From positions 192,001 to 256,000 of the forward strand of contig CAVSGI010000010.1 in assembly GCA_963727445.1 (NCBI GenBank): a stretch of 64,000 bases of DNA, in the 5' to 3' direction. Made by a program: the position numbers and the translations under genes. This stretch comes from an uncultured delta proteobacterium. Its GTDB lineage: Bacteria; Myxococcota_A; Polyangia; Polyangiales; B10-G4. Below are positions 1-64,000 of this stretch, piece by piece (the first letter of the stretch is position 1; each line of letters starts with the position of its first letter). The notes under the pieces were generated by a model. That model saw only the letters and a list, made by a program, of their open reading frames with translations, was not told the origin of the DNA and did no database searches.

Positions 1-821
1 CCCGCCCAGCTCGTCGACGTGAAGTGCCGGAGCATGGGCGCGCCGGGGAAGGCGCTCGGCGTGACAGCAGCGGGTTCGCCGTAGTCCATGATCGAATGGC
101 CTTCGAGGACATCCGGCAGGCGCCAGTCGTCGAAGCCGCCCCAAGAGAGCGCATCGCAGTAGGCGAGGGCCTCGCCCCATTGGACCTCCTCGGCGCTGCC
201 CGTGGTGCAGTCGGACCCGCTCAGGCCGCGACTGCAACCCTGCCACGCGAGCCCCGTCACCTCGTCGACCACGACCGGTTCGCCGCTGACCGGCTCACTC
301 CGGGTGAAGCGTGCGCTCATCGGATTGGAGGCGTCCCAGCCGTGCTCCGCGTCCTGGCTGCAGAACGAGGTGCAGCTCGCGCCCGCGCACGTCGTGGACG
401 TCGTGTTCGAATAGCAGCTTCGCGAGCCCGTGTCGGCGAGGGTGAAGTTGGGGCCGGGAGGTGTGCACGACGCGTCACCGCATCCCGGCGAAACGCAGAC
501 GCCGCCCACGCAGATGTCGTAATCGCGATCGGGCGTCGTCACCACAGTGCACGGCGTGAAGTCGGTTGCCCCGGTGCAATCCGTGGCGCCGCCATCGGGC
601 ATCGCGTCTGGAGAAGCGTCCGCGACGGAGGTGTCGCCTGGAGTCGCATCTGCGTCTGCATCCGGCGACGCCGCGTCTGTGTCCGGCGGGGCTGCATCGG
701 CATCCCGCGTCGCGTCCATGACAGCCGAATCCAGGGCGCCTGAATCCATCGCGGCGTCCGTGGCTCCATCGTCGCCGGAACACGCGAGGGCGAGGAGCGG
801 CAAGGCGATCAACAGCCTCAC
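1..821 (-). CDS. DUF1566 (Lcl)-domain lipoprotein, 3' end runs off the window
   Basis: Manual translation from GTG at 821: lipobox LALAC, Asp/Ala-rich linker, then DTGSRSCY...QDAEHG, DEVTGLAWQ, A.AYCDALSWGGFDDWRLP motifs typical of DUF1566. Absent from the ORF track because the frame is open to position 1. Confidence 0.8.
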   Translation of the reverse strand, partial: MRLLIALPLLALACSGDDGATDAAMDSGALDSAVMDATRDADAAPPDTDAASPDADADATPGDTSVADASPDAMPDGGATDCTGATDFTPCTVVTTPDRDYDICVGGVCVSPGCGDASCTPPGPNFTLADTGSRSCYSNTTSTTCAGASCTSFCSQDAEHGWDASNPMSARFTRSEPVSGEPVVVDEVTGLAWQGCSRGLSGSDCTTGSAEEVQWGEALAYCDALSWGGFDDWRLPDVLEGHSIMDYGEPAAVTPSAFPGAPMLRHFTSTSWA

Positions 822-889
822 GGCAGCTTCTCTTTCTCGTCGTCTGCCATGACGCGATTCTACCCGAGGAGTCGCGCGGCCCGCGCCAA

Positions 890-1738
890 ATGCCGTATCC
901 TGATTTGGTAGTGTTTCGCTCATCCGCTGCCGGGCGGCCTCTCGCTTTCGCCATGTGTCTGCTACTCGCAGGCTGCAGCGTCGACACATGGGCGATCGGT
1001 GGTGAAGCCGACGCAGCGAGGCCGCCCGACAGCTCGGTTCGGCGAGGAGACGGAGGCGTCGACGCCGACGCCGTAGCGGCCGACACGAGCCCTCTCGATG
1101 CGTCCGTCCCCGATGCGGCCTCCGTCGACTCGGCCGCGGACGCGGATGCCTTCGACGCCGGGCCTTCGTTCTGTGAAGAAGGCGCGCCCGTGCTCTGCGT
1201 GCGCTTCGAAGACTCCCTCGTCGACGAGTCCGCCGCCGGTCACGCCTTCCGCGCGTCCGGCCTCACCTACGCTACCGGCCGGGTCGGCCAGGCCGGGGCC
1301 TTCGGCTCTGGCGTGGAGGTGTGGATCGAGCAGGAGGGGGACCTGACGGGGGAGCCGCTGACCATCGAGCTCTTCCTGATGCCCGCGTCTCTTCCCGACA
1401 GTGGCCGCGAGGGCCTCTGGGACATCGGCGGACAGCACAGCGCCTGGGTCCACCCCGATGCCACCGTCGCGTGCCGGTCGATCTCCATCGGCGGCGCGCT
1501 CACCGTCGGGACCTGGACCCACCTGGCCTGTGTCTTCGACGGCGATTCTTCGAAGCTCTACGTCGACGGAGTGCTCGCGGCGACGGGCACGTCCTCGCCG
1601 GGGACGCCCGGTCCTGGAGACATCCGCGTCGGCGCCAACGCCCCGGACGGCGACTTCTTCGACGGCCGCATCGACGAGATGCGCATCTTCCGCGGCGTGC
1701 GATCGGCGGAGGAGATCGCCGCGGCCGCGGCACGCTGA
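890..1738 (+). CDS. LamG-like jellyroll domain lipoprotein
   Basis: Lipobox LLAGC, DA-rich linker, WTHLACVFDG...LYVDG and FDGRIDEMRIF LamG motifs; exact start uncertain (890 or 911). Confidence 0.8.
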   Translation: MPYPDLVVFRSSAAGRPLAFAMCLLLAGCSVDTWAIGGEADAARPPDSSVRRGDGGVDADAVAADTSPLDASVPDAASVDSAADADAFDAGPSFCEEGAPVLCVRFEDSLVDESAAGHAFRASGLTYATGRVGQAGAFGSGVEVWIEQEGDLTGEPLTIELFLMPASLPDSGREGLWDIGGQHSAWVHPDATVACRSISIGGALTVGTWTHLACVFDGDSSKLYVDGVLAATGTSSPGTPGPGDIRVGANAPDGDFFDGRIDEMRIFRGVRSAEEIAAAAAR

Positions 1739-1743
1739 AAGGC

Positions 1744-4700
1744 TCAGAAGCCGTAACGGTCGCGCAGCTTCTCGTCCATCCGCCGCACGAGATCGAGGAG
1801 CTGGATGATGTGCTCGTGCATCTCCTTGGCGTCCTCGAGGTTCGCCGAGGTGGACTGGACGAGAGGCATGATGGTGTCGCGCATGATTTCGATCTGGCGG
1901 GCCAGGGTGGCCTCGTTCACGCCGGGGCCTGGCGCGCCACCGCCGCCGCCAGTTCCGCCGCCGCCACCTGCGACCGCCATCGGCGGCGCTTCGACCTTCA
2001 CCTCGACGTGCGGATTGGCCAGGCGCTCGAGGGCGGCCTGAAGGGCGGCGAGCTGCGGCGCGATGGTCTTGGCGAGCGCGTCGCCACCGGCGCCGCGCGT
2101 AGACTGAGCCTGCGCGAGCGCCGTCGCCTCGGCTCGCCTCGCGTCCGCCTCGGCCTTGCGCGCTTCGGCCTCGGACGCCGACTGCGATTGGGCGTGCTGC
2201 GCGGCGCGGTCCGCCGCCGCGAGCAGCGTGTCCCGGATGCCTTCGAGCTCGCGTCCCAGGCCGCCGAGCGTCCCGGTGACCCGCGTGACCGGGTCGTCGT
2301 CGCCGCCGCCCCTGCGTCTTGAGGCGCCCGAACTCCTTCTTGATGCTCTCCCAGCGCGCCGCGCTGCTCGTCGCTCATGCGTGCCGCGCAGCTCGGCGAG
2401 CTTGAGCAGGTTCGGCTCGGCGCCGGTGGTCAGCGTCTGCGCCTCGCCCACGTAGTGGTCGTCGATGAGCGCCTCGAGCTCCTCGTCGTTCATCGCCGGC
2501 ACGACCTTCTCGGCCAGCTTGTTCATGTTGCGGTAGCTGCCCTGCAGCTTGAAGGGCGGCTCGGTGCGGTACGCGTCGTCCTGCGAGGCCGAGCGCGATG
2601 TACTGCTGCGTTGACCGCGAGCAGCACCTCGCGGCACGCGGAACAGGTGCTGCGAAGACGCGCGATCATCTCCTGCAGCTCGACCGCGGAGTAGCCGTAG
2701 CGACAGCTCGGTGGTCGGGATCTCCTCGCCCTGCGCCATGCGCACGAGCTTGTAGACGTCGGCCTGCTCGCGGCGTCGCGAGCGGCGCGAGCACCGGGTT
2801 CGAGGTGAGCGCGTTCTCGATGTAGCTCAGCGCGAAGACGTCGTCCTTGCCCGCCGAGGATGTCGCCGAGGTTGTAGGTGTCGGCGCGGTTGGCGAGCAT
2901 GTCGGGGATCTGGAACTTCTCGCCGCTCTCGGTGTAGGGGTTGCCGGCCATCACCACGCAGAACTTCTTGCCGCGCAGGTCGTAGGTGCGGGTCCGCCCC
3001 TTCCAGACGCCCTCGATCCGGCGCTGGGCGTCGCAGAGCGAGATGAACTTCTGCAGCAACTCGGGGTGGGTGTGCTGGATGTCGTCGAGGTAGAGCATCA
3101 CGTTGTTGCCCATCTCGAAGCGCGAGGTTGATCTTCTCGACCTCCTGGCGCGCCGTGGCGTTGGGCGCCTCGGCCGGATCGAGCGAGTGCACCGCGTGGC
3201 CGAGCGCCGGGCCCGTTGACCTTCATGAAGACCAGGCCCAGGCGGTTGGCGATGTACTCCATCAGCGTCGTCTTGCCGTAGCCGGGCGGCGAGATGAGCA
3301 GCAGCAGGCCCATCAGGTCGGTGCGCTTGCTGCTCGCCGGCGGCGCCGATCTGCTTGGCGAGGTTGTCGCCGATCATCGGCAGGTAGACGTCGTTGATCA
3401 GCTTGTTGCGCACGAACGACGTCAGCACCCGCGGCTTGAACTCGTCGAGGCGCAGGCGTCGCGCTCGCGCTCGAGCAGGGCGTGGCGCACGTCGCGGTAG
3501 GCGCGATAGCCGGGCACCCGGCGGTGCGACGAAGTCGCTCGAGCCGCTCGAGGAACTCGTCGAGGCGCAGCTTCATCGTGCGGCTCGTGGATGCGCGGGT
3601 GCTGCCCGAGCAGCCCGGTCACCTCGGCGCTGGGTCAGCGCCTGGCTCACGTCGCGCTCGAGCGTTCGACCGCCGGCGGCTCCGATGACCGCCAGGGCCG
3701 CCGCCTCATGCTGGCGAGGGCGCAGGTCCGGCCTCGACCGCGGCGTGGGCGAGGTGGTCGAGCTCTTCGTTCTTCGTGCGCTCGACGAAGGCGCGGAGCC
3801 AGGCGATGACGACGGCCGCCTGGGCGCGCGGCGCGTCCTCGAGGGAACGCAGGTCCTCGTCGAAGGCGCGGCGCGTCCCCGCGACCTCGAGGTCGGCGAA
3901 GAGCGCGTCGCGCAGCTTCGCCGCCTCGGCGCTGGTGGTGAAGCGCGGCTGATCCGCCATCAGCTCCTCGACCAGGTAGCGGCCCGCGAGCCGGGCTTCG
4001 CCGTCGGTGTGGGGGATGCCGTGGCGCTCGGCGAACTCGGCGATCGATCGTCGCGAGCTCGTCGGCCAGATCGCGCGAGGCGCCCGTGGGCCCGAAGCTC
4101 GCGCGCAGGCGCCCGAGGCTCATGGCGCGGCGGTGGAGGTTCGCTTGCACGACTCGGTTCCGGGCCTCGCCGCTCCGGCGCCTGGCCGTCCTCGAGCGCG
4201 CCCAGAACAGGCAGGCGAGGGCGCGCGGCGTCGCCGGGTAAGCGCAGCAGGCCCGCCGAGTCGCGGCAGCGCCAGGAGCTTCTCGAGGATCAGCGCCGCG
4301 TCGGCGTCGTGGACGCCGCGGTCGTAGCCCTCGTCGTAGCGCGAGCCGCGTACCTGCGCACCAGGTCGAGCAGCCGTCCTCCTCACGCTCGGCCTCGTGC
4401 AGGGCCTCGATGGCAGAGCCCGCCTTCGCCGCGTCTCCGCGTCGAAGAGGATGCGACGCCGCCAGGTACTCGCCGCGGTAGACCTCCTCGGTCTCGGAGA
4501 CGAGCTGCTGGGACCAGTACTCGCGGGTGCCTGGCGAACTCCTCGTCGTCGATCGTCTCGTAGAAGTCGGTGCCCGCGAGGTGCAGCGCCATCGTCTCGC
4601 CGCGCGGCAGCATCGATCAGCTCGAGCGGCTGGGTGTTACGGTGAAGCGGTGCTGGCCGAGCTTGATGAGGGTCGCCCTCCTCGAACAGGTCGAGCTTGT

Positions 4701-7268
4701 CGCGCAGGCCGCGCAGCGCGTCCTGGCGCGCCGACTTGAGCCTGCGCTACGACCTCGTCGGCCTTCACCGCGTCGCCCAGCTCGCGCAGCTGCTCGGCGA
4801 TCTGCCGCGCAGCTTGAGGACCATCGGGTCCGAGGCGAAGTAGGCGTTGAGCTCGTCCTGGTCTGTCGAAGGTCTGCGAGCGACGCCCGACGCCGTCGAG
4901 GATCCGGTCGGCCGGCGCGAGCGAGCGTGCCGCGCGCGGCGCTGGCGCGCGTCGAGCAGCTGCTGCTTCTTGGCGCTGAAGGCGTCGTAGATCTCCTCGC
5001 GCTTGGTGGCGAGGTCGCCGAGGAACTCGTCGAACTCACTGAAGCGCGCCTCGAGCTCCTCGAGCTGCACCATCAGGCGCGAGAGCTGCTCGTCGCACTT
5101 CTCCGGCGTGTCGGCCAGCGCGAGGCCGAGCTCGCACCGCCTGGCCGAACAGCTTGAACTGGGCTGCGAACTCGGCCTGGCCCTCGGACCGATCAGCTCC
5201 TTGCGTCGCCCCGTCGAGGGTCGCGCGGACGCGGTTGAGGTGGCCGAAGACCTCGCTGATGCCCTCGAGGATGCGCGTGCGCGCGGTCGGGTCGTCGACC
5301 TGCAGGCCCTGCGACGACCTCGCTGAGCACGTCGAGCCCTTCGGCCGTCGCGTCGAGGTGCTCCACGAGCGGCTGGCATCTCGGTGACTGTCTTCATCGT
5401 CCTCGCTGCCGAGCATGCGCGTCGAGCTCGCCGGTGATGGGCGCGAGCGCGTCGTCGCCCAGCAGGAACTCGACGTGCACTTCGGGCTGAGGCGGTCGAA
5501 GTGCCCGACCGCCTCTTCCTCGAGCGCGTCGAGGGCCGCCACGTCGATGTAGCGCATCTCCTTGAGGCTGATGAGCTGCCCGCGCTGGTTGCGCAGGGAG
5601 GTCAGCGCCTCCATGAAGGCGTCGATGTTGGTCGAGCTCCTCGTCGCCGGAGGCTCGCCACCAGCTCGATCTGCGCCTCCTCGGCGCCCTGGAGCTCCTC
5701 GGCCGCGCGCTTGCGCATGGCGAGGACCTTCTCGAACTCGTCGACGATGAGCTCGGCGGTGCGGCGCAGCTCCTCGAGGGCGGGCTGAGGTCCCGCCTCT
5801 GCGTTGCCGAGCCAGTAGTAGGCGTCGAGGGTGCGGGTGACGGTCGCGATCAGGTCTTCGTAGATCTGCCGCGCCGGGCTCGGCGTCCTGGATCAGCCGG
5901 CGCACGGTGAAGCAGTCGCGGATGCCGCGCACCAGCTCGGCGTTGCCGACCTTGGCGAGGAAGGAGCCGTCGGTGGGCGCCTCGGCGGCGAACTGCGCGC
6001 TGGTGAACGGCGTCTGCCACACCTGCATGGGGTGGACCCGGCTCGGCCTCGTCCTGCGCGCGGAAGACCACCATCTTGCCGTCGTCGAAGAGCCTGTAGC
6101 CGTGGCAGCGGATCGGCGTCGAGACCTCCTGGCGGATCAGGTTGTAGGGCAGGAGCTGGTAGAGCCCGTCGTCCCGCCGGTGGAAGACGTAGAGGACGTC
6201 CTCGCCGTTGGGGCTCCGGACGACCTTCTCGAGGAGCAGGCCTGCGAAGTCGCCGTCGAAGATCTTGTGCTCGCCGGTCTCCAGCAGGAAACCGCCGGGG
6301 AAGATGAGGCCGTGGTCCTCGGGAAGGCTCTGGCACGCCTGCGCCATCGCATCGATCTGCGTGACCGACTCGTTCCGCGGGTTGAAGACCAGGTAGCGCC
6401 AGCGCTCCTCGCGGAAGGGCAGGATCTTGAGCAGGATCAGGTTGCCGACCTTGGCGTAGAAGATCTCGGCGTCGTCGAGGGTCTGGTTGGCGTCGTCGAC
6501 CGGCTCCGCGTAGATGCCGCGCCCGGTCTCGGTGTTGTTCTCGACCTTGATGGTCAGGTCGCCGCCGGTGGTCTCGACGAAGATCTGATCGAGGATCGAC
6601 AGGTGCGGGTAGCGGCCCGGGACCTGGTCGTTTCGCGTGACGGTCACCCACTCGAAGTCGAAGGGCCGCGGAAAGGTGTACTCCTCGTGTCCCCGCGCAT
6701 CCATGAACTGGACGCTGCCGTCGGGGTTGACGCGCCAGCGCAGGACCTTGATCTCGTCGATGGTGTGGCCGGTCTGGAAGACCGCGAGAACGCGCGTCTC
6801 GGTGCAGCGCATCGAGAGCAGGCGCGCGTCCTTGAAGTACTTGAAGATGTCGCCGAACTCCTTCTGGAGCTCGGGATCGACGAGCCAGGGCGCGGCCGAT
6901 GCCTTGTCGAGAGCGCTCAGATCGAGGCCCTGACCGTTGCCGCCGATGGAGTGGATGGAGAAGACGTCGTCGATGGACGTCTCCTTCTTCAGGCCGATGA
7001 AGACGTTGTAGCCGACGAGGAGCTTGCCGGCGACGTTGACGGTGTCGCGCGGAACGCAGTTGTTCTCGGTGCGGATCCGCTCGTTGGCGATCACCGCCAA
7101 CTCGGTCCCGCCGAAGACCTCCTTGCGGCGGGCGTTCAGCGCGTCGATGCGCTGCCCGAGGACCTTCGACTGATCGACCAGCCGGGTCCGGATGACCTCG
7201 TAGTTTCCCCCCGCGGCGAGAGCCTCGCCCTCGCCGGTCGCCTCTGCCGCGGTGGCCTGCTCACTCAT
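1744..7268 (-). CDS. Large flotillin-associated AAA+ ATPase ('DNA repair ATPase'/DUF3686-type, about 1800 aa), multiply frameshifted in this sequence
   Basis: Intact N-terminal 5850..7268 segment (GGNYEVIR, RTENNCVPRD, HLSILDQIFVETTGGDLTIKVENNT); coiled-coil middle; Walker A LISPPGYGKTT (about 3270-3300), Walker B LYLDDIQH, MAGNPYTESG, PPFKLQGSYRNMNKLAEK, spread across several frames. Confidence 0.8.
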
Positions 7269-7289
7269 CTTCGTGGTCTCTGTCGACCC

Positions 7290-9365
7290 TTACTCGAGGC
7301 CCATGTCTTTCGCCCGATCGATGAGCTTCTCCAGCTTCTCGCGCGTGACACCGTCGGCGCCGCTCATGAACTTCGACAGGGCGGCGCTGACCGTGAGGTT
7401 GCGAATGGCGGTGGAGTCCATCGAAGGACGGCTGAGGATCTCCCGGAGGTCCCCGGTGAAGCTGCCGTTGCCCGAGAGGTACTCGGAGAGGAGCTTCTTG
7501 ATGGTGTCCGAGTTGTCGATCATGCCGTCGGCGCTCTGGCCGAGGCTGACCGCCTTGACGAACCTGTCGAAGAAGTCGCCATCGCCGCCGACGATGTTGA
7601 TCTTCGCGCTCTCCATCGCCTTGCCCATGACCGAGGCCTGGGCGTGGGCGATGTCTTTGCGCATCTCGATCTGCGCGAGCTCGACCTGCTTCTCCTTGTC
7701 GAGGGCGATGCGGTACTCCTCGTGCTCGCGCCCGACGCCGTCGAGGGCCTTCATGGCGGTGGCCTTCTCGTGAAGGCCGGCCGCCTCGGCGCTCAGCTTC
7801 TTCTCGATGGCGACGGACTCGGCGAGGCCGGTCTGCTCGATGGCCTTGGCGAGCGCTTCCTTGACCCGCGCATCGGCCAGGCCCTGCTCCTCCTGGCCCT
7901 TCGCTTCGGCGAGCATCTTCTCGCGGGCGACGTTCGCCTCGGCGAGGCCCTGCTTCTGCAGGGCGTCGGCGTCGGCTTCGCGGACCTTCACCTTCGCGAG
8001 GCCCTCGGCTGCGTGGGTGGCCTGCTTGCCTTCGGCGATGCGCATCTCCCCCCGCGCCGACTTGTCGGCGACCTCGAGGTCGGCCTCGGCGATGGTGAGC
8101 TTCTCCTTGGCGAGGAGCTTCGCGGCCTGCTCCCGCGCCTCGGCGACCTTCACCTGCTTGATCAGCGCTTCTTGCGCCTCGGCCTCGGCGTTGATGACCT
8201 TGGCCTGGCGGTTACGCTCCGCCTCCTGGACGAGGCGCACTGCCTTGATGCGCTCTTCCTCTTCGGCGACCGTCTTCTCGACGGCGACGCGGCCGCGGAC
8301 CACGTCGGCGATCTCCTTCTTCTGGACCTCGACTTCCTTGTCCTTGGCGATGCGGCCGAGCTCGGTCTCGCGCTCGCGGGCGATCTGCTCGAGGGCGCGT
8401 GCCTTTTCGACGCGCTCGGTCTCGACGGCGATCTCGCGCTCCTTGTTCTTCTGGGCGACGGCGATGCCGCGGAGCTTGGCCTCGCCGGCGACGGCGACCT
8501 CCTCCTCGAGCTTCTGCCGCTGCATCATCGTGTCGCGATGCTCGCGGTCGCTGACGCGGATCGCCTCGTTTTCCTGCTGCGCTTTGACGGAGGCGATCTC
8601 CTTGTCCTTCTTCGCCGCGGCCTCGGCGCGCTGCTCGTCGAACTTGAAGACCGCTTCGTCGGCCTTCAGGTTCTGAAGGCCGATGTCCATGCGCTCCTGC
8701 TGCTTCTTGTCGTTCGTCTGAACGTGCTCGAGCGCGGTGATCTGGGTGATCTTCTTGATGCCCTCGGCGTCGAGGATGTTGTTGTCGTCGAGCAGCTCGA
8801 TCGGCGTCTGCTCGAGGTAGTCGATCGCCGTGTCCTCGAGCGTGAAGCCGTTCAGGTCGTCGCCGATGACGCCCATGATTTTGTTCCGGAACTCGACGCG
8901 CTTGTCGTAGAGCTCGATGAAGTCGAAGGCCTTGCCGGCGGTCTTCAGCGCTTCGGAGAACTTCGCGTTGAAGAGGTTCTCGATCGTCGCGAGGTCCGAT
9001 GCTCGCGCGCAGCCGATGAGGTTCGCCACCTGCAAGACGTCCGGCTCGTTCTTCTCGATCTTCACGAAGAAGGTGACCGAGATGTCGGCGCGGATGTTGT
9101 CCTTGCAGATCAGGCCGTCCTTGCCGCGACGATCGATCTCGATCGTCTTGAGTGAGACGTCCATCAGCTCGGCGCGGTTGATGACCGGAAGAACGACTCC
9201 GCCGGTGAAGGTGACCCGGGCCGGCCCCTTGAACGGGTTGATCACCAGCGCGTGGTCCTGGTCGATCTTCCGGTAGAAACGCGCGAGGAGCGCGAGGCCG
9301 CCGAAGATGATGATGAGCCCCGCTGCGACGAAGCCGCCGATCGCGATGAGATTCGATGGATCCAT
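7290..9365 (-). CDS. Flotillin/SPFH (band 7) family membrane protein, YqiK-like
   Basis: N-terminal TM helix, GLICKDNIRADI SPFH motif, DYLEQT, long Ala/Glu/Lys coiled coil. Confidence 0.9.
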   Translation of the reverse strand: MDPSNLIAIGGFVAAGLIIIFGGLALLARFYRKIDQDHALVINPFKGPARVTFTGGVVLPVINRAELMDVSLKTIEIDRRGKDGLICKDNIRADISVTFFVKIEKNEPDVLQVANLIGCARASDLATIENLFNAKFSEALKTAGKAFDFIELYDKRVEFRNKIMGVIGDDLNGFTLEDTAIDYLEQTPIELLDDNNILDAEGIKKITQITALEHVQTNDKKQQERMDIGLQNLKADEAVFKFDEQRAEAAAKKDKEIASVKAQQENEAIRVSDREHRDTMMQRQKLEEEVAVAGEAKLRGIAVAQKNKEREIAVETERVEKARALEQIARERETELGRIAKDKEVEVQKKEIADVVRGRVAVEKTVAEEEERIKAVRLVQEAERNRQAKVINAEAEAQEALIKQVKVAEAREQAAKLLAKEKLTIAEADLEVADKSARGEMRIAEGKQATHAAEGLAKVKVREADADALQKQGLAEANVAREKMLAEAKGQEEQGLADARVKEALAKAIEQTGLAESVAIEKKLSAEAAGLHEKATAMKALDGVGREHEEYRIALDKEKQVELAQIEMRKDIAHAQASVMGKAMESAKINIVGGDGDFFDRFVKAVSLGQSADGMIDNSDTIKKLLSEYLSGNGSFTGDLREILSRPSMDSTAIRNLTVSAALSKFMSGADGVTREKLEKLIDRAKDMGLE

Positions 9366-9544
9366 GGTCACTCCCTGACGCGGGGGACCCCACCGGCCCC
9401 CCGAAGGACCTGCGGATCTACATGAGATCGGGTCTGGCTGTCATCCGGTCTGAGCCGGCACGGAGGAGGTAGGCCAAAAGCGGCCCACAATTGGCATTGA
9501 GGACCCTCACGTCGGCGCGGGCGGGGTCGCCTAGACTCGTGGGC

Positions 9545-11455
9545 ATGCGGCGGTGGACGGCGACAGCGGGAGTCCTGTGGGTGCTCGGGGTTCTGCTCTC
9601 GTCACCGTCGGCTCACGCGTGCGAGAGGGTGATGGTCCTCGAGGACGGGCGCCGGGTCGGCTTCGTGTGCGCCGAATCGGCGGCGCGTCGCGGCCTCACC
9701 GTCCTGGACCTCACGGACGCCTGGACTCCCTTCATCCTCTCGGACGACCCGTCCATGGGCGAGACGGGTATCCAGCCCTACGGGCCGATCTTCCGTGCGC
9801 TTGCGGACGAACGAATCGCCGAGGTGCCCGCGGAGCACCATCCCGAGAGGTATCTCGAGCTCTTCGGCATCCCGCCGACGTTGCGGGTGATCCGGGAGCG
9901 CCTCGGGGACGAGGAGCGTCACGCCTGCCACGCCGCCATCGACGACGCGCCCCTGGTCGCGGAGGGCCCGCTCCTTCGCCCGCGCGGCGAGGACCTCGAG
10001 CGGGGGCGAAGGGACGCGCGAAACCTGTCGATGCTCGACCGCCGGCTCGAACGAGCCGCGGCCCAGCGCGGGCTCGCCTCGATCGAGGAGTTGGCAGGCC
10101 AGCCGCGTTGGGACCGCGTGCTGGCGCGCCGAGCAGAGGTCTATGAGCGGGTCCAAGCCATACGCGCCCTTCAGGAGCATCTGGTCTGCGACGGGATCCT
10201 CTCGGGTCGCTACGAGCGCGGCGTCTTCGATCAGAAGACCGCCGACGCCACCGAGCTCTACCACCGGCGGCACGTCGTCTTCTCCGGACCGCTGCTGACG
10301 TCGGGCACCCGCGCCGCGGCGGCGATCGACAGCCGCGAGGCCGACTTCCAGGCGCTGCTCCGCGTCCTGCGCGAGCGCGTCGCCTCGGCCACCGGGATCA
10401 TCGAAGACGGCTCGGCGGCGCACGCGTGGGGCACCGTCCTCGGTCGCGTCCTCGACGCCGAGCAGCTGCGTGCCGACGCGGGAAGGCGCCCCGCCGAAAA
10501 CCCTGCACAGGATCTGCTCTCTCCGGCCACGGAGGCCGCCGCTCGCGCCCTCGGCTTCACCGAGCCCGCGCGCGCCCTCGCGGCCCTGCGGCGTTTCGCC
10601 CACAACCACATCCGTCGGGTCGCCGTGCGAATGCCGCCGCTACCCCGCTACCACTCGGCGGACATGGAGCTCCGCGCCGTCATCGACCGGGGCGACATTC
10701 GCTACGACTGGCCGTTCCGCGACGATGGAAGCCGTCGCCCGATGTGGGTGAGGCGCCGCGCGGTGATCACGCTCTACGCGCGTGACGGTGAGGCATGGAA
10801 GGCGCTCATTCGCTGGCCCACCACCATCGGCGGCTGGAACGACGAGGAGGTCGAAGCCGGCTCGACCGAGCTGGTCTACAAGGAGTCGCCGGTCGGTCCG
10901 CGCCAGTGGCGCGAGGTGGTGGGGAGCCCGGCTTGGATCCCGCCGCCCGCGACCCCCGACGACGACCTGGTGCGCCGCTCGCGCGGCGGCATCGAGCCGC
11001 GCTACGACGTCCTCGGCCCGGGCTACCGCTCCGCCTTCGGCCTCGCGATGCTCATCCACGAGCGCGAGCAGACGATGCACGACGGCGAGACGCGCACCTT
11101 CGATGAAGGCATCCGCACCCACGGCTCGGTCGCCTACCGAAGCATCCTCCGCGGCACCAGCCATGGCTGCCACCGGCTCCACAACCACCTCGCGCTCCGG
11201 CTCGCCTCCTTCGTTCTCACGCACCGTCCGCATCGCCGGGTCGGCCGGATCCCCCTCGTCTACGAGCGCGAGCTCGAGGCCTACGGACACGAGGCGACGA
11301 TCGAGATGACGTCGCGCGGCTACGGCTTCGAGCTGGTGGAGCCGGTGCCGGTGATGGTCACACGTGGGCACATCGTCGGCCACCAGCGCACGCCTCTGAC
11401 CGGGCCGCCTGCGTCCGAAGAAGAGACGAGCGACGGCGAGCCCGCGGAGGAGTAG
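9545..11455 (+). CDS. Large secreted L,D-transpeptidase (YkuD-family) protein
   Basis: Signal peptide (AHA), putative peptidoglycan-binding segment (GVFDQKTADA), PAWIPP and catalytic IRTHGS...SHGCHRL motif. Confidence 0.75.
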   Translation: MRRWTATAGVLWVLGVLLSSPSAHACERVMVLEDGRRVGFVCAESAARRGLTVLDLTDAWTPFILSDDPSMGETGIQPYGPIFRALADERIAEVPAEHHPERYLELFGIPPTLRVIRERLGDEERHACHAAIDDAPLVAEGPLLRPRGEDLERGRRDARNLSMLDRRLERAAAQRGLASIEELAGQPRWDRVLARRAEVYERVQAIRALQEHLVCDGILSGRYERGVFDQKTADATELYHRRHVVFSGPLLTSGTRAAAAIDSREADFQALLRVLRERVASATGIIEDGSAAHAWGTVLGRVLDAEQLRADAGRRPAENPAQDLLSPATEAAARALGFTEPARALAALRRFAHNHIRRVAVRMPPLPRYHSADMELRAVIDRGDIRYDWPFRDDGSRRPMWVRRRAVITLYARDGEAWKALIRWPTTIGGWNDEEVEAGSTELVYKESPVGPRQWREVVGSPAWIPPPATPDDDLVRRSRGGIEPRYDVLGPGYRSAFGLAMLIHEREQTMHDGETRTFDEGIRTHGSVAYRSILRGTSHGCHRLHNHLALRLASFVLTHRPHRRVGRIPLVYERELEAYGHEATIEMTSRGYGFELVEPVPVMVTRGHIVGHQRTPLTGPPASEEETSDGEPAEE

Positions 11456-11470
11456 GGCGCGCGGCTGCGC

Positions 11471-12247
11471 TCAATCCTTCGAAGGGAGGACTTTCTCCAT
11501 CGGCTCGGCCACGTACGCTTTCTTGTCGTCGTCGTAGTCCACCAGGAGAACTTCATCGCCGCTCTCGAGGTCCTCTTCGACCGCAACGCGAATCAAGAGC
11601 CCCTGTTCACCCTTCGCCGGCTCCTTGAGGCGGATCTGAGCGCTCTTGCCCTTCTGAGCGCCGATGCGCACGACCCCCACACGGCCGACCAGGTGACGCT
11701 TGCCGGGCGCGAAGTCCTGCTTGAAGAGCGCGCCCAGGGGCTTGGTGAGCGTGGACGTGATCGGGACCGACGCGATCAATGCGGCGAGGCTCACGAGGCT
11801 CCCACCGAGGGCGCCGGGGCCGGGGATCAACGGCATGGCGTAGCGCGCGCCAAAGTAGGTGAACAGCCAGGAAAAGAGGAAGAGCACGCTGAACGTGATC
11901 GAGAGAGGGGCGTTGCGGAGCCTCAGAAAGCCGAGGACGCTCAACACGGCGTCGAGGGCACCACCCGATGACGTATCGCCATGGGCGTGCCCATGCGACG
12001 CGTCGACGTCGACGTCGGCGTCTCCGTCTCCCACGTCTCCCGCATCGGCGTGGTCGACGTGCGCGTCGGCCGAGTCCACGTGTCCGAAGTCATCCCCGGC
12101 GTCGCCGAGGTCCGCGTCCGAGTCCCCGTGGTCCCCAGCGAGCCCGACCAGGCTGATCATCCAATAGCCGAGGGAGACCAGGACCAAGACCGTGTACACG
12201 ACGGTCGGAAACGACGTCGCTATCGCGAGAAACTCCTCCAAGACCAC
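11471..12247 (-). CDS. YqiJ/DUF1449-like (NfeD-type) membrane protein with C-terminal OB-fold
   Basis: GTG start at 12247; FPTVVYTVLVLVSLGYW TM, His/Asp-rich loop, PLSITFSVL TMs, C-terminal LVGRVGVV...GDEVLLVDYD; near the flotillin gene. Confidence 0.75.
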   Translation of the reverse strand: MVLEEFLAIATSFPTVVYTVLVLVSLGYWMISLVGLAGDHGDSDADLGDAGDDFGHVDSADAHVDHADAGDVGDGDADVDVDASHGHAHGDTSSGGALDAVLSVLGFLRLRNAPLSITFSVLFLFSWLFTYFGARYAMPLIPGPGALGGSLVSLAALIASVPITSTLTKPLGALFKQDFAPGKRHLVGRVGVVRIGAQKGKSAQIRLKEPAKGEQGLLIRVAVEEDLESGDEVLLVDYDDDKKAYVAEPMEKVLPSKD

Positions 12248-12326
12248 CCGAGCCTCGCACGGGGCTCCTGGCTTGAGAAGGCGCACCCGCTGGCGCTTTG
12301 TCGCTGGGGGCACTACAAAGGCCCTC

Positions 12327-12842
12327 ATGAAGCGCCCTCTCGCTCTCGCGCTGCTCTGTGCGCTCCTCGCCGCGCCGGTCGTGGCGGTCGCGCAGGAGCA
12401 TGGCCAGGGCCAGCCGGTCGCCCCCGCTGCGGATCCCGAGGTCGAGGCCACCGCGCGCGCCCTCGAGGGCCGCATCAAGTCCCCCTGCTGCTGGAACCAG
12501 ACGCTGGACATCCACGGCTCGCCGATCAGCCAGGAGCTCAAGGCCGAGATCCGGACGCGGCTCATGCGGGGCGAGACCCCGGCGGCGATCGAAGCGTCCT
12601 TCGTCGATCGCTACGGCGAGCGCATTCTCGCGGTCCCGCCCGACAGCCCCCTCGGCAGCTTCGCGCTGGGCGCGCTCGCGATGGCCTTCCTCGCGGGCAT
12701 CGGCGTCTTCTTCCTCGGCAAGAAGTGGAAGGGCGGATCCGGGGGCGATTCCCCGGGCGACGATGACGACGCTGGCGACGGCGACGCCGCCGAGGACGCC
12801 GAGTACGACGCCCGCCTCGACGCCGAGCTCGAAGAAGCCTGA
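12327..12842 (+). CDS. ccmH: Cytochrome c-type biogenesis protein CcmH/CycL/NrfF family
   Basis: Signal peptide, IKSPCCWNQTLDIHGS, EIRTRL..G....I...FVDRYGERILAVP, C-terminal TM. Confidence 0.75.
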   Translation: MKRPLALALLCALLAAPVVAVAQEHGQGQPVAPAADPEVEATARALEGRIKSPCCWNQTLDIHGSPISQELKAEIRTRLMRGETPAAIEASFVDRYGERILAVPPDSPLGSFALGALAMAFLAGIGVFFLGKKWKGGSGGDSPGDDDDAGDGDAAEDAEYDARLDAELEEA

Positions 12843-12856
12843 GCACCTTTCGAAAC

Positions 12857-13921
12857 GTGGCTCCTCTGCCCAAGGTCGTCTTCCGCACCCTCCACGATGC
12901 GGACGCGCGCATCACGAAGGCGCGCCGCGCCCTCGAGCGTGAGCTCGGCATCGACAGGCCCTACCGACTCGTTCCCTATCGCGGCTTCGGGACAGCGGAG
13001 CACGCCGTCGTGAAAGCGCGGGTGATCGAGGATCGCGGCACGGTCGAGCGCAATCTGTCCCGCGGGATCGTCGGCGGAGCCGTCGCGTCCTTCGTGCGCT
13101 TTCACACCGCGGAGGTGCCCGGTGTCGCCGTCGAGGCGACCTGGGGCGAAGCGCGGGGCACGGGGTCGAGCGGCCCCGAGGGTTTCGTCGAGATCGGGAT
13201 CACACCGCCGCCCGGCGCCGCGCCTGGATGGCACGAGGTGGCGCTGTCGCTCGCGGACGGAGAGACGGGTGATCCCGTGTCGGCGCAGGTGCTGCTGGTG
13301 GGCGAGGACGCGAGCTACGGCGTGATCAGCGACATCGACGACACGGTGATCGTGACCGGAGTTCGGAACATGGCCAAGCGCGCCTGGGCGCTCTTCATGG
13401 CGGAGGCCTCCGAGCGTCGGCCCTTCGACGGCGTCGCGAAGCTCTACGGCGCGCTGTCGCGGGGAAAGGGGGACGACGGCCCGACGAACCCGATCTTCTA
13501 CGTCTCGTCGAGCCCCTGGAACCTCTACGAGCACCTCGACCACTTCCTCGACGAGCACGGCATCCCGCCCGGCCCGATCCTGCTTCGTGATTGGGGTCTC
13601 ACGCGCGAAGGCTTCGCCCCCGGCGGCGGACACGGTCACAAACGCAAGAAGATGAAGGCGGTCCTCGACGCCTTTCCGAAGCTTCCCTTCGTGCTCATCG
13701 GCGACAGCGGTCAGGAGGACGCCGAGCACTACCTCTCGCTCGTCGAGGAGTACGGCGAGCACATTCGCGTGGTCTACATCCGGACCGTGCCCAGCAAGGC
13801 CGGGCGCGAAGCGGAGCTCGCGCGCATCGGCGAGCGGATGCACGCGCTCGGCAGCGAGCTGGTCGTCTTCGAGACCTCGGAGGATCTCGCGCGCGACGCC
13901 GAAGCACGCGGGCTCATCTGA
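12857..13921 (+). CDS. App1/DUF2183 family phosphatidate phosphatase (HAD-like)
   Basis: ISDIDDT, FYVSSSPWNLY, LIGDSGQEDAEHY motifs. Confidence 0.85.
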   Translation: MAPLPKVVFRTLHDADARITKARRALERELGIDRPYRLVPYRGFGTAEHAVVKARVIEDRGTVERNLSRGIVGGAVASFVRFHTAEVPGVAVEATWGEARGTGSSGPEGFVEIGITPPPGAAPGWHEVALSLADGETGDPVSAQVLLVGEDASYGVISDIDDTVIVTGVRNMAKRAWALFMAEASERRPFDGVAKLYGALSRGKGDDGPTNPIFYVSSSPWNLYEHLDHFLDEHGIPPGPILLRDWGLTREGFAPGGGHGHKRKKMKAVLDAFPKLPFVLIGDSGQEDAEHYLSLVEEYGEHIRVVYIRTVPSKAGREAELARIGERMHALGSELVVFETSEDLARDAEARGLI

Positions 13922-13925
13922 AGCT

Positions 13926-15038
13926 TCAAGGAAGGAAGCCGTCAGGGTCTCGTAGCTTGCGCGGCAGGTACTCGTCCATGACGTAGTTGAGCCCCCACTT
14001 GGCCAGGGCCTGCTGCTCGGCGCGCACGCCCAGCTTCAACAGATCCTCGATCGCCGCGACCCACGCGGGGTGCGCCGCGAAGAACGGATCGTTCGCCAGC
14101 GCGTCTTCCGCGCGCTTGATGTCCGTCTTCTCGAGGGGGTGGGTGGCGTCCATCAAATCGAACTCGCGAATGTCTGCCGGCGTCACGCCCAGGTAGCGCG
14201 CCGCCGGCACGGAGTAGAGCTCGCTCGCGTGGGCGGCGTTGCCCGAGCCCGCCTTGAGGGTGCGGTAGATGTTGGCGAAGCCGTAGGGGTCACAGTCGGT
14301 GAAGCAGTAGATGGGGAGCCCGAGCGACTCGTTCAGTCGGCGGACGAACTTGCGCGTGGCTCGCGTGGGGACGCCGCCCATCTCGACCAGGATGCACGGC
14401 ACGCGCTCCCAGAAGCGGTGCGAGGCGAGGCGCTGGAACATGCCGCCGGTCTCGATCACCAGCACCAGCTCCGCGTCGCTCTCGAAGGTGAGCGGCTCGG
14501 CGTCGCGGGGAACGGTGTAGGCGCCGCGGCCGAGGCGGCTCGCGTCGATGCGCAGCTCCTCGCCCTCCTCGGTCTGGTCGATGATGGTCAACAGTCCCGC
14601 GACGCTGCCGCCGTGTGACTCGGGGAAGAAGCCGAGCGCCTCCCGCGTGATGCCATCTTGCGACGCGAGCGCTTCGATGTCGGCGAGGATGGTGTCGGAG
14701 GCGGACTGGTCGTCGAAGCGGCAATCGCCCCAGGCCTTCGCCACGTAGTACGCCTCTCGCTTCGTCGCGAAGTCGCCGCTGATGACGAGCTCGCGCGACA
14801 GCGCCAGCATCTTCAGGGTCTGCGCGAAGGTCCGCGCGGTCCGGACGCCCAGGCCCCGACGCTTCTTCTTGTTGCCGATCATGAAGTGGCCGCGCGTCCG
14901 GTCGAAGCGCACGTTCGACAGGCTTCGCGAGGGGATCATCAGCTCCGGGAGCTCGCCCGCCTCGATGCGCTCGAGCACTCCGCGCGCGACGCGCTCGATC
15001 GCCGCCTGCACCCGGGTGCGTGGGCCCTTCGCGCTCAT
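13926..15038 (-). CDS. top6A: DNA topoisomerase VI subunit A (Spo11-like)
   Basis: ATG at 15038 overlaps the top6B stop (ATGA); TKREAYY catalytic Tyr, TOPRIM VIETGG and DCDPYG, C-terminal AEQQAL. Confidence 0.92.
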   Translation of the reverse strand: MSAKGPRTRVQAAIERVARGVLERIEAGELPELMIPSRSLSNVRFDRTRGHFMIGNKKKRRGLGVRTARTFAQTLKMLALSRELVISGDFATKREAYYVAKAWGDCRFDDQSASDTILADIEALASQDGITREALGFFPESHGGSVAGLLTIIDQTEEGEELRIDASRLGRGAYTVPRDAEPLTFESDAELVLVIETGGMFQRLASHRFWERVPCILVEMGGVPTRATRKFVRRLNESLGLPIYCFTDCDPYGFANIYRTLKAGSGNAAHASELYSVPAARYLGVTPADIREFDLMDATHPLEKTDIKRAEDALANDPFFAAHPAWVAAIEDLLKLGVRAEQQALAKWGLNYVMDEYLPRKLRDPDGFLP

Positions 15039-16663
15039 GGCACCCTCCGGCTCTTCTGCATGAGATCGTCGATCTGCTGCTCGACCCTCTGCCGCTCGTC
15101 CGCCGACATGCCGAGGATCTCGCCCAGCGCTTCCGACACGTGCGGCAGGTAGCGCTCGATGGCCGTCCGCTTGGAGAGCTCCCGCGACAGGCGGCGCTCG
15201 CGCTTCAGGTGTGCGCCGAGCTCGCGCCCGCAGGTCTGGAGCGCGAGCTCGATCTCGCGCCGTATCTCCGGGTACTCGGCGATGGCGTCCTTCGATTCGC
15301 TGGTGAAGGGCACCCAGACCGAGGCGATGTGGATCAGAATCGTCATCGGCCCGACAGGAAGCGATCCACCCGATTGCTCGAGCCCGTAGCGCCGCCAGTT
15401 GAGCCCGCTGACGGCCGCGGTGGTGACGCAATGTCCCTGTTGATAGAGGAGCGGGACCCGGTTGGCGTAGCGGATCAAGCGGACCGGCTCGCGGGCGCGG
15501 CCCGCTTCTTCTTCGCCGACCTTCTTGAGGTGCCCGTCCTCGGTCACCACCACGTGCGGCGAGTCCTCGCGCCCATAGGCGAGGCCGACCTCCACCAGGA
15601 AGGGGTTGCCGCGGTAGACGGCGGGTGGTCGCGTCGCGATCGCGTAGAAGGCCGCCGGGAGCTCGCGGGTGAGGCCCTCGCGGATCGCGGTCGCACCGAT
15701 GGGGACGACGCAATCCGTCGGCGGCGCGCTGACCTTGGTCTCTTGGATGGCGCGATGGAGCGCCCGGGCCTTCACCTTGGCGATCCGCTTCGGGTAGGAC
15801 CGGTTCGACAGGCCCTTGCCAGCGCGATCGATGATCTCGCGTGCGCGCGTGCGCCCGACCTGACTGAACTCCCGCCTGAGGAACTGCTCGAGGTTCTTGG
15901 CCTCGGTCGACTTGAGCATCGTGATCAGGCGGCCGAGCTCCACGCCGTGGGGATGCGGCTTGATGCGCCTCGGGGTGGGGGGCTTCTTGTGGAGGCTCCT
16001 CGGAAACTCCACGACCGTGCCGTCGGGCTCCCTGAGCGTGATGGCCACGTGCGGGTTCGCCACCGAGGTGAGCTTCAGATAGAGGGCCACCGAGTGCTGG
16101 CCGTGCTGGTACTGCCCGTCCATCGCGATCTCGACGCGCGTGCCGTGCTTCCGATCCCATTCGACCTCGTGGCGGTCGTGGATCTCCGGGCGGTTCTTCC
16201 GCGTGTCGATGGAGACGAGCACCTCGTGAGCCGGCGACTTCGCGTCCGTGCGGCTGCGGATCCGCATCGGCTCGCCGGTGGTCATCTGCCCATACATCCC
16301 GGCCGCGCTGATCCCCATCCCCTGCTGTCCGCGCGACTGCGAGAGGCGATGGAACTTCGAGCCGTAGAGGAGCTTGCCGAAGATGCGCGCGATCTGATCT
16401 TCGACGATCCCGGGTCCGTTGTCCTCGACAGCGACCAGGTAGCGGTCGTCCGGACGCTTGTCGATCTCGACGATCACCTCCGGGAGCAGGCTCGCCTCCT
16501 CGCAGGCGTCGATGGCGTTGTCGACCGCCTCCTTGACCGTGGTCAAGAGCGCCCGTGCCGGCGAGTCGAATCCGAGCAGATGCCGATTCTTCGCGAAGAA
16601 CTCGGAGACCGAGATCGCGCGCTGCTCCGCGGCGAGGGTCTTGGCGTGCACGCGCGCAGACAT
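15035..16663 (-). CDS. top6B: DNA topoisomerase VI subunit B
   Basis: ISVSEFFAKNRHLLGFD, KEAVDNAIDA, EDNGPG, GKLLYGSKFH, SRGQQGMG (GHKL ATPase); H2TH; RYANRVPLLY, VPFTSESKDAI transducer motifs. Confidence 0.95.
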   Translation of the reverse strand: MSARVHAKTLAAEQRAISVSEFFAKNRHLLGFDSPARALLTTVKEAVDNAIDACEEASLLPEVIVEIDKRPDDRYLVAVEDNGPGIVEDQIARIFGKLLYGSKFHRLSQSRGQQGMGISAAGMYGQMTTGEPMRIRSRTDAKSPAHEVLVSIDTRKNRPEIHDRHEVEWDRKHGTRVEIAMDGQYQHGQHSVALYLKLTSVANPHVAITLREPDGTVVEFPRSLHKKPPTPRRIKPHPHGVELGRLITMLKSTEAKNLEQFLRREFSQVGRTRAREIIDRAGKGLSNRSYPKRIAKVKARALHRAIQETKVSAPPTDCVVPIGATAIREGLTRELPAAFYAIATRPPAVYRGNPFLVEVGLAYGREDSPHVVVTEDGHLKKVGEEEAGRAREPVRLIRYANRVPLLYQQGHCVTTAAVSGLNWRRYGLEQSGGSLPVGPMTILIHIASVWVPFTSESKDAIAEYPEIRREIELALQTCGRELGAHLKRERRLSRELSKRTAIERYLPHVSEALGEILGMSADERQRVEQQIDDLMQKSRRVP

Positions 16664-16722
16664 CGGGGCACTGCTACACGGCAGGGCGGAGGCGCGCAAC
16701 CGCCGTCAGCAGGGCCTGGCTG

Positions 16723-17871
16723 TCACCAGCCGGCGCAGTCGAAGGTCCGGAGGGTGCTGTCGGCGCTGCAGTAGCTCTCGTTCAGGAGGAGCCCGTAGGT
16801 CGAGTCCACGCCGGTGACCGGTGGGTGGTAGGACGCCCGGACCGTCTCGCAGATCGGATGGACGGTGCTGCCCCAGCCGCAGGCCCGCGGCGCCATGGCG
16901 GTGCCCCCCGTGCCGGTGCTGTTCACGGTGCCGAGCCCCGTCGCGAGGCCACAGAAGCTCTTCGAGCAGCGCTGGCCGCCGTCGTTGAAGGTCGAGATGT
17001 CGTGCCACATGCCGCAGTTCGCGTACAACGAGCAGACCGTGCACTCCATGGTCGCCTGGGCGTGGGTGCACGTGCGCCCGCTCCACGCGAGACATCGCAC
17101 CGACCAACCGTCGCGGGTCGCGACGAGATCCGTCCGCCCTGGTACCAACGCGCCGCCGGTGCAGGCGCCCGACATACCCGCGCAGGTGCCCCCCGTGCAC
17201 ATGTCTCCGGTGGTGCATGCGTCGCCGTCGTCGCACGAAGTCCCATCGGCCATGACGGTCGCCATGCACGATCCGTCGGTCGGGCTGCAGGTCCCCGTCG
17301 CGCAGGGGCCGTCCATCGCCGAGCAGTCCGTCGTCGCGCCTCCGCAGCTCCCCGCCGTGCACATGTCTCCGGTGGTGCATGCGTCGCCGTCATCGCACGC
17401 CGTCCCGTCGTCCATGGCGGTGGCCATGCAGGAGCCGTCGGCCGAGTCGCACATGCCGACCGCGCACGGCCCATCCATGGCCGAGCAGTCGATCGCGGTG
17501 CCCGCGCAGGTACCGCTCGTGCACACGTCGCTGGCGGTACAGGCATCCCCGTCGTCACAGCTCGTCCCGTCGGTCGCGGCCTGGGCGCTGCAGGAGCCGT
17601 CCGCCGGGTTGCAGACCCCGACCTGGCAGATGCCGTCCATCGCCGAGCAGTCCACGCCCTCGCAGAGCGGTGGGACGCTCGTATCGACGGCGCGGCTGTC
17701 GGTTCCGCCGCCATCGGAGGGCGTGGCGGTGTCCGGCCGGCCGCTGTCCAAGCCACCTCCCGAGTCTGTCCCGCCGTCGACGGGACCGATGCGGCGGCCG
17801 CTCGAGGCGCAGGCTGCGCTGAAGAGGAGGAGGGTGAGCAGGAAGCGCGTGGTGCGTGCACGCGAAATCAA
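16723..17871 (-). CDS. Cys-rich repeat lipoprotein
   Basis: TTG start after GAGGAGG; lipobox SAAC; three to four about 52-aa repeats DCSAMDGxC..G.C...DGSC....DGTxCDDGDACT..D.C. Confidence 0.75.
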   Translation of the reverse strand: MISRARTTRFLLTLLLFSAACASSGRRIGPVDGGTDSGGGLDSGRPDTATPSDGGGTDSRAVDTSVPPLCEGVDCSAMDGICQVGVCNPADGSCSAQAATDGTSCDDGDACTASDVCTSGTCAGTAIDCSAMDGPCAVGMCDSADGSCMATAMDDGTACDDGDACTTGDMCTAGSCGGATTDCSAMDGPCATGTCSPTDGSCMATVMADGTSCDDGDACTTGDMCTGGTCAGMSGACTGGALVPGRTDLVATRDGWSVRCLAWSGRTCTHAQATMECTVCSLYANCGMWHDISTFNDGGQRCSKSFCGLATGLGTVNSTGTGGTAMAPRACGWGSTVHPICETVRASYHPPVTGVDSTYGLLLNESYCSADSTLRTFDCAGW

Positions 17872-17958
17872 AGCGGGGGCCTCCTCACGAAGATACGCGA
17901 GAGAGGCGCACGGACCCAAACGCGAGGGCCTGCGCGGCAGGCGCGCGGCCGTACCGCC

Positions 17959-18225
17959 TCAGATCACGAGCAGGCCTTCGGCCTCGCACTCGTTGGCGAG
18001 GAAGCCGCTGGCCGGCACCGGCTCGATGCCCGCCTTGCGCGAGATCTTTCGGGCCGCCGCGCGGAGCTCCATCCGCGTCGGCACCTGGGTGGATGTGCGC
18101 TGCACCTGACAGCGAGCCTGGGCCAGCTTCCACGCGGCGCGTGCCAAGCTGCCCGATTCGCTCAACAGGCGCGTGTAGCCATCACGCGTTTCGTCGAGTC
18201 CTCGAAGCCATTCGATCGGATACAT
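17959..18225 (-). CDS. Small hypothetical protein (88 aa)
   Basis: ATG with GGAGGG RBS, plausible codon usage, fills the gap co-directionally with the downstream gene. Confidence 0.6.
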   Translation of the reverse strand: MYPIEWLRGLDETRDGYTRLLSESGSLARAAWKLAQARCQVQRTSTQVPTRMELRAAARKISRKAGIEPVPASGFLANECEAEGLLVI

Positions 18226-18486
18226 AGACGACCCTCCAATCGGTCGACCTCCCCAATCCTTTGAATCGCCCCGGCGAGGTCGCCTTGGCTTCCAGTTACG
18301 GGTCTGGGGGATCGGTGGTCAAAAAATGTGAAGAAGATGCCCATTGGACGATGCGACGGGCGTTTCGTTCCAAAGGCGGGTTGTGCCACTGGCACATACA
18401 TCGGACCCCCGGTTCACGGTGCCTCTGACGACGTCTCAGGAATTGCTGGGAAAACAGGTGGCACTGGGCTTGCTCTGAAGAGCGCC

Positions 18487-18987
18487 ATGCATCGTCGTTC
18501 CTGGTCTCTTGCGCTCCGCATCGCCCTCGTCGTCGCCCTCGTCAGCGTCCTGTCGGGGTGCTTCTGTGGCGACCCGAGCCTGCACGAGAGCCCCTTCCCC
18601 AACGATCCGTCTCCCACGTCGACCGCGCTTTGCGACGGGACTTTCACTCCCGAGCGCATCGAGATCCTCGACATGAACGACCGCAGCATCATCGACGAGG
18701 GCGGCACGCTGCACATCGCCTTCGGCGGGCAGGGCTCACAGATGGTCGGACTGTACGTGGCCGTCTACGGGGACGACATCCCCGACTGTCTCCCCACCGC
18801 GGTGCACCTCGATGGCTACGGCGACAACGCGGATGACTTCAACCTCGTGGACGGAGGCCCCCGCCGCGCCGAGACCGAGGCACCCATCTACTGGATCATG
18901 GACGGCCTCGAGACGCCGGGCCCCTCCACCATTTCGGTGACCATCGGGGACATGACCGTAGAACAGAGCGTCACCGTCGATTACTGA
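18487..18987 (+). CDS. Hypothetical lipoprotein
   Basis: MHRRSWSLALRIALVVALVSVLSGC lipoprotein signal; acidic beta-rich mature part. Confidence 0.65.
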   Translation: MHRRSWSLALRIALVVALVSVLSGCFCGDPSLHESPFPNDPSPTSTALCDGTFTPERIEILDMNDRSIIDEGGTLHIAFGGQGSQMVGLYVAVYGDDIPDCLPTAVHLDGYGDNADDFNLVDGGPRRAETEAPIYWIMDGLETPGPSTISVTIGDMTVEQSVTVDY

Positions 18988-19046
18988 GCGCCGAGCGCTC
19001 GGCCACCCTACCGGGCTCGCGCGCCATCGGTGCTACCATCGGCGCC

Positions 19047-20627
19047 GTGACCGTGTGTAGTCACTGTGGACTGACCCACTCGATGGATGGTGAGGTCTGT
19101 CCGATCACGCAGGATTCGTACGCAACCGCCGGGCTCTGCGGCATGACCATCGATCGCTACCACGTCGAGCAGTGGCTCGGCGGCGGCGGCTTCGGCGCGG
19201 TCTATCGGGCGCGCCACACGGTGATGGATCGGCCGGTTGCGCTGAAGGTGCTGCACGCGCGGATGCGCACCCAACCCGCGGCGGTGAAGCGCTTCTTCGG
19301 GGAGGCGAAGGCCGCGACGGCGATCGGGCATCCGGGGATCGTCCAGGTCTTCGATGCAGGTACGACCCCGGAGGGGCACGCGTTCCTGGCGATGGAGCTC
19401 GTCGATGGGTGCTCGCTCAAGGAGCTGCTCGAGGCGGGGCCGATCGCCCCCTCGCGAGGGCTTCGCATCATCATCGCCGTGCTCGACGCGCTCGCCGCCG
19501 CGCACCACGCCGGGATCATCCACCGGGACGTCAAGCCGGGGAACATCATGCTGGGCGGCACCGATCCGGGCGGACCTCGCAGAGACGACCGCGTGCGCCT
19601 CGTCGACTTCGGGGTGAGCAAGGCGCGCCAGACCCGCGACCCGGATGACATCACCCGCTCGGGCATGGCGATGGGGAGCCCCGGTTACGCCGCGCCGGAA
19701 CAGTACGTCTCGGCGAAGACCGCCGACGCGCGCTCCGACATCTACGGCGTGAGCGTGGTCCTCTACCAGCTCCTCACCGGGATGCTTCCCTTCGACGCCG
19801 AGAGCTACGAGCAGATGGTCGTGAAGGTCTGCAGCTCGGATCCGCGTCCGCTCGGACGGATGACGGATCAGGTGCCGCCGGCCCTCGCGGAGATCGTCGA
19901 CCGCGGCGTCGCGCGTCGCCCGGAGGCGCGGTGGCCGACGGCCGAGGACATGGTCGGCGCGCTCCGGCCATGGATCACTCGTCTCGAAGGCGCGACCGCG
20001 CCGACCCAGCTCGCGCCGAGCACGCCTCCACCGGCCATGAAGGGCTTCGACACCCTGAGTCGGGAGGACTCCTTCGTGGATGCGGAGCCAGATGGCGCGG
20101 CCTCCGCGGATGAGGCTGTCACCGTCCCCGACAATGCCCACGCGACGTCGCGACCTCCGCCCGCCGGTGCCGTGGTGGACGAGCCCGCGAAGAAGCGGAG
20201 TGGGGCGCTCCTCGCGCTCGGCGCGCTCCTGGTCCTACTCCTGCTCGTGGTCGGTGGTGGCGCCGCCTTCGTGATCACGCGCACGCCGGAGGAGGCCGCG
20301 CCCTCGCGCCTCGAGGCGCCCCCCGCGACCGTTCCGGTGGCGGCCGAGGCGGAACCGACGGTTCCCGTTCCCGTCGCCTCGGCTCCAGGGCCGAACGACG
20401 AAGCACAGGACGAGAGCACCGACGCGCAGGAGATCGTCCACGAAGAGGAGGGCGCCGAGGCGTCCGAGACCGGGGAGGCCGCTCCTGCGGAAACGACGCC
20501 CACGCCGATGATGCGCCGCAGGGTGCGGCGCTCCCGCATGGGAGCGCGCGCCAACGGTGGCGACGCCCAGATGAGTGCCATGCGCGAGTTCGGCTTCGAA
20601 GACATCGAACCGTTCGACCCCGATTGA
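19047..20627 (+). CDS. Hanks-type Ser/Thr protein kinase, membrane anchored
   Basis: GGGGFGAVY, VALKVL, HRDVKPGN, DFG, GSPGYAAPE, SDIYG; TM at about aa 388-412; N-terminal CSHC..CP. Confidence 0.95.
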   Translation: MTVCSHCGLTHSMDGEVCPITQDSYATAGLCGMTIDRYHVEQWLGGGGFGAVYRARHTVMDRPVALKVLHARMRTQPAAVKRFFGEAKAATAIGHPGIVQVFDAGTTPEGHAFLAMELVDGCSLKELLEAGPIAPSRGLRIIIAVLDALAAAHHAGIIHRDVKPGNIMLGGTDPGGPRRDDRVRLVDFGVSKARQTRDPDDITRSGMAMGSPGYAAPEQYVSAKTADARSDIYGVSVVLYQLLTGMLPFDAESYEQMVVKVCSSDPRPLGRMTDQVPPALAEIVDRGVARRPEARWPTAEDMVGALRPWITRLEGATAPTQLAPSTPPPAMKGFDTLSREDSFVDAEPDGAASADEAVTVPDNAHATSRPPPAGAVVDEPAKKRSGALLALGALLVLLLLVVGGGAAFVITRTPEEAAPSRLEAPPATVPVAAEAEPTVPVPVASAPGPNDEAQDESTDAQEIVHEEEGAEASETGEAAPAETTPTPMMRRRVRRSRMGARANGGDAQMSAMREFGFEDIEPFDPD

Positions 20628-20642
20628 GGTACCCTCGGGCAC

Positions 20643-21434
20643 GTGAGGTTCTGGCCCGCAGTCTCACTCGTCCTATCCGTCTTGCTCTCGTCGGCCGCGC
20701 CGCCTTCGTCGGCGTTCGCCCAGGGGGACGTCGAAGAGGCGCGCACCCACTACGAAGCGGGGCGCAGTTACTACGAGCAGCTCCGCTACCCGGAAGCCGC
20801 GCGCGAGTTCGAGGAGGCCTACCGGCTCTCGAATCGGCCGCATCTGCTCAAGAACGTGGCCGTGAGTCATCAGCACGCGCAGGCATGGCAGGACGCCATC
20901 GAGGCCTTCGAGCTCTATCTCGAGGAGGTCCCCGACGCGGACGACCGCGCCGAGATCGAGGAGCGGATCGCGCGGCTGCGTGAGCTCGCAGCGGAGGGCG
21001 CCGAGGAGGATCCACACCTCGGCGAGTCCAACGCCGATCGAGACCTGGTCGGGGAGACGGCGGAGGCGCCCGCGGCGGAGCCCGCCGGCGGGGGTGGCGG
21101 CTTTCCCACGGCCTCGGTGGTGACTTTGGGCGTCGGCGTCGCCATCGGCGTCGGCGCGCTCATCACGGGGCTGGTCTCTCACGGCATCTATCAGGATCTC
21201 GACGCGAGCTGCCCCATGGGCGCCTGCAATCCCGCGCGTCAGGCGGATGCCGACCGGGGGAAGACCATGGCCGTGACCTCGACGATCCTCACGGCTACGG
21301 CCGGCGCGGCGGCCATCGCCGCCATCATCCTCTTCTTCACCGTCGACCAGTCGAGCTCCGAATCCGACGAGGCGACCGCGCGCCTGACCTCGGGGCCAGG
21401 GGACGTCGGCGCAGGCATGGCGGTGACGTTCTGA
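20643..21434 (+). CDS. Secreted TPR protein with C-terminal hydrophobic segments
   Basis: Signal peptide AFA; ARTHYEAG...YPEAAREFEEAY...NVA...AIEAFELYL TPR pattern. Confidence 0.8.
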   Translation: MRFWPAVSLVLSVLLSSAAPPSSAFAQGDVEEARTHYEAGRSYYEQLRYPEAAREFEEAYRLSNRPHLLKNVAVSHQHAQAWQDAIEAFELYLEEVPDADDRAEIEERIARLRELAAEGAEEDPHLGESNADRDLVGETAEAPAAEPAGGGGGFPTASVVTLGVGVAIGVGALITGLVSHGIYQDLDASCPMGACNPARQADADRGKTMAVTSTILTATAGAAAIAAIILFFTVDQSSSESDEATARLTSGPGDVGAGMAVTF

Positions 21435-22816
21435 TGCGGAGCGCGCTCCCACTCGCGTCGCTCTTCCTGCTCCTCGGCGGCTGTGTGGCCATCGATGATT
21501 ACTCGAAGTTCAGCTTCGACGGATCCGCTCCCCCGACGGATGCGCGCGTGGATGGTGGAGGCCCCGACGCATCGGACGGTGGCTCGGACACCGGCACCAT
21601 GCCGCTGGGGATGTGCGACTCGCCGTGCCTCACGGACGCCTATCTCGACTTCTCGACGGAGCAGGGCACGGGAACGCTGGCCTGGCGCTATCAGGGCCAG
21701 ACGTTCGCCGACCCCCTCGAGTACTTCGACCTGGTGCCGGGCAGCGATCCCGACAGCTGGGCCGCGACCCCGGCCCCGCCGTCGATCGCGCGCTGCCCCG
21801 ACGCCGCGTCGCTCTGCACGGCCCCCGGGCTCCTGCTGGAGGCCGGCGCCGACACGGGCCCGGTTCTCGTGACCACCGTCGAGGCCACCGGACGCTACAG
21901 CGTCGATCTCTCGGCGGAGCCGATCGGCGCCGCGCCCACCGAGCTCTGGGTCAGCCGCAACGCAGCGCCGGATCTCGTGGGCCGGCTCGTGGTCGACCCG
22001 ATGGGAGGGCCGACCACGGCCACGGCGGCCTTCGAGGCGGTCGCGGGTGACCGGATCGTGGTCGCGCTCCGAAATCCGACGGGCGCGAGCGACGCGAGGG
22101 TCGCGGCCAACGTCCGCCTCAGCACCACCGCCTCGCCTTCCCGATGCGAGCACGTCGCCACCTTCGACGGCGACCTCGACGACGCCTGCGGCGGCGAGCC
22201 GTATGCGGCGGACGGCTCGGGAACGCTGCCCGCGCTCGCCCCCGGCCCCGCGCCCTATCTGGGCATGGCACAGGGGCTGGTGTCAGGAAGCTCGACGGGC
22301 GTAGGGCTCATCGCCATGGACGCCAACGTCGACCGCAGCGGAGACTTCACGACGCAGCTCTGGGTCCGCACGACGCGCCAGGACTACGTGACGAGCTCCA
22401 TCTATCAGGACTGGGACGGCACCTCGAGCGCCGGCATCAACTTCTCGATGGAGGACCCGAGCGGCGCCGACCAGGTCGAGGTGAACTTCCTCTACCGCGA
22501 CGCGACCAACACGGAGCACCCGGGCGTGACCTGCACGAGCGGCGATTGCAGCGGCGTCCTGTCCTTCCCGCGGCCGGCGGACGGCCGGTGGTACCACCTG
22601 CGCCTCACGCGGAGCGCCGGCGACGAATCGATCCGCGTCTGCGTCGACGGATTCGAGGTGGCGAGCACGCAGGTCCCTGCAGCCGCCGACCTCACCAATC
22701 CGCTCTCTCCGAAGGTCGGCTTCAACTTCGGTGGCACGCCCACCTACCGCTTCGACGGATTGGTGGACGACATCCGGCAGTACTCCGAAGCGTTCCCCTG
22801 CGCTCCGAGCCCGTGA
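21434..22816 (+). CDS. Lipoprotein with C-terminal LamG-like domain
   Basis: Lipobox LGGC; DFTTQLWV, WYHLRLTR, VCVDG, FDGLVDDIR; TGATG coupling to the TPR gene. Confidence 0.75.
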   Translation: MRSALPLASLFLLLGGCVAIDDYSKFSFDGSAPPTDARVDGGGPDASDGGSDTGTMPLGMCDSPCLTDAYLDFSTEQGTGTLAWRYQGQTFADPLEYFDLVPGSDPDSWAATPAPPSIARCPDAASLCTAPGLLLEAGADTGPVLVTTVEATGRYSVDLSAEPIGAAPTELWVSRNAAPDLVGRLVVDPMGGPTTATAAFEAVAGDRIVVALRNPTGASDARVAANVRLSTTASPSRCEHVATFDGDLDDACGGEPYAADGSGTLPALAPGPAPYLGMAQGLVSGSSTGVGLIAMDANVDRSGDFTTQLWVRTTRQDYVTSSIYQDWDGTSSAGINFSMEDPSGADQVEVNFLYRDATNTEHPGVTCTSGDCSGVLSFPRPADGRWYHLRLTRSAGDESIRVCVDGFEVASTQVPAAADLTNPLSPKVGFNFGGTPTYRFDGLVDDIRQYSEAFPCAPSP

Positions 22817-22921
22817 GGGGCGGGCGCTTCGAGATGGCGCACGATCCGCTCCGACCACGATGAGAGTGATGCCGCCCATGCCCTTCGCCTCCGGCGCCGG
22901 CGCCGCTGACGAGGAGGTGTA

Positions 22922-24328
22922 TCAGATCCCGGGGCCGGAAAAAGGCACGTGCACGACGCGCGTCTCTTCCGGGGCCCCCTCCATCGAGACCTCGACGTTC
23001 GCCTCGAGCCCATCTCGCAGCTGATCCCGGGGCACGGTGGCGAAGACGGGGATGGTGGTGCTCTCGAGAGATGGCAGCTCCACCCGGGTCCGCGGGATCA
23101 CGAAGCTCATGCCGTCGGTCGCCGGCTCGAGATGAAAGACTGCGGGCTCTTCGCGCTTGTTCACCAGGTGGATCTCGTAGCTGTTGCGCACGCCGCCGTC
23201 GTCGGTGAGCACGAAGGGAGGGACGCCTGCCTGGCGCAGCATGTTCGACTCGAAATCCGTCCGGCTCTGGATGGCGAGGCTCGCGACCACCAGGCCGACG
23301 ACGCCGAGCACCGCATAGAACGCGAGCCGGGGGCGCAGGAAGCGTTTCTTCTCGCCTTCGAGCCCGTTGAGCGAGTCGTAGCGGATGAGGCCCGGCGCGC
23401 GCTTCAGCTTGCTCATCACCTCGTCGCACGCGTCGACGCAGTTGGCGCAGCCGATGCAATCGAGCTGCAGACCTTCACGGATGTCGATGCCGGTCGGGCA
23501 GACGACGACACAACGGTTGCAGTCGACGCAGTCGCCGGCGTCGGGGTCCTTGGCTTTGCCCCGCGGCTCCCCTCGCTTCTCGTCGTAGCCGACGATGATC
23601 GAGTCCTTGTCCATGAGGACGGATTGAAGGCGTCCGTAGGGGCAGACGATCAGACAGAGCTGCTCGCGGAAGAAGGCGAAGTTGACGTACATCACGGTCG
23701 TCAGGCCCATCGCCCAGGCGAAGGCCTCGGGGTGCTGGGCGGGGTTGTGACGCACCATCTCGAAGACGCCCGGGAGCGAGACGAAGTAGCTCAGGAAGAT
23801 GTGGGCGACGACCAGCCCGAGCGCGATGAAGGCGGTGTGCTTGACGGTCTTGCGCCACACCTTGTCCCAGCTCCACGGACCGGCGTTGCGCTTGATCCGC
23901 TGCTGTCGCGGCCCCTCGATCAGTCGCTCGATGCGGCGGAAGACGCCCTCGAGGAAGACAGTTTGCGGGCACGCGTAGCCGCACCACACACGGCCGGCGA
24001 GGGCCGTCAGGACGATCAGCAGAAAGCCGATCCCGGTGAGCAGGAAGAAGGCGAGCCAGAAGTCCTGGGCGTTGAAGGTGGCCCCGAGGAGGTAGAACTT
24101 GCGGTCTTCGATGTCGAGGAAGACGGCCGGGTGCCCGCCGACCTGTATCCAGGGAGTGATCGCGTAGATCGCGATCAGGACGGCGAAGCCGATGCGTCGG
24201 AGGGTGGTGAAGCGCCCCTTGACGTCGGCCGGGTGCACCCAGTTGCGATGCCCGTCCTTGCGGAGCGAGCTCGCGCGATCGTCATTCACGACTGGGAGGC
24301 GGGTGGACATCGGCCTTTCGCGATCCAT
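22922..24328 (-). CDS. ccoG: cbb3 oxidase accessory protein CcoG/FixG
   Basis: GRVWCGYACPQTVF, CPYGRLQ, CVDCNRCVVVCPTGIDIR, CIGCANCVDACD. Confidence 0.95.
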   Translation of the reverse strand: MDRERPMSTRLPVVNDDRASSLRKDGHRNWVHPADVKGRFTTLRRIGFAVLIAIYAITPWIQVGGHPAVFLDIEDRKFYLLGATFNAQDFWLAFFLLTGIGFLLIVLTALAGRVWCGYACPQTVFLEGVFRRIERLIEGPRQQRIKRNAGPWSWDKVWRKTVKHTAFIALGLVVAHIFLSYFVSLPGVFEMVRHNPAQHPEAFAWAMGLTTVMYVNFAFFREQLCLIVCPYGRLQSVLMDKDSIIVGYDEKRGEPRGKAKDPDAGDCVDCNRCVVVCPTGIDIREGLQLDCIGCANCVDACDEVMSKLKRAPGLIRYDSLNGLEGEKKRFLRPRLAFYAVLGVVGLVVASLAIQSRTDFESNMLRQAGVPPFVLTDDGGVRNSYEIHLVNKREEPAVFHLEPATDGMSFVIPRTRVELPSLESTTIPVFATVPRDQLRDGLEANVEVSMEGAPEETRVVHVPFSGPGI

Positions 24329-24332
24329 GCGG

Positions 24333-25055
24333 TCACCCCGCCGTCTCGTCAGCCCCCTCGGTGTCGTTTTCCTCCGCACCCGCGCCCGTGCCCGCACCCG
24401 CGTCCGTCTCTGCCTCCGTGCCCGCTGCGTCCGTGTCCGCCGCCGCGTCCGTGTCCGCCGCCGCGTCCGTTCCGGCATCGGTGGCGTCGCCGTCCCCGGC
24501 AGGCGGCCAGAGCTCGCCTTCCGGAGGCTTGCCCTCCACGTTCGTGTTTCGGAGCGTCAGCACGTAGGCGGTCACCTGCTTCGCGCCGGTGGGCCCGAGG
24601 ACCGACAGCCAGTTGGGCATGCCCTTCTCGAGAACGCCCGTCGTGACCGTGTGGAAGATGTCCTGAACGCTGCCGCCGTGGATCCAATAGGCGTCCGTGA
24701 GGTTCGGGCCGATGTCCCCCTGTCCCTGCTCCTTGTGGCAAGCCACGCAGTTGGCCGCGAAGATGGCGGCCCCCGCCTGCGCGGCCTCCTCGTCGCCCTC
24801 CAGGGCCTCCAGCTCCTCGGGGGTCACCGGTGGGAAGCGCTCCAGATGCGCGGCCACCGCCTCCTCGTACTGCGCGTGGATCGAAGGCCAGAGGTCGAAC
24901 TCGTGGAGGCCGAACCAGTAGAGCACCGCGAAGACGACCGCGCCGTAGAAGGTGACGAGCCACCAGAAGGGCAGGTCGTTGTCCGCCTCCTCGATGCCGT
25001 CGTACTCGTGGATGATCTCGCCCTGGATCTCATCCTTTCTGTGCACTTCGCTCAT
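24333..25055 (-). CDS. ccoP: cbb3-type cytochrome c oxidase subunit III (monoheme)
   Basis: HEYDGIEEADNDLPFWW N-terminal motif, CVACH, GPNLTD, KGMP; acidic low-complexity tail. Confidence 0.92.
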   Translation of the reverse strand: MSEVHRKDEIQGEIIHEYDGIEEADNDLPFWWLVTFYGAVVFAVLYWFGLHEFDLWPSIHAQYEEAVAAHLERFPPVTPEELEALEGDEEAAQAGAAIFAANCVACHKEQGQGDIGPNLTDAYWIHGGSVQDIFHTVTTGVLEKGMPNWLSVLGPTGAKQVTAYVLTLRNTNVEGKPPEGELWPPAGDGDATDAGTDAAADTDAAADTDAAGTEAETDAGAGTGAGAEENDTEGADETAG

Positions 25056-25228
25056 CGGTCGTCCTCCCGCAACGGAAGCGCAGCGAGGCGCTCGAGCTCG
25101 CTCTTCGGCCGGAAGAGCGCGCGAAGGGAGACCGTGATGAACACGGTCATGAAGATGGCGAGCGCGATGATCGGGTAAACGAGCACCGGGCTACGCGCGA
25201 AGAAGTCGCCTGCGAACCATCCGAGCAC
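25052..25228 (-). CDS. ccoQ: CcoQ-like small membrane subunit (58 aa)
   Basis: Manual translation from GTG after GAGGAGG: MLGWFAGDFFARSPVLVYPIIALAIFMTVFITVSLRALFRPKSELERLAALPLREDDR; single TM plus LPL.ED; lies between ccoO and ccoP. Confidence 0.75.
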   Translation of the reverse strand: MLGWFAGDFFARSPVLVYPIIALAIFMTVFITVSLRALFRPKSELERLAALPLREDDR

Positions 25229-25238
25229 GATAGCCTCC

Positions 25239-27568
25239 TCACTCCGCCTGGTTCAGCGCGACGGCCTCTTCCCCGTCGTCGCCTTCGTTGTCGGCCGGCA
25301 GCTTGCCCAGCCGTTGCAGATACGCGATCAGCGCCACCATGTGGCTGTCCGGCGCCGCCTCGAAGCCCTTCTCCCGAAGCCCGTCGGCGATGACCTGACC
25401 CGCCGCGCGCGCGTCGTCCGCGCCGCTCTGGATGTCGTCGGCCGAGTACGGGACGCCCACGCTGCGCATGGCGCGCATCTTCGCGGCGGTCATGTCCAGA
25501 TCGATTCGCGAGTCGAGGAGATGCGCGTACGGAGGCATCAGGGAGCCCGGTGTGATCTGCCGCGGATCGACCAGGTGCTGGTAGTGCCAGTCGTCCGAGC
25601 GCAGGCCGCCCTCGTGTGCGAGGTCGGGCCCGGTGCGCTTGCTGCCCCACTGGAAGGGGTGGTCGTAGATGCTGTCGTCGAGGGTGGAGTAGCGGTTGCC
25701 GTAGCGCGCGGTCTCCCAGGCGAAGGGGCGGACCATCTGCGAATGGCAGACGTAGCAGCCCTCGCTCAGGTAGACGTCCCGGCCGTGGAGCTCGAGAGAC
25801 GTGTAGGGGACGTTCTCGGTGGCGCGCGCGTCCTCGGTGGTCGTGATGACCAGCGGGATGATCTCGGCGACGCCGCCGACCAGGACGCCCACCACGACAA
25901 GCACCGTGAAGATCAGCGCGCGGCCCTCCAGAAGCGCATGCCAGGCCGGCATGCCTTCCTTGCGGCCCCTGATGATCGCGATGCTGCCGCCGATGCCGAT
26001 CGTCGCCGCGACGATGAGCGCCACGGTGGCGAGCGTCTCGTTCAAGAAACCGATGGTGAGGGTGGCGGCGACCGTCCCGTAGACGACGAGCATCGGCTTG
26101 CCGAAGACCAGACCCGTCCAGGGGAGCTCGTCCTCCTTCTTCTCGGCGACGGCCACCTCGACCTCGGTGTCGACCGCCTTGCCCGACTTCGCCGTCATCC
26201 AGATGTTCCAGGCGAGCATCAAGAAGCCGACGAGGTAGAGGCTGCCGCCGATCAGGCGCATCACGTACATCGGACGCAGCGCGATCACCGTCTCGACGAA
26301 GTTCGGATACATCAGGCCGCCGGTGACCTCGTTCTCGGCGCGCCACATCAGGCCCTGGGTGACGCCTGCGACCCACATGGCGACGACGTAGAGAAGGATG
26401 CCGAAGGTCCCGAGCCAGAAGTGGTAGTTGGCGACTTTTTCGCTGTAGAGCTTCGTGTCCGTACAGGCGCGGGAACATCCAGTAGAACATCCCCGCAGCC
26501 ATGAAGCCGTTCCATCCGAGGCGCGCCCGCGTGGACGTGGCCGATGATCCAGTCGGTGTAGTGAGCGAGGCCGTTGACCGCCTTGATGGAGAGCAAGCGG
26601 GCCCTCGAAGGTCGCTCATGCCGTAGAAGGTCACGCCTGCGGCGAAGAACTTCAGCACCGGGTCCTTGCGGAGCTTGTCCCACGCGCCGCGCAGGGTCAG
26701 CAGGCCGTTGATCATGCCGCCCCAGCTCGGCGCCCAGAGCATGAGGCTGAAGATCATGCCGAGGGTCTGCGCCCACTCGGGGAGCGCGGTGTAGAGCAGG
26801 TGGTGGGGTCCGGCCCAGATGTAGATGAAGACCAGACCCCAGAAGTGCACGATCGACAGCCGGTAGCTGAACACCGGTCGCTCCGCTGCCTTCGGCAGGA
26901 AGTAGTACATGATCCCGAGGATCGGGGTGGTCAGGAAGAAGGCGACGGCGTTGTGGCCGTACCACCACTGGACGAGCGCGTCCTGGACGCCGCCGAAGAT
27001 CGAGTAGCTCCCGAAGGCGGAGTAGGGGATCGCCAGGGAGTTCACGATGTGCAGCACCGCGATGGTGATGATGGTCGCGATGTAGAACCAGAGCGCGACG
27101 TAGAGCTGCTTTTCGTTCCGCTTGAAGAGCGTCCAGAAGAAGTTGACGGCGAAGATGACCCAGACGACCGCGATGGCGATGTCGATCGGCCACTCGAGCT
27201 CCGCGTATTCCTTGGAGGTGGTGATGCCGAGGGGGAGCGTGATCGCGGCGGAGACGATGATCCCCTGCCAGCCCCAGAAGTGGAGCCCAGCTGAGCTTGT
27301 CGCTCGCCATCCGCACCTTCAGGAGGCGCTGCGTCGAGTAGTAGATGCCGGCGAAGAGCATGTTGCCGACGAACGCGAAGATCACCGCGTTCGTGTGCAA
27401 GGGGCGCAGGCGCCCGAAGCTCAGGTAGGGCGGGAGGTTCGCCTGCCAGAAGGCCAGCTGCAGGGCGATGGTGACCCCGACCAGCATTCCGACGATTCCC
27501 CAGATGATGGAGGCGCTGGCGAAGTACCGCGCGATCTTGTCGTCGTAGACGATGGTTTGTTTCTTCAT
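25239..27568 (-). CDS. ccoN: Fused cbb3-type cytochrome c oxidase subunits I/II (CcoN-CcoO), frameshifted in this sequence
   Basis: FGRLRPLHTNAVIFAF, WWYGHNAV, WAGPHHL (CcoN) continuing into EGCYVCHSQMVRP, WGSKRTGPDL (CcoO); frame changes near 27290 and 26450-26620. Confidence 0.92.
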
Positions 27569-27816
27569 CCGTCTCCGCTCCCAGTCCCTTCGGCGCAAGA
27601 CTTGCGGCGAGCCGCAGGTTGCGCGTCCACCTGTTCATTTCCCGTGCCGCCAGATGAGGACATCTGGGTACGGAGTTGCGCGTCCTCTTCGAGCGGCAGG
27701 AGCGCGAGCCTGTCCGCGTGGTCGTAGACGTGCTCCCGCAGGCCCCAGGCGAAGAAGCCGATGGCGCCGGTCACGAGCACCAAACTCACGAATATCAGCA
27801 GGATCAGGACCTCCAC
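27565..27816 (-). CDS. ccoS: cbb3 oxidase maturation protein CcoS/FixS
   Basis: MEVLILLIFVSLVLVTGAIGFFAWGLREHVYDHADRLALLPLEED, between ccoI and ccoN. Confidence 0.85.
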   Translation of the reverse strand: MEVLILLIFVSLVLVTGAIGFFAWGLREHVYDHADRLALLPLEEDAQLRTQMSSSGGTGNEQVDAQPAARRKSCAEGTGSGDG

Positions 27817-30193
27817 AGGGGGCTCCTCCGCGACAGGGACCAGGTGGTGAAGGCCAGGATCAGAAGGCTCGATGTGGGCATCAGCACGGCGGCGACCCAC
27901 GGCTTCATCAATCCGGCCCAGGCGAGGCCGACAGCGACGAGGTTGTAGAGGACGGCGAAGGCGAGGTTCCGGCGCACGACTTGCGTTAGGGCCTCGGATG
28001 CGCGCAAAGCGAGCGCCAGCGGCCCCAGGCCCGGGGTGACGAAGTAGAAGTCCGAGCGTGCTGGCATGAAGGGGCGGTCGATGGCGGGTGTGCCCGAGCA
28101 GAACGCCGCGTCGGCGGCCATCGCGTCGTTGATGCCGTCGCCCACCATGAGCGTGTCCTCTTCGTCGTGCGCCGCGAGCCAGGCGGCCTTGTCCTCGGGC
28201 CGCTGGCCACCGAGGGCGCGCTCCTCTTCGATGCCCAGCTCGCCGGCCATGCGAGCGACCCGTGCGTTCGCGTCGCCGCTGAGGATGAAGAGCGCGTAGC
28301 CGGCGTTCGACAGGCGAGCGATCTCCCGCGCGGCGTCGGGGCGAAGCCGCTCGCGCGTTCCGATGCGCGCGCGGACCTGGTGATCGACGGCGAAGACGAG
28401 GTCGTCGTCTTCGACCTTCGGGGGCGAGCCACTCGGGCGCGCCCAGCCGGTAGAGGTGCCCATCGATGGCCGCTTCGAGTCCGCGTCCCACGTGCTCGAC
28501 AACGGCCACCTCGGGCCGAAGGTTGAGGCCAAACTCGTCGAGGGCACGCTTGACCGCCTCGCTCTTGGGGTGCGAGCTCCGGGCGGCGAGGTCGTACAGG
28601 GCGCGCAGCTCCTCGTCGGTGAGGGCCTCGAGCGCCGCCGCGATCCTCGAGGGCGAGGGCGGCGGTGGTGAGCGTGCCCGTCTTGTCGAAGACGATCTTG
28701 CGGACGCGCCGCGCCCGGTCGAGGAAGCCCGCGCGCCGGACGAAGAGCCCCGCGCGACGGAGGCCGGCGAGCACCAGCTCGTAGGCGATCGGCGTGGCGA
28801 TGCCGAAGGCGCAGGGGCACGTCACCACCAGCACCGCGATGGCGACCTCGAGGCCGCGCATCCCGTCCCCCATCGCGAAGGTCCAGAACCCGAGGCCGGC
28901 GCCCGCCGCCATCAGCACTGCGATCACGTAGATCGTGGACACCTTCTGCCAGAAGCGGCCGCGCCCGAACCCCTCGCCGTCCTCGGCGCGGGTGCTCCGG
29001 AGCAGCGTCGCCAGCGAGGAGTGGGCGAAGTCGTCCTCGGTGACCACGCGGAGCGCGCTCCGGCCGACGTTGAAGGCGCCCGCAGGAACCACCGCACCCT
29101 CCGAGAAGTGGCGCGGGCGGCTCTCTCCGTCGATCCAGGACAGGGAGAGGGTGGCCCCTTCGCTCTCGAGGCGCGCGTCGACAGGGACGAGGTCGCCAGG
29201 CGCGATCAGCAGCGTGTCGCCCTTCGCGAGCGAGGCGCAGCGCACGAGCTCGACCTTCCCCTCGGCCACGCGCCGCGTCTGCAGGCCGTCGACGCCGTCG
29301 CTCTCGAGCAGCCGGCGTCGGTTTGCCGTCAGGGCGCGCTCCGTGAGGAAGCGCCCGAGGAGCATCAGCGCGACGAAGACCGTCAGCGAGTCGAAATAGA
29401 CCGCGCGCGCCTGTCCGAAGAAGAAGGACCAGGTCGAGCCGCCGAAGGCCAGCGCGATCCCGAGCGCGATGGGGACGTCGAGGTGGAGCACGCCGCGGCG
29501 GAGCCCTTCGACCGCGCCGCGAAAGAAGACGCTGCCGCCCACCAGCACCGAGATGACGGCGAGGGCGTAGCTCACCTGGTGCATGAAGGTGAAGAGCCGG
29601 CCTTCGGCGAGGCCCAGGTAGATGGCTGCCGCGAAGAGCATGGTGTTGCCGGCCAGGGCGATGGCGATGCCCGTGCGCAACAGGAGCTCGTCGATCCCGC
29701 GGTCCTCTTTCTTGAGCGCCGGCCCGAAGACGTAGCCGAAGCGTTCGACGTCGGCGACGAAATCGCGAAGCGGGAAGCTCCCGTCGATGGTCATGTCGAC
29801 GCGGCCGAGGGCCGGGTTGACGACGATGCTCGTCCCGCCGCGCTTGTCGAAGAGCTCCTGCACCAGCCAGACGCACGCGGCGCAATGGATCCCCTGAAGG
29901 TCCATGCCCACCTGACAGAGCCCCTGGCTCTCATTCAGTCGGCCTTCGTAGGGCTCGAGCCACTTGTCGTCCCGCGCTCCCCCCGACGCCTCCGGGACCG
30001 GGACGCCTCGCGCGCCCCGCAGATCGTAGAAGCGTTCGAGGCCCTCGCTGCGTAGGAGCTGGTAGACCGCGCGGCAGCCCCGGCAGCAGAAGTCTCCTTC
30101 CTCGCCGGGGATCGGCAGACCGCAGTGGGCGCAGGCCGCATCGGTGCGACCGAGGCTCAGGGGGGCGGCGATTGCGGGTCCGACCTCTCCCAT
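27804..30193 (-). CDS. ccoI: Heavy-metal (Cu) translocating P1B-ATPase CcoI/FixI, frameshifted
   Basis: CAHCG/CCRGC N-terminus, HCAAC, TCPCA, FDKTGTLT, MVGDGINDA; frame shifts near 28640 and 28420. Confidence 0.9.
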
Positions 30194-30197
30194 GGCT

Positions 30198-30917
30198 TCA
30201 CTCCGCTACTCCGCAGCAGGTGTGCACGGGGGCTTGGGGCTCGGCGAGGGTTTGCGCCGGTCGGATGGCGATGAAGACCGCAGCGGCGGCGAGGACCACC
30301 GCGAAGAGGCGCATCGCGAGGGGTGACAGGCGGGGGCGAAGGCGCTGGCTGATGAACGCGATCCCCACGACGCCCACGCCGGTGGTGGTCGCGAAGCCGG
30401 TCATCAGGAGCGCGCCTGCGATGGGATGCGCGCTTCCCGCCGCGAGCACCAGCGCCCCGTAGAGCGCGCCACAGGGAAGGAGCGCGGTGGCCGCGCCGAA
30501 GAGGAGCGGGTCGCGCGGCATCTTCGCGAGGAGCCGTTGTCCCAACGAGAGCGTGGGACGGGAGCGAAGCAGCGGCAGGGGGGCGGCTCTTTCCGACGCG
30601 GTCACGGGTCGGTCGACGCGCCACAGGCGATAGGCGGCGACGGCGAGGGCCGCGGCGAAGACCCAGGAGATCAGTGCGCCCGCCCATGCCCCGCTCGCGG
30701 TGCGAACGATGGCGCCGCCGGCGCTGCCGACGAGCGCGCCGAGACCCGCGTAGCTCAGCGTGCGGCCCGCCTGATAGCGGAGCGCGCCGACCTTGCCCGG
30801 ATGCAGCGCCGTGGCGACAGAGGAGAGCGGCCCACACATCGCGGCGCAGTGCGCGATCGACGCGATGCCGGCGAGCGCGCCCGCGACGGCTGCAACTCCG
30901 AGCTCCTCGGCAGTCAT
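30198..30917 (-). CDS. DsbD_2/TauE-like membrane protein of cbb3 clusters
   Basis: HCAAMCGP, YQAGRTLSY, LLPCGALY motifs. Confidence 0.85.
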   Translation of the reverse strand: MTAEELGVAAVAGALAGIASIAHCAAMCGPLSSVATALHPGKVGALRYQAGRTLSYAGLGALVGSAGGAIVRTASGAWAGALISWVFAAALAVAAYRLWRVDRPVTASERAAPLPLLRSRPTLSLGQRLLAKMPRDPLLFGAATALLPCGALYGALVLAAGSAHPIAGALLMTGFATTTGVGVVGIAFISQRLRPRLSPLAMRLFAVVLAAAAVFIAIRPAQTLAEPQAPVHTCCGVAE

Positions 30918-31006
30918 CGACTGCGGAGATACGCGCGCGGTCCATCCCCGCCAGGGGGGAATCGCAAAAAACGCGCAGCCCGTCGCAGACTACGCGTCTT
31001 GGGTAC

Positions 31007-31333
31007 TCAGGCCTTTGCGACCCAGCTCTTGCAGTGACCCTTGGGGTTGATCGGGCCCTTCACCAGCGTGCAGCTCCCGCACTGGCTGTCGTTGCCGGTG
31101 TAGAAACGACACCCGATGCAGTTCTTCTCATCGCCGAAGGGTGACTGCTCGACGTACTCGAGGTTGGTGCGCGTCGCGGCTTCCTCCGCGCTCAGTCCGG
31201 AGATGTCGGAGCAGTCGAGATTGGAGCTGCCGCACGCTTGGAGGAGCGCCGCGCCACCCGCCGCGAAGGGGATGACGGAGAGGCTGATCTTGAGGGCGCT
31301 GCGTCGAGAGATCTTGTCGTCGTCCTGGGCCAT
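31007..31333 (-). CDS. High-potential iron-sulfur protein (HiPIP), Tat-exported, possibly lipidated
   Basis: Tat motif SRRSALK, LQAC; Y...CIGCRFY...C..VKGPINPKGHCKSW HiPIP Cys pattern. Confidence 0.85.
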   Translation of the reverse strand: MAQDDDKISRRSALKISLSVIPFAAGGAALLQACGSSNLDCSDISGLSAEEAATRTNLEYVEQSPFGDEKNCIGCRFYTGNDSQCGSCTLVKGPINPKGHCKSWVAKA

Positions 31334-31432
31334 GGGCTGTTCTCCTTGTGTCATCTGCCCCCCACGTCGAGTGCCGACGCGAAACGTCTGGTGCTATCTA
31401 CGCCCGCTTACTGACAGCGCCACCGGCGCGCG

Positions 31433-32551
31433 TCAATAGTCTCCCGCCTCCGGATCGCCGCCTGCCGAGGCGCCGCCGCTCGCGCTCGCGCCTCCGCTCG
31501 CGGAAGCCGAGACCCGAATACGGGCGCCGGAGCTCGGTCGTGGCCGACGACGTGGACGCCGGGTTCCGGTGGTGTCGAAGGGCGGAGGCGAGTCCGGATT
31601 GCAGTTGGGTCCGAAGCCGGTTGCATCGAATCGGTAATCGAGATCACCCGAGGCTTCGCCCTTGATCGCTTCGATGGTCACTTCGTGCTCACCGGCGCGG
31701 GCGGGGCTGCAATAGCTCAGCAGGTAGAAGCGCTGGGTGTAACCGACGATCTTCTCGCCGATGGTGCGGAAGGCGGCCGTGACCGCGCTCGCGTCCTGGA
31801 CCAGGACGTAGCCGCTGAAGCCGATGCGCGCGAGGGTCGGCTCGTCGATCTCGTTGCCGACCCCGACGGCGAAGACGTCGTAGTCCACGTCGTCGAGCGC
31901 GTTCATCATGTCGCGGAAGCTCACGCGCGCCGCTCGGTCGGTCCCGTCGGTGAAGACCACGATGGTGCCGAAGGTGAGCGGGGTGGGCGACTCCTGCACC
32001 TGCTCGGTCAGGACCTGGGTCGCCTGTACGATGGCGCCGTGGAGGTTGGTCGAGGGGTCGCGGGAATGGAAGCTGGAGAGCCGGTTGATGCCGGCGGAGC
32101 CGCGACCGGCCGAGCTGGTGAAGGGCGTGATCGGGTGGATCTCCTCGGCGCCGTCGAAGGCATAGACGGCGACCTCCTGATAGCCCTCGAGGGTCGAGGT
32201 GAACTCGCTGGCGGCGGCCTCGATGAGGGGGACCTGGTCGCTCTCGGTGACGCTGCCGCTCATGTCGACGAGGAGCAGGGTGTAGTGCTTGGCAGCGACC
32301 TCGGGGTTGATGATGGTCTGCCGGCTCTCGTCGATGGAGACCAGGCGGCCGTCCTCGTAGATCTTGAAGTCCTCGGCGGTGAGGCCGGGCACCGGATCGC
32401 CCTCGTTGTCGTCGACGGTGAAGAAGACCGCGACGTTGCTGGGGGCCTGGTAATCGGCCTGCACCAACTCGAGATCCAGCGAAGGACCACACGCGCCACA
32501 GACGAGGGCGGCGAGGAGGACCGGGGCGAGATGAGTACGCTTGGTAGGCAT
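31433..32551 (-). CDS. von Willebrand factor A domain lipoprotein
   Basis: Lipobox CGAC; MIDAS DMSGS, STNLHGA, FTDGTD; YCSPARAG. Confidence 0.85.
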   Translation of the reverse strand: MPTKRTHLAPVLLAALVCGACGPSLDLELVQADYQAPSNVAVFFTVDDNEGDPVPGLTAEDFKIYEDGRLVSIDESRQTIINPEVAAKHYTLLLVDMSGSVTESDQVPLIEAAASEFTSTLEGYQEVAVYAFDGAEEIHPITPFTSSAGRGSAGINRLSSFHSRDPSTNLHGAIVQATQVLTEQVQESPTPLTFGTIVVFTDGTDRAARVSFRDMMNALDDVDYDVFAVGVGNEIDEPTLARIGFSGYVLVQDASAVTAAFRTIGEKIVGYTQRFYLLSYCSPARAGEHEVTIEAIKGEASGDLDYRFDATGFGPNCNPDSPPPFDTTGTRRPRRRPRPSSGARIRVSASASGGASASGGASAGGDPEAGDY

Positions 32552-32595
32552 CGAGCGCGAGGATACCGAAAACCGAGCCACGGCTGCGATTTTGC

Positions 32596-33771
32596 TCAAC
32601 CGTGCAAAATTGTGGAGAGACGGCTCAGGGCCGCGTCCAGCTCTCTCGGCGGTATCGACGTGAAACACATCCGTACCCAGCGGTCGAAATCCGCGCCGCA
32701 TGCCCGGCCGGGCGTCATCAGCACACCACCTTCGAGGCAGCGCTCGAGGAAGGGCATCGCCGTCTCCTCGCCCTCTCGAAGGTAGGGGCTCGCATCGAAG
32801 AAGAGGAAGGTGCCGCCGCGGGGGGCGGGGACGCCGAGCACCTCGGCCGCCCGCCCGCCCGCTTCCTTGTATAGGCGCCGCGCCTCGTCGAGCCACGCGT
32901 CGCCCTCGCGAAGAGCCCGGGCGGCGCCCATCTGCATCGGCCGCGGCGCGCAATAGGTCATGAAGGTCTGGGCGCCGCGGATCGCCTGCATCGCCTCCGC
33001 GGGTCCGTGGGTGAAGCCCACGCGCGCGCCGGCGAGCCCGTAGCCCTTCGAGAGGGTGTGCGTCGCGACCGCGCGGTCGCGGAGATCCTCGCGGTCCCAG
33101 ATCGGTGCGAAGGGCGCGTCTTCGAGCCAGAGCTCTTCGTAGGCCTCGTCGCAGATCACCCAGAGATCGTGGCGTTTCGCCACGCGAGCGATGGCGGCCT
33201 GGTGCGCCTCCGAGAGCACGCGACTCGTCGGGTTGTGGGGCGAGTTCACGTAGACGGCGGCGGTGCGATCGGTGACCGCCGCCTCGAGGGCGGCTTCGAG
33301 GTCGAAGTCTTCCTCGTCGACGCGATGAAGAATCGGCACCTCCACCGGGACCGCGCCGCGTCCCGCGATGATCCCGCGGATCAACGGCCAGTAGGGCGAC
33401 GGGAGCAGGACCTCCTCGCCGACGTCGACCAGCGTCTTGATCACCACCGAGAGGCCCGCGGTGGCGCCGGCCTGCACCTGGATGCGATCGCGATCGATCA
33501 CGCGCCCCACGCGCTCCTTCAACCGCTCGACGATGGCGTCGAGGAAGACGGGCTCGCCCGCGGGGACCGCGTAGTTGTGCAGGCGCGGGTGCTCCGAGGT
33601 GAGCTGCGCCTCGGCGCGCGCGGCCGCCGGCGGGTCGAGGTAGGTGTCGCCCACCGTGAGCCAATGGACCTTCTCCTCGCGCTCCTTGCGCTTGGCTTTG
33701 GCGACCAGCTCGCTGAAGACGCGGGCGGAGAGGGTGTCGGTGGTGGGCGAGACGCTGGGGAAGCGCGGCAT
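32596..33771 (-). CDS. PLP-dependent aminotransferase class I/II
   Basis: NSPHNPT, ICDEAYE, TLSKGYGLAGARVG. Confidence 0.92.
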   Translation of the reverse strand: MPRFPSVSPTTDTLSARVFSELVAKAKRKEREEKVHWLTVGDTYLDPPAAARAEAQLTSEHPRLHNYAVPAGEPVFLDAIVERLKERVGRVIDRDRIQVQAGATAGLSVVIKTLVDVGEEVLLPSPYWPLIRGIIAGRGAVPVEVPILHRVDEEDFDLEAALEAAVTDRTAAVYVNSPHNPTSRVLSEAHQAAIARVAKRHDLWVICDEAYEELWLEDAPFAPIWDREDLRDRAVATHTLSKGYGLAGARVGFTHGPAEAMQAIRGAQTFMTYCAPRPMQMGAARALREGDAWLDEARRLYKEAGGRAAEVLGVPAPRGGTFLFFDASPYLREGEETAMPFLERCLEGGVLMTPGRACGADFDRWVRMCFTSIPPRELDAALSRLSTILHG

Positions 33772-33779
33772 GCCGCTCT

Positions 33780-34808
33780 CTACATCACAACGATGTCGGC
33801 TCTGCAACCGGCCATGCCCCCGTGCCCGTCCCGGACGACCACCCAGACCGGATAGGTTCCAGGCTCCTCGGGGGTGGTCCAGACGCCTTCATCGGTGGGG
33901 GCGCGGGTGTTCTCGAAGGCGATGTGCCCCTCGGTCGAATAGAAGGAGTAGAAGGCGCCCTCGTTCACCTGGACGAACTGCCCGGCCGCGTCGACCACCG
34001 TGTACTCCTCGACCCAGGTGTCGGGGCCCGGCTCGAGGTTCACGTCCTCGGGGTCGAGGAGGTAGTCGGTGTTCGCCTCGAGGGTGATCGGCTCGCCGCT
34101 CTCGCTCACGCAGACGAATGGCTCGTCGACCTCGCGCGCGCTGAGCCACTCGTTGTCCTCGAGGGGCGCGTCCCGGAGCCGGACGCCGAAGCGGATGGGC
34201 CACGGGTTCCGCGCGAGGTCGTCCGCGTCGCGCGCCATGATGAGCACCCGCTTGAAGGCGCTGACGAAGACCTCGGCGTCCGGCGCACAAGCGGTGCCGC
34301 CCGCCGGCCCGTCGCAGACGCGGAGCTGAATGGTGATGGTGAGGCCGACGTCGGTGAGGATGCGCTGGACGAACTCGATGGGGACGCCCAGGGCGTCGGC
34401 GGCCGCCTGGAGGTTGTCCGGCGTGACCGCGGCGTCGATGGAGTCGGCGCCGACGAAGAAGGAGGCGGTCCCGTCGGGGCCGGGCACCAGGGGCAGCACC
34501 GGATAGCCTTCGCAGGCGAGGCCCGGGATGTTGGTCTCGTAGGTGCTGCTGTTGAGGTTCGGCACGCGCTCGGGCCGCAGGCACCCCAGCCACTCGAAGA
34601 CCACGCCATCGCGCGGCGTGACACGCTCGCCATTGGGATCGACCACCAGCGGCGTCAGGCCGACCGTGCGGCCGACGCCCACCGTGGGCGGATCGGCGAC
34701 CACCGCGAGGACGCGCCAGGTCTGGATCTTCGACGGGCGGTCGAAGTGTGGATCGAAGCACGCCGACAGCGCGACGCACGCGAGCGAGAGCGCGAGCAGC
34801 CGACCCAT
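33780..34808 (-). CDS. Hypothetical lipoprotein coupled to TonB-dependent receptor
   Basis: Lipobox LSAC; RVLAVVADPP; C-terminal WVVVRDGHGG; start overlaps the receptor stop. Confidence 0.75.
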   Translation of the reverse strand: MGRLLALSLACVALSACFDPHFDRPSKIQTWRVLAVVADPPTVGVGRTVGLTPLVVDPNGERVTPRDGVVFEWLGCLRPERVPNLNSSTYETNIPGLACEGYPVLPLVPGPDGTASFFVGADSIDAAVTPDNLQAAADALGVPIEFVQRILTDVGLTITIQLRVCDGPAGGTACAPDAEVFVSAFKRVLIMARDADDLARNPWPIRFGVRLRDAPLEDNEWLSAREVDEPFVCVSESGEPITLEANTDYLLDPEDVNLEPGPDTWVEEYTVVDAAGQFVQVNEGAFYSFYSTEGHIAFENTRAPTDEGVWTTPEEPGTYPVWVVVRDGHGGMAGCRADIVVM

Positions 34809-37273
34809 CACTCGTACTCCAATCTGACGCCGAGGGTGGGCAGGAAGGGCAGGCCGGGTACGCGCGCGGAGGCGCCGAAGTCGTACTGATACTGGATGCC
34901 CTCGCCGTTCTGCGCGTTGTAGATGTTGATGATGTCCAGATAGACCGAGCCGTGCAGGCTGTCCCCGAGCCAGAACTCGCGATCCACGCGCACGTCGAGC
35001 TGGTGGTAGGTCGGCAGGCGCTGGGTCCGCGGCCCGAGCGCGGGGCGGTAGCAATCGCACTCCACGTCGTAGTCGGAGCTGAGCACGGCCCGCGTCGGGC
35101 GGCCAGTGGAGAGCGTGAAGCGCACGCCGAAGCGCCAGCCGTGCCAGGTATAGCTCGCCGCCAGGAACAGGTTGTGTCGCTGGTCGTAGGAGAAGGGCGT
35201 GGTGTTTCCGTCCAGGGTGAAGCGCTCGCTCCACGACAGGGTGTAGCTGATCCAGCCGAAGAGACCTTCGGCGACGCGCCGGCGGATCAAGACCTCGAGA
35301 CCGTAGGCCTGCCCGTTCCCGTCGGCCGCGTAGACCTGACGGCGCGGCTCGCCGGTGCGCTCGTCGATGATGAAGTCGTTGGTGGTCCGCGGCATGCGGT
35401 AGAAGCGGTTGTAGAAGGCCTGGGACTGCACCTCGAAGTGCTCGGGGAGCGTGAGCTCGAAGCCACCGCTGTTCTGCCAGGCGCGTTGCGGGAGCATGCT
35501 CGGGTTCCCGAACTCGCGAGCGATGTGATACGGCAGGGGCGGTTGGGTGAAGAGGCCGGTGGCGACCTTGAAGACCAGCGGCTCCACGAGGCGGTAGCGA
35601 GCGACGAGGCGCGGGTCGAACTCGGCGCGGGCGACGCGGCCGTAGGAGAGGTTTTCGAGGCGCAGGCCGGCGACCACTTCGAGCGGGGCGAAGTCGATCT
35701 TCTGCTCGATGTAGGGCGCGACGGTGCTGATGATCGGGTTGATGCTCAGCGGCGGGCCGACGCGCGAGTCGGTGGCCTGCGGCGTGGGGAAGGTCCCGTA
35801 TCCGGGCGGGATGGGGAAGGTCGCCGTCGCGTCGTACTTGGTCGCGGAGAGATCGACACCGACCGTGGTCTGCAGCGAGTCACTCTCGGGAATGATCAAG
35901 CCCAGGCGCTGCGCGAAGAAGGTGCCCACGAGATTGAGTCCGGTGTCGACGCCGCCGGGGTCGCGCTGGCGCAGCTCGGCGTCGTTGATGCCGACGGTGC
36001 CGCGCCACGCGAGGCGCACTCCGTGGCCGACCTTCCAGTCGAAGCCGCCGATGAGGCGCTGAAAGCGATAGCCGAGGTTGGTGCTGCTGTTCTGATCGCT
36101 GACGACGGCGCCCTCTTCGCTCTGGGCCTTCAGGCTGTCCTCGGAGCCGAAGTAGAAGAGGAAGGCGGAGAGGCGGTCCGAGAACTGGTAGTCCACCCGC
36201 ACCTGCCAGTCCTGATAGAAGAGGTTGATCTGGGGGGCGATGAGGGGGAGGAGCAGCTCGTAGTAGGAGCGGCGATAGGCGGCGGAGATGCGCCCGCGGC
36301 CGTTGTCGAAGGGCACCACGCCTAGGACGCTCGCCTTGAAGATGTCGAGCTCGCCCTCGAGGTGGAAGCGATTGGCCGGGGCGTGGGTGTCGACGGCGAT
36401 GAGGCCCGCGGTGAAGCGGCCGTACTTCACGGGGAAGCCGCCGGGGTAGAAGTTGAGCTCGTCGACGAAGCGCGAGGAGATGACCGCGGGGCCCGCGCCG
36501 AGGTGATAGAGGAGCGGCACCTCGAAGCCGTCCACCATGAAGCCCGTGTTCTGAAAGGACGCCCCGCGGACGACGTAGAAGCCCGCGCCGAAGGGTGTGC
36601 GCGCGACGCCGGGCATCGTCTGCACGACGCGGAGCGGCTCACCGAAGGTGCCGGGGACCGTGGTGAGCTCGGCGCCCTGAAGCGTGTAGCGGCTCACCGC
36701 CCCCGGCTCGGGCGCGACGATGCGCGCATGCGCGCCGAAGCCCTGGGTGTCCTCGGCCGACGCCGGCTCGGCGCTTTCCGCTGCCGGCGCGGACGCGGTC
36801 GGCGGGGACCCCTCTCGTTGGGCGTCCGGCTCCGGCCCTTCACCGGCGCGAGGTTCGTCCCCGTGGTCCGCAGGAACCGTTCCCGTTCCCGTTCCCGTTC
36901 CCGTTCCCGCACCCGTTCCCGTCTCTCCCTCCGCTCTCTGCGCGATCGCAAACCGGAAGCGCACCCGCGCCGGGATCGGCTCTCCGTCCCGCGTCGCCGG
37001 CTCGAAGCGCATCTCGCGCGCGGCCTCGAGCGCGAGGGCGTCCACGTCCTGTCGCAGGCCCTGTGCAATCTCGGCTTCCGTGACAGTTCCATCGGCGGCG
37101 ATGGTCAGGGTCAAGAGCACTCCCGCGTCCTCGGGGAGTGGCTCGGCGTCTTCGGGGACGACGACCTCGGGCGCCGTGACCAGGCGCGGTGGGACGAGCT
37201 CCTGAGCGGCCGCGGTCTCACAAGAGGCGGACGCCATGAGGCCGAACAAGAGCGCGCGGACGGGCCGGAGCAT
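34808..37273 (-). CDS. TonB-dependent receptor with N-terminal TonB C-terminal-like domain
   Basis: TIAADGTV...ALEAAREMRFEPA TonB_C segment; plug VPGTFGEPLRVVQTMPGV, FYPGGFPVKYGR; barrel end LDVRVDR...NIYN...PTLGVRLEYE. Confidence 0.9.
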   Translation of the reverse strand: MLRPVRALLFGLMASASCETAAAQELVPPRLVTAPEVVVPEDAEPLPEDAGVLLTLTIAADGTVTEAEIAQGLRQDVDALALEAAREMRFEPATRDGEPIPARVRFRFAIAQRAEGETGTGAGTGTGTGTGTVPADHGDEPRAGEGPEPDAQREGSPPTASAPAAESAEPASAEDTQGFGAHARIVAPEPGAVSRYTLQGAELTTVPGTFGEPLRVVQTMPGVARTPFGAGFYVVRGASFQNTGFMVDGFEVPLLYHLGAGPAVISSRFVDELNFYPGGFPVKYGRFTAGLIAVDTHAPANRFHLEGELDIFKASVLGVVPFDNGRGRISAAYRRSYYELLLPLIAPQINLFYQDWQVRVDYQFSDRLSAFLFYFGSEDSLKAQSEEGAVVSDQNSSTNLGYRFQRLIGGFDWKVGHGVRLAWRGTVGINDAELRQRDPGGVDTGLNLVGTFFAQRLGLIIPESDSLQTTVGVDLSATKYDATATFPIPPGYGTFPTPQATDSRVGPPLSINPIISTVAPYIEQKIDFAPLEVVAGLRLENLSYGRVARAEFDPRLVARYRLVEPLVFKVATGLFTQPPLPYHIAREFGNPSMLPQRAWQNSGGFELTLPEHFEVQSQAFYNRFYRMPRTTNDFIIDERTGEPRRQVYAADGNGQAYGLEVLIRRRVAEGLFGWISYTLSWSERFTLDGNTTPFSYDQRHNLFLAASYTWHGWRFGVRFTLSTGRPTRAVLSSDYDVECDCYRPALGPRTQRLPTYHQLDVRVDREFWLGDSLHGSVYLDIINIYNAQNGEGIQYQYDFGASARVPGLPFLPTLGVRLEYE

Positions 37274-37433
37274 GGGACGGGCAGTGTGTCTCAAACCACG
37301 GGGAAACTGGGACCCAAGATCGTCGGCCGTTCAGCCCGCGACTTCTCGAAGGCGCGCCCGAGGTAGGGATCCACTGGCATTCGATGGCGGTGGTGCAGCC
37401 GGCGTCCGGTGGAGATTGGCGTACCATGGTGAG

Positions 37434-38264
37434 GTGGCACCGAGACGTTCGGGCGGGCTTTGGGGGGTCGTCTTCTTCGCGATGGTGGCGGGCGGTTGCT
37501 ACCGCGTGCACGAGCGGGACGTCGGGGGCGTGGATTCCGGCGTGCCGGACGCGCACCTCGACGCGGTCGTGGACGCGCGGGTCGCCGACGCGCGGGTCGC
37601 CGACGCGCGCGTTCGGGACGCGGGGAGCCCGATGCTCGTGTGGGTGGTCGTGCATCCATCGGATGCGCCGTCGGGCGCGGGGATGTACCTCTTCGACGAG
37701 AGCGCGCAGGAGGTCCTTCGGCAGCTGCCGCTGCCGGACGGAGTGACGTCGCCGCACGCGATCCTCTGGGATGGGTCGTCGCTCTGGCTCGGCGGTCACG
37801 ACCGGGTGCCGGCGATCCGCGAGATCGATCCGGAGACGGGGGCGGTACGCTCGCTCTGGGCCGGCGTGGTGACGGAGGGGGTCGCGACCGATGGCGAGAG
37901 CTACTTCTACGTCGCGGACGCGATCTCGCCGCTGTTGCGCGTCGACCGCGCGGGCACCGTTCTGTCATCGATCGCGCTGCCCGAGGGGACGATCCAGGAC
38001 CTCGTGTGGGCGCGCGGCGCGCTCTACTACCTCGTGAACGACGGCCCGGACCGGATCGTTCGGCTCGATCCGGAGACGGGCGCGCGCGAGGATGTCGCGC
38101 GCACGGGTCTCGGGGCGCCGTACTCGCTCGGCTTCGACGGCACCTTTGTCGTGGTCGCCATGAACGGGCGCGCGTATCGGTTCGATCCGGAGACGGGGGA
38201 GCTCGTCAGCGACAGCGACTTCGCCGTGCCCGGGTGGATCACGGCGATCTCGTACGTGCGTTGA
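37434..38264 (+). CDS. Beta-propeller-like lipoprotein
   Basis: Lipobox AGGC; repeated WDGSSLW / IDPETG / TDGESYF / FDGTF blade-like motifs. Confidence 0.65.
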   Translation: MAPRRSGGLWGVVFFAMVAGGCYRVHERDVGGVDSGVPDAHLDAVVDARVADARVADARVRDAGSPMLVWVVVHPSDAPSGAGMYLFDESAQEVLRQLPLPDGVTSPHAILWDGSSLWLGGHDRVPAIREIDPETGAVRSLWAGVVTEGVATDGESYFYVADAISPLLRVDRAGTVLSSIALPEGTIQDLVWARGALYYLVNDGPDRIVRLDPETGAREDVARTGLGAPYSLGFDGTFVVVAMNGRAYRFDPETGELVSDSDFAVPGWITAISYVR

Positions 38265-38314
38265 GCGGCGTGGCCGAGACATCTCGCGGTCGTGTCCCCG
38301 CGACATCGCGCGGG

Positions 38315-39634
38315 TCAGAAGAGGATGGCGCCGAAGCTCTCGTCCTCGGAGCAAGGCGTTCCCGTGACCGCGCCCCCGCAGGTCGAAGGTGAGAAGCGCC
38401 CCCCGCTCACCTCGAAATGAGCGGAGCAGTTGGGGACAGCCGGGGTGACGTTCTCGTCGATCCAGCGATCGCCCACCCGCACGTGGGTCGCCGTCCACGC
38501 GCTGCCCGAGCGCCATCCGATGCAGGTCGGCGAAAGCAGCCGCGCCTCGTGCGCCGCCGCCTCGACCCAGACGCAGTAGCCCGGGTGTCCCTCACAGGAT
38601 TCTCCGTTGCCGGCCATCCCGCCGAGCGTGAGACCGGAGCTGACCAAGCCCTCGTCGGTCACGAGCAGCGACACGAGCAGGCGCCCGAGATCGCGCTGGT
38701 TGCCCCAGCTCGTCTCCCCCACCACCAGCCAGCCGCCGTCGGGGGTGGGCGCGACGCTCGCGATGGAGTCGATCGGGCTGTTGACGCATTCGAGCGTCGG
38801 GCGATCCGAATCGCTGACGCAGACGAGCATGCCCTCGATCTCCAGGTCGGCGAAGGTCACGAGCAGGAGCCTGTGAGTGGTGTCGAGCGCAAAACCGCGA
38901 AGCGCAAAGGTGTCGTGTGCGGCGAGGACCGCCGCGATGCGCTGGACGGTGGGTGTGGTGAGCACGGCCCCCGGACGCGTTCTTCGCGAAGCCCGAGCCC
39001 GCACGCGACGCGACCGTCTGCGTTGGGAGGGCGGCACCAGCGCAGCCGGCGGCGTCAGGTCGAGCGGGCCGGGGGGCGGCCGCACGCTGGGGGGCGCACG
39101 GCGGCACTGCCCGACGCCGGTGTCGTAGCTCACCGCGCAGTCGACCACGCCGTCCTGAGCGGTCGCGAAGTAACGCCCGGTCTGGTCGAGCACCACGCCC
39201 GCCTCGGCGAGCTCCCGCAAGAAGCGCGCGGCTTCGAGCGTCTCGGATCGGTCCAGCGTCTGCCCCTCCCCATACTGGCGATACCCGACGCGCAGCCGGA
39301 GCCCCTCCCAGACGATCGCCGCCGTGCCGAGCGGCTGCCGATCCGTCGGCGCCTCGACGATCGTCACCTGCGCCCCATCGAGCTCTTCTCGCACCTGCTC
39401 CTCGAGGGTGGGCAGCCTCGCCTCGTCGCGCTCGAGCTCCAGCTGCTGCTCTGCGGCGATGCGGTCCAGTGCGGCCCCGGGCGGGTCCTGCGCAGCCGTG
39501 GCCCCCGACGCTGCGGGAGCCGCCACCGGGCGACCCTCCGCCGCTTTCCCCCCACACGCGAGCACCGAGAGCATCGCCACCAGAACGCCGCTGACCCTCG
39601 GCCAAACGGCCCGACCCGACCGCCCACCGGTCAC
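38315..39634 (-). CDS. Hypothetical lipoprotein
   Basis: Lipobox VLAC, 439-aa ORF directly downstream of the Cys-rich gene. Confidence 0.6.
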   Translation of the reverse strand: MTGGRSGRAVWPRVSGVLVAMLSVLACGGKAAEGRPVAAPAASGATAAQDPPGAALDRIAAEQQLELERDEARLPTLEEQVREELDGAQVTIVEAPTDRQPLGTAAIVWEGLRLRVGYRQYGEGQTLDRSETLEAARFLRELAEAGVVLDQTGRYFATAQDGVVDCAVSYDTGVGQCRRAPPSVRPPPGPLDLTPPAALVPPSQRRRSRRVRARASRRTRPGAVLTTPTVQRIAAVLAAHDTFALRGFALDTTHRLLLVTFADLEIEGMLVCVSDSDRPTLECVNSPIDSIASVAPTPDGGWLVVGETSWGNQRDLGRLLVSLLVTDEGLVSSGLTLGGMAGNGESCEGHPGYCVWVEAAAHEARLLSPTCIGWRSGSAWTATHVRVGDRWIDENVTPAVPNCSAHFEVSGGRFSPSTCGGAVTGTPCSEDESFGAILF

Positions 39635-39641
39635 GGAGGCC

Positions 39642-41891
39642 TCAGACGCATTGGCCGCGCGCGTCGCAGCTCATCCCAGTCGCGCAGTCGCTGTCCATGG
39701 TGCACTCGATCGGGATCCGGCAGAAGCCGTCGATGCACACCTGATCGGTGGGGCAGTCGGAGCCGATGCGGCACGTCGTCGCTGGGCGGCAGAAGCCGAG
39801 CTCGCAGGCCTCGCCCATGGCGCAGTCGGTGTCGAGGCTGCACTCCTGCGGCGGAAGGACGTAGCAGAAGCCGCCGAGACAGTCCTGCATCGGCGGGCAA
39901 TCGCTGTCGGTCATGCAGCCGCCCGGGTTCGTGCACTGGTTGTTGATGCACATCCGGCCGTCACTGCAGTCGGCGTCGGTGCCGCAGAAGAGCCACGGGA
40001 TGCAGCGGGTCCCCACACATCCCCAGCCGTAGTTGCAGTCGGCGGTGCTGGCGCAGGAGGTCGGCTGACAGAACTGCGCCGCCTCGCAGCGCTCCCCCGT
40101 CGGACAGTCCGCGTCGCTCATGCAGTCGGGAGCGATGAAGCACGCACCGAAGTCCGCGCAGGTGGTCCCCTCCGGGCAGCCGCCCATCGTACCGGGCGGG
40201 AAGCAGAACTCGAGGGCGTAGCACTGGGTCCCGATGCAGGTGAAGCCCAGCGGGCAGTCCGGGTTCGACATGCAGGCGATGTCCGGGATGCACGCCCGGG
40301 TCGAGAGGTTGCAGATGGTCCCCATCGCGCAGTCGTCGTTGGCGCGGCACGGCATCGATTGGCAGGAGCCGGTGACGCAGCTCTCGCCCGCGGCGCAGTC
40401 TGCGGCGCTCCGGCATTCGCCCACGTACCTGCACGCACCGATGACGCATTCGTAGCCGGGGTCGCAGTCCGAGTCGCGGCTGCATTCGCCCACGTAGGTG
40501 CACGCCCCGGCCACGCAGCGGTAGCGGTCCGGGCAGTCACCGTCGGTCGTGCAGTCGCCCACGAAGATGCAGCGGCCGAGCGAGCAGCTGTAGCCAGAGG
40601 CGCAATCCCCGTCGGTCATGCACTCCGGTGGAGGCACGCACGCGCCGCTCTCGCACACCTGCATCGGCGGGCACGGGGTGCCGGGGCAGCCCTCGATGTC
40701 CTGGCAGAACCCGATGTTGCACTCCTGGCCCATCGGGCAGTCGGTGTCGCGCTCGCACATGGGCGGCGGCAGTGGCACGCAGGCCCCATCGACGCAGACC
40801 GGGGCGAGGACGGTGCACTCGTCGTCCGAGGTGCAGCCGTCGGGGACGATGCAGAGCCGATCGCGGCAGACCATGCCCATGAAGGGGCAGTCCTCGTCGC
40901 GTCCGCAGATGAAGGGCGGAACGCAGCGCGTGTCGATGCAGCGCCACCCCGCGGAGCATTCGGAGTCGACCATGCAGGCCACCGGCTGACAGCTCATCCC
41001 GTCGCAGCGCTCGGTGGCCCGGCAGTCGTCGTCCGAAGTGCAGGCGGGCGGCGGCGCGCAGCGGAAGCCGTCACAGCGCTCGCCCGGTGGACAGTCCGCC
41101 GAGTCGCGGCAGCGGATGAAGCTGGTGCACCGCCCAGCGATGCACAGATCGCCGACGGGACAGTCGCCGTCGGTCATGCACTCCATGGCGGGCACGCAGC
41201 GCCGGGAGAAGAGGTCGCAGAGCTCGCCGGTCGGACAATCCGCGTCGCGCACGCATCCGGTCGGCACGCAGGAGGCGCTCTCGCAGCGAAACCCGCTCGC
41301 GCAGTCCCCGTCGATCAGACACTCGCCCGTGAAGACGCAGCGCGTCGACTCGCAGCTGAATCCCGTGCTGCAATCCGCGTCGGTCATGCAGTCGCCGGTG
41401 AAGACGCAGACGTCGCTCATGCAATCGAAGCCGGTCGGGCAATCCGCGCCGCTCATGCACTCGCCCACGAAGACGCAAGTCCCGCCGACGCAGTCCTCGG
41501 AGGGCCCGCAGTCGCTGCGCGTGGTGCACTCGGTCGGCGTGTCGCAGCGCCCGGAGACACAGACGTCGCCGGGGTCGCAGTCGGCATCGCTCGTGCAGCC
41601 GCCGCGGAAGACGCAGCGGAAGCTCTCGCAGAACTCGCGCGGGGGGCATTCGAGATCGCTCCGGCACTCGGGGCTCGCGCACGCGCCATCGACGCACATC
41701 GCTCCGGGCCCACAGTCGGCGTCGGATTCGCAGATGACGGTGGCGTCTGCGTCGGGCGGCGAGGCATCCACCGAACCGTCGGACACGTCGCCGTCGAAGG
41801 GGGGCGGGCCGTCGGGGTGTGAGCGCCCGCAGCCACCGAGGCAAGCGAGCAGGAAGGCACAAAGGACGGCAGGAAAGACGAACGACCGCAT
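39642..41891 (-). CDS. Cys-rich tandem repeat lipoprotein (about 25-aa CxxDxDCxxGxxCxxxxC units)
   Basis: Lipobox LGGC; more than 20 four-Cys repeats making up nearly the whole protein. Confidence 0.85.
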   Translation of the reverse strand: MRSFVFPAVLCAFLLACLGGCGRSHPDGPPPFDGDVSDGSVDASPPDADATVICESDADCGPGAMCVDGACASPECRSDLECPPREFCESFRCVFRGGCTSDADCDPGDVCVSGRCDTPTECTTRSDCGPSEDCVGGTCVFVGECMSGADCPTGFDCMSDVCVFTGDCMTDADCSTGFSCESTRCVFTGECLIDGDCASGFRCESASCVPTGCVRDADCPTGELCDLFSRRCVPAMECMTDGDCPVGDLCIAGRCTSFIRCRDSADCPPGERCDGFRCAPPPACTSDDDCRATERCDGMSCQPVACMVDSECSAGWRCIDTRCVPPFICGRDEDCPFMGMVCRDRLCIVPDGCTSDDECTVLAPVCVDGACVPLPPPMCERDTDCPMGQECNIGFCQDIEGCPGTPCPPMQVCESGACVPPPECMTDGDCASGYSCSLGRCIFVGDCTTDGDCPDRYRCVAGACTYVGECSRDSDCDPGYECVIGACRYVGECRSAADCAAGESCVTGSCQSMPCRANDDCAMGTICNLSTRACIPDIACMSNPDCPLGFTCIGTQCYALEFCFPPGTMGGCPEGTTCADFGACFIAPDCMSDADCPTGERCEAAQFCQPTSCASTADCNYGWGCVGTRCIPWLFCGTDADCSDGRMCINNQCTNPGGCMTDSDCPPMQDCLGGFCYVLPPQECSLDTDCAMGEACELGFCRPATTCRIGSDCPTDQVCIDGFCRIPIECTMDSDCATGMSCDARGQCV

Positions 41892-41953
41892 CGCCTTCAA
41901 GATACCACGTCCCCTCTACCCGAAAACTCGACGGCCCCCTATCATTCGCGCCC

Positions 41954-42967
41954 ATGAACAGGCTGATCGTCTCCGTGCTCCTCACGTCCCTCGTGCTCAT
42001 CGCTTGTGACGACGAGGAGGAAGTGGAGCAAGAGAGCACCGACCCGGTCGTCGGCGTGATGGAGCTCCCCATCTCCCTGCGCAACTCCGCGAGCGCGCCC
42101 TCGAACGCGATCCCGATCGAGATCTCGCCCACGGCGCTCCGAGTGGACCGCCACACGGTGCTCGAGCTCTCCGGCGGCGAGGTGCCCGACGGGGCGCGCA
42201 ACGCAGAGATCCTCCCGGCGGTGCGCGATGCGATCTCGGCGGGCGCGGCGCGCCGCGCGGCGGAGATCGAGATGCACGTGAACACGCCGTGGGAGACCAC
42301 CGCTCTCGTCCTCGGCTCGCTGAAGGCTTCGAACATCAACACCGTGGCCTTCAAGGTGCGCAAGCCGGGCGGCGTCGCCGACACCGGCTACCTGGTGCTC
42401 GAGAACTACGACGTGCAGGCCGCGAGCGCGGATCCCGTCGAGATGCAGGGGCCGGCGCAGCGCAACTGGGACGAGTTCGTGGAGGTCTGGCAGCCGTCCT
42501 ACGAAGGTTGCCGCCGTCCCGACGCGGAGCAGGAGACCCGCTACGTCGACTGCACCTACAAGCCCACCCTCGCGGCGCCCGGCGGCAAGCTCGAGATGCG
42601 CTTCTTCGCGCGCGGCAGCGCCCTCAAGGCGGAGTTCAACCGCTTCGGCGCGGAGGAGATCGACGAGGCGGCCGCCGCGCCGCCCCCCGAGATGCTCGAG
42701 GGGATCCCGGCCGATCCCGGCGCCGAGCCCCAGGAGGAGCACACCCCGGTCGAGAACGGCGCCTTCACCTGGCGCTTCGAGGCGGCGGTCGCCGATCTCT
42801 CTCCCATCTCGGCGGCCTTCCGGCCCCTCTGCGGCAGTGGTGCCTGCGGGATCACGGTCACCGGCGACAAGGAGACCATGTCGATGCGCCTCGTCTCCTT
42901 CATCGGCGCTGCATTTCCCGACGGAACCTCGGCGCCCCAGGTGGTCTTTCAGGTCCCGGCTCCCTGA
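41954..42967 (+). CDS. Hypothetical lipoprotein, possibly with ExbD/TolR-like domains
   Basis: MNRLIVSVLLTSLVLIAC lipoprotein signal; IEISPTALRVD...TPWETTALVLGSLKASNINTVAF resembles the ExbD periplasmic fold (inference). Confidence 0.65.
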   Translation: MNRLIVSVLLTSLVLIACDDEEEVEQESTDPVVGVMELPISLRNSASAPSNAIPIEISPTALRVDRHTVLELSGGEVPDGARNAEILPAVRDAISAGAARRAAEIEMHVNTPWETTALVLGSLKASNINTVAFKVRKPGGVADTGYLVLENYDVQAASADPVEMQGPAQRNWDEFVEVWQPSYEGCRRPDAEQETRYVDCTYKPTLAAPGGKLEMRFFARGSALKAEFNRFGAEEIDEAAAAPPPEMLEGIPADPGAEPQEEHTPVENGAFTWRFEAAVADLSPISAAFRPLCGSGACGITVTGDKETMSMRLVSFIGAAFPDGTSAPQVVFQVPAP

Positions 42968-43024
42968 GCGGGGAGGGTCCGCGCATGCAGTGGCGCGGCG
43001 GGCCATACGTGCCATATCTCCTTC

Positions 43025-44487
43025 ATGGCTTGGCGGGTTTTGGTGGCGGCTGCCCTCGTGGGCGGCCTCTTCTGTTCGGCGTGTAGCGCCATCGTGAGCC
43101 CCGACGAGAGCCGCCTCGGCGGCTCGGCGGATGGCGGCACCGACACCGGAACGATGACCGGTGACTCGAGCGTTCCTCCGGGAGACGCCGACACCGGCAC
43201 GCCACCGGACGATACGGGCGTGCCTCCGGTGGATACCGGCGTGCCACCCGGCTGCGAGTTCGACCGTCGCTGTGAGGGTAGCGAGCTCCTGATCTGCGAC
43301 ATGGGCGACATCATGCGGGTCCCGTGCCGGCTCGGTTGCGTCGAGGCCGGCGGCACCGCCAGCTGTGGCAACATGGTCCCCTCCAACGTCGACGCCGACC
43401 TGTGGATGATGGGCGCCGAGGATCTCGAGGTCGACGGTCGGGTGGGCTTCGATACGTCGGCGTGCGCGTCGGATTCGGCGATCACCACCGTCGTTCCTCA
43501 AGGCGACACCGCGCCCGAGCTCTGCGTCCTGTCGGTCGCGAGCTTTCGCGTGCACGAAGGGGCCGGCTTGAGCGTCCACGGCGAGCGCCCGCTGGTGGTC
43601 ATGGCGACAGGCGAGGTGCGCATCGATGGCATCATCGACGTCTCCGCGACCAGCGGCGAAGCGGGTCCTGGCGGGGCGCGTGGTGGAACCGGCGGCGGCG
43701 CCACCGAGCTCTGGAACGGCGGCGGGCCCTTCGGAGGTCAGGTGGGCGCGCACGAAGGCGCCTACGACGACGGTGGCGGCGGCGGCGGCGGCTTCTGCGG
43801 CAGTGGCGGCGATGGCGGGAGCGGCGGCGGCGGAGCCGGCGGCGCTGGCGGCGGAACCGTGCCCGGGATGTGGGAGCTCTCCCCGCTCTTCGGCGGCAGC
43901 GGCGGCGGACGCGGGCGTGGCGCGTTCATCTCGATGGGAACCAACGCCGGCTTCGGGGGCGCGGGCGGCGGCGCCCTGCAGAATCAGCTCGCGCGCACAG
44001 ATTCGGCTCAGCGGTCGCATCCTCGCCGGGGGCGGCGGCGGCCTTCCGGGTCAGAACCTCTTCGGCTCGACGCAGAACTGGGGCTCCGGCGGCGGCGGCG
44101 GCAGCGGTGGCGCAGTGCTCCTCGAAGCGCCCGAAGTCACCTTCGAGGGTGGTCAGATCATCGCGGCCGGTGGCGGCGGCGGCGGCGGCGGCGGAACGAC
44201 GAACGGGGAGCCGGGCGAAGACGGGCGCGGCGCGGGGCTCGGGCGCGCCCGGGGTGGCGCCGGGGACGACGTTCGGGGAGCGGATGGCGGCAACGGCAGC
44301 GCTTCGACGAATCTCGACGGACGCATCGGCGGCAGCAACGGCACCAGCAACGGAAACGGTGGCGGTGGCGGTGGCGGCTCCGGCTGCGTGCTCGATCCGC
44401 ACCGCCGACACGATGGTGGGTGGAACCAGTAGCTCCCACCCCGGCGTCGAGCCCGGCTACCGCCAGCTTCGCATCCTGACGCCCTGA
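43025..44487 (+). CDS. Gly-rich surface lipoprotein, frameshifted
   Basis: Lipobox CSAC; GGGGG...GGSGG...GGGALQI...GGGSGGAVLLEAP Gly-rich motifs continuing across frames near 43980-44000 and 44395. Confidence 0.7.
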
Positions 44488-44576
44488 GGGCCGCCACACT
44501 TTTTTGACCACGGCGAGCCGACCCTGCTATCGGAGGGTCAGCTGCTTTTCGGCCCGTACCCGCGAGGAGGCTCTCG

Positions 44577-45035
44577 ATGAAGGGACGACGCTCCGAGGCG
44601 GCGTGGCTCACCATTGCCACGCTCGCCGCCGTGTATCTGTGTGCGCTCGATTCGCCTGCCTACGGTCAGCCGGGCCGAGGTCACCTCCCCGTGGCCATCG
44701 GCGACATCAGCTCACCGACCCTCCGTCGCGCCATCGAGGGTGAGCTGGAGAACCTCGGCGGGTTCCGCGTCGAGAATCAGAGGCACGCGCGCTTCGTCGT
44801 GCAGGGCTCGCTGACGCGCCTCGATCGCCGCGATGCCCCGCACGGGATGGAGGTCGACTGCGAGGTCTCCCTCATCCTCGCCGACGCGCGCGGTGGCGCC
44901 GTTCGACTGATGCTCTCCGGCCGAGCCGGCGCCCGCGGCGGTGCCGACCACCAGGCGGTGGAGCGAGCCGCGGTCGAGGCCGCGGTGCGCGGCGCTCTTC
45001 GCCCGCTTCCGCGCACCCTGCGCGAGATGCGCTGA
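44577..45035 (+). CDS. Secreted hypothetical protein
   Basis: GAGGAGG RBS, signal-like N-terminus, 152 aa. Confidence 0.6.
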   Translation: MKGRRSEAAWLTIATLAAVYLCALDSPAYGQPGRGHLPVAIGDISSPTLRRAIEGELENLGGFRVENQRHARFVVQGSLTRLDRRDAPHGMEVDCEVSLILADARGGAVRLMLSGRAGARGGADHQAVERAAVEAAVRGALRPLPRTLREMR

Positions 45036-45042
45036 CTCCGAC

Positions 45043-46554
45043 TCAGCGCAGGCGCGTGAGCGCGCCGAGGCGCCAGGCGCTCAGCCCGCTTTGCGCAGGA
45101 GCTGCCGCGGCCTGGCCGCGGCCCGCTCGCTCCCGATCCTCGAAGGCTTGCGCCACGGCCGCTCCGATCGAGAGCTCCGCGCCGGCTCCTTTGGCGTCGC
45201 CCGAGGTCAGCAGCACCTCCGAGTGGGCGCCGATGAAGCCGGTGTCGTAGTCGCCACGCACGAAGTCGGGGTGGCTCATGAGCGCGAGGTGGAAGGGGAT
45301 GTTGGTGCGGATGCCCGCCACCACGTACTCGGACAGGGCGCGGCGCATGCGGCGGACGGCGTCGTCGCGATTCGCCGCCCAGACGCAGAGCTTCGAGATC
45401 AGCGGATCGTAGAAGCTCGAGATCTCGGCGCCCTCGTAGGCGCCCGAGTCGTCGCGAATCCCGGGGCCGGCGGGGGTGCGGAGCCGCTCGATCGTGCCCG
45501 GGCTCGGCAGAAAGCCGGTGGCCGGATCTTCGGCGTAGATGCGGCATTCGATGGCGTGGCCGCGCCGCGTCACCGCCGTCTGGTCGTAGCCGAGAGGCTC
45601 GCCCGCCGCGATGCGCACCTGCTCGCGGACCAGGTCGAGCCCGCTGGTGAGCTCGGTGATCGGATGCTCGACCTGCAGGCGCGTGTTCATCTCGAGGAAG
45701 TAGAACTCGCCGTCCTCGTTCATCAGGAACTCGACCGTGCCCGCACCGCGGTAGCTCACCGCCTGTGCTGCGCGCACCGCGACGGCGCCCATCTCGGCGA
45801 CGCGCTCGTCGGTGGCCGCGGGCGCCGGGCTGGGCGACTCCTCGACCACCTTCTGATGGCGTCGCTGGATGGAGCAGTCGCGCTCGAAGATGTGGACGGC
45901 GTTGCCGTGACCGTCGGCCAGGACCTGGATCTCGATGTGGCGCGGGCGAACGATGGCCTTCTCGACGTAGACGTTGTCGTCGCCGAAGGCGTTCTTCGCT
46001 TCGGAGCGCGCGCGCTCGAGGGCGTCTTGCAGATCCTCTGGCTTCGTGACCAGGCGCATGCCTTTGCCGCCGCCGCCGGCCGAGGCCTTGAGCATCACCG
46101 GGAAACCGAGCTCCTCGGCAGCGGCGGCCAGCGCCTCCACCGAGTCTCCTTCCGCACCCGGGACGACGGGCACGCCGGCCGCGATCATCTTGGCGCGGGC
46201 GCGGGTCTTGTCACCCATCGCCTCCATCGCAGAGGCATCTGGCCCGATGAAGGTCACCCCCGCTGCCTCGCAGGCGCGCACGAAGGAGGCGTTCTCGCTG
46301 AGAAAGCCGTAGCCGGGGTGAATGGCCTGGGCGCCGCTCTTCTTCGCCGCATCGAGGATGTTGTCGTGAACGAGATAGCTCTGCGACGAGGGCGCCGGTC
46401 CGATGGGATACGCCTCGTCGGCGAGGCGCACGTGAAGGGCGGCGCGGTCGGCTTCGCTGTACACGGCGACCGAGGCGATGCCCATCTCCCTCAGGGTGCG
46501 AATGACACGGACGGCGATCTCGCCACGGTTGGCTACCAGGACCTTTTCGAACAT
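45043..46554 (-). CDS. accC: Acyl-CoA (acetyl/propionyl) carboxylase, biotin carboxylase subunit
   Basis: KVLVANRGEIA, HPGYGFLSEN, GGGGKGMR, ERDCSIQRRHQK, EMNTRLQVEH; no biotinyl domain. Confidence 0.92.
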   Translation of the reverse strand: MFEKVLVANRGEIAVRVIRTLREMGIASVAVYSEADRAALHVRLADEAYPIGPAPSSQSYLVHDNILDAAKKSGAQAIHPGYGFLSENASFVRACEAAGVTFIGPDASAMEAMGDKTRARAKMIAAGVPVVPGAEGDSVEALAAAAEELGFPVMLKASAGGGGKGMRLVTKPEDLQDALERARSEAKNAFGDDNVYVEKAIVRPRHIEIQVLADGHGNAVHIFERDCSIQRRHQKVVEESPSPAPAATDERVAEMGAVAVRAAQAVSYRGAGTVEFLMNEDGEFYFLEMNTRLQVEHPITELTSGLDLVREQVRIAAGEPLGYDQTAVTRRGHAIECRIYAEDPATGFLPSPGTIERLRTPAGPGIRDDSGAYEGAEISSFYDPLISKLCVWAANRDDAVRRMRRALSEYVVAGIRTNIPFHLALMSHPDFVRGDYDTGFIGAHSEVLLTSGDAKGAGAELSIGAAVAQAFEDRERAGRGQAAAAPAQSGLSAWRLGALTRLR

Positions 46555-46697
46555 GTGCGCGGATTCGTCGCACAGGAGGCGGGGCCCGTCAAAGGGCCCT
46601 GGAACGTGGGGCTTTCGGGCACTCTTCGGCGGTGATCTGTGCGGTTTGGACTTCCTACGTCATAATGAGAAATCGCTTTTTCCTTCGGAGGAGTTCC

Positions 46698-48358
46698 TTG
46701 AACCGCACCGTTTTCTGTTGTTGGCGGTGCTCGTCTCGTCGAGCGCCTGCACCGACTCTCGCGGCCGCCCACCGACCATCGATTCGAGCACGCCCGTCGA
46801 CACCGGGACGATGGGTGGGGACGCCGGCCCCGATTCGACCATGCCCCTCTCTTGCGACGATGGGGTTCGTAACGGCGACGAGACCCACATCGATTGCGGA
46901 GGCTCCTGCGACCCCTGCCCCGATGGTGCCGGCTGCGTCCGAGCGACCGACTGCCAGAGCATGGTCTGCCGCGCGATGTACTGCCTGGTTCCGTCCTGCA
47001 TGGACGCCATCCAGAACGGTGACGAGCTCGGCGTCGACTGCGGCGCGGGGGGCACCTGCCCCGGCTGTCCGGGAGGGACGGCCTGCACCGACGGCGAGCA
47101 GTGCCTGAGCCACATCTGTGAATCCGGAACCTGCACCAGCACCTCGTGTGAGGATGGCCTGTTGAACGCAGACGAGACCGACGTCGATTGCGGCGGCACC
47201 GTCTGCCCCGGCTGTCCGGCCGACGGCGTGTGCACCGACGACAGCGATTGCGCGAGCCTGATCTGCGATGCCGGCGCCTGCACCATGGCGAGCTGCGTTG
47301 ACGGCGTCATCAACGAGGGGGAGTCGGACTACGACTGCGGCGGTCCTCGGTGCCCGGCGTGCGGGCCCGGGTCGATGTGCACCGCGGACTCCGATTGCTC
47401 CTCGAACATCTGCGACGCTGGCACGTGCACCATGGCGGGGTGTCGCGACGGGGTGCAGAACCAGGACGAGACCGACGTCGACTGCGGCGGCTCCAGCTGC
47501 ATGCCGTGCACGCCCGGCGACATGTGCATGGACGCCGAAGACTGCGACAGCTCGATCTGCGACATGGGCACCTGCGCGATGCCGGCCTGCGACGACATGG
47601 TGCTCAACGGCGGCGAGAGCGACGTCGACTGCGGTGGCATGACGATCTGCCCGCGCTGCCCCGACTATCGGGCCTGCACCGATCCCGCCGATTGCACCGC
47701 GGGCAGCTGCACCATGGGCTTCTGCGGCGACACGGGCTGCATGCCCTTTCCGGGCACCAGCACCGATACCTTCGGGTACTTCGGCTGCACCATCCCGCTG
47801 ACGCCGGCGACGTTGCCCTGCCCGGACATCTCGTCGACCGGCACGTCGGTGACGCTGTCCGATGACGGCCAGGTCACCGTGCCGCTCGGCTTCACCTTCG
47901 ACTTCTACGGTACACCCCAGACCGACATCATCATCGAGGCCAACGGCGCGCTGGCGTTCGCGTCGACCGCGCTTTCGTTCACGAATGCGTGCCTACCGCG
48001 AACGACGGCGCCCACGCAGTTCATCGCGGCTTTCTGGGACGATCTCTACCCGCCCACCGGAGGGACCATCGAGTACGAGACCGTCGGGACCGCGCCCGCG
48101 CGTCGGTTCGTGACACGATGGAACATCTATCACATCGGTGTGAGCACCGGGAACACCATCGACGTCACCGCGGTCCTCGAAGAAGACACCGGTCACGTGA
48201 AGCTCTGCTACGCGGACACCGCGTTCGGAAGCGCCAGCTACGACTACGGGGCGAGCGCGACCGTCGGCATCAACGGTACCGCCACCGACTCGCTCCAGTT
48301 CAGCTGCAACACCGCGAGCCTCAGCGACGGCCTCTACATTCAGTACATCCATCCGTAG
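46698..48358 (+). CDS. Cys-rich repeat lipoprotein with C-terminal nidogen-like domain
   Basis: TTG after GGAGGAG with an apparent 1-nt deletion in a T-run near 46712; repeats CxDGxxNxDETDVDCGG; C-terminal LGFTFDFYG...ANG...IAAFWDDL. Confidence 0.8.
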
Positions 48359-49678
48359 CGGTCTCGCCCGGGGGGCGGAGATCCAGAAAGCCATCGGGCC
48401 AGAGGCTCGTCGCGAGCATCACTTCGTTGATGTCGCGATGCTCCGTCCAGGTGGTCGGCACGCGGTGGTCCTCTTCGAGCCAGAACGCTTCGATGCGACG
48501 GGCGAGCGGGAGATGGGGGCCGAGCTCTTCGACGCGCTCGGCCACGCCACTGCCGCCCGCGAGCTCGCCACGCTCCGCGGCCGCCGCCATTCGCTCCACC
48601 GCATGAAGGCCGATGGCGAGGCCGAGCTCCCGAAACGCGAGACGTCGATTCGCGCCCTCCCCTGGGCTCGCCGCTCGAAGCGTACTGCCTCAGCCCTTGG
48701 ATGGCTGCGTCGAGCACCTCGATCGAGCAGATCGTCGTCGAGCGAACCCTCGCGGCCGAGCTGCGCCAAGCGGTAGGCGTCGATGAGCAGGCCGCCGAGG
48801 CCCAGTGGGTCGGTGGTCGCCAGGTTGCCGTCGGCGGACCATCGCGCGCGAAATCCGGCTCCGCATCGGCTAGCTCGCGGACCTGTCTCGGTCGAGAGAG
48901 CGCGCGCCGTCGCCTCGAGCTGCGACCGCCGTCACGAAGCCGTCGAGCGGGTCGTGCTGTCCCATGGAGGCGACCAGCGGCCGGCGGAGGTCGATGCTCA
49001 TCTTCCAGTACATGCGCAGCGGCGCCCGCCGGGCCGCGGTATGCGAAGCGCATCGTGCGCCGTCCGCGTCAGCTCGCGCGCCCAGCACGATTGAGCGGAG
49101 CGTGCCGACGGTGCGCGCGAGCGGTCTGGTCGAGGGCGTGCATCCACTGGGTGAGGTAGTGGAAGTACTGCCCGTCCCGATCCCACTCGAGATCGCTGCG
49201 TCGAAGCGGCTCCGCGGGCCCGCGCTCGGGGAGCGGCTTGCCGATACGCAGCCCGCCGCGGGTCGGGTGCGCCTCGTCCGCCGCGCCGTCGGGTCCACGG
49301 AGCCAGCCCTGTCGCCCGTCGTCCGGTGCGGTGTCGTCCGAGCGTGTGGTGCACGCGCTCGACCAGCGTGAGCGCGAGCCGGCGATCGCCGTCGTCTCCG
49401 GTCGCGCGGGCGAGCCCCAGGAAGTTGCAGACGGCGAACGCGTCGGTCCACAGATAGCGGCGCTGTCTCACGCCCGACTGGATGCCCGTTCTTTCCGCGA
49501 AGGAGCGCATCAGCTCCGACGCAAGCGCGATGCGGTGCTCCTCGGTCATCGTCGGCTCCTGAGTCGGCTGGTCCATGCCAGGGTTGCTGGCCGCGGGCAC
49601 GGAGGGCTCTCCGCATTCGCAGGTCACCCCAGCGAGCAGCCCGAGCGCGACCAGAGGCCACGTCATGCGCCTGGTCAT
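48321..49678 (-). CDS. Conserved hypothetical protein, frameshifted
   Basis: RRYLWTDAFAVCNFLGL, DGQYFHYLTQWMHAL, MYWKMSIDL..PLV.SMGQHDPLDG, WTEHRDINEVMLATSL motifs in successive frames. Confidence 0.7.
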
Positions 49679-49729
49679 CTCCCCTGCCAGGTAGTCCCCT
49701 GGCACGAGGAGGCCATGGCTCGTGCGGCG

Positions 49730-51676
49730 TCAGAAGCTCAAGTCGGCTTCGGCGGCGGCGGCCGGCGCAGCGCTGACGGCGGCCTCTCGCACACCGAGCC
49801 CCTGGCGGCGAACGCGGACGCGGTAGTGTCCCCGGTCGACGCTCTGGAAGCGGTAGCGGCCGTTGCGCGTCGAGGAGGTCGACTGCACGACGTTGCCCCG
49901 CTCGTCCAGGAGCTCGACGGTGGCTCCTTCCATGTCCTCGTCGGCGAAGTCGATTCGGCCGGCGACCTGCCCGAACTGGCGTGCTTGCGCTTCGGCGGTG
50001 TCGTGAACGAAGGGGACGTCGACGGTCTGCTTCACCTCTCCATCGGCATCGAGATAGGCGAGCTCCGCGACGTAACGACCGTTCTCCACGGCGGTGCCCG
50101 CGTCGCTCTTCCCGTCCCAGGAGAGCGTCATCGCGCCCGCCGAGCCCGGGACGTCGGTGGTGCGGACGCGGTCGCCGCGCGCGCCCCCCTCGCCGGCCTC
50201 GAAGATGCGAAGTCGGACGCGGCTCCGCGCGCTCTCGCTCTCCACGTTACGCAGCGAGAACACGGTGGCGCCGCTCTCGTAGTGGCTGCCGACCCGCGTG
50301 AGGTAGAAGTCGCCGGTGTAGAAGGTCAGCCGTCGCCGGCTCTCTTTGCCTTCGGCATTCACCGCGATGACGTCGACGCGATGCGCGCCGGGCTCGAGGT
50401 GCGCCGGGTCCACGCGGACCGAGAGCTCGCCCAGGCAGGCGCGCCCCAGCGGGACATCGTCGACGCGGATCTCCACGCTCTGTGCGGGCGCACCCTCCGT
50501 GTCCGCGGCTTGCGCGTGAAGGCGCGAGGCCCGGTCCAGGTGGCTTCCGTCCTCGAGGCCCGCCACGTCGACCGAGAGCACGTCGATGGAGACCAGCCCC
50601 ATCACCGCCCACATCGCCTCCCCCCGCCGATCGCCGCCGGTGGACCACCCGCCGTTTTCCTGCTGGTTCTCCACCAGCCAGCCGATGCCGCGAACGACAC
50701 CAGCGTCGCGGTCGCTCGCGCCCAGGCGCTTGAGCACGTAGAGGCTCTGCCCGGTGGCGAAGGCGTCGGAGGCGGCGCCGACCGTGAATCCCCAGCCGCC
50801 GTCGGCGTTCTGACGTTCGCGGAGCTCGGCGCTCAACAGCTCGAGCACCGCCTCTCCGCGGCCGGCGCCTGCGGCGAGCAGGCCGATGATCGCGTAGTTC
50901 AGATCCTGCAGGTAGGTCGCTTCGGCGTCGGTGAGGTTCGCCGCGCGCGAGCGGATGTACTGCTCGGCGCGGGCGATGGGCTCGAGCCAGCGATCGTCCG
51001 CCGTCCGTGCGTAGGCCTGACGCCAGGTGCGCGCCGCCTGCGTGGTGGACTGCATCTCGCCCGCGACCACGGGCGGGCGGCGGTCCGTGGAGCGAACCGA
51101 GCCGTCGTCGTTCTGATAGGCGAGGATGGCCTCGGCCGCTTGCATCAGGACCGGCTCGAGCTCCGAGCCGACGTGCTCGTCGTACTCCGCCATGGCCGCG
51201 CCCCCGAAGCTCTTCGAGGATTCGATCAGGTGGTTCGGGTCCCCGCCCACCGAGAAGCCGTTCGGGCCGTGCGCGCCGCCGCTGATGTCGAGCAGGCCGC
51301 GCAGGACCTCGTCGAAATGCTCGTCGGGCACTTCGTAGTGGTGCTCCCGCCCCACGATGAAGGCGTCGAGGGTCACGGCTTGCACGTGACACCCGTAGCA
51401 GTTGTTCTGGTTCTGCCAAGCGAGGGTGTCCTCACCGAGGAAGCGAAGCCCGCGCTGCGCGGCGCGCCGAACGCCCGGGTCCTCTCGCCGCGTGGTCGGT
51501 AGCCCCTGTGCGTTGGTCGCGACCAGCGTCCCTCCGCATTCGGGGAGGTCGGGCGGCGCTGTCCGCCGTGCGGTTGTCACCGTCCTCTGTAATCCTCCGC
51601 CGCAGCTCGTCGCCAGCCCCACCGCACCCAGCACACACACCACCGCCGCGAGGGCGCGAGTCATCGACCCCTTCAT
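49730..51676 (-). CDS. Lipoprotein with prenyltransferase/squalene-cyclase-like repeats, FlgD-like Ig and carboxypeptidase-regulatory-like domains
   Basis: Lipobox ATSC; CYGCH; QW-type repeats QNDDGS, QNADGGW, QQENGGW; WDGKSDAG..V.NGRY; C-terminal GATVEL...GRYRF...GHYRVRV. Confidence 0.8.
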   Translation of the reverse strand: MKGSMTRALAAVVCVLGAVGLATSCGGGLQRTVTTARRTAPPDLPECGGTLVATNAQGLPTTRREDPGVRRAAQRGLRFLGEDTLAWQNQNNCYGCHVQAVTLDAFIVGREHHYEVPDEHFDEVLRGLLDISGGAHGPNGFSVGGDPNHLIESSKSFGGAAMAEYDEHVGSELEPVLMQAAEAILAYQNDDGSVRSTDRRPPVVAGEMQSTTQAARTWRQAYARTADDRWLEPIARAEQYIRSRAANLTDAEATYLQDLNYAIIGLLAAGAGRGEAVLELLSAELRERQNADGGWGFTVGAASDAFATGQSLYVLKRLGASDRDAGVVRGIGWLVENQQENGGWSTGGDRRGEAMWAVMGLVSIDVLSVDVAGLEDGSHLDRASRLHAQAADTEGAPAQSVEIRVDDVPLGRACLGELSVRVDPAHLEPGAHRVDVIAVNAEGKESRRRLTFYTGDFYLTRVGSHYESGATVFSLRNVESESARSRVRLRIFEAGEGGARGDRVRTTDVPGSAGAMTLSWDGKSDAGTAVENGRYVAELAYLDADGEVKQTVDVPFVHDTAEAQARQFGQVAGRIDFADEDMEGATVELLDERGNVVQSTSSTRNGRYRFQSVDRGHYRVRVRRQGLGVREAAVSAAPAAAAEADLSF

Positions 51677-51822
51677 CGAACCACCTCCGAGATGGCAGTC
51701 CGACGGGCGAGCGCCGCCGATGATCTATGCTCTGCGCGATGAAGAACGCGATTTACATCTTCGTGACGGTGACGGCCCTCCTCGGCGCCTGCGGTGATGA
51801 CCAGGAAGGTGGCGGGTCGACA

Positions 51823-53094
51823 TCAATCCGCGGTGCTCGGGCTGATCTCGTCGGTGATGATGTCGACCAACAGGTCGTTCAGGAGCCAGACCTTGTAGGT
51901 GCCGATGGTCGGCTCGATGTGGTCGCCGCCGATGCCGCTGTCGTTCGTGAGGAACGTGTACCGGCCGTTGGTGGTGACCGCGAGGAAGCGGAGGAGGAAC
52001 TCGGTGTCCTTGTCGATGCCGCTGCCGGCGACGGGGATGATCTTGACGCCCGCGGCCGCAGCCGCGCGGTTGGCGTCGCGTAGCCGCGACAGGATCTCGG
52101 GATCCGAATGAGGCGGCGCGTCGAGGACGAGGAAGAGCAGGCGCGCCGTGGCGGACTCGCTCCATTCGTGCGCCTCGATGGCGTCGGCGAGGGCCTGGTC
52201 GACGGCCTCGGGGAAGTCCCCGCCGCCGCCCGCGCTCTCGCTGGAGAGCTGGGAGAGACCTTCGGAGACATCGGTCGTGAAGGGATGCGAGTTGACGACG
52301 TACTCGTCGCCCACGTCGCGATAGAAGTTCATCGAGAGGCGCAGATCGAAGCGCTGGACGGCCTCGTCCTGGGCGCGGGTGATCACGTCCTCGAGCTCCG
52401 CTTGCACGTAGCTGAGCTCGTCGCCCATCGAACCTGTGGTGTCCACCACGAACATGAGATCGAGCTTCGGGGTGCCGGCATCCGCCGCGCTCGCGAGGTC
52501 CACCTCGAGGGTCGTGAGGACGGCCGGATCGACGTCGTCGATGGTCTCGCTCGCCGCACCCGAGCTGACGGTGACCGAGTAGGGCCCGGTGTCGTCGCCG
52601 AACACCGACGCGAAGAGCTCCGCGCGTCCCTGACTGTCGCTGTGGGCACTCCACACCACGGTCCCCGAGCCGTCGCGCAGCGTGACCGCGGCATCGATGA
52701 CCGCGTCGCCGCCGGAGGTGACCCTCACCGGCACGCGGCGCGTCGTCTCGTAGCCCCAAAGCGGCTGCTTGTCGCTCCACGCGTCGCCGCTCATCAGGTC
52801 GAGCCAGAGCTCCCAATCGTCGAGGTCGCGCCAGTCGCCGGCGGTGAGCTGACCGGCCGGGACGTCGGTGATCCCCTCGCAGCCTTCGCCACATCCTTCG
52901 GCGGGCACCGCGCCTCCGCCCCCGCTGGCCGTGCCCTCGGCGCTGGGCGCGCCCGAGCCGATGCCGTCGCTGCCCGAGGCGCTGCTGTAGTCGCCGCCGC
53001 CAGAGCTCCGCGAACCCTCCGAGTAATCACCGCATCCGCCGAGGGCCAACAAGAGGGAGAACGTCAGAATCGAAGTCGTTGTCGTCGTGCGCAT
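51823..53094 (-). CDS. VWA domain lipoprotein
   Basis: Lipobox LGGC; GQLTAGDW; DLMFVVDTTGSMGDE, GGGDFPEAV, LDAPPH. Confidence 0.85.
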   Translation of the reverse strand: MRTTTTTSILTFSLLLALGGCGDYSEGSRSSGGGDYSSASGSDGIGSGAPSAEGTASGGGGAVPAEGCGEGCEGITDVPAGQLTAGDWRDLDDWELWLDLMSGDAWSDKQPLWGYETTRRVPVRVTSGGDAVIDAAVTLRDGSGTVVWSAHSDSQGRAELFASVFGDDTGPYSVTVSSGAASETIDDVDPAVLTTLEVDLASAADAGTPKLDLMFVVDTTGSMGDELSYVQAELEDVITRAQDEAVQRFDLRLSMNFYRDVGDEYVVNSHPFTTDVSEGLSQLSSESAGGGGDFPEAVDQALADAIEAHEWSESATARLLFLVLDAPPHSDPEILSRLRDANRAAAAAGVKIIPVAGSGIDKDTEFLLRFLAVTTNGRYTFLTNDSGIGGDHIEPTIGTYKVWLLNDLLVDIITDEISPSTAD

Positions 53095-53226
53095 GCGCGT
53101 CTTTCCTCCGTGCGAGCCAAGCGCCAGAGGAGAAAGCAGCTTTGATGCCACGCACGCCGCGTGAATTGACGGGTGAAATCAGCGGCGAAGGGTGTGTCAG
53201 CGTGTGCCCCGCCGGGTGGGGGCCTG

Positions 53227-53856
53227 TCAAGGGGGCGGTGGAGCGTTCGGGCATGGGGTGAGCGCGAACGTCCCGTCTGGGTGCGGTCGTTGCTCGAAGC
53301 AGCGCGCCGCGCATTGGCCATGCGCGTAGAAGTCGTATTGGAGCAGGTACATCGCGCCGACCCTCGGGTTGAGCGAGAAGCCTACCGAGCAGCGGCCGTC
53401 GACCTCCTGCTCGGTCCGCGTCACGTATCGGGTACGCAGGTGGGTGCGTGTGCAGTAGCGGGTCGTCGTGTAGGTGCTGTTGCCGAAGCCGGAGCGCTGC
53501 GTGCCGCAGGGATAGCGTTCGGTCTCGGTATAGGTCTGGGGAACCCTGCGCGTGATCGTGTGGAAGAAAGTGGAGCCGAGTTGCCACGCGCCGGTCTTCG
53601 GGCGAACCCGAACTGCCGTCGTTCGCGTTGCGCCTCGCGCCTCCGGATAGGGGACCCGGATCTCGTGACCATCGAGGGTGATGCGTTCCGTCATCTGAGG
53701 CCCGGGTTGCGAGTGATAGTTCACCCGCAGCTTCACTACGGCGTGTGGCTCACTGGCGGTGGGCGGGACGTAACGTGGAGGTGCGCATCCGAGGCACGCA
53801 AAGATGATCAACGCCGCGGACACGTGGCGACACAGGTCGTCGAGCTCGAATCGCAC
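53227..53856 (-). CDS. Hypothetical lipoprotein
   Basis: ALIIFACLGC lipobox; Thr/Tyr-rich mature region; start uncertain. Confidence 0.55.
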   Translation of the reverse strand: MRFELDDLCRHVSAALIIFACLGCAPPRYVPPTASEPHAVVKLRVNYHSQPGPQMTERITLDGHEIRVPYPEARGATRTTAVRVRPKTGAWQLGSTFFHTITRRVPQTYTETERYPCGTQRSGFGNSTYTTTRYCTRTHLRTRYVTRTEQEVDGRCSVGFSLNPRVGAMYLLQYDFYAHGQCAARCFEQRPHPDGTFALTPCPNAPPPP

Positions 53857-53946
53857 TCGTTGATTCCAACGACTGCTTTGATCGGTGCGTCCACGAGGAG
53901 ATTCTACGCGGACGCGGCGCGAAACGCGCACACTCCGAAGGGGCGG

Positions 53947-55938
53947 CTACACCTGCGCGCGGGCGGCGTCCGTGCGGTCGCCGAAGATGTCTTCGGGGGT
54001 CGCGATGTAGCCCGCGACGGCGCTGGCGACGACGGTGAGGGGGCTCGCCAGGTAGACGTTGCCGGGCCCCGAGCGGCCCGGGAAGTTGCGGTTCTGGGCG
54101 CTGACCGTGACCTGGTTCGGGTCGTCGGACTTGCCAGGCCCCGCGTTGATGCAGGCGCCGCAGCTCGGGTTGATCACCTCGACGCCCACGCGCTGGAAGA
54201 GGTCGATGTAGCCCCTCCTTGGCGGCGTAGTCGCGGATGTGCTGCGAGCCGAACTGGATGTAGCAGCGCACGTCGGGCGCGACGCGCATGCCGCGCTTCT
54301 CCGCCTCGCGGAGCACCGCCGCGTACATGTCCATGTCGCTCTTCTTGCCGCCGGTGCAGCTGCCGCCGTAGGCGATGTCGATCTTCACCTTGTCGCCGAC
54401 GTCAGAGAGCGCGATGCCGTTCCGCGGGTCGCCGGGGGTGGCCACCATCGAGGGGACCTCGGCGAGATCGATGTCGAAGGTCTCGACGTAGCTGGCGTCG
54501 GGATCGCTCTTCACGATGCCCGCGCGGATCTGGTCCTTGGGCGTGCCCCGCATCTCGTGGATGTAGTCGACCACGACCTCGTCGGCTTCGATGATGCCGG
54601 TGAAGCCGCCCGCCTCCACAGCCATGTTGGTCAGGGTGGCCCGCTCGTCGAGGGGCATGCGCGACACGCCCTCGCCCGCGAACTCGAGCACCTTGCCGAT
54701 GCCCTTGGAGGTGCGGAAGAAAGGCTGGCTCAGGATGTAGAGCATCACGTCCTTGGCCGAGACGCCCTGTCGAAGCTCACCGCTCAGCACGAAGCGCACC
54801 GTCTCGGGCACCTTCACGCGGACGTCCTTCGTGTACCAGCTGTTCGCCATGTCGGTGCTGCCGACGCCGAAGGCGAAGCAGCCGAGCACGCCGGCCATGC
54901 AGGTGTGGCTGTCGGTGCCGGCCACCACCATGCCGGGGAGTGCCGAGATCCTCGACCACCGCGTTGTGGCAGATGGCCTCGGAGCCGCCGCCGCTGACCT
55001 CGCCGTAGAGCTTGAGGCCGTGCTTCTTCGAGAAGCTTGCCTGCGTGGTGGCGAGACCGTCGGCGTGCTCGAGGAGGCCCATCTTCCGCTTCGACTCCTC
55101 CATCACGTCGCCGAGATAGGTGAGATGGTCGCGGAAGGTGTAGACGCGTGTCGTGGTCGGTGACCGTCGCCTCCGGGCCGAAGCCCTGGCGGAAGAGCGA
55201 GTCGGCCATGGGCGTCACGTACTCGTGACTGAAGCGAACGTCGGTGCGCACGAAGAGCGCGTCACCCGGCGCCACCGCAGGGACGCCGAGGGCGCCGGTC
55301 TTGGCGTCGCGCACGGCGTGCTTGGCGATGATCTTCTCGACCATCGTCATGGGGCGCGCCGGCGTCTCGATCGGCGGCGGCGAGGTCTCACCCGCCATGC
55401 GGCGCTTGTTGTACTCGAAGAGCCCGCCGGAGCGGACGATCTCCGCGCTGATCGGGTCGAGCCCCTCGGTGAAGGTCGACAGCTCGATCTCCTCGCCGCG
55501 CAAGATGCGCGGGATGAGGGAGAAGTCGGTGGAGGTGAGCAGGCCGATGTTCTGGCAGTTCTGGCCGTAGATCTTCTCGATGCTCTCGGCGATGACCAGC
55601 TCGATGCCGGCCGTCTTCTCGCTGTAGGGCGCGGTCTCGCGGGAGCTGCCGCAGCCCTTGGACTCGCCGCTGACGATGACGCTGAAGCCGCCCTTCTTGA
55701 GGGTGTCCTTTTCGAAGAGACCGCCTCTCAGGCCCACCATCGAGTAACGGCCGAGGGTCTCGTCGTAGTAGAAGCAGACCCAACCCGGCGTGATCTCGTC
55801 GGTGCTGATGGCGTCGATCAGCTTCCGATCGGGATCGAAGGCCAGATCCTCTCCTTCGAGCTGCTTCTTCAGGAGCTCGAGGTCTTCGGTGAGAAAGAGG
55901 ATGCGTCCGTCGAAGTGGATCCGGTCGGGTCTTGCCAT
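53947..55938 (-). CDS. Aconitase-family (3-isopropylmalate dehydratase-like) protein, small (swivel) and large subunits fused; frameshifted
   Basis: ISTDEITP and GCGSSRE (swivel) N-terminally; SHEY, DHL, GTDSHT, NMAVEAG, GGSCTGG, PSCGAC, NRNFPGR, YLASP C-terminally; frame changes near 55150, 54945 and 54215. Confidence 0.85.
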
Positions 55939-56068
55939 GAAGCGCCTACATTCATTAGAGGCCACGCCGTCCCCCCGCAAGGACTGTTCGAGGATCAGCG
56001 TGAGGAGAGATCTGTGAGGATCCACACTGGGACTGGCAATAGCTGAGAAAGGACTAGAATCCCGGGCG

Positions 56069-57728
<1,660 letters not shown>

Positions 57729-57854
57729 CCCCCCGCGCTCTTGCTCGTTCTCGACGCAAGCCGTCTCGAGCCACCCAACGTCGCGCAGCGCCAGCGCCCG
57801 AACGCACGCGTCGAGAGTGAGCCGCGTCCCCCGAACATCCTCGGCGGGACGAGC

Positions 57855-58495
57855 GCGACATCACGAGAAGGGGCCGCGATGCGGTCGCAAGTCGAGGCGT
57901 TGCGTGCGACGCAGCGAGAAATGACCGCGGTGCGGTCACAAGTCGGGACGTCGCGTGCGACGCAGCGAGAAATGACCGCGGTGCGGTCACAAGTCGGCAC
58001 GTTGCGTGCGACATCGCCAGAAATGACCGCGATGCGGTCACAAGTCGGGACGTCGCGTGCGACATCGCCAGAAATGACCGCGATGCGGTCACAAGTCGGG
58101 ACGTTGCGTGCGACGCAGCGAGAAATGACCGCGATGCGGTCACAAGTCGGGACGTCGCGTGCGACGCAGCGAGAAATGACCGCGATGCGGTCGCAAGTCG
58201 GGACGTCGCGTGCGACGCAGCGAGAAATGACCGCGATGCGGTCACAAGTCGGGACGTTGCGTGCGACGCAGCGAGAAATGACCGCGATGCGGTCACAAGT
58301 CGGGACGTTGCGTGCGACATCGCGAGAAATGACCGCGATGCGGTCGCAAGTCGGGACGTCGCGTGCGACGCAGCGAGAAATGACCGCGATGCGGTCACAA
58401 GTCGGGACGTCGCGTGCGACGCAGCGAGAAATGACCGCGATGCGGTCACAAGTCGGGACGTCGCGTGCGACATCGCCAGAAATGACCGCGATGCG
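57855..58495 (+). repeat. Tandem array A: about 12.5 copies of a 51-bp palindromic (REP-like) unit
   Basis: Consensus GCGGTCACAAGTCGGGACGTCGCGTGCGACGCAGCGAGAAATGACCGCGAT; GAAATGACCGC recurs every 51 bp from 57918 to 58479; first unit degenerate. Confidence 0.97.
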
Positions 58496-58508
58496 AGGCG
58501 CCGCACCG

Positions 58509-59306
58509 TCACCATGTCGAGGCGGGCGCCCGAGCCGTGACACTGGCGGCCACGGCCTCCTCGAGCGCGATGCGGATGCGAAGCGCACGCAGCGCTTGAG
58601 GCGAGGCCGAACACGCGGCCAATCGCCGAGCGCTCCGCGGGGAGAGCGAAAGTGACCACGCGATCTCGGCGGTCGCGATTCCCAGCTGCCCCGCGAGCAC
58701 CGCGGCGGTGATCTTCGCTCCCATGACCGGGGCCTCTCTCCCGGAGAGCGGCGGGCCCGCCGCGAAGGCCGAGGACGCTGCCGCGGCGATCCGAGTAGGG
58801 CCCAAGGCGCGAAGCGCGGCGTCATCGAGAAGCGGGATGGACGGCGGCAGCCCCGCCGCTTCCAGCAGCGTCTCCGTCCGCAGGCGCGGCACGAGCTCGC
58901 GCACGCGCGGCGTGACGCCGGGAACGATCCGGGCTCCCACGAGATCCTGAAAGCACGATCCCGTCCAGAGCGCCGGATGGCCCGAGAGGCCGTGATGTTC
59001 GACCTGCCGCACCATGTAGGGGATCAGTCGCTTCAGGTGCTGCCGATCCCGCACCGGTTCGACGTGCGCGAGTCGAACATCGACCTGGGCGACCTTCTTC
59101 CACGCGAGGACCACCGACCGACCGACCCACGGGAAGCTCTCGCCATTGGCGAGCACCACCGTGTGCGCGTGATCATCGACGACGCAGAAGAGCACCACGC
59201 GCGCGCCGCTTCTTCCGAGTGCACGAACCGCCTGGCGCAGCGAGCGCTCATCTGGGAATGGGGGCAGACGACCGGCGGAGGTGAACGTCAGGTGGGCGCA
59301 TCGCAT
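58509..59306 (-). mobile_element. HUH/Y1 tyrosine transposase-like nuclease (RAYT/IS200-family-related) with C-terminal HTH
   Basis: N-terminal HLTF...R..PF.DE, HUH motif FCVVDDHAHTVV, candidate catalytic Tyr in RLIPYMVRQ, W-x-x-S motif (LWTGSC), C-terminal AEIAWSLSLSPRSARRL; flanked by palindromic repeats. Confidence 0.75.
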
Positions 59307-59398
59307 GCGGGCCTTATCGACTCGGAGCGGTCGCGGTTGCGCCGGGCGCGAGTGCGGCTCGGTTGCAACTCGGATCCCTGGTGAGCGCGGGCAGACCA

Positions 59399-60270
59399 GC
59401 GGTCACAACTCGGGTCGTCGGGGTCAACGCCGGCAGAAGTGACCGCCTCGCGGTCACAACTCGGGTCGTTGGCGTCAACGTGGGCAGAAGTGACCGCCCA
59501 GCGGTCACAACTCTCGTCGTCGGGGTCAACGCCGGCAGAAGTGACCGCCCAGCGGTCACAACTCGGGTCGTTGGCGCTAACGCCGGCAGAAGTGACCGCC
59601 CAGCGGTCACAACTCTCGTCGTTGCGGTCAACGCCGGCAGAAGTGACCGCCCAGCGGTCACAACTCGGGTCGTCGGGGTCAACGCCGGCAGAAGTGACCG
59701 CCCAGCGGTCACAACTCGGGTCGTCGGGGTCAACGCCGGCAGAAGTGACCGCCTCGCGGTCACAACTCTCGTCGTCGCGGTCAACGTGGGCAGAAGTGAC
59801 CGCCTCGCGGTCACAACTCGGGTCGTTGGCGCTAACGCCGGCAGAAGTGACCGCCCAGCGGTCACAACTCTCGTCGTTGCGGTCAACGCCGGCGGAAGTG
59901 ACCGCCCAGCGGTCACAACTCTCGTCGTCGGGGTCAACGCCGGCAGAAGTGACCGCCTCGCGGTCACAACTCTCGTCGGGGTCAACGCCGGCAGAAGTGA
60001 CCGCCCAGCGGTCACAACTCGGGTCGTCGGGGTCAACGCCGGCAGAAGTGACCGCCTCGCGGTCACAACTCTCGTCGTTGCGGTCAACGCGGGCAGAAGT
60101 GACCGCCCAGCGGTCACAACTCGGGTCGTTGGCGCTAACGCCGGCAGAAGTGACCGCCCAGCGGCCACAACTCTCGTCGTTGCGGTCAACGCCGGCGGAA
60201 GTGACCGCCCAGCGGTCACAACTCGGGTCGTCGGGGTCAACGCCGGCAGAAGTGACCGCCCAGCGGTCAC
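59399..60270 (+). repeat. Tandem array B: 17 copies plus a partial copy of a 51-bp palindromic (REP-like) unit
   Basis: Consensus GCGGTCACAACTCGGGTCGTCGGGGTCAACGCCGGCAGAAGTGACCGCCCA; one unit has a 3-bp deletion; degenerate copy at about 59357-59398. Confidence 0.97.
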
Positions 60271-60298
60271 ACCTCCGCCCGGTCGCCCTCAGGCCCAT

Positions 60299-60970
60299 TC
60301 ACGGAAACAATCGTGGCCACTCGGATATCAGCGGGGGCGCGTCGCCCTCCCAGGGTTCGTCGCACTGGCGCTCGCGGTACTCGAGCAGCTCGAGGTGGCC
60401 GTCCGTCAGACGATAGCGCCCGAAGCTGCCGCAATCGCCGATCCCGCGGTACTTGATGTGGTCGCGCGCTTCGCCGGTGTCCGGGTCGAACTCGAACCAG
60501 CCGGTGAGCGGACGGGAGGCGCGCTGCCCATCGGGACTGACGTATTCGAGGGTCAGCGCGCGGGCCTGGCCACCGGCCACGGTGAAGACGCGCCCCGCTT
60601 CCTGGTACGCCCCGATCTCGCAGACCATCCAGACGAGCACCGCGCCCTCCACACGATACGTATGCGGCCGGGTCGAAGCGGCGTCGTAGTCCGGGAGCCT
60701 GTCGAAGGGACAGGCTTCGGGGCTCCCGTAGGCCGCCTCGACAGCGTCGGCGTCGAACGGCTCGCCCGCCGCCTCGGCCGCCTCCGCCCAGGCGTCGAGC
60801 GGCAACCCGTCGACGTGCGCGCGACTCGGCGCCGGCTCCTCATCGGCCGAACCGATCTCGTCCATCTCCAGCGTCTCCGCGCGCGGCGGGCGGGCCGCCG
60901 ACATGGCTGGCTCCGCGCTCCCGCAACCCACGAGCAACGAAAGCGCGCACGCTGTGAGCCGAGCGAGCAT
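60299..60970 (-). CDS. DUF1176-like lipoprotein
   Basis: Lipobox LVGC; CEIGAYQ and KYRGIGDCG...C motifs reminiscent of DUF1176. Confidence 0.6.
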   Translation of the reverse strand: MLARLTACALSLLVGCGSAEPAMSAARPPRAETLEMDEIGSADEEPAPSRAHVDGLPLDAWAEAAEAAGEPFDADAVEAAYGSPEACPFDRLPDYDAASTRPHTYRVEGAVLVWMVCEIGAYQEAGRVFTVAGGQARALTLEYVSPDGQRASRPLTGWFEFDPDTGEARDHIKYRGIGDCGSFGRYRLTDGHLELLEYRERQCDEPWEGDAPPLISEWPRLFP

Positions 60971-61168
60971 TCGCGGCGACGCTAGTGCCTGGTCCAATGA
61001 TGTGGAAGGGGAGATCGCGACGGGCGTCGGTCACGTCGCAAGGAGGGAAACCGAAGGACGTGCAGCGCACATTCGAGGTTTCCCGACGCCGCGAGGCGGC
61101 CGACGAACGAGCGAGAACCCTTCTACGTCATTGGACCAGGCACCAGCAGTCTCCCTCCGAAACGCTTC

Positions 61169-62377
61169 TTACGGTCCGGTGGGCGCGGGATTGCCCGGCT
61201 GCGTCGAGCCGCCGGTCCCCACGCTCGGGGCGGCTGGCTGCAGGCCGCCGCCTGAATTCGCGGGCTGCTGCTGAGGTTGCTGGGCGGGCGCCGGTGCGGG
61301 CGCTGGCTGCGGTGCAGGCGCGGGCGCAGGCGCGGGCTGCTGCTGCTCGCTGCCGCCCGCACTCTGCCCCTCGATCGCCACCAGGTCCTCGGAGCGCGCC
61401 ATGCCGCGCACCGCGACCGTGTCGTCGACGGCCACGAAGACGTCGACCTCACCGGTGTCGTAGCGGTTCATCTCGCGCGCCCAGCCATCCTGCTCGAAGA
61501 CGGCGATGACGCTGTCGTCGAAACGCAAGCGCGTGCCCGCCGGGACCTTCCACAGTGGGCGCGTGTCCTCCGCGGCGAGACGCTCGGGCACGTCGCCTGC
61601 CGGCGTGGCCGGGGTCGGGGCGCGCGTCGGGAGCGCCTCGGCCGGGCTGAGCTCGACGTTGGTGTACCCGACGAGATAAGGGCCAGTGCCCACGCGAACG
61701 GCGCTCCACTCTCCGCGCGCCGCGACGAGCTCCACGACCAGCGGCGGGTCGAGCGCCGGCAGCGTCGCCACCACGTCGCCGTTCGGGCGGTCGAAGACCT
61801 GGACCTCCTGGCCTGCGGGCAGGCTCTTCGGCTCGCCAGGCTCCGGGCCCGCGGCGTCCGCGCCGGTCACCTCGTCGGCACCGAGGCGATCCGTCGGGTA
61901 CTCACCGAGGAAGGGACCGAGCGCCGGCGCGTTCGCCTGCCCCAGCCACGGTCGCACCTCGATCCGCATGATGCCGTCACCCGCGCTGCCGCGGACGCCG
62001 ACGAGATCGTTCGGCGCGACGTAGGTCGGCGTGCCTCGCACGCGGCCCTTTTGCTGCACCCGCGCCGCGAGGCGCGCGATGCTCAGCCAGCCGCGAACCT
62101 TCAGCGGTCCGTCCACCATCACGTAGACGCGGTCGCCCACCGGCGCGCGGCCGATGCGCACCGGCACTCCGGCGGAGACGTATCCGATGGCGGGCGAGTC
62201 GGCGCCTTCGCTCAGGTAGAGCGCCGGGCCGCTTCCTTCGCTCGTGACGAGGCGAGAAGGCCACTCCTCGTCGCTCGAAGGCGTCCTGGTCTCGCCAGTC
62301 GTCGTCTCGGTGGTCGTTCCCCCGCAGCTCGCCGCCGCTGCGAGCGCGAGTACCCCAATCATCGCGCGAGCTTTCAT
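61169..62377 (-). CDS. Hypothetical lipoprotein with Pro/Ala/Gln-rich tail
   Basis: Lipobox AASC; beta-rich SH3-like segments; PAPAP/QQQ C-terminus. Confidence 0.65.
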   Translation of the reverse strand: MKARAMIGVLALAAAASCGGTTTETTTGETRTPSSDEEWPSRLVTSEGSGPALYLSEGADSPAIGYVSAGVPVRIGRAPVGDRVYVMVDGPLKVRGWLSIARLAARVQQKGRVRGTPTYVAPNDLVGVRGSAGDGIMRIEVRPWLGQANAPALGPFLGEYPTDRLGADEVTGADAAGPEPGEPKSLPAGQEVQVFDRPNGDVVATLPALDPPLVVELVAARGEWSAVRVGTGPYLVGYTNVELSPAEALPTRAPTPATPAGDVPERLAAEDTRPLWKVPAGTRLRFDDSVIAVFEQDGWAREMNRYDTGEVDVFVAVDDTVAVRGMARSEDLVAIEGQSAGGSEQQQPAPAPAPAPQPAPAPAPAQQPQQQPANSGGGLQPAAPSVGTGGSTQPGNPAPTGP

Positions 62378-62459
62378 GCCCAGGCCCAATACCGCAGATG
62401 TGGCGCCATCGCCAGTGGCACTCGCGATCGGCCACGACCGGGCCAACGACGAAGCGCCC

Positions 62460-63084
62460 TCAGCGCAGGCGGGGGCGCAGCTTGATCCCGAGAAAATCAG
62501 CGATCGCCTGGGCGCTCTGGCGGTCGATGTCGCCCAGGCGGTCCTCGACCACGGCCCGGGCGTTGGCGTGGGGTTCCCCCTTGAGGGCGGGGAGCACGGT
62601 CTTGGTCCACTCCACCAGGATCTTGCCGTCGGCGCTCCCGAGGGCCAGCTTGAGCACCGGCTCGAGGCGCTTCTGATAGGCCACGGACGCCGAGCAGAGG
62701 TTGGCGAAGGTGTTCACGATGCCGGCCTGGCCAGCCTCGCTGAGCTCCTCGAAGCCCTGCTTGAGCTTGTCGAGGTGCTTGGCCACCCGCGCGGGCGCGA
62801 CCTGGGCGATGGCGGGCAGGGCGTTGGCGCTCGCCTGCACGACGCGCTTGTTGTCCGAGCGGAGGCCGGCGACGAATCGATTCGACGTAGCTCGCCAGCG
62901 CTTCGGGCTTGCTCGTCGCGATCTCCCCGATGATGCGCGCGGACTGCGTGGCAGCCGTGCGTGGCCCGTCGACGAAGTTGTCCGCGTGAGCACCGATGGC
63001 GGCGTTGTCCTTTTCTTCGAGGAGCCGCGCGGCCTCTGCCGCGGCGCCGCCTGCCTTCTTGCTCGCTTTCTTTTTGGTCGCCAT
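62460..63084 (-). CDS. HEAT/ARM-repeat-like hypothetical protein, one frameshift
   Basis: MATKKKASKK start; helical repeats; frame change near 62875 joins the 62497 and 62460 ORFs. Confidence 0.65.
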
Positions 63085-63142
63085 GGGCCGTCTGCCAGGA
63101 TAGGCGAAGCCTGCGCACGGCGTCGAGTGCGAATCGCGGCGA

Positions 63143-64000
63143 TCAGTCCTTCGCGAGGGCGGCGACGAGATGTGGAAGCGAGTCCTCGTAGCGATAGCTC
63201 GTCCCGCGATGCCCACCCGAAAACTCCTCGAAGTGGACCTTCGCCCCGGCCTCGCGCAACGCGCTTTCGAGCGCGCGAGCGGCGAATTGCGCGCCGTACT
63301 CGTCGACGTCACCGGCGTCGAGATAGACGAGGGAGAGCTGGGCGATCGCGTCCTTCGCGTTCTTCACGCGCACGAGAGGGTCGTGAGCCAGATAGCGCGA
63401 CCAGATCTCCACGAGGGGCTCGCCGGTGTGCAGGTCGAAGGGCAGCGCGGCGTGGGGCAGCGGCGCATCCGGCTCGGGTGCGTACGCAGTGGCCGTCGCG
63501 AGGAAGAAGAGCCCGTCGAAGTCCGGACCGCGCGGGCCTCGTTCGGTGATCTGCGCGCAGAACGCCTCGAGCCCACCGGCGGCGGCGTAGCTGATCGAGG
63601 CCTTGAGGAACATGGGCCTCAGGGTCACCTCGAAGGCGGCGTCCCCTGCGTGGCTTCCCACCACGGCGAAGACCTCCGGGCGATCCATGCCCAGGCGAAG
63701 CGCGCCGAAGCCGCCGGAGGAGCGTCCCACCACGGCGCGGGCCTCGCGCTTCGGGATCGTCCGATAGGCGGCGTCGACGTGCGGGACGATTCTCGTCGGC
63801 CAGATAGGTCTGGTAAGGCCCGGTCGCCGCCGAGTCGACGAACTGGCTCCCGCCCCAGCGGGTGATGGCGTCGGGCATCACGAGGATGGCCTCGTCGCAG
63901 GCGCCCGTCTCGAGGAGCGTCTCGTAGAGCTCGAGGAGATTCGGCTTCCAGATGTCGTAGCCGACGATGGAGCGATGGTTGGCGCCGAAGCCCGGCAGCA
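63143..64000 (-). CDS. Putative esterase (alpha/beta hydrolase, Fes-like); 5' end outside window, one frameshift
   Basis: MPDAITRWGGSQFVDS, nucleophile GRSSGG, DAGDVDEY, FSGGH. Confidence 0.85.

Follow-up and report, generated by a model that had tools for sequence, protein, structure and literature searches.

Nucleases of the HUH/Y1 type are described with different motifs, domains and partner repeats. In the available sections of Quentin 2018 (PMC6006769), TnpA-Y1 subclass 2.1 has an HTH/DnaA_C tail, a Y-x3-NP motif and no REPs, and subclass 1.2 has a Y-x3-Q-x2-HH motif in proteins of ~148 aa that do not carry the HTH tail. The TIRYTs, according to text sections of Di Nocera 2013 (PMC3733652), carry GGGGWSAS repeats which form dimers and clusters, and RAYT group 1 is characterized by low flanking 16-mer counts in a part of Bertels 2017 (10.1101/119735). 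The TIRYT/TIRtron group, TnpA-Y1 subclass 2.1 and RAYT group 1 are probably the same group under three names. It is the largest RAYT group, and the automatic and manual searches reported in those sections of PMC6006769 saw no REP-like substrate beside it. The accessible part of Bertels and Rainey (10.1101/2021.07.10.451892) contains nothing further on arrays.

The nuclease gene and its flanking arrays

The locus considered here lies in a window of 64,000 nucleotides, the whole stretch of DNA analyzed, from an uncultured delta proteobacterium. A nuclease gene related to the group described above is located between two repeat arrays, A and B. The features are the following:

57830-57880, plus strand: degenerate leading unit of array A, with a recognizable right half
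57881-58495, plus strand: array A, 12 complete 48-nt palindromic units at a 51-bp pitch (57881-58489), followed by 6 nt
58509-59306, minus strand: gene of a RAYT/TIRYT-like HUH/Y1 nuclease of 265 aa, with an open frame and intact family motifs
58554-58805, minus strand: C-terminal helix-turn-helix domain (residues 168-251), DnaA domain IV-like by structure comparison
59016-59018, minus strand: putative catalytic Y97 in Y-x3-Q-x2-HH
59163-59171, minus strand: HUH motif H46-A47-H48
59399-60271, plus strand: array B, 17 units at a 51-bp pitch (59399-60259), followed by a spacer and a 9-nt left arm

In an alignment of 38 sequences, residues D44, H46 and H48 of the nuclease do not vary and Y97 hardly does; among 137 sequences, each of the four is conserved to 90% or more. 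Y97, whose catalytic role is putative, aligns with the tyrosine of a Y-x3-NP protein from the same genome. The predicted structure (pLDDT 95.6) resembles E. coli TnpA-REP over residues 1-152 (4er8: Z 11.6, rmsd 2.9, 132 aligned), which is also its top Foldseek match (E 4e-3). The tail, residues 168-251, resembles DnaA domain IV (3pvp: Z 9.9, rmsd 2.1, 84 aligned; 1j1v: Z 8.8, rmsd 2.2, 81 aligned). The homodimer prediction score of 0.01 says nothing for or against a dimer. The query alone gives no useful match in Pfam or NCBIfam scans, and profile searches of solved sequences return weak IS200/TnpA matches, with a best relevant E of 0.04. At the level of the family, with 137 members and a threshold of E<=0.1, the NCBIfam model REP_Tyr_transpos is matched by 61 (best 2.2e-7) and HTH_23 by 35. 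Two of the 41 other homologues found are named REP-mobilising transposase RayT by their source. The nuclease profile aligns end to end with the same-genome Y-x3-NP protein flanked by GGGGACG inverted repeats (E 2.3e-5, 226 columns). The nuclease can be placed as a derived relative of the TIRYTs (subclass 2.1). The genome holds two typical TIRYT-like genes with Y-x3-NP (C10:487608-488606 and C9:566827-567786), both flanked by GGGGACG inverted repeats, some of them duplicated in tandem, along with two other genes of the Y1 type (C10:985135, C9:168541).

The nuclease family forms 454 clusters at 50% identity (E<=1e-30; the sister branch possibly included) and, the sister branch included, occurs in 30 of the 301 genomes that were sampled within the phylum. 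Many related loci are recorded as Myxococcota or Deltaproteobacteria, others have other, unverified labels, and no relative occurs in the viral contigs searched. Near-identical pieces of the nuclease gene are present in contigs of two public runs. At the locus itself, no sigma-70-type promoter was found, terminator-like sites occur at chance level, and Rfam gives two chance matches far below the gathering scores.

Array A lies 13 bp past the stop codon of the nuclease gene, and array B, in the same orientation, begins 92 bp upstream of its start codon. Tandem Repeats Finder reports both as head-to-tail repeats of 51 bp, A at 57874-58495 (12.2 copies) and B at 59396-60275 (17.3 copies), although exact copy numbers in long arrays may be imprecise. 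Of the units of B, 16 are intact and one has a 3-nt deletion. The 26 full units of A and B align without gaps in 51 columns, and the two consensuses are identical at 37 of 51 positions, or at 38 if an 8:7 T/C column of B is taken as C; the gapless alignment and the homology claimed in the earlier note, with about 38 identities, are thus confirmed. Over the 48-nt unit, 38 positions are identical in direct orientation vs 30-32 flipped, which is a soft test for units that are themselves palindromic.

Next to array A, the iPGM gene (56069-57728) changes between several reading frames, with breaks near 57040, 57280 and 57500. Its orthologue in a second genome of the same genus (G001, 86% complete) is 80% identical with 11 gap openings; the frame breaks are probably consensus errors, or possibly mark a pseudogene. 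In G001, iPGM is followed by a different gene and nothing matches the nuclease or the arrays, so that no insertion boundary can be read. Neither an empty site nor a target signature was found in the two genomes. A separate element of 167 bp at 60981-61147, with 30-nt terminal inverted repeats and about 35 matches in the genome (at least 28 in G001), is MITE-like and unrelated to the arrays.

Unit architecture and repeat families

The true repeat unit is an imperfect palindrome of 48 nt followed by a 3-nt spacer. Its parts (12-5-5-4-5-5-12) are a 12-nt arm, five variable nucleotides, a 5-nt inner block and a 4-nt center, after which the order is mirrored. The earlier note had read each unit as two hairpins, and the dyad symmetry is indeed there, but the register is different. 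The first unit of a three-unit array opens with a left arm and the last one closes with a right arm, so that hairpin 1 is the junction between units and not a part of one unit. The description of its stem as near-invariant holds, as it is 99.2% paired in the units of A and B around a freely varying 3-nt loop. Hairpin 2 pairs without any mismatch in 5 of 12 A units and in 5 of 16 intact B units, while 8 of the 16 contain a true C.A mismatch. The compensatory C-G to T-A change proposed for this stem does not stand. The 5′ base is C or T in a ratio of 7:4 in A and 7:8 in B, with the partner fixed in each array, and the covariation score of 0.083 (0.071 when shuffled) is reached by 137 of 500 shuffles. 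Among 19 array consensuses, the pair reads TA in 4, CG in 3, CA in 6 and TG in 6, and among 158 units it is Watson-Crick in 78, A.C in 41 and G.T in 39. The C/T choice varies independently of G/A, and the position, within a symmetric motif, is degenerate between the two pyrimidines.

These 19 arrays come from a profile scan of the genome, which also finds one degenerate single unit and gives no match on the reversed genome. Seven of them are trimers, some related through shared flanks. The similarity of A and B (38/48) is ordinary in this family, in which the mean of pairs is 35.6 and 23% of pairs are as high. A and B are thus ordinary family members rather than the distinct left and right ends suggested before, and homologous genes mostly carry arrays on one side only. 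Separate homogenization of each array, also proposed before, is upheld. In 134 units from the whole genome, the rate per site at which a unit departs from the consensus of its array is 0.014 for the outer arms, against 0.036 for stem 2 and 0.08-0.15 for the loops, the spacer and the middle segment, which makes the substitutions non-random; the expectation that stems vary less than loops is borne out, while covariation is missing at the pair that had been cited for it.

A paralog of the nuclease at C27:412259, 43% identical, is flanked by its own repeat family with a period of 52 bp. This family has the same 48-nt layout with a 4-nt spacer, and forms 21 clusters, 7 of exactly three units, with no match on the reversed genome. 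In its 17 array consensuses, a set that left out C27:149071 and C12:179040, pair 18/31 is Watson-Crick in one and pair 4/45 in six. A third family of 48-nt units, at a 52/53-bp pitch, lies at C8:77948-78876, C9:695478, C10:635074 and C10:948738, and the matching gene is absent from the assembly. At C8:78131, one unit is chimeric between this third family and the 51-bp family, with the switch from one to the other in the inner loop.

Several dispersed arrays have common flanks or sit within another repeated element, which means that some of the copies may have been carried along as passengers. The arrays at C27:290395 and C6:406045, of 12 and 7 units, share a 400-bp flank at 99% identity, which indicates that a duplication took place recently and that the number of units changed afterwards. 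Several arrays are enclosed by inverted pairs of another repeat, ~300 bp long, whose end is a GC-rich palindrome (C12:177682-179564, C8:480321-481663, C4:22507-23832). Such bracketing makes passive carriage of arrays possible.

Trimers beside the nuclease family and their possible reading

The link between repeats and nuclease extends through the family. A direct-repeat scan of 72 loci detects repeats at a lag of 51/52 in 49 of 134 gene flanks vs 2 of 277 distant windows. After the addition of metagenome loci and dereplication at 90% protein identity (133/149 loci), a sequence-independent scan for three palindromic units finds them in 79 of 222 flanks vs 9 of 455 distant windows. The period is 51 in 61 of the 222 flanks and 52 in 10, and any other value from 48 to 60 occurs in at most 3. 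At the level of loci, 72 of 132 pass the trimer scan and 60 have no trimer at the threshold, and the layout recurs at 61 independent loci. Arrays lie on one side of the gene at 52 of 90 loci, on both sides at 7 and on neither at 31; at two-sided loci, the arrays are near-identical direct copies in 4 of 5.

The trimer is the rule for the number of units. When both ends are assembled, 38 of 55 closed arrays have exactly three units, and so do all 23 of the diverged ones, with a mean unit identity below 36/48, which cannot be collapsed assemblies owing to that divergence. The trimer scan itself requires three units, and 5 flanks with one weak unit were dropped before these counts, but dimers are found in just 2 of the 143 flanks left after the scan. 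The basic element is best described as a 150-bp trimer, in which six half-sites of alternating orientation are placed about 25.5 bp apart.

The geometry is constant, and the sequence is specific to the locus. The more alike two proteins are, the more alike are their repeats, a weak but significant correlation (Mantel rho 0.18, p 0.001, n=56). In a near-complete genome (G300), each of five nuclease genes has a distinct 51-bp array. Copies that are not accompanied by a gene are dispersed: of the four G300 families tested, two are dispersed and two local, one of the former with copies of ~150 bp at 7 further sites and the other as long arrays. A sister subfamily of the nuclease (15 loci sampled, L176-L190) is flanked by similar palindromic units with periods of 50-53, 63-64, 73 and 84, and 2 of the 15 pass the trimer score.

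The most probable explanation, held with a confidence somewhat above even, is that A and B are cognate repeats of the nuclease encoded between them. The six half-sites of a trimer would be read by several copies of the protein, after which the trimer would be nicked and spread, and the arrays would have expanded later. Several nuclease copies may read the half-sites by sequence in a phased array, whose pitch is just under five helical turns. The fold and this pitch suggest that reading occurs most likely through the DnaA-IV-like domain on double-stranded DNA. The conserved residues are consistent with a HUH domain that would then nick locally unwound or folded-back DNA and transfer strands. 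One dispersed family for each paralog suggests that trimers spread as non-autonomous elements of the REPIN type. The long arrays, A and B among them, would result from later local duplication of units, which homogenizes each array separately. The hairpins would follow from the dyad symmetry and may form transiently, with no particular hairpin as the selected object. Binding, cleavage and mobility of the repeats by the nuclease are predicted from sequence comparison and structure models.

The choice between sequence and structure depends on the pairing tests. When the register of 37 arrays with the 51-bp period is set by nothing but the outer arms, pairing reaches 0.69-0.77 at inner positions 18-21 (0.28 in shuffles) and 0.25-0.37 at positions 13-16, which equals the background; this test is free of detection bias, and 9 weak arrays and all 52-bp arrays were left out of it. 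In 25 diverged trimers, the left half pairs with its own right half at 0.79 in the outer and 0.73 in the inner part, across the junction at 0.74 and 0.69, and between units 1 and 3 at 0.81 and 0.78, even though detection favors pairing within a unit in this test (L043 was dropped). The equal pairing within and between units favors six phased, sequence-read half-sites over a specific hairpin, but it could also come from concerted evolution among half-sites. The conserved part is a bipartite half-site (positions 2-12 and 18-22) in six copies. Of the earlier proposal of selection on secondary structure, one part remains, as the dyad covaries strongly across loci; selection on a particular hairpin is not established, because any left half in the diverged trimers pairs equally well with any right half.

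The main alternative is the classical REP/IS200-type recognition, in which the enzyme binds folded single-stranded hairpins, either the junction hairpin or the inner 5-bp stem with its 4-nt loop, and selection acts on structure instead of sequence. It extends the reading of the earlier note and is rather unlikely. In its favor, all characterized TnpA-REP proteins work on REP hairpins in single-stranded form (PMC8266576). The inner positions 18-21 show all four pair types and are 86-96% paired in 28 dereplicated loci, and stems vary less than loops. Individual loci, with L029 as a clear case, have inner-stem changes on both strands in the middle unit, and the chimeric unit at C8:78131 and several array ends (about 5 arrays, by eye) break in the inner loop. 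Some trimers contain double changes within a unit, which speaks against the preferred reading: 22 of 53 doubly changed inner-stem cells still pair, vs 20 of 123 in the middle segment, in a count where the inner columns were part of the detection score. The observations against this alternative are that pairing within the unit or at the junction gains nothing over cross pairing, that the inner stem is mismatched in half of the intact B units, and that Watson-Crick pairing in the 52-bp family is limited to 1 of 17 array consensuses at pair 18/31 and to 6 at pair 4/45. Wobbles have no strand bias (G.T vs A.C on the gene strand: 44/34 outer, 14/19 inner), and a hairpin alone leaves the fixed 51/52 pitch and the number of exactly three units unexplained. 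The spacers are enriched in A/T (125/204 vs 66/204 in the sequence beside the trimers), and beyond this enrichment no cleavage motif was seen in them.

According to a further, improbable explanation, the trimer mainly serves a domesticated protein as a binding array with a regulatory (operator-like) or architectural (nucleoid-organizing) role, and is dispersed by other mobile elements and recombination instead of the nuclease. The DnaA-IV-like domain found by structure comparison would suit such a role, upstream trimers often end 0-30 bp from the gene start, and all 15 matches of the ~300-bp repeat lie within 600 bp of an array. The conservation of H46, H48 and Y97, the position of 27 of 66 arrays downstream of the gene and the dispersed family of each paralog, as in REP systems, speak against this explanation. 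The last explanation, a coding minisatellite of 17 codons or an assembly artefact, hardly deserves belief and is refuted for the family: 51 is divisible by 3, both arrays can be read through in several open frames and the neighboring iPGM gene has apparent frameshifts, but families with a 52-bp period exist, which excludes codon constraint, best-frame codon scores of A and B are -0.17 and -0.13 (genome median 0.43, 10th percentile -0.09) and do not exceed 0.20 in any of the 19 arrays, the units differ from one another in recurring variants, and the layout is shared by the 61 independent loci, so that the non-coding nature of the arrays proposed earlier is upheld.

Returning to cognate repeats read by sequence, a bolder and rather doubtful extension can be proposed. 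A distinct HUH/Y1 branch may use an origin-like platform of six phased half-sites, with cooperative loading through the DnaA-IV-like domain and HUH nicking within the trimer, which would mobilize or amplify it, each enzyme having its own sequence code. If true, many orthogonal enzyme-site pairs would be built on one invariant geometry, two of them in the genome of the window and five in G300.

Comparison with known systems

A CRISPR array needs unique spacers between its repeats, whereas in A and B the head-to-tail units are separated by 3 nt. The IS200/IS605 TnpA proteins (subclass 1.1) and subclass 1.2 share the DHxH and Y-x3-Q motifs with the nuclease, and Y-x3-Q-x2-HH is the signature of subclass 1.2 in the sections of PMC6006769 cited above. 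The length of 265 aa and the HTH tail differ from both, subclass 1.1 proteins having ~150 aa. Unlike in IS200/IS605, near-identical gene copies are absent (the two present are 43% identical), and A and B look like ordinary family members rather than distinct left and right ends. By sequence motif and modeled fold, the nuclease combines a subclass 2.1 tail with a subclass 1.2 motif.

The REPtron or REPIN-RAYT systems (E. coli TnpA-REP, PDB 4ER8; subclasses 2.2 and 2.5) provide the best structural match. They share one cognate repeat family per enzyme, intergenic dispersal and tandem amplification, and the 48-nt unit resembles a REPIN in being an inverted doublet. As in a REPtron, the repeat is dispersed extragenically, in 19 arrays with low codon scores. 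The differences are the extra DNA-binding domain of the nuclease, the fixed spacing and the near absence of monomers and dimers, and the 5′ GTAG/GTGG hairpin foot of REPtrons (subclasses 2.2, 2.4, 2.5, 2.7, 2.8) is not conserved in the aligned units.

The TIRYT/TIRtron systems share the Y1 core with a DnaA_C/HTH tail, few divergent copies per genome, the absence of GTAG REPs, and flanking repeats whose dispersed families occur as dimers or clusters. The array arm at this locus matches the TIRYT consensus GGGGWSAS at 7 of 8 positions, but the half-site profile of the family is only loosely similar to it. The nuclease differs by Y-x3-Q-x2-HH instead of Y-x3-NP. The TIRYT gene is bracketed by one inverted pair, whereas here trimers at a fixed 51/52-bp pitch lie usually on one side; A and B are in direct orientation rather than terminal inverted repeats, and arrays on both sides are limited to the 7 of 90 loci. 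The fixed geometry is absent from the text sections of the TIRYT/TIRtron description (PMC3733652), its figures and supplements aside, and no description of 51-bp or fixed 51/52-bp trimers occurs in the literature searched, which lay outside subscription journals, figures and supplements.

By analogy, the arrays and the nuclease seem to work like a REPIN/RAYT or TIRtron pair, but they lack defining features of REPtrons, TIRtrons and IS200. The trimer beside a transposase-derived nuclease suggests a layout not described before in an already known class of selfish DNA. In the largest RAYT group, where the searches cited above had seen no REP-like substrate, a derived branch now has a sharply defined candidate, in which the geometry of three units at 51/52 bp is constant and the sequence follows the protein. 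Two questions become directly testable, namely the reading of double-stranded sites by the tail and the movement by the enzymes of their own repeats, and the two paralogs in one genome provide a built-in specificity control.
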